Positions 1 through 64,000 of a stretch of DNA of 64,000 nucleotides are shown here, piece by piece. Origin of the DNA: Blastocystis sp. Blastoise (Eukaryota > Protista > Bigyra: Opalinata); the NCBI GenBank assembly GCA_039096225.1, contig JBBPEB010000013.1:372001-436000 (forward strand), written 5' to 3'. Position 1 is the stretch's first letter; each line of letters begins with the position of its first letter. Under the pieces are notes generated by a model. That model did not search any database. It worked only from the letters and a program-made list of their open reading frames with translations, and was not told the origin of the DNA. Position numbers and translations under genes: made by a program.

Positions 1-443
1 TTTGCAACAGTAGCAGAATCAGGATTTCTGAATTGTGTATTTACATTACTTTGATTACTAGAGTTCGTTGTTTCTGTATATTGATTAGTATTAATGTCAT
101 AATTAGAAGATATATTTGTATGAGGATTTGTATTAGAAGGATATGAATCAACATATTGATTTGATGCACTAGTATCTGGATATAAGTTTTGTCCATTATT
201 TGTATACGCATTTCCCTGTGAAGTTTGATAAGAGTTATCAGCATCATTTGAAATTGCAGAAGGATAATTAGCGTCAGTATAATTTGTATCACCATTATGT
301 GCAAAATTAGCATTGGGATCATTTTGTATACCCATTTTATCGTCATTATTTACTCCATTAGTTTCTTCTGGATAAGAGTTCCAGTCAGGATATCGTTGAC
401 CGTCTCCAACTTGAGGATCTTGATTAGGATTCATCTCAGTCAT
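1..443 (-). CDS. 5' part of an unknown protein with an N/D/S/T-rich low-complexity N-terminus; runs off the window
   Basis: ATG at 443 (MTEMNPNQDPQVGDGQRYPDWNSYPEE...) stays open to base 1 with A/T-ending codons. This is a different frame from the track ORFs here. Confidence 0.75.
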   Translation of the reverse strand, partial: MTEMNPNQDPQVGDGQRYPDWNSYPEETNGVNNDDKMGIQNDPNANFAHNGDTNYTDANYPSAISNDADNSYQTSQGNAYTNNGQNLYPDTSASNQYVDSYPSNTNPHTNISSNYDINTNQYTETTNSSNQSNVNTQFRNPDSATVA

Positions 444-695
444 GTCTTACAAATAGTTAACAAACACAAAATATATATACCAAAATTATGTTTAGTGTAA
501 TTCAAAGTCAAACAAGGACCAAATAATTTATTTCTTTCTTAATAGGATAAAAGTCTTTTATAGAATATCCAATAGTATATTATATTTTATTTTTAACGAT
601 ATTTAATTGGATTCTTTTCATAAAAAAAAACCATTTCAAGAATAAATGAAAAAATTTGTTCTTCTTCTTGAGATATTCACGATTATTTAAAAATA

Positions 696-746
696 GAGAT
701 AAATCAGCCTATACAGTAGAATTGTTAAAAAGTCAGACAATACAGT
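696..746 (+). repeat. Left terminal inverted repeat of the MULE
   Basis: GAGATAAATCAGCCTATACAGTAGAATTGTTAAAAAGTCAGACAATACAGT is the exact reverse complement of 12944-12994. It starts GAGATAA like maize Mu and has ATACAGT twice, 29 bp apart. Confidence 0.97.
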
Positions 747-905
747 CGTTTCCAGAGGGTCCTATGACCCGCGGTATTTTTAACATAATGGCGACTAGAA
801 TATAATACAAATATGTTGTAAAATTCCCAGTCAAGAAACTATATGTGTTTTCTACTAATAATTAATTTTTGCCATATTCGACCTATTTGTTTAAATTTGA
901 CTTAA

Positions 906-3900
906 ATGGATAGACGGGATATTGACAGAATAGATAAGGAAGTGGAAAATGAGGATTTTACTCAATATGTTCAACACATTCCTTCCGTCATACAAGTATT
1001 TTACACATATATAAATATTTTAATATCTAGAGACGTCCTGATAAGGATTCAAGAGTGAATCCGTTAACAAAAACAACTTTTAGCATGTTTAAAAACATTG
1101 ACCAAAATCAGATTGCCTCTTTGATTGAAGAAAACAGTTTTAATGGGTTTTTCAGAGATTATACAAACTACCTATGCATTATCTATAGGAATTTTCTAAT
1201 ATCGTTACTTTTCAACATTCGCCCTGAATTTGGGTCAAGAGAAGAGATTGAGGTTTTTTTAAGATTATCTGCATATAGTAATGGCTATTCTATGATGATT
1301 CAAAGAAGTTCAAAACAATATGTCAAATACAAATGTCCCATCATGGAATGCAATTACATAATTCAATACAACTTTAAAGATGGAAAATATCACTTAACAC
1401 ACTTCCATCAACATGATACAGATGTATAAATATATATAATTACAATATTTATTATATTTTACATTAAAATAATATTTTCTATATATACTATCAATTCTCT
1501 TATTAATAAAAACTATATTTTTATATATTAACTATTTTATTTATTTAGAAATGTTCGAAATTTACTTCTCACTATATAGAACTTATGAAGGAAAATAGAA
1601 TAAAACAATCTGTTTGTGACTATTATCAAAAACAAATTAATATAACAACTAATAATATACCTATTAATAATGATAATAAAGAAATACCTAATAATAATAA
1701 TGAACAAGATAGAAATACTATTATAGATATAGCTGGTCTTCAACTATTAGAAAAGGAATTAGTTTCTAATCAAATTAAAGAAAATAATAATCATGAAGTG
1801 AATATTGATGAATCATTACAATATGAAGAAAGAATAGATGATACTCCTTTAACTGAAATAGAAACTGAAATAATTCAGAAAAAAGATCTTATACTTGAGA
1901 AAAGAGTTTATATGAGTTCTGAAATGGATTTATTATTATATGAGATGCAAAAAAATAATGAAAAAAGAATAAATAATCAAACATTCCCTGATATGTATAT
2001 AGATGATATATTAGAAGAAGAAGAAGAAGAAGAAGTAATAGAAAAAGAAAAAGAAAATGATTATGAAAATGAGAAAGAAAATGAGGAAGAAAGTGATATT
2101 GATATAAACAATAATAGTCAAGATGATGAAGTATTAATGAATGGGTTTAAAGACAAGGTTAATAATATAACAACTCCTGTACGATCTGTTTCATTGGAAT
2201 ACTTTGAGAATGTTATTAGTCAAAGTAAAGATAAACCTAATATTAGTTATATTAATACAAACTTTAGATTATTATTTAGAAGTCCATTAAATAGTACATT
2301 TGTATATAATTATTTATTATGTCATGAAAAATATAAAGGAATGATATCTAAAGATATTATTAATGAACTACATTCATTGTTTCCTTCAATTAATCGACAT
2401 ATAATATATTGTTCTACAACGAGGTTTCTTCTAAATGATGATATATCATATTCTTATATACCTCTGATAATAAAACAGCTCAATACTAGTAATTCAAATA
2501 ATAGAGCCTTTTATATGTTATATAATGGAAAAACAGTCAATAATAAAATTGATTTTAATACTGTTGATTATACTGATGATATTATAGATGAAAATAATAA
2601 TAATAAATCATTATTATGTTGTTGTACCTTAATTGGTGAAAATATTAAATTATTAAATTATTCTCCTCCTGTTATTTTCCTAGATGGAACGTTTATGGGT
2701 CTTGGAAGTACTGTTACTTTAGTTATAACAGGTAATATATATATATTATTATTACTATTTCTATTACTATTACTATTACTATTACTATTACTATTATTAT
2801 TACTATTACTATTACTATTACTATTACTATTACTATTACTATTACTATTACTATTACTATTACTATTATTATTACTATTACTATTACTATTACTATTACT
2901 ATTACTATTACTATTACTATTACTATTACTATTACTCTTTATAGCTGTTAATATCAATCATGAATCCATATGTCTTGGTTTTGGATTCTTTCCATCTGAA
3001 AGTGAAGAAGCTTGGGTTACTTTATTATCTTCATTAAAGAAGGTTTTAATGAGTCAATATGGTAATCAAACATTTACTATTGTTTCTGACCAAGCTAAGG
3101 GGATCAAGTCGGCAGTTCAAAAGGTATTTCCTGACTATCCCCATATTCTCTGTTTCTTCCATTTATTACAAGATCATCTTCGAGTCGACTTACGTACAAA
3201 ACAATATATTATAGATAGTTATAAAGCTTCTACTTTTGAAGAAGCAAAAGAAAAAGCAGAAAAGATTATAGATGAAGATCTTAGATGTCAAGTTCTTGAA
3301 GTTTGGGAAAAGAATAATAAAAGTTTACAAAAGTATGATTCAATTTGTAAATGGTATATTTCCTCAAGTGTAGCTGAAAGCTACAATAGAGTATTAAAAC
3401 GTTTTAGAAATATTCCTATTCATAAAATGTTTCTATGTATCTATAACTATAGTATTACAAAACAGATTAATATAAAAACTAGTATTCCTATTGATAATGT
3501 TTTCTTACCTTGTTTTGATAATATATATAATAGAATCAAGAATAAGAAGTATTATATAAAAGAAAAGAAAGATGGAGTTTCTGCTGTTGTAAATGATGGT
3601 GTTAGCTATATAGTAAATTTAGAAAAGCAAACATGTGAATGTAAGGAATACCAAAACAAACACACTCCCTGTAAACATGCTATAATCTTCCTTCGGTACT
3701 TAATAGAAAAGGGAAATAATAATACTGATATTATTCCACGAGTATTAAGAAATGTGAATAATCAAATTTATAGAAATCAATATCAAAACTATGATGGAGA
3801 GTATATATTTATATGTATATAATGATATATATAGTATATAGATAGTATATAGATAGTATATAGATAGTATATATATATTATATGGATAGAATATAGATAG

Positions 3901-5994
3901 TATATAGATAGTATATATAGTATATGTAGTATATATATATATACTATATAGATAGTATATATAGTATAGATAGTATATAGATAATAGTAGAATAGTATAA
4001 ATATATATCCTATAGATTCTATATACTTTCTATATTCTATCTATATTCTATCTATATAATATCTATATTCTATCTATATTCTATCTATATACTATCTATA
4101 TTCTATCTATATAATATCTATATAGTATATATATACTATATATATACTATCTATATACTATCTATATACTATCTATATTCTATCTATATAATATCTATAT
4201 AATATCTATATACTATCTATATTCTATCTATATAATATCTATATTCTATCTATATACTATCTATATACTATCTATATTCTATCTATATTCTGCTATCTAC
4301 TATCTATATACTATCTATATACTATCTATATTCTATCTATATAATATCTATATATTATCTATATTCTATCTATATAATATCTAAATTCTATCTATATACT
4401 ATCTATATTCTATCCATATAATATCTATATAGTATATATATACTATCTATATACTATCTATCTACTATCTATCTACTATCTATATTCTATCCATATAATA
4501 TCTATCTACTATCTATATATTATCTATATAATATCTATATTCTATCTATATGTATACTATATTCTATCTATATATTATCTATATACTATCTATATACTAT
4601 CTATATACTATCTATATACTATCTATATACTATCTATATATTACCTATATACTATCTATATACTATCTATATTCTATCCATATACTATCTATGTTTTATC
4701 TATATATACTATCTATATACTATCTATATACTATCTATATTCTATCTATCTACTATCTATATACTATCCATATGTATACTATATACTATCTATATATTAT
4801 CTTTATATTATCTATATACTATCCATATACTATCTATATACTATCTATATATTACCTATATACTACCTATATACTATCTATATACTATCTATATTCTATC
4901 TATATACTATCTATATACTATCTATCTACTATCTATATACTATCTATATACTATCTATCTACTATCTATATACTATCTATATACTATCTATCTACTATCT
5001 ATATACTATCTATCTACTATCTATATTCTATCTATATAATATCTATCTACTATCTATCTACTATCTATATTCTATCTATATTTTATTTATATACTATCTA
5101 TATACTATCTATATACTATCTATATGTATACTATATACTATCCATATACTATCTATATATTATCTATATACTATCTATACATTACCTATATTCTATCTAT
5201 ATACTATCTATATATTATCTATATACTATCTATATACTATCTATATTCTATCTATATACTATCTATATACTATCTATATATTATCTATATTCTATCTATA
5301 TAATATCTATCTACTATCTATCTACTATCTATATTCTATCTATATTTTATTTATATACTATCTATATACTATCTATATACTATCTATATGTATACTATAT
5401 ACTATCTATATACTATCTATATATTATCTATATACTATCTATACATTACCTATATTCTATCTATATACTATCTATATTCTATCTCTATACTATCTATATA
5501 CTATCTATATATTATCTATATTCTATCTATATTTTATCTATATACTATCTATATACTATCTATATATTATTCATATACTATCTATATACTATCTATATAA
5601 TATCTCTATAATATTTATATTCTATCTATATACTATCTATATTCTATCTATATACTATCTATATTCTATCTCTATACCATCTATATACTATCTATATATT
5701 ATAATTCTTAATAGTATTCTATTTCTATAAATAAATAAATCAATATATATTCTTATTATAATTATTAAAAAAATATATATGATATATACTTTATATAGGT
5801 TGATTCCATCTACTATACTTGATGAAATACCAAAAGTTCAAATATTGAAACCAGCTTATGCAATGAAGAAAAGAGGGAAACCAGTTGTAAATAGAAGAAA
5901 GAGAAAGGCTGAGACCAATATGGAGAAGAAGAGAAAGAGAATCCCTTATGTGAAGAGAAGTATCCCATTTGAAGACAGAATCGATCTTTTATAA
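906..5994 (+). CDS. MULE (MuDR-type) DDE transposase, ~905 aa, 5 exons: 906-995, 1031-1423, 1549-2731, 2945-3800, 5799-5994
   Basis: GT-AG joins keep frame (2718 nt in total). WRKY-GCM1-like finger CPIMEC..HQH; catalytic motifs IFLDGTF, IVSDQAKG, CFFH, VAESYN; SWIM CECKEYQNKHTPCKH; basic KKRGKP tail. Confidence 0.93.
3829..5700. repeat. 11-bp minisatellite (TATACTATCTA)n filling transposase intron 4, with an inverted block at its 5' end
   Basis: ~3829-3995 reads (TAGATAGTATA)n and ~4020-5700 reads (TATACTATCTA)n. Confidence 0.9.
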
Positions 5995-6184
5995 TCATAT
6001 TATACTAAATAATCATCATATATAATTATATCTTTATTTATTAATATACAATTTATTCTTTATATGATTAATATCCTTATTTATCTATCATCTATATATA
6101 TACTAATATAAATAAATATTTTATATCTATCTACATATATATATATACATTATTTATATCTTCTTTTTATAATACTCATTGTTT

Positions 6185-6192
6185 TGTTTGTT
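6185..6192 (+). terminator. TGTTTGTT Blastocystis-type polyadenylation motif for the transposase mRNA
   Basis: Lies ~190 nt after the stop. The same motif follows WDR12 (~15146), TMA7 (~15885), VPS4 (~18839), CENP-O (~29840) and Myb (~43213). Confidence 0.55.
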
Positions 6193-7976
6193 TATACTGT
6201 ATCAATATCATCTATATATCTATAATCAATATAAATACAATTTAAATATAAAATAGTATATACAATATAGTTAAAAACAATATAAATACATAAGTATAAT
6301 ATATAATATATATTATATATACTCAAAATATATATTCATTTATATCATCATTAAGAAACATTGAATAATTAAAAGACATATATCAAAACTTCATTATGAG
6401 GCCTTTTCGAAGTAAAACACATTACATAATCACCTTTACACATACACAATTAATGGAATCATTCTATAAAAATGTATTAGATTCAGAATAGTATTGATAT
6501 ATTTACATATATATAATGATATACAATAGTATAATATAGATAATAATGAACTAAGATTAAGATAAGATACAAATTATATGATTATATATAAATACCTTTA
6601 TTCCTCTATTATATTGATCATTTTGTATTAGTAGCACAGTTTAATCATCATTGAAACAGAGAAAACCATCTTTCGAAGACCTTTTCTTTTGAAATCAATT
6701 GAAGATTACCATAAAGACTATCCTAAAGACTACAACCAGTGTTTGAATAAGTGTTTCTAATCAGTTTAATGAAGGAATGTTCAATCCAGAATAAGTAAAA
6801 CACCCGCCACTTAATCATTGCTTCAATAACACTTTGTTTTGATTTAATAAGTAAGTTGATTAGATTTCTACATTGAATCGCAATACCAACTTTGAAAATA
6901 AGTAAGTCTATACTTTAATCCATTGGCAATGGTGACTTTGACCTACTCTAATACACTTATAATAGCTTTATAAATGCTTATGCATGCTTCAAACATGCAA
7001 ATAACAAAATATTTATATTTTTATACCATTTCCCTAACTTTACTTAAAAAAACATTAGTAAATTTTGATTAAATGTTATTTATCTATTCAAAATACCTTT
7101 ATTAATTATTATTAATTATTTGTTACTTATTTACTGCTCTCTAAGCTATGTATTGATCGTTACGCTACTTTTTATATCAAAACTAGGTGGTTTAATGGAT
7201 TGATGTTATGTTCATATTTGATTTTATTGTAAATTATGTTATGAATGGTATTCTTAGCTCAAATAATCTTCACACAGATGATAGATGTTCTATATTATGA
7301 AGGTGATATTTTTGTCAATTATCTTATTTTATGAAATTACAAGCTTTATCTGTTGATCAACTGATCAGTAATACTGAATGAAGCTCAAAAATATGTAGTA
7401 ATCTCTTTTTAGGCATGTAATTAGTAGTTTTTAAAATTCGTCGTGAGAGAAGAAGCTAATTCTATTTATTTTTGAAGTTATGAGTAGCAAAACCTATTTG
7501 AATGTTATACAGTGAACGATTAGAATCCTATTTTGAATTTAATGGTGATGATCAGTATTATAGACCTTATAAAAGCAATAGAAACTAAATCACAAAGGTT
7601 AAAATTGGATATAAATATGTTTTAGATTTGAATTAACTACCTTAATTCATTTTAAGTTAATATTCTTAAATGCATGTCCAGTTGATTCACTTTAAGAAGT
7701 CTATTCAGAATCTTAATGTTTTATTGATGCTTAGAATTGTATATAATGATGAATCAATGAAATATAGTTTATATAGAAAATAATTGATGCATCTAATTAG
7801 CAATGTGTTGTGTGTTGGGAAAAGCAAAATAAAAACATTATAGGAGAGCGACTGACCATATACATAGTTGATTAAATATCTCAATGTACTATATATCTGT
7901 ATAATGGAAGAGTAAACGAATATAATATATATAAATAAAAATATTTAAAAATATTTAAAAAAATAACAATAAATGA

Positions 7977-8044
7977 CATTAGATCAGGAATTGAACCTGA
8001 TAGCAATTCAATAATAATTGCTACTGACCATAAACAGTCTAAGG
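7977..8044 (-). ncRNA. Non-canonical tRNA-like cloverleaf RNA inside the MULE, probably Pol III
   Basis: Minus strand reads CCTTAGA CTG-TTTATGGT-CAG TAGCAATT-ATTATTG-AATTGCTA TCAGG-TTCAATT-CCTGA TCTAATG. Perfect B box GGTTCAATTCC; T7 run 13 nt downstream. Confidence 0.7.
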
Positions 8045-8099
8045 AGTGTTAAAACTATTGATATAATCAATAAAAACAAAATCTTAAAGAAAAACATAT

Positions 8100-11000
8100 A
8101 AACAATATATAAATTTTTATGTATATAACTATTAGTATAATAGTTTTCACATAATTTATACTATATTGTTAATGAATATCCATAATGATTTCTTATATTT
8201 GTAGAACAAGTGGAGTAAACACTAAATAAATAAATATTTTATAGCGAAATAAAATAGAAAATATGTACAGTCGTATAAATAGTATAAAAGATGTAGACAA
8301 TAAAGATTATAAATAATTTATATAGAATAATAAAAGCGTATAAAGATATAAATAAAGGACAGAGAGAATAAATAAGCATTAATATAAGTATATATTAGAT
8401 ATAATGAATAAAATAATAAAATATAATTGTACAAAAATTATATATGTATAGATCTATATACATATTTTAATTGTAGATGTTTTCTAATAAATGAAGACTA
8501 TATATACTGTGTATATAATATAAAAAGATAATAAGTTACAAATAGTTAAAAATGATGGACTATAGAGAATATTGAAGATAATATACATATAGATATGATA
8601 TATATTAGTATATATAAGTATATATATATTAATATAAACTTATATACTAGTATATATATAAGTATATATACAAGTACATATTAACATATAATTATCTTTA
8701 TATATAAGTATTTATATATATATACTTATATATATATACTAAAAATCTTCTTATAAAGAGTAATATAGGATGATAAGGAGATTGATCACCAACAGTTGAA
8801 AAAAGATCAAGTACTGTATTCATGATTAGAAGCATATAAAAGGATATATATATATATGAATTCTCTATAAAAGATATATAATAGTATAAGAAGGAAAGGG
8901 ATATAAAATATGAGTATACTAAAGAATTAAATTTATATATATATACAGATAAGGAATGATAGATGCATATGATATACTAGAATTCAGAAGAGACTATATA
9001 CTAAAACAACTATAGTATATATATTATATTTAATGAAATAATAATATAATTGGAGATAGAAAAAGAAAAACAGTTTAAAGAAATTAAATATATAAAATAT
9101 CAAATAGTGTAGAAAACTATATATATATATTTATATACATAAAGAAATCTCATATGCATTAGTAGAAATATAATTTGCAGAAACCTATATAAAAGAATAT
9201 ACACGAATAGGATAAGTTATATATAAAACAATAGAATAAGTATATAATATATAATACTATTTACTCATAGAGCAACATAAACCTATATATATATATAATA
9301 AGTATAACGAATAATATAATGAAAATATAAAGTATTATAGACTTCAACGAAACTTTTATGCCATTGAAACCAGGAAGATATATAAAAGGCTATCGACTTA
9401 TTACTATATATATAGAATAGAATTAAATATATATAAACATATATTACTTATAAAGTTATGAAATACAAAACAGTAAAAAAGATATCTATAAATATATTGT
9501 ACTAAATCTAGAAACCAAAATGATTTATAAAGAAAAAGAACGAAGGAAATATATATCATATATATATCATATATATATCAGTAATTGTATATAATATAAA
9601 AAGAAGTCATATAAGAAACAAGAGTTAATAACGTATAAAAATAGATTCGATGACTTAAAACAATATATATATATATAATAATAATAATTATTATTATATA
9701 TATATATACTTTTATTTATTGAGTTATACAAGTCATATATATTATAAGTACGCTATCTTATTGATCTATATACATCTTACACAATATATGCATAATGGAG
9801 AAGGTTAATCATGGACACGTATAACTATATATATAATAAGCATTATATATTATATATATAATAAGCATTATATATAATATATTTAATAAGTGTATTATAT
9901 AATAAGTATATATATAGTCTTATATATAATAAGTATAATATATAATAATAAGTATATGTATATAATAAGTATATGTATATAATAAACAAATTATATAATA
10001 AGAAAATAATATAATAAGCATATTTATAATGACTATATATATAATAAGCATTAATAAACAATATAAATAATATTTATATACATGGCAAATATATAGACAT
10101 ATTTGTAAAAAACCATATATAGAGGAATGTAAACGAAGAAAAGCTAATAATATCTATATAATAATATATATAATAATAACTATATAATAACTATATATAA
10201 TAATAACTATATAATAATATATATAATAATAACTATATAATAATATATATAATAATAACTATATAAAATATATATAATAATAACTATATAAAATATATAT
10301 AATAATAACTATATATAATAAATATATATAATAATAACTATATATAACAACTATATATAATAATAACTATATAACAACTATATATAATAAATACATATAA
10401 CAAATACATATATTAATATATAACAACTATATATAATAAATATATATAACAACTATATATAATAACAACTATATATAATAAATCTAATAACAACTATATA
10501 TAATAACAGCTATATATAATAACAACTATATATAATAATAAATATACATAAAAATATACATATAACAACTATATATAATAACAGTTATATATAATAACAG
10601 CTATATATAATAACAGCTATATATAATAACAACTATATATATAAATATATAATAACAGTTATACATAATAAATCTAATAACAACTATATATAATGAATAT
10701 ATAATAACAACTATATATAATAACAGTTATATATAATAATAACTATATATATAAATATATAATAACAACTTTATATAATAACAACTATATATAATAATAA
10801 ATATATAATTATACAACGAATATACAAAACATATGTAATAATAACTATATATATTAAATATATATATATATCAACATATATATTTACATAAAAGCTATGT
10901 ACATAACAAGTCTATAGTATAAATACCAATTATATACGATACTACATACTTTTAAGATACCCAACAAAAATAATAATAACACCATAAATAATATACCTAT

Positions 11001-12889
11001 AAAAAATAAATATAGTATATATAAAACATAAAAATATGCATACATATATATATATAGTAAATAATGATAATAAATATATACAAGTTGAACATATTTACAT
11101 CAAGAAAAGCAAAATAATTTTATGAATCCAACAGGTAATAAAGTATATCCTAAAATATGAGTATATTTGACTATTTGTAATAAAAAGTCTATATATATAT
11201 ATATCGATTATTAAATAAATACAAGTTATAGAGTTATATATATACTATAAGAAAAGTATAAAAAATTGAATATAAAACAAGATAAATAGATAGAATAATA
11301 TACATACATAATATAATATTATGAATGAACAAGCTAGAAGATAACTTTATTAATAATAGAGATAGAACGAGCACATCCTATATACAACAAGACTAGTATA
11401 TATATTATGTAATAAAAATTATATATAACATCATAAAAAGTATATAGGAATATATATATATATATATATAAACTATATACATCAATATAAAGTTGAAAGA
11501 TACACAGTCTCAATAATTCTAGAATATGACATTACTATATATATAAATGATAATAAATATACTAAAAATATTCATATATAAATAGTAATTAATTCATATA
11601 AATTGTCTGAAATAGAAAGTATAATAAGAAAATATATAATATCTATATAATAATATAATATATCATGCATATTTATTTAAAACAAGAATTAGTACATAGA
11701 ATAATATTAATATATAGCATATACAATCATTATAGGATCAATATACATAAAAGAACATATATAATATTATATATATATACAATTATTTTCCCCTGATAGA
11801 AAGAAATAACAAAAATTCATCATTCTATATATATACAATAAATATATAAGTATACATATATATATATAATATATACACATATATCTAAATACACAATATA
11901 TATAAATATACAATATATATAAATATACAATATATATAAATATAATACATACTTCAAATAAACATATAAATGAATTCATTCGATCATTAATACACTTTTT
12001 CTATATATAATAGTAATTAACAATATAATAAAATAATAATATATAGAATAACAATATACATAATAAAACATATATAAATATTATATGTAGTATTAATAAC
12101 AATAATAGACCAGGAAAATATGTTGAAATAATAATTCTATAATATATATATCAAATAATAAGCATATATAACAACAATAAGAATAAATAAATGACAAAAG
12201 AATCATAATATACCTTTTTACTAAAATTTTTATTATTTTTATTTTGAATATATAATCATCCATAACTCTCCAATAACATCAGTTAATCATATAATAATTC
12301 ACATAATAGTACTATACATCATCTAGGACTAAACGATAGTGTTAAATATTAAAAACAATAATAACTCCTGAACATCAATTAACTGCCATTTCTATACAAC
12401 TAGAGAAGATATATTGATAATAATGTTATTATATACTAGTCATACCATAATGGGATTGAACAAGACAAAACAAACCTCTAGATAACTCCACATTCTGTAA
12501 TTGTAATTCTCCATCAATATTTCTTTAATATGGTTTCCTATATACTATTTAGATATAATACATACTTATATAATAATATACATCAATAATATAACCCAAA
12601 GACTATTTTTGACAGCCAAATGTCGACCATTATGATAAAAGTCTAATATGACTTGCTTATTCATCTAACCACTTCAACATAACTATATAAGTTTACATAA
12701 GCAATATCAGACCTATATAAGCATACCTAATTGGCAATCCCCAATTACTTTCACGAACCTCACCTAAATCTACTCTATATATGTCATCATATGTATAATA
12801 AGGCATAATATATATACATACTCAATATTCAATCCATATATATATATATAATACCCCTAGCAGTTATTTAAAATATAAGTTATCCCCAT
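8100..12889 (-). other. Putative second, multi-exon transcription unit of the MULE (lncRNA or decayed gene), convergent with the transposase
   Basis: Regular GTAT...TATAG intron-like segments (12775-12854, 12683-12726, 12538-12581, 12392-12436 and more) alternate with less repetitive exon-like blocks. Sense strand is T-rich as in host genes. No intact ORF could be assembled. Confidence 0.45.
10150..10800. repeat. ~14-bp minisatellite (TATATAATAACAAC)n-like in MULE cargo
   Basis: Tandem variants of ACTATATATAATAA(C/T)A. Confidence 0.85.
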
Positions 12890-12943
12890 AATTATTTTAT
12901 ACACCTAGTCATACTCGGAGACGTTGGGATACTCCCATACCCT

Positions 12944-12994
12944 ACTGTATTGTCTGACTTTTTAACAATTCTACTGTATAGGCTGATTTATCTC
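12944..12994 (-). repeat. Right terminal inverted repeat of the MULE
   Basis: 51/51 match to the left TIR, followed directly by the TSD copy. Confidence 0.97.
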
Positions 12995-13078
12995 TTTAAA
13001 AATATGTCGTTTTTATGGTTTTTCTTTATATAATAGACAATTCATTGATTCTTTGTATATACGGAATAGATATTGATA

Positions 13079-15065
13079 ATGGATGTAGAAAATGAGCCTC
13101 AAGTATATTTCGTTGATATATCTCAAATTATTTCCACTTTAAAATATACTTGTTTTTTAGATTCGTGTCAAATTTGTCACAAAATTTGATAAATATCGTG
13201 TACCTGAAACTCCTATAGCTGTTCCACTTCGTTTTTCTCGTTATGGTTTATCTGAAGTTGTTAATCATCTTCTTGATTTAGCTACTCCTCAACCTTTTGA
13301 TTTTTTGATCAATGGAAAGTTTCTGAGAATTGTTTTATCTCAGTTTTTAGCAGAAAATGATCTTTCTTCTGAAAATGTGTTGAGTTTAGAATATATTCCT
13401 ATTATCAGTAAACCTGAAGAAAAATCAAGTGATTCTTTTCCTGATTGGATTAGTTCTATTAGTGTTCGAGATAACTATTATACTGTTGGTAGTTATGATG
13501 GATCTCTTACTCTTTTTAATAACAATGATGAACAATTATCTAAAGTTCGTCTTCATAAATTACCAATTAAATCCATTGCTTCCTGTGTGATCAATAATGT
13601 ATATATTTATATTGTTAATATTTTTGTTTTCGAGTATTTTTTAAATTTATATTATTATTATGTTTATTATATGTTTATTATATGTTTATTATTATTATGT
13701 TTATTATTATTATGTTTATTATTATGTTTATTATTATTATGTTTATTATTATGTTTTATTATATATTTATAGACTTTAGTTGGTATAACTGGATCTATTG
13801 ATAATCGTATAAAAATAGTAAAAGCTGAATTGAATGCAGAAAAACCATCTTTTAGTGTAGTCAATACTCTTGTAGGTCATAATGCTTCTCTTTCTACTGT
13901 TAGTATTAGTCCCAATAAGAAATTCTTTGCTTCTGGTGCTTGGAATGGTAGTTTGAATGTTTGGAATATAGAAACACAATTAAACGGAACAGATAAAGAA
14001 AAAGAAGTATATATATAGAGTTGTTTTTTTTTTTATATAGCATTTTATTTTAGTTATTATATACATTATTTATGTTTCCTAATTTCCTCTATATATGTAT
14101 ATATATATCTATAGAATCCTTTGAATACATTTACAGGTCATAATGAGAATATTTCATGTATATCTTGGATTGATAATAAATCCTTCTTATCTTCCTGTTG
14201 GGACCATACTATTCGTTCTTGGGATATGGAAACAGAAGGAGTTATTAATACTTATGTATATATAATTATATATAAAGATATTCCTATTATCCTATTATAG
14301 ATTATTGTTATAAATATATATGTAATCGTTTATATATATAAATTACAATAGGTAGTTATTTCATGTGTTTTTTTTTTGTTATAGTTAACCAATAAAGTAG
14401 TCACCTGTGTCCGTTACAATCCTCTTAACAGTCTTTTCATATCAGGTCATCCTGATGGTATTATCCGTCTTTTTGATAGTCGTGCTTCTAGTATATTATT
14501 CTATTTATTATTCTTATTTTATTTATTTTATTTATTATTTTTATTTTATTTATTATTTTATTTATTTTATTAAATTATAAAATATTTATATTAAATTATA
14601 AACTATTTATGAATACTATTATTCCCTTCATCATTTTATTCTTATAATTCCTTTCAATTCTAACATCTATATAAATATACCTATCTTCTCTACTATAACC
14701 TATAGATGGTACAATTATGAAGATGGCATTTAGTCAAAGTGGCTCTTGGACTACTAGTTTAGCTTGGAAACCAGATTCTGAATATATATTTGTATCAGGT
14801 TCTCAAGATCATAAAATACGTCTATGGGATATTCGTTCTTCTTATCCTACTTATATCTTAGATACCATACATACAGATAAAATATTTGATGTTCAATGGA
14901 AAGATAATAATACTATTCTTAGTGGTATCTATTTTGTCTATTAAATCTATCTTTTATATATATATACTATTTTATTTTTCATATAACATAATTATATAAA
15001 TATATACTTATACTCTATTTATAGGAGGTGCTGATAAGGAATTAAAGAGATCTGTTATTGCTTAA
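13079..15065 (+). CDS. WDR12: Ribosome biogenesis protein WDR12/Ytm1 (NLE domain + WD40), 7 exons
   Basis: RYGLSEVVNHLL..FDFLINGKFLR..ENVLSLEY, then DWISSI and WD repeats (GHNASLS, SGSQDHKIRLWDIRS, SGGADKEL). Stop at 15063-15065. Confidence 0.92.
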
Positions 15066-15547
15066 ATATAATTAGTTTCTTTTTTATATATTCTGTTTTC
15101 TTCTTTTTATTTGATGTTTTACTTTTTACTTAATGTTCTTAATTTTGTTTGTTCTCTCGAATCTCATGTTGCGTTGTCTAAGTATTATTTCTATCTGTTT
15201 CTAGTAGACAATTTTTTTATTTATTTCGATAATAATAATATTTATTTTTTTTAATTATTATTAACCATAAGATAGAGTATTCCCAAATATATTTAATCAC
15301 TAAAATCTTAATTAAAATGCCATTTTATGTTAAAATTATTCAAAAATAAAAATTTCAAATAATAATAATTGTGTTCATTCAAAAGAAAATATATTCATAA
15401 TCACGAATCTTCATGAAAATATTGATAAATAAACAAGATTACCGCGATTATCCATCTCTTAAGAACTTTATGGAAAAAACGAAAGGTTATAAAACGAAAG
15501 ACTGTTTCGATATATTTTATTTACTTTATTTTGATAGAAAAACAGTC

Positions 15548-15808
15548 ATGCCTGGAAAGGATGGTATCCAATTAGTTTGTTTTTGCTTTATAGATGTGTT
15601 ATAGGTGGTAAGAAAAAACCTTTGAAGGTTTCAAAGAAAGAAAAGGGACCCGTGTTACCTGTATGCTCTTTATTATCAATTTATTTCATTGTTAACTCTT
15701 TGTTTGACTTCTTTACATATATAGGAAGATGTTGAATTCCAAAAGAAACAAAAGGAAGAACAAGCTGCTCTTAAAGCTATGAGAGATAAGTTAACTAAAA
15801 AGAAGTAA
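15548..15808 (+). CDS. TMA7: Translation machinery-associated protein 7, 51 aa; exons 15548-15563, 15605-15660, 15725-15808
   Basis: Spliced product MPGKDGGKKKPLKVSKKEKGPVLPEDVEFQKKQKEEQAALKAMRDKLTKKK matches the GGKKKPLK..ED..F..KQKEEQ signature. Confidence 0.88.
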
Positions 15809-15983
15809 ATTGTTTGTATATGTACTCCTGTTAAATATATATTGACGTTTTGCTTGTTTATATGTAAAATGCTATTCTTTAATTTGTTTGTTTTAGTTAA
15901 AACAAGATTTTTTTATCATGTGCTAGACACTTATGAACTAATAAAGTAAAATGATTTCATAAATAAAAAAGAATAATTAAATA

Positions 15984-16176
15984 CAGTGCCTTCCCGACTT
16001 TTTGTGACACTTGCGGTGACTTTTTTTGACAGTCACATAAAGTCACTTTAAGTCAGACTTAATATGACTTAATATAATAATAAATATTTTTACACTGTCA
16101 AAAATTAACAAAAGTGTCACATTTTTCTGTGACAATTGCGGCACCGCAAAAAAAAAGGGCCTTTTGGAAGTCACTG
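15984..16176. mobile_element. 193-bp non-autonomous hAT-type MITE
   Basis: TIRs CAGTGCCTTCC / GGAAGTCACTG (10/11), perfect 8-bp TSD ATTAAATA (15976-15983, 16177-16184), and many GTGAC/GTCAC subterminal repeats. Confidence 0.88.
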
Positions 16177-16649
16177 ATTAAATAGTAATAAATAAAGTCA
16201 GAAAAATGATAAAAATGTATATATATTGTAAATTACCTGTTCATTCTATGTTTTATTAGAAAAAAAATATTTATTGTTGACAATATACTATCTTCTGTCA
16301 GAAAACGAAGTACTAATTTATTTTTAGAAATACAAGCCATAATGGAACATTTTTTGATTTATTAGTTTTTGTTTAAAAACACATTTCTCATTGGTCAGTG
16401 CATCCTACTATATTATTGTGTATTGAAAAAAATAATCTATCCAGTTATTGACTCAAATAGAAGAATACGGAAAGAAAGAAATACAGAAACTGTATATAGT
16501 ATGATAGTAAAAAATACGGTCTTAAACTAAGATAACCATGGGAAAAGACAAAAAAATGAGCAAATAAATTTGATCAAAAAAAAGAGTCCAAGTTTAATAA
16601 CTAGATTTCAGTTTATATTTTTTTAAAGTTTTTATATAAAAAGAAAAGA

Positions 16650-18661
<2,012 letters not shown>

Positions 18662-19362
18662 TACATTATTCTTTATTCTTTATATATTAATACTATCTAT
18701 ATTATATATTCGTATATATGTTCTCTTTATATCTATATTCAAATATTTATTGATTTATTTTTCTTATATTCAAAGTCAAATGCTATATAAATATATATAT
18801 CTTTCATAAATCATAAAAGTAGCTATTTATATTAATATTGTTTGTTTATATTGTTTCATATATTCAACAAATATATAAGTTACATGTTAACTTGTATATT
18901 TTATTATATATACTTTGCTATTCATATATATTTTTCATTCACTCAAATGATAATGTTTTTCTGTATATTCTTTAAAAGAATAATCATTAAATGTATTCAA
19001 AATGGCATTTTTAAAATGAAATTATAAATATTCATTCATAAGAACAACTGCCTCATAATAACAAAAAAAAAAACAATATAAATAATACATATACGAAATA
19101 AAAAAAGTCGTCATAACAAATAAAAATATATGTATCATATTGAATCATAAAAAAAAATGAATATAAGTTTACAAATATACTTTTAAAACAAAATATATTT
19201 ATATTTACAATAGAATAATAAGAAATCGTTAATAGAGAGTGAGAAATGTTGATATATAAACAAATATGAAAAACGAAAATATAGTTTTTATTATATATAT
19301 TACAAAGAAAATAGTAATGAAAAAGGATATTTATATATAAATATAAATATATATATATATAT

Positions 19363-20826
19363 TTATATGCCTTTTATAGCTTTAGCAAGATTTCCAAAGT
19401 TATTATTTGTGGATGTAACAATATCATTGCATTTACTTAATAAATATAATTCAATAAGAGTATCATAAGAAGCTTTTGTTGCTTGTTTTAACATTGAAGG
19501 AGTCACAGGATCTGTTGTAGAATTATAATATAATGTTCTTCCTGGATATTTATGTGAAATATCACGTTTTATTATATATGAATCAGATACAACTAACCTA
19601 TAGAAAACATAATAAATATTTATATAAAGTGTAGTTATTTATATGAATATAATATATATCATTATATATATATAATATAATTATATATATATAATATAAA
19701 TATACCATCGAACAGGTTGTTTTAATAATTTTTCTTTTGTTTCTGTTTCTTGAATAAGTTTAATAACTTCATTTTCAGTAATACTCTTAATAGAAACAGT
19801 TGAATCAATTGTATTTTCTGTTTGTATATGAAGACCTATATATTGAATTTTAGGGAAATAACTCCAAACACGAGTTACTAAATCTTTAATAGTTTGAGAA
19901 GGATAAAGAACAGAAGTTAAAAACCAATGTTGTATATATTGATCTAATTGCATATTCTTAGGAAGAGAAGAAGTAAATCCCATAAAATCAAATATTTCTT
20001 TTATATGTGGATTCTTCTGAAATAAAGATATATAATAATAATCAGCTTCTATAACAACATTTGTTGATGGCCATAATATATCTACAGGTTTTGTTGATAA
20101 ATCAGAAATAGAAGGAGAAGTGTAATGCACTTTTGTTGTTCTTCTTGAATCTAATTCTAAATATAGTATAATTATTATGATTATTTTGATTATAATTATG
20201 ATTATTATGATAATTATTATAATTATGATTTTATGATTATGATAATTATTAATAATAATAATAAATAACATATAATAATGATATATATAATGTTAAATAA
20301 ATAATATACTATTTGAATCAATAGAACGAACTTCAAAGGGAAAAGACATAAATTCAGAACTAGTAGCCCAATCACATACTATATTATTATTATATAGAAG
20401 AATAAATAAATGTATATAATATTTGACATATATATTATAAATATATAATTAATTTAAAATGTATACATAATAAAACAATAATATTTTAATAATTATTATA
20501 TATATATACTATAGAAAGCTCTATTTGTCATCATAGCCATAAACATAGTACTCATTATTCCAAAGTATATATTATCCCAATGAATTAAATGAGGTTTATA
20601 ACACATAATTCTTATAGGTACTGAACCACGTAATTGTAATTGTTGAGTCTCTTTATAATATTTAAAGAAATTATTCAGATTTTGTGGAGGAGGTATTTTA
20701 AATTTATGAAGAACATGCTCAGGATCTGTTTGTACTATCGGAAATAATGATGCAGCTATATTGTTATGTATTGTTTAAATTATATGTATAGAAAAATATT
20801 ATTAATTTTGTTTATGTATGTATTAT

Positions 20827-20925
<99 letters not shown>

Positions 20926-22182
20926 TATTATATACTTGGATTAGTAGTTTGTGGTTGACTGGCACTAGTAGAAGGAGTAGAAGGAGTAGAAGGAGTAGAA
21001 GGAGTAGAAGGAGTAGAAGGAGTAGAAAGAATATAAGGAGCAGGAGTCTCTATAGGAGGAGGAGGAAGAGAAGAAGAAGTATTTTCTATAGTCTCAGTAG
21101 TAGTACTAGTATTAGGATTAGCAGGTTGAGAGGGAGTAGTTTGTATATTATTTATTTCATTAGAAACACTAGATATACTAGGTACAGAAGGTACAGAAGG
21201 TAAAGAAGGAGTTGAAGGTATAGAAGGAGTAATAGGTACACTAGGTACAGAAGGAATACTAGGAGTCATAGGTACAGAAGGTACATTAGGTACATTAGGA
21301 GCATTAGGTACATTAGGAGCATTAGGTACAGAAGGATTAATAGGTACACTAGGAGCAATAGGTACATTAGAAACAGCAGGAGCAATAGGAGCAATAGGCA
21401 CACTAGGAGCAATAGGCACATTAGAAACAACAGGTACATTAGAAACAGCAGGTACAATAGGAACAGCAGGAGCAATAGGAACAGCAGGTATATTAGAAAC
21501 AGCAGGCACATTAGAAACAGCAGGTACATTAGAAACAGCAGGTACATTAGGAACAATGGAATTATTAATTTCATTATTAATTTCTTGATTATTAATAGGT
21601 TGTGTATTTACTATAGACGGTTGTTGTATATTAGTAGATATAGGAGTATTTGCTATTGGCTGAGATGATTGAATAGTATTACTTGATGCTACTGTTTCAG
21701 GAACAATTATTTCATTTTTAGGTTGAGTATCTTTTACTGGAGGAGGTATAGCAATGTTAATTTGTTTTTGTTCATTAGAAGGTACTGTTTGTTGATCATT
21801 TATAGTTGAAGAAGAAGATGAAGATGAAACACTCTTAAACAAATTATATTGTATATCTCTATTCATATGAAAATCCGATTTTAGATGAGCAGTAGCTTTT
21901 GTCACACGAACTATAAAAAATATATATACAATAAATATGTACATCTTAATAAGCATAAAACAAAATGCACAAGAATATGCACTTACGCATATATGGCTTA
22001 TTTGTGGTAACCATAGCTTTTTGAGTAACAAAATGATTAGCAAATTCATTCAAATAATCATTACTAGTTTCCCTTGATTCACTATCAGGAACAACATAGA
22101 ACATAATTCTCTTGTATTCAGTAAGCCAGAGCATGACAATACTTCCAACAATGATGATAATGAAATATTCAAGTCTAAACAT
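19363..22182 (-). CDS. Type II membrane fucosyltransferase-like protein (GT-B, GT11/GT23/GT37-like) with a Pro/Ser/Val-rich stalk
   Basis: N-terminal TM FIIIIVGSIVMLWL; (PAVSNV)n and (PST)n stalk; then AMMTNRAF, YIGLHIQT, WLVVSDS, TLIELYLLSKCNDIV..NFG motifs. Confidence 0.65.
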
Positions 22183-22727
22183 TTCAAAAAGTGATAATTA
22201 CAAAAGGAAATATGAAAATAAAATAAATCGTTAGAAAAAAAATTAATCACGATAAATGAAATAAAAGAAGTGATTCTTAGGAAAATAATAAGGAATAATT
22301 AGTTTTATGATTTACATACATTTATTTATGTTTAGCAAGTGTATTTTTTAGTAATTCATTTTTTAATGTTGTCAAAAATAGGTAATGTATCAGAATGGTT
22401 TAATTAATTTGGAAAAAAGGTGATGATTTGTAATTAGTGGAGCATTTTCTTTTATTTACCATTCATTATGTGTTGATATTATATGATAAAATTATCTCTT
22501 AAATACTCAATACTACTCATTGCCTTTCATAAACATATAATTCATGATAATGTATTTTTACGTTGTTATTCGATTTATTTTCATGATTTTGTAAATTAAA
22601 TCTTATTATTAATTATATTTTTATCATGAGTAAGAAATAAAAATGGATAAAATGAAAAAAAAACATAATTTTCATTTGAAATAAATAAGATTCTATGTAT
22701 GAAAAACTTATAATATAAATTTTATAA

Positions 22728-25806
<3,079 letters not shown>

Positions 25807-26073
25807 AATAAGAAATAATCACGTCAAAAAATAATTTCATATTTATTAATGTAATAAATACGATGAATCACAATAGTTTATGAATCAAAACAATAATTTT
25901 GAAAAATGAACATAATTACCCGCAAAAATAGAAAAAAATCATGAAAATATATTTAAAAAAAAAATGGAAAAATAAAAAGTGAAGAAAAATATAAATAAAA
26001 GAAGAAAATGAAATACATGATATGAGAATAGAATTTGTATATGTTATATAAGCAAGAAAATAGCAAAATAAAA

Positions 26074-28307
26074 TTAAAAATATTCAACATACTCTTCAGA
26101 AGATGGTTTAGGTTGTTTTTCTGATTGACTCATGATATTCTCTAATGAAGGATGTGGTTGTTCAATAACTTTTTCATTCTTCTTAGTTGTTAATACTTGA
26201 GAAAAGTCTGAAAGAATTCCAAATTTCTGTCTTTTTGCTTTTAGACGTCTTGATTTGATATCCATATATGGTGTTATATAGTCGATAGGAATAGGTTTTG
26301 TTGAAAAAGGAATAAAAGACGATTTATCTGATTTTTTTGATTGTTTTATTGGAGAAGAATCATTAGTGTGTTTCTCATTAGTTGGAGCATCAAGTAAAGT
26401 ATTATAGTTATTATGATTTTGAGATATTATAAGATTTGATGAATTCATTTCATTCTCTATTCCTATGTTTTTCTTTTGTTTTTCTATTTTACATATTGGA
26501 CATGGATTTATATCTATAAATAAATATATGATGAATTATTAGATATATTATATTATTATAATTATTATTAAATTATAATTATAAAAAAAATTATTATTAT
26601 TAAATAAATTATAATTATAATAATAATTATTAAATAAACTATAATTACAATAATAATTATTATTATAGTTATAACTATAGTTATTATTATAAACAATAAT
26701 AACAAAAAACATTAAAAATAATACCAAAATAATACCAAAATAATATATACATTTGTTTGAATTTTGGTTCATAATATCAATTCGAGCTTTCCAAATATGA
26801 TTTGGATTTTCTCGACATTTCCATATTAATGATTTTGTTTTTGTAGCAATCATTAATTCAGGAGGTATATAATGATTCTCAGGAATAGAATAATAAGGAA
26901 CAGTTGAAGGATAACGATAGGATAAATTATTTGTTGAACTTATCACATGATCCGAACAACAGGGACATTCTATAATAATATAATAATAATAATTATTATT
27001 TTTATCATCATTAATTATTTATAAATAATGAAAAAGAGTATATATAGTTATGAACTTATTTTAAGTTATTTAATACTAATAATAATCTATATATATATAT
27101 ATACCAAGATTAAGGGACATTGTAGCTAATGTAGATTGCCATACATGATCTGAATTTGAAGGACATTGAAACCAATAGTACTATAATTCAATAAATTATA
27201 TATATATATATATTATGAGTATAAGAAGATATTAGTAAAAAGAAATTCTTACAAATAATAATAATAATTTATATACATTTTTATATCCATATAATTGTTC
27301 AGTAAGAAGATTTAAGTTAACTTTTTGATTTAATGTAGGATGTAACCATGTTCGAAGCTCTAGTTTTGTAGAAATAGTCGAATTCTTCTCTTCTACAGAG
27401 CAATATGGGCATTCTAAACGATATATATTGATAATATTAAGAATATTAAGAATATATATATATATATATATATAATTCATTAATGAAGATCATCATAGTT
27501 ATTCTGAAATATATACATATTGAAATATATATATAATATATATTAGAACCATAAATATTAATTAATATAGATGAATATTATCATTAAAAAAAAAGATAAA
27601 ATATTATTTACTAATAATAATAAGTACTCTATATATATATACTAGAATTGAATTTAGGAGAGGATAGATCGAAAGGTGGTAATTTAATAAACCATGTATG
27701 AGATGGATTATTAGGACATGTTAACCAAACAGTATAGTTATTCCCTATAAGAACAGATTCAGGAGTATTCTCTTCATTTAAGCGTTTATCCCAAAAAGGA
27801 ATTAAATCTGGAAAAACACGAGAAAATTGTAAATTATATCGTTTCTCATTTATTTCACATTGAATACATTTCGCTAGATAGAATTAGAATATGATTTTAT
27901 ACAAAAGAAATATATTATCATTTAAATTTTTATTATAATAAAATAATAATAATTTATTAATAACTTAAATAATAATAAAACCATTACAAAATATACATAC
28001 GTGGATGATTATATCGTTTGTAATATCCTGCAAAATGTTCTATCGTATCTTTCCATCCATGTTCAGGTACTTTATTACACTTCCACCAAACTGGATAAGG
28101 ATAATCAATAGGAATTTCAAAAGCACTAAATCTGTTCTTTACAACGTGCAATTCTTTAGCTACATCTCTATTTAACCACCCTAAACTCCTTTCAATACTT
28201 GATTTCGATATATGTTTGAGTTCATTTTCATTTGTTTGTATTTTTTTCTGTGAATCCTCCATAATTAGTTCATTATCATCTATAAGCTTTATTGATTTTT
28301 GTTGCAT
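26074..28307 (-). CDS. Protein with four DUF4379-type (treble-clef zinc-ribbon) repeats
   Basis: Repeated WxC..H.W...CPxC units: VWWKCNKVPEHGW..CIQC, VWLTCPNNPSHTW..CPYC, YWFQCPSNSDHVW..CPCC, LIWKCRENPNHIW..CPIC. Confidence 0.75.
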
Positions 28308-28599
28308 TGTACTACAACATTTAAAGAAACAATAATGGAGACCTATAAAAAGTAATTTATATTTCAGGTAGATACTTACGTAATACAACTCTATATCGAG
28401 AGCTACTTCGTATCGTAGCAAGCATATAGGTGTATGTTTTATATTATCAGAGTTATATAAAAACAAAAAATGCTGAAAAAACAATTTCAGTTTATAAAAA
28501 TTTACTTAATTTTTTTCAGTTGATTTGACTTGTTTGAATTTCAAACACTATTCAGCCATTATTTAAAAATATTATTATTAGCCTCATTATATATTTAAA

Positions 28600-29775
28600 A
28601 TGCAGAATGATTCATTGAAAGTATGTCAACAACTCATTAAGTTTATGTTAGTAGATAATATCGTTAAAAGACAAGTATGAATTACAAGAACCAAACTTTA
28701 ATGAGCGTTTCTCCACATCTTTATCACCAGTATGATACAAATATTTCTATATAACTTTTTTAAATTTGCTTATATAGATTGATGATGAAGAAAACAAATC
28801 AAATTCTGTTGATTCTATTGTAATTCTTATTATTTACTTGTAAGTAATATTTAAATATATATATTAGGATCAAATCTATCGTCTCTTTGGTATTTCAACT
28901 TTTTATAATCCTTCACGAAATCATTTTTCTATACGATTTGATACCTGCTACAAAGGTATTATTTATAAAAGTCATATTTGTTTTTTATATTATTATATAA
29001 AATAATAATCATATAATTATATTATTATATAAAATATTCATTTTTAATTATATAAACTATTAATCATATAATTATATTATTATATAAACTATTAATTATA
29101 TAAAAATATAAATCTTATAAACAGGTCATTATTATGAAACATTTTATGTTTTCTTAAAGCCAAAAATGGATTCAAATTCCGATGAAATTCAAATAGTAGG
29201 TCATACATTACCACCTTTTATTCCAATTGAAGAATGGAGTAAACAACTTTCTCAATCTAATCTTAAAGTATAGATTCTATATATATTAGCTATTTTTTTA
29301 TACTTTATAACTATTACTATTTTTATATATAGTTATTTACAACAAATATTAATATTTATATAAACTCGTATATTATTCGAAGAGAACAATTAAAAGAAAT
29401 TAAAGATAATTCTTTATTTATCAAAGAAGTATACAATTAATATTCCATTATCACAATATTTATATTTTTATCTTTTAAAGCAATATATTCTATTGTCTTT
29501 AGGGTCTTCATATATATTCTAATCAATCTTTTTCTATTTCCATTATATCCTTCAATAATTGCTATATTACTTTATACTATGAATACAACTCAAGTCTTCC
29601 TACAACAATCAACTTTGGTGCATCCAATCAAATGAATGTTGAATTATCAGAATATATGAATCACAATACACAACCAAAAAATCAATTTACTGAAAGAATA
29701 TTTAATGAAAAAACTAAAGATTTGTTCTTGAAGAATTATTTGAACGAAGCTTTAATGTCTTTATATCAACAGTAA
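28600..29775 (+). CDS. CENPO: Centromere protein O / Mcm21 (CCAN subunit), 7 short exons, missed by the ORF track
   Basis: Spliced product contains IYRLFGISTF..IRFDTCYKGHYYETFYVFL..IVGHTLPPFIPIEEW..NSYIIRREQL, the CENP-O RWD signature. Confidence 0.82.
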
Positions 29776-32427
29776 TTTGATTTTATTTATTCTACATTAT
29801 GTACTTTATTATTTTTTTATATGTTATTTCATGATTTTTTGTTTGTTTTTCTTAAATTAAATTGTTTTTCTTAACCAAAAATAATATTATTTTATCCTTA
29901 GCCATCAATACATAATATAAAAAATTTTTACTATTGAAAAGTATTCATAGTATACTATTTGCAAAATGTATGAACTGTAATGTTTGTAGTTATTTGGCTT
30001 TAAGAAATGACAATAATAAAAAAACTCAAATGATTGAAATAAAAAGATAGCTTTTTAATTATTTAGAACAAATATGAAACGATCTTTAAGATACAAAAGG
30101 ATACATAATAAGAATATATAAATGTATCGTAATAATAGAAACAAATAAAAAATAAAAAAATAAAAAATATATATATATATATGATAATAATAAATATATA
30201 CTTGCATGACTAATAATAATAAGTCATAAAGATCATAATTATTAATAATAGTCACATAAAAAACAAATATATACTTAAAATCAATCTTAAGAATGAAATC
30301 AATATGAAATAGAAAAAAAAAGAATAGATAGATAATGATGCTAAATATATATAATATGTTCATAACTGTATATAGTAATATAAAACACAAATGATGGATA
30401 TATATAAATAAAAGAATAAAATATAATAACAAATATATTATAAATATGTAATAAGAATATATACATAAAAAGAATTAGTTGTAGAAAAACAAGATTTTTC
30501 AGGTTAATTTATTCCTATTGTAGCCAATATCCATAAATAACAACATGAAAAGATATAACAAGCTATTAACCTTTTAATATATGTATATATAATGATGTAT
30601 ATATTATATAATAAGAATACTTTGCTCTATATATATGTATTAAAAAAAATAGATTTATTATAGTATATAGTATTTATATATATTAGATAAATAAAGATGA
30701 GTGAATATATGTATATATGTTTAGTGTATAGACCTTGAGGAATACTAAAAGTATAGATAACAAATAAATAATATAAAAAAAAAAGAAGATAATACAGTAT
30801 TATTTAAAAATAAAAAAAAATAATTCAAGTTTCAACAATATAAAACAATATACTTTTATAGAATTCATAATTAATAAATAATATAATAAAGGAAATATAT
30901 ATAGAAAAGAAATGTTAAAAACAAGAGTAAATATAAATTATTAAAAAATAAAATAATTATATATATATAAGAAAGATTAGATTATTAACATTATTTTCTT
31001 TTCATTAAAAATAAATATCAATAAATAATGAAAATAAAAAGAGAATAAAACGAAGAATTCATATATGTATATAGAGTAAAATAAAAATAAATACAAAATA
31101 GTAAAGACTAGATATATATAAATAATAGCTAATTAACAAAGTATTAAGTAATAGTTGAAAATGTCTTTAATAAAATTATATTATCTATATATATATAGTT
31201 AATTAAATTATATTCTAATACTAATATATACTTTATTCATTAACGAGATAAAAAGGTATACAAATATATATAATGTAAATTATATAAAAAAAAAAGAGTA
31301 GATATACAATATATAATAAATCTTGTAAAATAAATAGTGACAAAATAGAAAAAGAAGAGTATTATATATATATATATACATAAATATATATATATACAAT
31401 ATTTGTTATATATAATAATTTGTTTCAAAATAATAAAATAAAAAACAGACAGAAAATTAGATTAAGTAGCGAACTCTATATATTAATATATAGTATTCCA
31501 AAAAACCATATATATATATATAATTTAACTGCGATGCAAACAATACAATACACATCAAAGTTATTAAATGAAAAATAAATAAAATTATAGCAAAAACAGT
31601 AAAAATATATATGTTTATTTTTTTTATTTTTTTTTTAATAAAATACTATTCGCAAATATAAATAAATATAGGAAAATGAATTTTTAAAGTATGAAAAAAT
31701 GAAAATCAAAAAGAATGAAACAAAAATAAATAAAATATAAAAAAAATAAAATATAATAATAAAAAAAAGATTAAATAAGAATATATTTGTATGGGGAAAA
31801 ACAAATGAGGAAATAAATATAAACATGAGGATTATATATATATTCTAATATAGATAATATCAGAAATAAGAAATATATATATATAATATATTAAATATAT
31901 ATATATATAATATATAGAATATAAGGAATATATATATAAAACATAATATATAAGAAATATATATATATAATATATATAATATATATATATAATATATTTC
32001 TAAATATATTATTATAAATGTATATATCAATAGATATATACATTGAACATTAAGAATAAAGGGTTAAATATTTATAAATAAAAGAAGATGAATAAATAAT
32101 AAAGTTATATCTCTTATTTTCTTCAAGAAAAATAATGTATATATATATATAGTGATCGATATAGTAGACAAAAGATAATATATATATGAATACTTATTGA
32201 ATATATATATAATATATAATATAAATATAATAATAAAATAGTATACTATAGGAAACAATGAATTTCATAATCACTTATAGCGTGGAGAAATGAATAGTAT
32301 TTCAAATATAATTGTATATATATGTAAAGTGTAAATAAGAGAATAATGATAGATATAAATATATTCTAAATAAAATATAAAAACCCATAAATGAAAAGGA
32401 CGAAAAAAAAAAAAAGATTATTTAAAT

Positions 32428-32465
<38 letters not shown>

Positions 32466-32831
32466 CAAGAAAATATCTCGAAATATGTAATAATGAATAT
32501 AATGAATATAATGAATATAATGAATATAATGAATATAATGAATACAGAAAATAGAAAAGAAATAGATTCTACATATATATAGATATATATATAAGAAAAA
32601 TCTCTTTTAAAAAGAGTACATGCATATAATAATAATTATTCCTAATTCAATTAAAATAACAACAATAAAATCTGTTTAGGACAAAGAAAATTAAATACTA
32701 AAAAAAAAGAAGAAATGACATTAGTGTTAAATAAAAATTAAAATAAACAATTTAGAATATTTTATATACTAAATATATAGTATTAAATATATACATATGT
32801 ATATATAGAAGAGTTCGTTAAATAAAATTAT

Positions 32832-36982
<4,151 letters not shown>

Positions 36983-38719
36983 TTCTTATTTTGCATATAT
37001 CAGTAATATATTAGAAAAAAGACAAATAAGACGTCACAAAGAAAATATATTAAAAAATGACTTTACAAAAAAAAACAAATTGTAAGAAAAATGTGACCAA
37101 TAATCACGAATATAGAAATGTGGTCTTTGAATAAGTGAAAACAATTGTATTTCCTCGGTTTAACCAACAGTTTTAAGGCCATATTAACAAAATTATAAGA
37201 GCCCTATTACGAAAACCAAACGTGATTATCTCTTGGTTGAACGGAATAACTGTAAAGTGTTCAACGAACCAGATGCATATTGAACATATCAACCAATAAT
37301 TTCCATGATATAACCAAATACTACTGATAACGCCCAATATTAGGCGTCATGACATCTACAAAAAATGCAACATCTGACAAAAGTTGTGTTTTTCTATAAG
37401 AAAAAGATTATGCGAGATATACTTTTTATCTTTAAGATAGAGTTATCATTTGCCTTATCTTTTTGACCAATTTGTTTTTTTGTTTGCTGTTTTTTATGTA
37501 CAAATAACTATATTTATTGAGTAACCTTATTTTAGCTGTATCTTCTGAAACGTTATATACATATTACTATATGTCTAACCATGTTGCTTTTATCATCTAT
37601 TGAATGACTCCTCTATTTATATATTGTGTTCAATAGGATAAATGTACATCACTTTTATAGATAAAAAGCATGCTTTTTTTAGTTTGAGTATTTTATTTTT
37701 TGCCAATCTCCAATTTTTTACAGTCTATAACTTTTTTATTGTTGTATCATAAGATTCTTTTATATAATTTTGAGCGGGTATTTGCTTAACTAAGTTGATT
37801 TCGTCATTCAAAAATATTCTTTTAACAATATTTATAAAATATATATGCTATAAAGCATATTATTCGATACATAACCATAATCAATATTCAGTTTCAAGTC
37901 AAAACGACCCAAGACTCAGCAATAACGAATAAATGTGAATATTATCACGAGTATATACAACATTTTGTATTTTTTAATAATATATCCCTATATTAGTTGA
38001 TACAAATAGTTATTGACAAAGATAATTGATGTGAAGAAACATTTTAAAAATATGTTACTTGCTTTGTCGCAAATATGAATACGTTCTCTATACAGCATAT
38101 ATTATAATAGTAAATAAGCAGACTAAGAATAACAAATAAAATCGTTAAATTAAGAAAAAACATGTGAATGGTCGTATAACATGATAAGGTTTTATGATAA
38201 AATTATGTTTTTAGTCTGTAGCGAGATAATAGAATCATATAAATGAGGGAATACGATTTAAAATGAAGTCGCACCAAAGTAAAAGATTACGTTATTTATG
38301 AAATAGTAGGTGATTCTGGTTATAACATAATTGTTCCTATTTAATAAACATTTTTTTTAGAAAAAGCATTCTTTATAATAACACATTTCGATAAGGTGAA
38401 GTAACAAAGTAAGTTATTATTTATGAATTCCGTTTACGTTTATATGAAAAAACATAAAAGATGACTAGAGATTTTAATTTAATCGCGGTTGTGGTTAAAA
38501 CAAGAATTTAGAATTTTTCTTTTGTATTTCACGACCACTTTAATTCGTCGTTAAAAGACTTCAAAATAAAATATAAATAAAGAAGTTTTCCTTTCAAAAG
38601 GTCTACTGCTGATAAAGAACAATTACAAATAATTTTCTGGCACTTTTTAAACTGTAATGATGTTTCTTTAAGATTTATATAGTCTATATATTTTAGAACT
38701 GCTTTACGTTGAACTTGAT

Positions 38720-42945
<4,226 letters not shown>

Positions 42946-43544
42946 GATTAGAGTTTACTATTTATAGTCTCCATTTTTTTTTTTTTGTTTTTTGTTTTTT
43001 GTTTTTATAATTTTTTTATTATTTGTATTTGTTTTATGTATTTTATAGTTATTCTTTTGCCATTATTCTTCTTCTATTTTTATTCTAATTAAACACATTT
43101 TTTTTTAATTATTCATTATTTTAAGTCTTCTTCTATTGGTCAATTATATCTGACTTGTTATATTTTATGTCTACTATTCTTAATCGTTTTTCATTTTTTT
43201 TTTGTGAATCATATGTTTGTTTTTATTAGTATTTAAAGATTTTCAATTAATTCGTCATACTCTTTTTATTTAAGTAGAAAATATTTTAAAATAATTTTTT
43301 TTTATCTTATGCGAATCTTTGTAAAATAAAAAAATATAGTTTCTTTTATAATTAAAAAAAATATGAAAACATAAATAGTTCTTATCCTATAATACAAAAG
43401 TTAAAGATAAAAAATATATTGATAAATAGAATACATTATTTATCTGATAACAGAAAAATTTAAAAAGAAAACAACAAACAACAATAATATTTAAAAACTT
43501 GCTAGCAAACAACATATATAGAACAACTACAAACAATATATTAT

Positions 43545-44071
43545 TTAATCAAAGTCTTTTTCTAAAATAAGATTAAATCCAAGGAAATTAGAAATTTGTC
43601 TAAATATTTGATCCATCCATCCACTAAGAACGCTATTTACAACTCCACTATTACCAAATTTATCAAATTTAGGAATATTCGTTTGATCAATAGTAACTTC
43701 AGTTAAAGCATGTTCAATTTCATCTAAACGAATTGTAGCAATAGAGTATACTCCATCTTCCCAATCTCTCTTACGCCATTTCATTTCTATACCTGAATTG
43801 TCCTATATTCAAAGAAGAAATGGTAAAAATGGTATTTAAATCAAAGAATATATCATACAATCTTTAAGAATTGACCCATGATAGCACCATCAAATATAAT
43901 ATATCGTCCACCTACTTTATTTTCAATAGAAGCAGGAGCTCTTGTATAAAATTGAACCATATTATTATCTGTAATAGCTCTGACAATTTCAGAAGGAGGA
44001 ACACTAAATCTAACACAAAGATGGATATCTTCAGTAGTAGTTTTCTTTGAAGGTTTATTAAATACTTCCAT
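43545..44071 (-). CDS. AHSA1/START-like (Aha1 C-terminal type) domain protein, 2 coding exons
   Basis: FSVPPSEIVRAITD..YTRAPA..GGRYIIFDGAIMGQF..IEMKWRKRDW..DQTNIP..SGWMDQIF. The start codon is uncertain. Confidence 0.8.
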
Positions 44072-44170
44072 AATAAATTCTAAAAGCAATAAATATAGAT
44101 ATATTACTAGTTTAAATAAAATAAAAATAGATATACAAATTTTTAATAGAAATGATAGAATTTCCATTTA

Positions 44171-44205
44171 TCCTAGAAAAATTGCTTTTTGTTCTAGAAA
44201 AATCC
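44171..44205. promoter_or_regulatory. Possible heat-shock elements upstream of the AHSA1-domain gene
   Basis: TCCTAGAAAAAT and TTCTAGAAAAAT 21 bp apart; TTCtaGAA is an inverted nGAAn pair. Plausible for an Hsp90 co-chaperone domain. Confidence 0.3.
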
Positions 44206-45265
44206 ATAAAAACAAGATTATTTTGATTCTTTTCTATTTTTTAACATAACAAAATGAACTCAGAATTTGAGATAAAAGTGTTTATTTGAACTGGAATACG
44301 TTCAAAACAAAAGATTTCAAAGTCTTCAACATACGTTCTGCAGTATTCTTGTGATATACAGACAATATCTTTAAATACATGTTATTCTTAACTTATTTTC
44401 ACACTATACTGCACAAGAAATGTCTTCATATGGTCTTGATATCTTCGATTATTGTTAATAAATAAATCCTCAATAAGAAAACAAACAATAAACTAAGAAC
44501 TCCATTTTATTCATGTCTAACGACTTATTGATTAATATTGAGTATCTTCTGATATCTGCCAAAATGTTTTACATTTGATTTATGAAAAAGAAAAGCTATA
44601 AACATGTCATATGAGAAACACGGCTAATGACCTCATTGACAACACGATTTTAATAAAATGAGCCTTTTATCATATGTCTAGAATTGATATGATTGATTGA
44701 TATTAGAAAAAGAAATTCAGAACAAAGTAATAGTTTATAAACAACAAAATTGTCATTTAAATACACAAAAAATACAATGAATATTTTGTTTAATAATGAT
44801 AATGATTAAGATATACTCATTCGTTTATTTTTCTAACATCTCAATATATGAAGACAGTAAAAAGGATCTAGCAAAGTGAAAACAAATAAAAGAGTCAGAA
44901 GGAGAAGAATGTATTTGTATTCTGAAAAAAAACAACACAATTATTAATTCGTCAATGACAATAAATTGACGAATAGATGAGAGCATTTAAAAACAGGAGA
45001 TTTTTGACTTTATGAAAAACGAGGTTTCGTGAATGAGAATACCGTCAAAGAATGAAAATAATGAAAAAATGCGATAATTCTTGTTTGTATTCTTGATTAT
45101 TTAGGACTACAAAGAAAAAGAAGTTATACATATATATTTCTATTACAAAAGTGTTTATAAGAGTTCAAAAGAGTACCTAGATACTATTCTGAACGAATCT
45201 ATAATAAGGTACTTCTAGAATAGTTCTAAAGAACAAGAACAACGTTTTTGTCTCATTAATTTAAA

Positions 45266-45838
45266 ATGGGCAACTGTATATCAAGTGGATTTGTTTCTGC
45301 ACCTGAAACAAGTCGACTAGTTGAAACCAATCCAGATGAAGAAGTTCCTGGACACGCTACTGAAAATAATATCCTTTTGAATATATTTTATATATATATC
45401 TCAAGTATTCTTGATTATTTTTTCTCTGTTCTCTTAATTCTTTTATGTTTTGCAACACTTATTTCACAAACAATTCATGAAAACAATCTTCGTCAAGATC
45501 GAGAAGATTGGGAGAAAGCGAAATGTGATAGATGGAAACAATTAAGAATATCTACTGTAAATGCTAATTATAATCAAGATATTTCTTGGGTTGATATTGA
45601 AGCTCAAGTATTTTTTATCATCTATTTATTATTGCTTTTATGTTCTACATATATATACATGTTTCATCTTTTTTTTTCCTTGAAGAATAGATATTTTATT
45701 ATTATATAAATCATAATGTTTATTATTATTCTATAGGGTACCTCTCAGTTATCTGATTATGATATTCCAAAAGGTATGGAAGACTTTCATATTACTTGTA
45801 ATTCTGTAAAAGCAGATGAATGGCTTACATTCCTTGTG

Positions 45839-45898
<60 letters not shown>

Positions 45899-48348
45899 TT
45901 ATCTAGAATAAAATAAATGTTTCATATACTATATATAAATACAAGTAATATATAAGTAATATTGTATATATCTATAGATGTGATGGTCATCATGGTAGTC
46001 GATGTGGTAATTTAGTTGTACAGATGTTATCCGATAAAACAAGAAATTATTTACATTCCTGTCATACTATAGAAGAAATGATTGAAGCATTAGAAAGATC
46101 TTATAAAGAAGTAGATGAACAAGTATTAGCTTTATTTGAAGATACTATTCAACAATATGAAAAAGAAGGAAAAGTATACTTTTTATGTAATAGATATATT
46201 TTATTTAAAGAATTATATAACACTGTTTTCTTTTAATCATTTTGTTGTTATTAATTATGATTGTTTATTGTAGTATTATTATATATTTGTTTTTTTAATA
46301 ATTATAATTATATATATGTATATATAGGAAATTGACCCTTCCCTTGGTGTATATAGTGGATGCGTCACAGGTATGATCAATATTAACGGCAATCACATGC
46401 TTTTATCTGGTGTTGGTGATTGTGGTATTATTATATGTGAAAAAGGAAAATCTATTACAAATATTACAGAACATAATGCGAAAAATCAAGAAGAAAGACA
46501 ACGAATAGAAGTATTATTATAGTTATTATCGTGTTTATTATGTTTATTATGTTTTTTATGTTTATTATGTTTTTTATATTTATTATTATATTATTCATTC
46601 TATATAGGCACTTGGAGGATCATTCCGTGATGGTCGAGTTGAAGGATTACTTGGTATATATATATATATATTATACTTACTATTATATATTACTATACTT
46701 ATTATTATTAATAATAATTTCTTTAGCTGTAACACGTGCATTTGGTGATTATGCATTTAAACTTGAGAATGACAAACAGTACGTCATTTGTAAGCCGTCT
46801 ATCGATTATCATGAAATTACTTCAGGTATATATATAATTATTATTATAATATTATGAATATTCTATTAAATAATTTTATATCATTTTCTTTTAATGATTC
46901 ATGATTGTCCTATATATATATATATATAGATTGTGAGTTTGCTATATTATGTAGTGATGGTGCATTATATAATATATCACCTCAAGGTATAGTTACTTAT
47001 ATAAGAGATAAATTACTAAATGGAGAAACACCAGAACAAGTCACAAAAGATGTTATTCAAAAAGCTAGAAATAAGTATATAAAATATCATATTATATACA
47101 TATATATTATTATTATTCTATTAAAATGAACTATTTTATTTTATTTTTATATTAAATCTATATATATATATAAATAAAGGATGTGTTGATGATATTACTT
47201 TATATATAATATTCTTTAATACATCTTTTGTTCCTCCTACTCAAGCTCCTCAACGGATTGGATCTTCAGCATGTGACTCATTGGAGCGTCATTCACTAGT
47301 GACTATTCCTGAACGTCTTAGTGCGTACTCAAATTCTAAAGAACATTCTATTAAATCTTCCAGTCTTCGTCGAAGTGATAGTAATAATAGTCATAAGAGT
47401 AATCATAGTCATATCTCCTTAAGTAATAATACAATGTCATTATCAAATTCCCGTGAAAACTCCTCAAAACATTTAAGAAGTTCAGATAGTAATCATTCAC
47501 TTTTTCTTCATCGAAATAATAGTGCTTCCACATCACAAGATAATAATGTTTCTACACCTAGTATTATCAATAATAATAATAATATATCAGATAATACTAA
47601 AAATATCTCTGATAATAATAAAAATATCTCTGATAATACTAAAAATATCTCTGATAATACAAAAAATATCTCTGATAATACTAAAAAAATCTCTGATAAT
47701 ACTAATAATATCTCTGATAATACTAATAATATCTCCGATAATAATAATAATAGCTTAAATATGTCCCTAAATACTGAAGAGCCTACTCCCCTTCCATCAA
47801 TTCCAATAATTAGCGATATTCCCGCGGGAGTTCTTATCTCAGTAGAACATTCTTCTTCTTCTTCTCTCTCTACTAGATCTACTTCTGCTTCTATTCAATT
47901 CCCTATACATACTCCTTCTCCTTATAGTCCTAAACAAAGTCCTTCACCTCTTAATAGAACACATTATGCATCAACTGCTTCTTCTATTCCTTCATCAAGA
48001 TCTAATACTAATTCTATTTCAAATTCTATTTCAAATTCTCTTCCTCATACTTCTTCTTATATACATACATCTTCTCAACAAAATCCTATAAGAACAAATT
48101 CAGTTGGAAATAAAACTGAAAATAATTTTTTCTCCTTTAATCGAGATTCTCAACGTCGTCATTCTTCTATTTCTTCTCAAACTAATGAAACATCCCATAA
48201 TAACTCTTCAAACTCAAGTCGATCTTCTTCATTTTCTCAAACAAATCCTATAAGACGGATGTTGTCCTTAAAGAAACAATGGGATACAGAAATATTATTT
48301 GATAACCAAAATATCAATTCTATTAATGAACCATTATGTAAATCTTAA
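45266..48348 (+). CDS. PPM/PP2C phosphatase, likely N-myristoylated and palmitoylated, with a long Ser-rich tail
   Basis: MGNCISSG start; GMED, VCDGHHG, GVGDC, EHNAKNQEERQRIE, LAVTRAFGD, LCSDG, GCVDDIT. Confidence 0.9.
45369..45446 (+). other. U12-type intron in PP2C exon 1 (AT-AT; alternative AC end at 45458)
   Basis: 5' ATATCCTTTT, branch CTCTTAAT (45431-45438). Both candidate 3' ends keep frame and remove an out-of-place hydrophobic I/L/F/Y stretch. Confidence 0.75.
47581..47750 (+). repeat. 21-bp coding tandem repeat (NISDNTK)n in the PP2C tail
   Basis: About 8 copies of AATATCTCTGATAATACTAAA variants. Confidence 0.9.
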
Positions 48349-48487
48349 TTTTTATAAAATATTTATATATATTAAAATATATATAATTATTTATCTATAT
48401 TTATATATATATAATATATTCAAATATCTATATCTACCTAAAATCATTGAATGTTATGTTTTTACTTTATTGTAAATAAAACTGTAT

Positions 48488-48536
<49 letters not shown>

Positions 48537-49176
48537 CATGTATTATCATTCTAATACAATAATTATAATCATTTATTTATTCTTGTACTCTAATTTCGTT
48601 ATATATATATATATATATTATTTTCCATCTACTTGCTGTTCGAATAATTTATTTTTCTAATTTTCAAAACTTTCTTTCGCTCTTTTTTCTTTCATTTGAT
48701 AAGAACAATTCAGTATTTTCTTCTTTTCATTCATCTCTTTTTCACTCCACATTTCATATACTACTTTTCTTCTTTTTTCATTTAAGCATGTACTCTTTTC
48801 TATATATTTATTTGTTTGCGTTTTTTGAATCAACCTTTTCTATGTTGATAACTGTTTATAGATTGGAAATTAATTGTTTTGTGAAAACATATAATTACAT
48901 TTTATTAGCATTAAAATATCTAAAAAATTATAATAATTGAATAATCTTATTGAATAACAAAACTAATAAATTGAAAAAAAGTGATATGTATTATAATATC
49001 AATTTATGCAAAAAAATGGAATAGCAGCAATATTAATATGCTCACAATGAAGAAATGAAAAAAGTATATAATCACGACAAAAACCCATAAATAAAGACTC
49101 TATTATCTTAAATAATTAATAAAGTTATATATATATATATATAGAATATATATATCTTTATAAATTAATATTTAAT

Positions 49177-50634
49177 TTAATAGGATCCAGGGACACGCCA
49201 TTGTTGAGGAACTTTACCTTCAAAGACACCTCTTAATACACATTCAGAAGCAATCGTTCCCATACGAGTACGAGTACGAATAGAGGCAGAGGCAATATGA
49301 GGAAGAATAACAACATTATCCATCTTAAGAAGAGGATCATTAGGACTCATGGGTTCAGGGCAAGTAACATCAAGACCTATATATAGAGAATGATAAAATT
49401 AATAGAATATAATAATGTGTATATAAAGAAAAACAATATAAGAAATAATTCAATAAATAGAGTATTAAATGTTTTTATAACATTTATCAATATAAATATA
49501 ATATAACAACGAATAGAGTATTATATATAAATATTTGTTATAAAAAATAATAATAATAACTGCATACCAGCACCACCTATAATTCCCTTCTGAAGAGCTT
49601 CAGTAAGATCAGCTTGGTTAACAACAGGACCTCTAGAAGTATTAATAAAGATAGCAGAAGGTTTCATAAGCTTAAATTTATCCATATTCATAAGATTCTT
49701 AGTATATTTATTAAGAGCACAGTGAATAGTAACGAAATCAGATTGCTTTAATAATTCTTCTTGAGAAAGATATTCAGCACCACAATCCTTTTCAGCTCTA
49801 TCAACACGTCTAGGATCTATATATATATATTTATAGAATTATTTGCTTTTAGTATTTTATATTAATATAATTTTTTTAAATAAATAATAAATAAAATAAT
49901 AATAATAACAAATAAAATAATAATAATAAAAACCTACCAGAATAGACAATTCTACAACCCCAACCAGATAATCTCTTAGCAACTTGATAGCCAATTTCAC
50001 CCATACCAACAATACCAACAGTTCTATCCTTAAGATCGACACCACAATAACCAAGAGGTTCCCAAGTACCCCAAGTACCTTGTTTAACAGAGTTAATAGC
50101 AGTAGGAAGACGACGAGAAGTACAAAGAAGAAGAGCCATAGTTAATTCAGCTACAGTATGATGAAGAACACCAGGAGTATAACCACAAAGAATACCACGC
50201 TTCTTACAAGCATCAAGATCAAAGTGATCAAAACCAACAGACATGGTAGCAACCTATATAATAAAAAAAATCAATTACTTTTGTAATCCTTCGATCAATA
50301 TGTATTAAGTTTATTTCAGTAGTTATGAAAGATTGAACAAGATTTTAATAAATAAATTTATAAAAAAATATATATATACTGTCTTTAATTGAGGTCCAGC
50401 AGCTTCAAAGAATTCATCATTAATCTTTTCAGTAAGAAGGACATAAGCACCATCGCAACCCTTAACCATTTGTAATAATTTATCACGAGGAATAGCTTCA
50501 GCAGCTTTATCCCAATGGACGAGTTCAACATTAGCCTTGAGAAGCATATCCATAGCTTCTTGAGGAATCTTACGAGTAACAAGAATCTTAGGCTTTTTAG
50601 CGACAGTAGAGAGAGTACGAGCAAAGAATTGCAT
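49177..50634 (-). CDS. GRHPR: Glyoxylate/hydroxypyruvate reductase (D-2-hydroxyacid dehydrogenase) with a mitochondrial-type presequence, 4 exons
   Basis: MQFFARTLSTVAKK presequence; MSVGFDH, GYTPGVL, TVGIVGMGEIG, FINTSRGPVV, GAGLDVTCPEP, PHIASAS. Confidence 0.92.
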
Positions 50635-51650
50635 ATTTAAAGAACGAGAACGAGAACGAAAAAACTTTAAAGAACGAAAAACAAAATGTTTATAAAGTCA
50701 AATCTATTTTTATTTTTATTTATTTCATGTGTTGTAGGATGAGAAACCGCTGTGTAATATCTGAGGTATTTCCTCCGACTTTATTGGTTTATATCTATTT
50801 TAAGCCAATCATTATATGAGCTCTTATTCCCTCAATAAATGATTGTATAATAATCCGAGAAACTTCTATTTTCTCTCTTTCATTAACTATGCTCCAAATA
50901 TATTCGGATGTGTTTTCATCTTCATCATAGATTCTCTTCATATATTAATTTTCCATGATTCTTTTCCAATTCTGACTGGAAAAAACGTTATTTCTATTAT
51001 AAAACAGTTTTTTGTTGCTTCTGTTGTAGAATTGTATTCTTCTTCGCCTTCTTGCGGTATTTTGGCGGATAATAGATCTCTTTTTCCTCTTTGGTTCTCC
51101 ATTACCCAAACTCCATTTTATTTTTTATTTTTTACATCTCCGTTCTGTATTTAAGACTAGAATAGAGTTTCTCGTTTATGTTTTTAAAAAACATTAAGAC
51201 TAGACAACAAACGAGGTGTCATAATTATTGTATCCGAAAAATATTATAATTTGTTTCAGACTACTGTTTTATTTATTGAACACTACTATCAAATCTAAAA
51301 ATGATTGTGAATATACTATATATTCATGTAATCTATATCAAAAAAAAATGTAGTGTCATTAGGGAAGTGATACATTTTTACTATTAAAAGTGTTAGAAAC
51401 CTTTTGAGTCGTTGTCTTCATGCTTCTCACACTTATAAATGCTAATTTTTTGTTTCATTAGTATAATTGAAACCACATAAACAATATTTTTTATGTTGAT
51501 TTGTTATTTAAACAAAACTCTATAATGAAACCACTCAAATACTATTTCAAAATAATTTTAGAATGTGAGTTAGTAAAAAGAAAACAATAAATTATATAAA
51601 TAATCGAAAGAAAGAGTATAAATAGTTGTTTTTAAGGAAATAAACGTATA

Positions 51651-61444
<9,794 letters not shown>

Positions 61445-63236
61445 ATTATATATTAGATATATATATTTATTTGATGAATATGCATAAACTAAGATATCTG
61501 ATACTACTGAGTAAATAAGCACAGAAGAGCAGTTAATTCAAATAATGAATTAGAAAAAAAACAAAAACCAAAAACCCTTCTTTACCAATCGAATTCTACT
61601 CCTGATAATTAAAAGAGGAAAAATATTTCCACGAAAAACTTCGATAACTCAATGAGATTTCTTAAATAACCACATTCTTATAACTACTCCAAATCATATT
61701 TGTTCCATTAAAAAAGTAAGTGGATGAACCAAAGTTTATTATTTTTCAACCATTCATTCTCAAGAAAATAAATTTGGTTCTCCATTAGTTTGATTGTGTG
61801 TCTTTTCTAGGATAATAAAGAAACACATATTCTTCCAAATGAAATAGTAATAATTTATCTATAATGTCTTACTTTTTTTAAATGAATAAGCAGAAGCATC
61901 TTTTTTTATTATTACTAAAAGGAAAGAGTCGTTATATGTTAAGAGCATCACTTTTCATGAAAGAATTATATGAATGACTGTATAAAATTAGTAAGCAAGA
62001 ATTTGAACAATACCTTTGATTTCAGGATTTAATTTATGATCTTGATCTTTCATGAGTTAATGAAATTAATTAACAATTTTGGTTTAGAAAATGGAAATAA
62101 TGACAAAAATGTGATATTTGACGTGTTTTCACCGACTTATATTGATTTTAGATTTTTCATACTGTTTTCTGAATAATGGAATATGTAATATATGTCATAG
62201 GATACTAGAAAAGACAAAGAATCACTAATGATATTAAAGAATGCAATTCCTGTTGTTCTAAAGTTGATCTCATTATATTGGCAACTTTATAAAGCCATAT
62301 GCAGTGAAGAAATTTTAAAACTCTTAAGACGATTACAGTCTATTATGTTTAAAAGGCGTTCATAAAGTATTTCTTTTTTAGTAATATAATATATGAAAGT
62401 TATTTTGTCATTACCAAATAGAAAAATGGAAATAAATGATCAACAAGAGGAAATTAATTATATGAATTGTATTACATTTTTATAAAAAGCAATGTATACA
62501 TGTACATGACTTCACACGGAATATAAATCGCATTTTTAAATAATTTTTATAAAAATAAATGAATAGAAGCGGTAAATGATTAAATTGTCTAGGTTTTTTA
62601 GGGTTGATTTCATTTTTTGATTTTTTTTTATGTTGTTATTTACATATTTGTTATTTGGGCTTTAATTGTATACTTGATACTTCTTAAACAGTATAGTTAT
62701 TTATTGTTGCATATATTAGCCAGTTATTTTCATAATTAAACTGATGACATCAACATTTTATCTTCTTCGAAGTTATAGAACATAAGTATAATATAGAGAA
62801 AAACATTCCTGATTCTTTGGATTACTTATATGCAAAATATAAATAACAAAAGTGTGCATGTCTTCAAAGTCTTATCTTAAATTATATATTCTCCTTTATA
62901 AATCTATGTTCTATCTATATAGATTAAAGAGTAAGAACACAAAAAATGATTATTAGTAAAGTATTTGACAATTATTGATAATTAACGCTTTTATTTTGAT
63001 GTTTAAATGAAATAACATTTTAAAAAGATAAGAATATATGAATAGAAAATTTGTGTTGAATAATAATTCTTATTAATACAATTATTATAAGTGAATGTTT
63101 TTATATATTTATAAAATTGAATTATATTTAAAACAAAACAATTATTAAAAAGGTTGATATCATTTTAATAGATAAATATAATTAACTAAAAGAAAACTAA
63201 CTAGTCAAAAAATAGAAAAAAAATTATATATAATAT

Positions 63237-64000
63237 TTATATTTGTTCTGTTGGTTTGGCATTATTATCTTCAGTAACAGTCTTTTTGTTAGAATTAGTT
63301 TTAGGCTTTGCAGACTTAGTGACATGTTTCACTTTATGATCAGCAAGTTTAGCCTTCTTTGGTTTTTGATTCTTCTTCATAACCATTACAAGAACTACAA
63401 CAATAATAATGATGACGATAATGATAATAACAACGATTATTATTATCATAGTTGTAGTCCAGAAGTTATAATTAATTACTGAAACATTATTAGAATCTGT
63501 AGAAACACTACTAACACTATTATAGTCACTGGATTTCAATTGAAGAGTTGACAATAAATGACTATTAACATATGTAATAGCATCAGTTCTAAGTACTTCA
63601 CTATCAGTCTCTTCACTTTCAATACGTATGTTAACAATAGCAGCATCAATATAAAAAGAAGTAGATTGAATAGACTCAATATAAGCAACAGTATTAGTAT
63701 ATGCTAATGAAGCTAAATATTCATTAATTGAAGTTTGTAAAGCATTAATTTGTTTTCCATCAAAGAATGTAGATGAAATACCAGAGAAAGTAATTGGTAT
63801 TCTAATAAAAGAACGACCAGATATAGGAGTATCTTCTGCAGAAATAGTATAACAAGAAGAACTATCTATGCTTTGCCAGATACCAGTATTTCCATTACGA
63901 ACACATTGACGAGAACGAGAAGTTGTTATGCTATTTTCACATAATAAATAAGAAGTTGTATCTACTTCAGTTTCAGGCCATATATCCTCAGATGCGCAAG
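63237..64000 (-). CDS. 3' part of a type I membrane surface protein (Cys module, TM helix, basic tail); starts beyond the window
   Basis: One open frame CASEDIWPETEVDTTSYLLCEN..RSRQCVRNGNTGIWQSIDSSSC, a long I/V TM segment and a Lys-rich tail. Stop at 63237. Confidence 0.75.
   Translation of the reverse strand, partial: CASEDIWPETEVDTTSYLLCENSITTSRSRQCVRNGNTGIWQSIDSSSCYTISAEDTPISGRSFIRIPITFSGISSTFFDGKQINALQTSINEYLASLAYTNTVAYIESIQSTSFYIDAAIVNIRIESEETDSEVLRTDAITYVNSHLLSTLQLKSSDYNSVSSVSTDSNNVSVINYNFWTTTMIIIIVVIIIIVIIIIVVVLVMVMKKNQKPKKAKLADHKVKHVTKSAKPKTNSNKKTVTEDNNAKPTEQI

Follow-up and report, generated by a model that had tools for sequence, protein, structure and literature searches.

The 12,299-bp MULE element at positions 696–12994 of the window (the whole analysed stretch of 64,000 nucleotides from the tortoise-gut Blastocystis sp. 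Rus-B/Blastoise) carries a 68-nt linker-less tRNA mimic on the minus strand (8044–7977), a covarying cloverleaf that recurs in other transposons of this genome. Core-pattern matching gave at least 185 copies of the mimic in the genome and zero control matches. The carriers are this MULE, other MULE families, a CACTA element and Helitrons, and the position of the mimic is fixed within each family. With a probability that we put at about 0.5, the mimic would act within a non-coding Pol II transcript, as a signal for its processing and termination. The first-pass annotation had suggested that the element might run an RNA-based regulatory module of its own; an RNA structure that covaries is indeed present, but it is not an invention of this element, being common to MULE, CACTA and Helitron transposons.

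The element is a cut-and-paste transposon and a member of the MULE superfamily. As previously annotated, its 51-bp TIRs (696–746, plus strand; 12944–12994, minus strand) form a perfect inverted pair, and it is flanked by a perfect TSD of exactly 10 bp (686–695 and 12995–13004). The left TIR has the same letters in all five copies of the element. Their TSDs differ between insertions and are 10, 10, 9, 12 and 10 bp long, as is usual in this superfamily (about 9–11 bp). The plus strand contains the transposase gene (906–5994), in which five exons (906–995, 1031–1423, 1549–2731, 2945–3800 and 5799–5994) are joined across GT..AG introns to a stop-free frame of 905 amino acids, so that the uninterrupted five-exon transposase described earlier is present with all its motifs: the DDE residues (D in FLDGTF, D in VSDQAKG, E in AESYN), CxxH (CFFH) and a SWIM finger. 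Pfam matches support the assignment (MULE, E=6e-15; SWIM, E=1.4e-5); exon 4 matches MULE, Transposase_mut and SWIM, and exon 2 shows a weak match to the AFT type, which has the WRKY-GCM1 fold. The three proteins recovered by a search with one ORF, not the joined protein, as query all carry annotations in Blastocystis sp. Blastoise; WA158_004538 is an annotated relative. Intron 4 (3801–5798) is filled by an 11-bp minisatellite (4018–5702) that switches orientation, and its length differs among copies. The TGTTTGTT motif at 6185–6192 on the plus strand, the polyadenylation-site signal of Blastocystis, likely marks the 3′ end of the transposase mRNA. By itself this MULE body is ordinary.

A TIR search of the genome yielded 11 ends, ten of which belong to five full elements; the last is a solo right end. 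The five full-length copies, C16 (the element at 696–12994), C19, C18, C14b and C14a, each have their own TSD, and all five carry the whole cargo. The view of the cargo as an integral part of the element, which copies lacking it would have contradicted, thus stands, and a one-off capture or an assembly artefact was rejected in view of five concordant copies with distinct TSDs. C16 and C19 are 99.97% identical, with two substitutions and two one-base gaps in 12.3 kb; two one-base insertions in C19 shift the transposase frame and may be assembly errors. Intact frames of 905–907 amino acids are found in C16, C18 and C14b, and the frame of C14a is open only once a CACTA insertion is removed. These data agree with the earlier description of a recent, autonomous MULE. 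The near-identity of C16 and C19 is a mark of recent mobility and says nothing further on ongoing transposition. In the transposase part the copies differ by at most 0.5%, and a comparison of exons 1–4 between C16 and C18 showed seven synonymous and six non-synonymous changes. The cargo differs by up to 2–5% between copies in a mosaic pattern, which suggests recombination between copies. C14a has received three nested insertions: a CACTA element of 8.8 kb flanked by a 3-bp TSD, a Helitron of 6.4 kb with a hairpin and a CTAG end, and a further element of 4 kb.

In the cargo blocks tested, all three stop codons occur in all six frames and there is no 3-periodicity, which excludes a hidden protein gene or a recoded ORF in these blocks. 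Captured host gene fragments were not found in the cargo either (one search scored 40 of 5397 candidates). Between the right TIR and the mimic lies a U-rich, ORF-less stretch (8045–12943, minus strand) that we regard as a candidate non-coding transcript. T makes up 0.49 of the minus strand in the 2 kb before the mimic, and the minus-strand T skew over 8045–12943 is +0.18 to +0.19, resembling that of a host sense strand. The same strand contains 22 acceptor-like sites compared with 10 on the plus strand, by a crude test that missed the right strand on two known genes. Splicing of this minus-strand stretch is plausible from such signals. The convergent spliced unit of the first-pass annotation is thus only partly supported, by T skew and splice-like signals; on the other hand, an ORF is absent and the acceptor test is unreliable. 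The minisatellites reported for the element are both present, the 11-bp array of intron 4 and a 16-bp array at 10145–10870. On the far side of the mimic a second non-coding block (6200–7976, minus strand) is likewise ORF-less and has no codon periodicity.

The mimic folds into a 7-bp acceptor stem, a D stem of 3–4 bp, an 8-bp anticodon-like stem and a 5-bp T stem, with a D loop containing GG and the T loop TTCAATT. In an alignment of seven rows with a 4-bp D stem, three of them from one family, so that relatedness inflates such counts, 96.4% of the cells are paired, two-sided compensatory changes affect 11 of the 24 pairs, and covariation is seen in all four stems. None of 500 shuffles reached this pairing, slid controls gave 34–46%, and RNAalifold recovered the same fold. 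Together, these changes indicate that the fold is held by selection. Among variants neither the T arm nor the GG of the D loop changes; the T stem is conserved in sequence and covaries in only one of five pairs. Acceptor pair 2 is C-U, hence broken, in C16 and C-G in C14b.

The earlier designation as a tRNA-like gene captured a real feature, a covarying cloverleaf, but not a tRNA gene: at default settings neither ARAGORN nor Rfam calls it. A canonical tRNA gene is ruled out by these default negatives together with the missing U8/A9 linkers, an anticodon-like stem of 8 bp where 5 bp is usual, and a loop that varies instead of keeping 7 nt and a conserved anticodon. As the anticodon-like loop varies in sequence and in length (5–7 nt; 34–36-nt pattern matches), the mimic is unlikely to decode codons. 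With relaxed settings ARAGORN assigns Ile, Lys or 'Stop' to different variants, but a decoding or suppressor tRNA was rejected because of this variation of the loop. In four variants an A box is absent, with the bases at its place covarying freely, and the B box is present and invariant.

A covariance-model search gave at least 150 matches for the mimic, those listed all scoring at least 80 bits. Relatives are located in the CACTA element nested in C14a, twice in the nested Helitron, and in one Helitron end on C15, which also contains virus-like genes. None of the metagenome, viral and prokaryotic contigs searched matched the core pattern. In MULE family E, whose transposase shows about 31% identity, the mimic lies 12,094–12,100 bp from the core in seven of seven copies; in families E and F, which were compared by coordinates and scores alone, it is in sense orientation to the transposase. 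Some other MULE families have no nearby mimic among the matches listed, so the mimic is not universal. A distant MULE family, C10 and its derivatives, shares with this element the first 170–320 nt downstream of the mimic at about 70%, a sign of either cassette exchange or strong constraint. Between some families homology begins sharply at the 5′ end of the mimic and extends downstream.

Such a sharp boundary, a tRNA-like head followed by a unique body and a high copy number would also be expected if a SINE of tRNA origin had entered many different transposons as a passive passenger, with the remaining cargo as neutral filler. We consider this very improbable. The family-specific copies at fixed offsets argue that the mimic spread with its host elements, and no TSD or poly(A) tail accompanies the C16 mimic, the best flanking direct repeat being an 11-nt AT word. 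Moreover, tRNA-derived SINEs have A and B boxes, and only a B box was found in the four variants; the bodies beside the MULE, CACTA and Helitron mimics are unrelated, and the stems are under selection.

If the mimic is a processing and termination signal, the following sequence of events may be envisaged. The transposase would be expressed from the left TIR, and the cargo would constitute a non-coding unit facing it. Pol II transcription that starts at the right TIR, or reads through from flanking DNA, would cross the U-rich 4.9-kb stretch to the mimic, where host RNase P could cut the 5′ end and RNase Z the 3′ end, as for mascRNA. Cleavage would produce an upstream RNA with a poly(A)-independent end and an uncapped downstream RNA, and the polymerase could be terminated within the 1.3–1.8-kb non-coding block, short of any long antisense run across the transposase gene. 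Such a stop, about 1.8 kb before the 3′ end of the transposase, would limit double-stranded RNA. Argonaute is present in this organism, and antisense RNA is therefore presumably costly. The mimic would then be a portable processing and terminator cassette serving several transposon superfamilies of this genome.

Several observations favour processing and termination. The tRNA elbow and the acceptor-T helix are what tRNA-processing nucleases read, and the conserved parts of the mimic are precisely the elbow and the 12-bp acceptor plus T helix, in a build resembling that of mascRNA; all four stems covary while the decoding loop is free to vary. There is no A box, and on the strand of the mimic short spliced exons and a pyrimidine tract (76–82% Y) end at it in the CACTA insert and in the second of the Helitron copies. 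The crude splice-site test had pointed to a gene on the minus strand upstream of the mimic in the CACTA element; the sequence itself, with exons on the plus strand and numerous stops on the minus strand, led us to reject it. Both in this MULE and in the Helitron insert, the mimic is directed toward the 3′ end of a convergent gene. A non-coding block follows it in all five contexts examined, extending over 1.3–1.5 kb in four and over the roughly 0.5 kb examined in C15.

Other data are less easily reconciled with processing and termination. Upstream of two Helitron mimics the element extends for only about 215 nt, which leaves no long transcript of their own to end there, and the sense orientation in families E and F speaks against a general antisense guard. 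The acceptor pair broken in C16 and the seven-row basis of the covariation, with three rows from one family, also count against processing. A candidate minus-strand intron (6595–6464), which is the site of the 4-kb insertion in C14a, suggests that the polymerase continues for at least 1.5 kb, contrary to early termination, and the downstream sequence shared between families could make the downstream RNA a product itself.

Some of these points would fit a small Pol III gene or transcript head whose product acts in trans, for which adenovirus VA RNA and the gammaherpesvirus TMERs are models. The product might be a decoy for RNA-silencing or tRNA-sensing factors, or the mimic might be a leader that RNase Z removes to free the downstream RNA. 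Besides the scant upstream room of the two Helitron mimics and homology running downstream from a sharp 5′ boundary, the invariant B box, a T stem conserved in sequence, a T7 run about 14 nt downstream of the mimic in C16, at least 185 copies and the presence of Argonaute are in line with this idea. However, the A box is missing and the positions where it should lie covary freely, T runs occur everywhere at 20% GC, and spliced pyrimidine-rich units finish exactly at other copies of the mimic. Downstream of the mimic, moreover, no strong or conserved hairpins were detected, and a phased small-RNA array is excluded by the lack of 20–30-nt periodicity. On balance, a trans-acting Pol III product is possible but rather doubtful.

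The block at 6200–7976 shows zero alignment gaps among copies despite about 60 substitutions, which are clustered beyond chance; micro-inversions were tested as the source of these clusters and ruled out. No indels were found in 6000–8060 compared with 24 in the non-minisatellite blocks further right, a contrast confounded by TA microsatellites. Of 26 windows of 200 nt downstream, 10 show a mild 10-bp periodicity above the host background (10% expected). Along with the invariant B box, the periodicity and the absence of indels would suit a chromatin barrier acting at the DNA level, with TFIIIC bound to the B box, nucleosomes positioned by the neighbouring block and the fold a relic of tRNA ancestry. 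A DNA site, however, needs no compensatory changes in the acceptor, D and anticodon stems, and the periodicity is patchy and missing in one Helitron copy. A barrier of this kind is therefore unlikely, and so is the protection from silencing that it would give to the transposase promoter or to host neighbours.

As to the purpose of such a signal, it is conceivable, although we advance it with reserve, that a tRNA-mimic cassette under selection is common to three DNA-transposon superfamilies and, as a counter-silencing device, enlists the tRNA-processing nucleases of the host to make or cut transposon RNA. Equally tentative is the idea that the cassette counters silencing as an antisense firewall or through a released decoy RNA, which would make it an RNA-only counterpart of protein anti-silencing factors. 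The element is a good test case, as it is intact and recent, exists in five copies, offers C-U and C-G acceptor variants and has a clear convergent layout. To our knowledge, processing of long nuclear RNAs by tRNA mimics is known mainly from two vertebrate genes. Among the titles and abstracts searched there was no report of tRNA mimics in DNA transposons, and in the Blastocystis genome paper (Lind et al., 2025; PMC12129017) MULEs and tRNA go unmentioned.

In its TIRs, TSDs of 9–12 bp and DDE transposase with CxxH and SWIM, the element corresponds to autonomous MULEs (Mutator/MuDR), differing in its 12.3 kb combined with short 51-bp TIRs. Maize MuDR, with its convergent mudrA and mudrB genes, resembles it in having a second, convergent unit that starts from the other TIR. 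Here, in contrast, this unit is ORF-less and ends at the tRNA mimic, and a two-protein MuDR is ruled out since the cargo blocks tested contained no credible ORF or codon periodicity for a second protein gene convergent with the transposase. Pack-MULEs and gene-capturing Helitrons and CACTAs also hold large internal cargo between transposon ends. The present element is autonomous, however; its intact transposase rules out a Pack-MULE, which is non-autonomous, the searches run revealed no host-gene fragments, and what is kept under selection is one structured RNA across superfamilies. Like the mimic, tRNA-derived SINEs, TMERs and VA RNA begin with a tRNA-like part that contains a B box and gives way to unique sequence, but the mimic lacks an A box, TSD and tail, moves with its host transposon, and occurs in a DNA-transposon instead of a viral or retro context.

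The closest structural parallel is provided by mascRNA and menRNA of vertebrate MALAT1 and NEAT1, linker-less cloverleaves with two conserved D-loop G residues that serve as substrates of RNase P and RNase Z (PMC11693755). They share with the mimic the 7-bp acceptor and T stem-loop, a small D arm with two conserved G, a longer anticodon-equivalent stem, a four-way junction without linkers and a non-decoding nature (PMC11693755). Rfam gave no mascRNA or menRNA match to the mimic at E≤10, and inspection just upstream of 8044 revealed only U-rich sequence and no A-rich triple-helix tract of the MALAT1 type, which counts against processing and termination. The mimic is thus built like mascRNA yet stands outside the mascRNA family. 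It further differs in its 68 nt with an 8-bp stem, in its merely predicted processing, and in its at least 185 copies inside protist DNA transposons. Such a mimic, covarying but unrelated and present at this copy number in the MULE, CACTA and Helitron elements of one protist, would represent an independent origin and a new strategy of DNA transposons.

Two divergent genes flank the MULE in the window (window 443-13079); the intergenic region into which it is inserted measures about 330 bp. The right-hand neighbour resembles YTM1/WDR12; its Pfam matches are weak and to the beta-propeller only.

Intron 4 of the transposase gene is filled by an 11-bp minisatellite that switches orientation between window 3825-4014 and 4020-5700. 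Within the transposase pre-mRNA, the repeat could pair with itself as a fold-back, giving a long but imperfect RNA duplex. Intron 3 (window 2732-2944) consists of 213 nt of a 6-bp repeat without stops, so that exons 3 and 4, if left unspliced, form a single ORF of 745 aa with a poly-Leu insert.

Substitutions between the MULE copies are clustered, each cluster spanning 10-25 nt (window 6821-6831, 7591-7614, 7663-7678 and 12688-12712), and to judge from the sequence some of these look like length-compensated indels.

On contig C14 of the searched genome (G000:C14:124437-155243, L018-L021), a copy of this MULE measures 30.8 kb and harbours three nested elements: a CACTA inside transposase exon 1, a Helitron inside intron 4 and a hairpin-ended 4-kb element inside the cargo. 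In total, this copy contains four tRNA mimics. The non-coding blocks of the Helitron insert (L019/L020) and of the 4-kb insert (L020) are built with a degenerate repeat unit of 243-247 bp and show an approximately 5-fold excess of GTCAA/TTGAC. A decayed tRNA mimic (L050:3624-3695), whose T stem has lost 5 nt, adjoins a broken MULE on contig C28.

On contig C15, a 13.9-kb element with perfect 51-bp TIRs of its own (G000:C15:87822-101890) directly adjoins a solo right end (126 bp) of the family of the studied MULE. A cluster of intron-less genes on the same contig (G000:C15:76001-86000; L023, L024) adjoins a Helitron end with a tRNA mimic. By motif impression only, a 1031-aa ORF in this cluster is primase/helicase-like and a second ORF tyrosine-recombinase-like. 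As read from its sequence, the cluster resembles an integrated Polinton-like virus.
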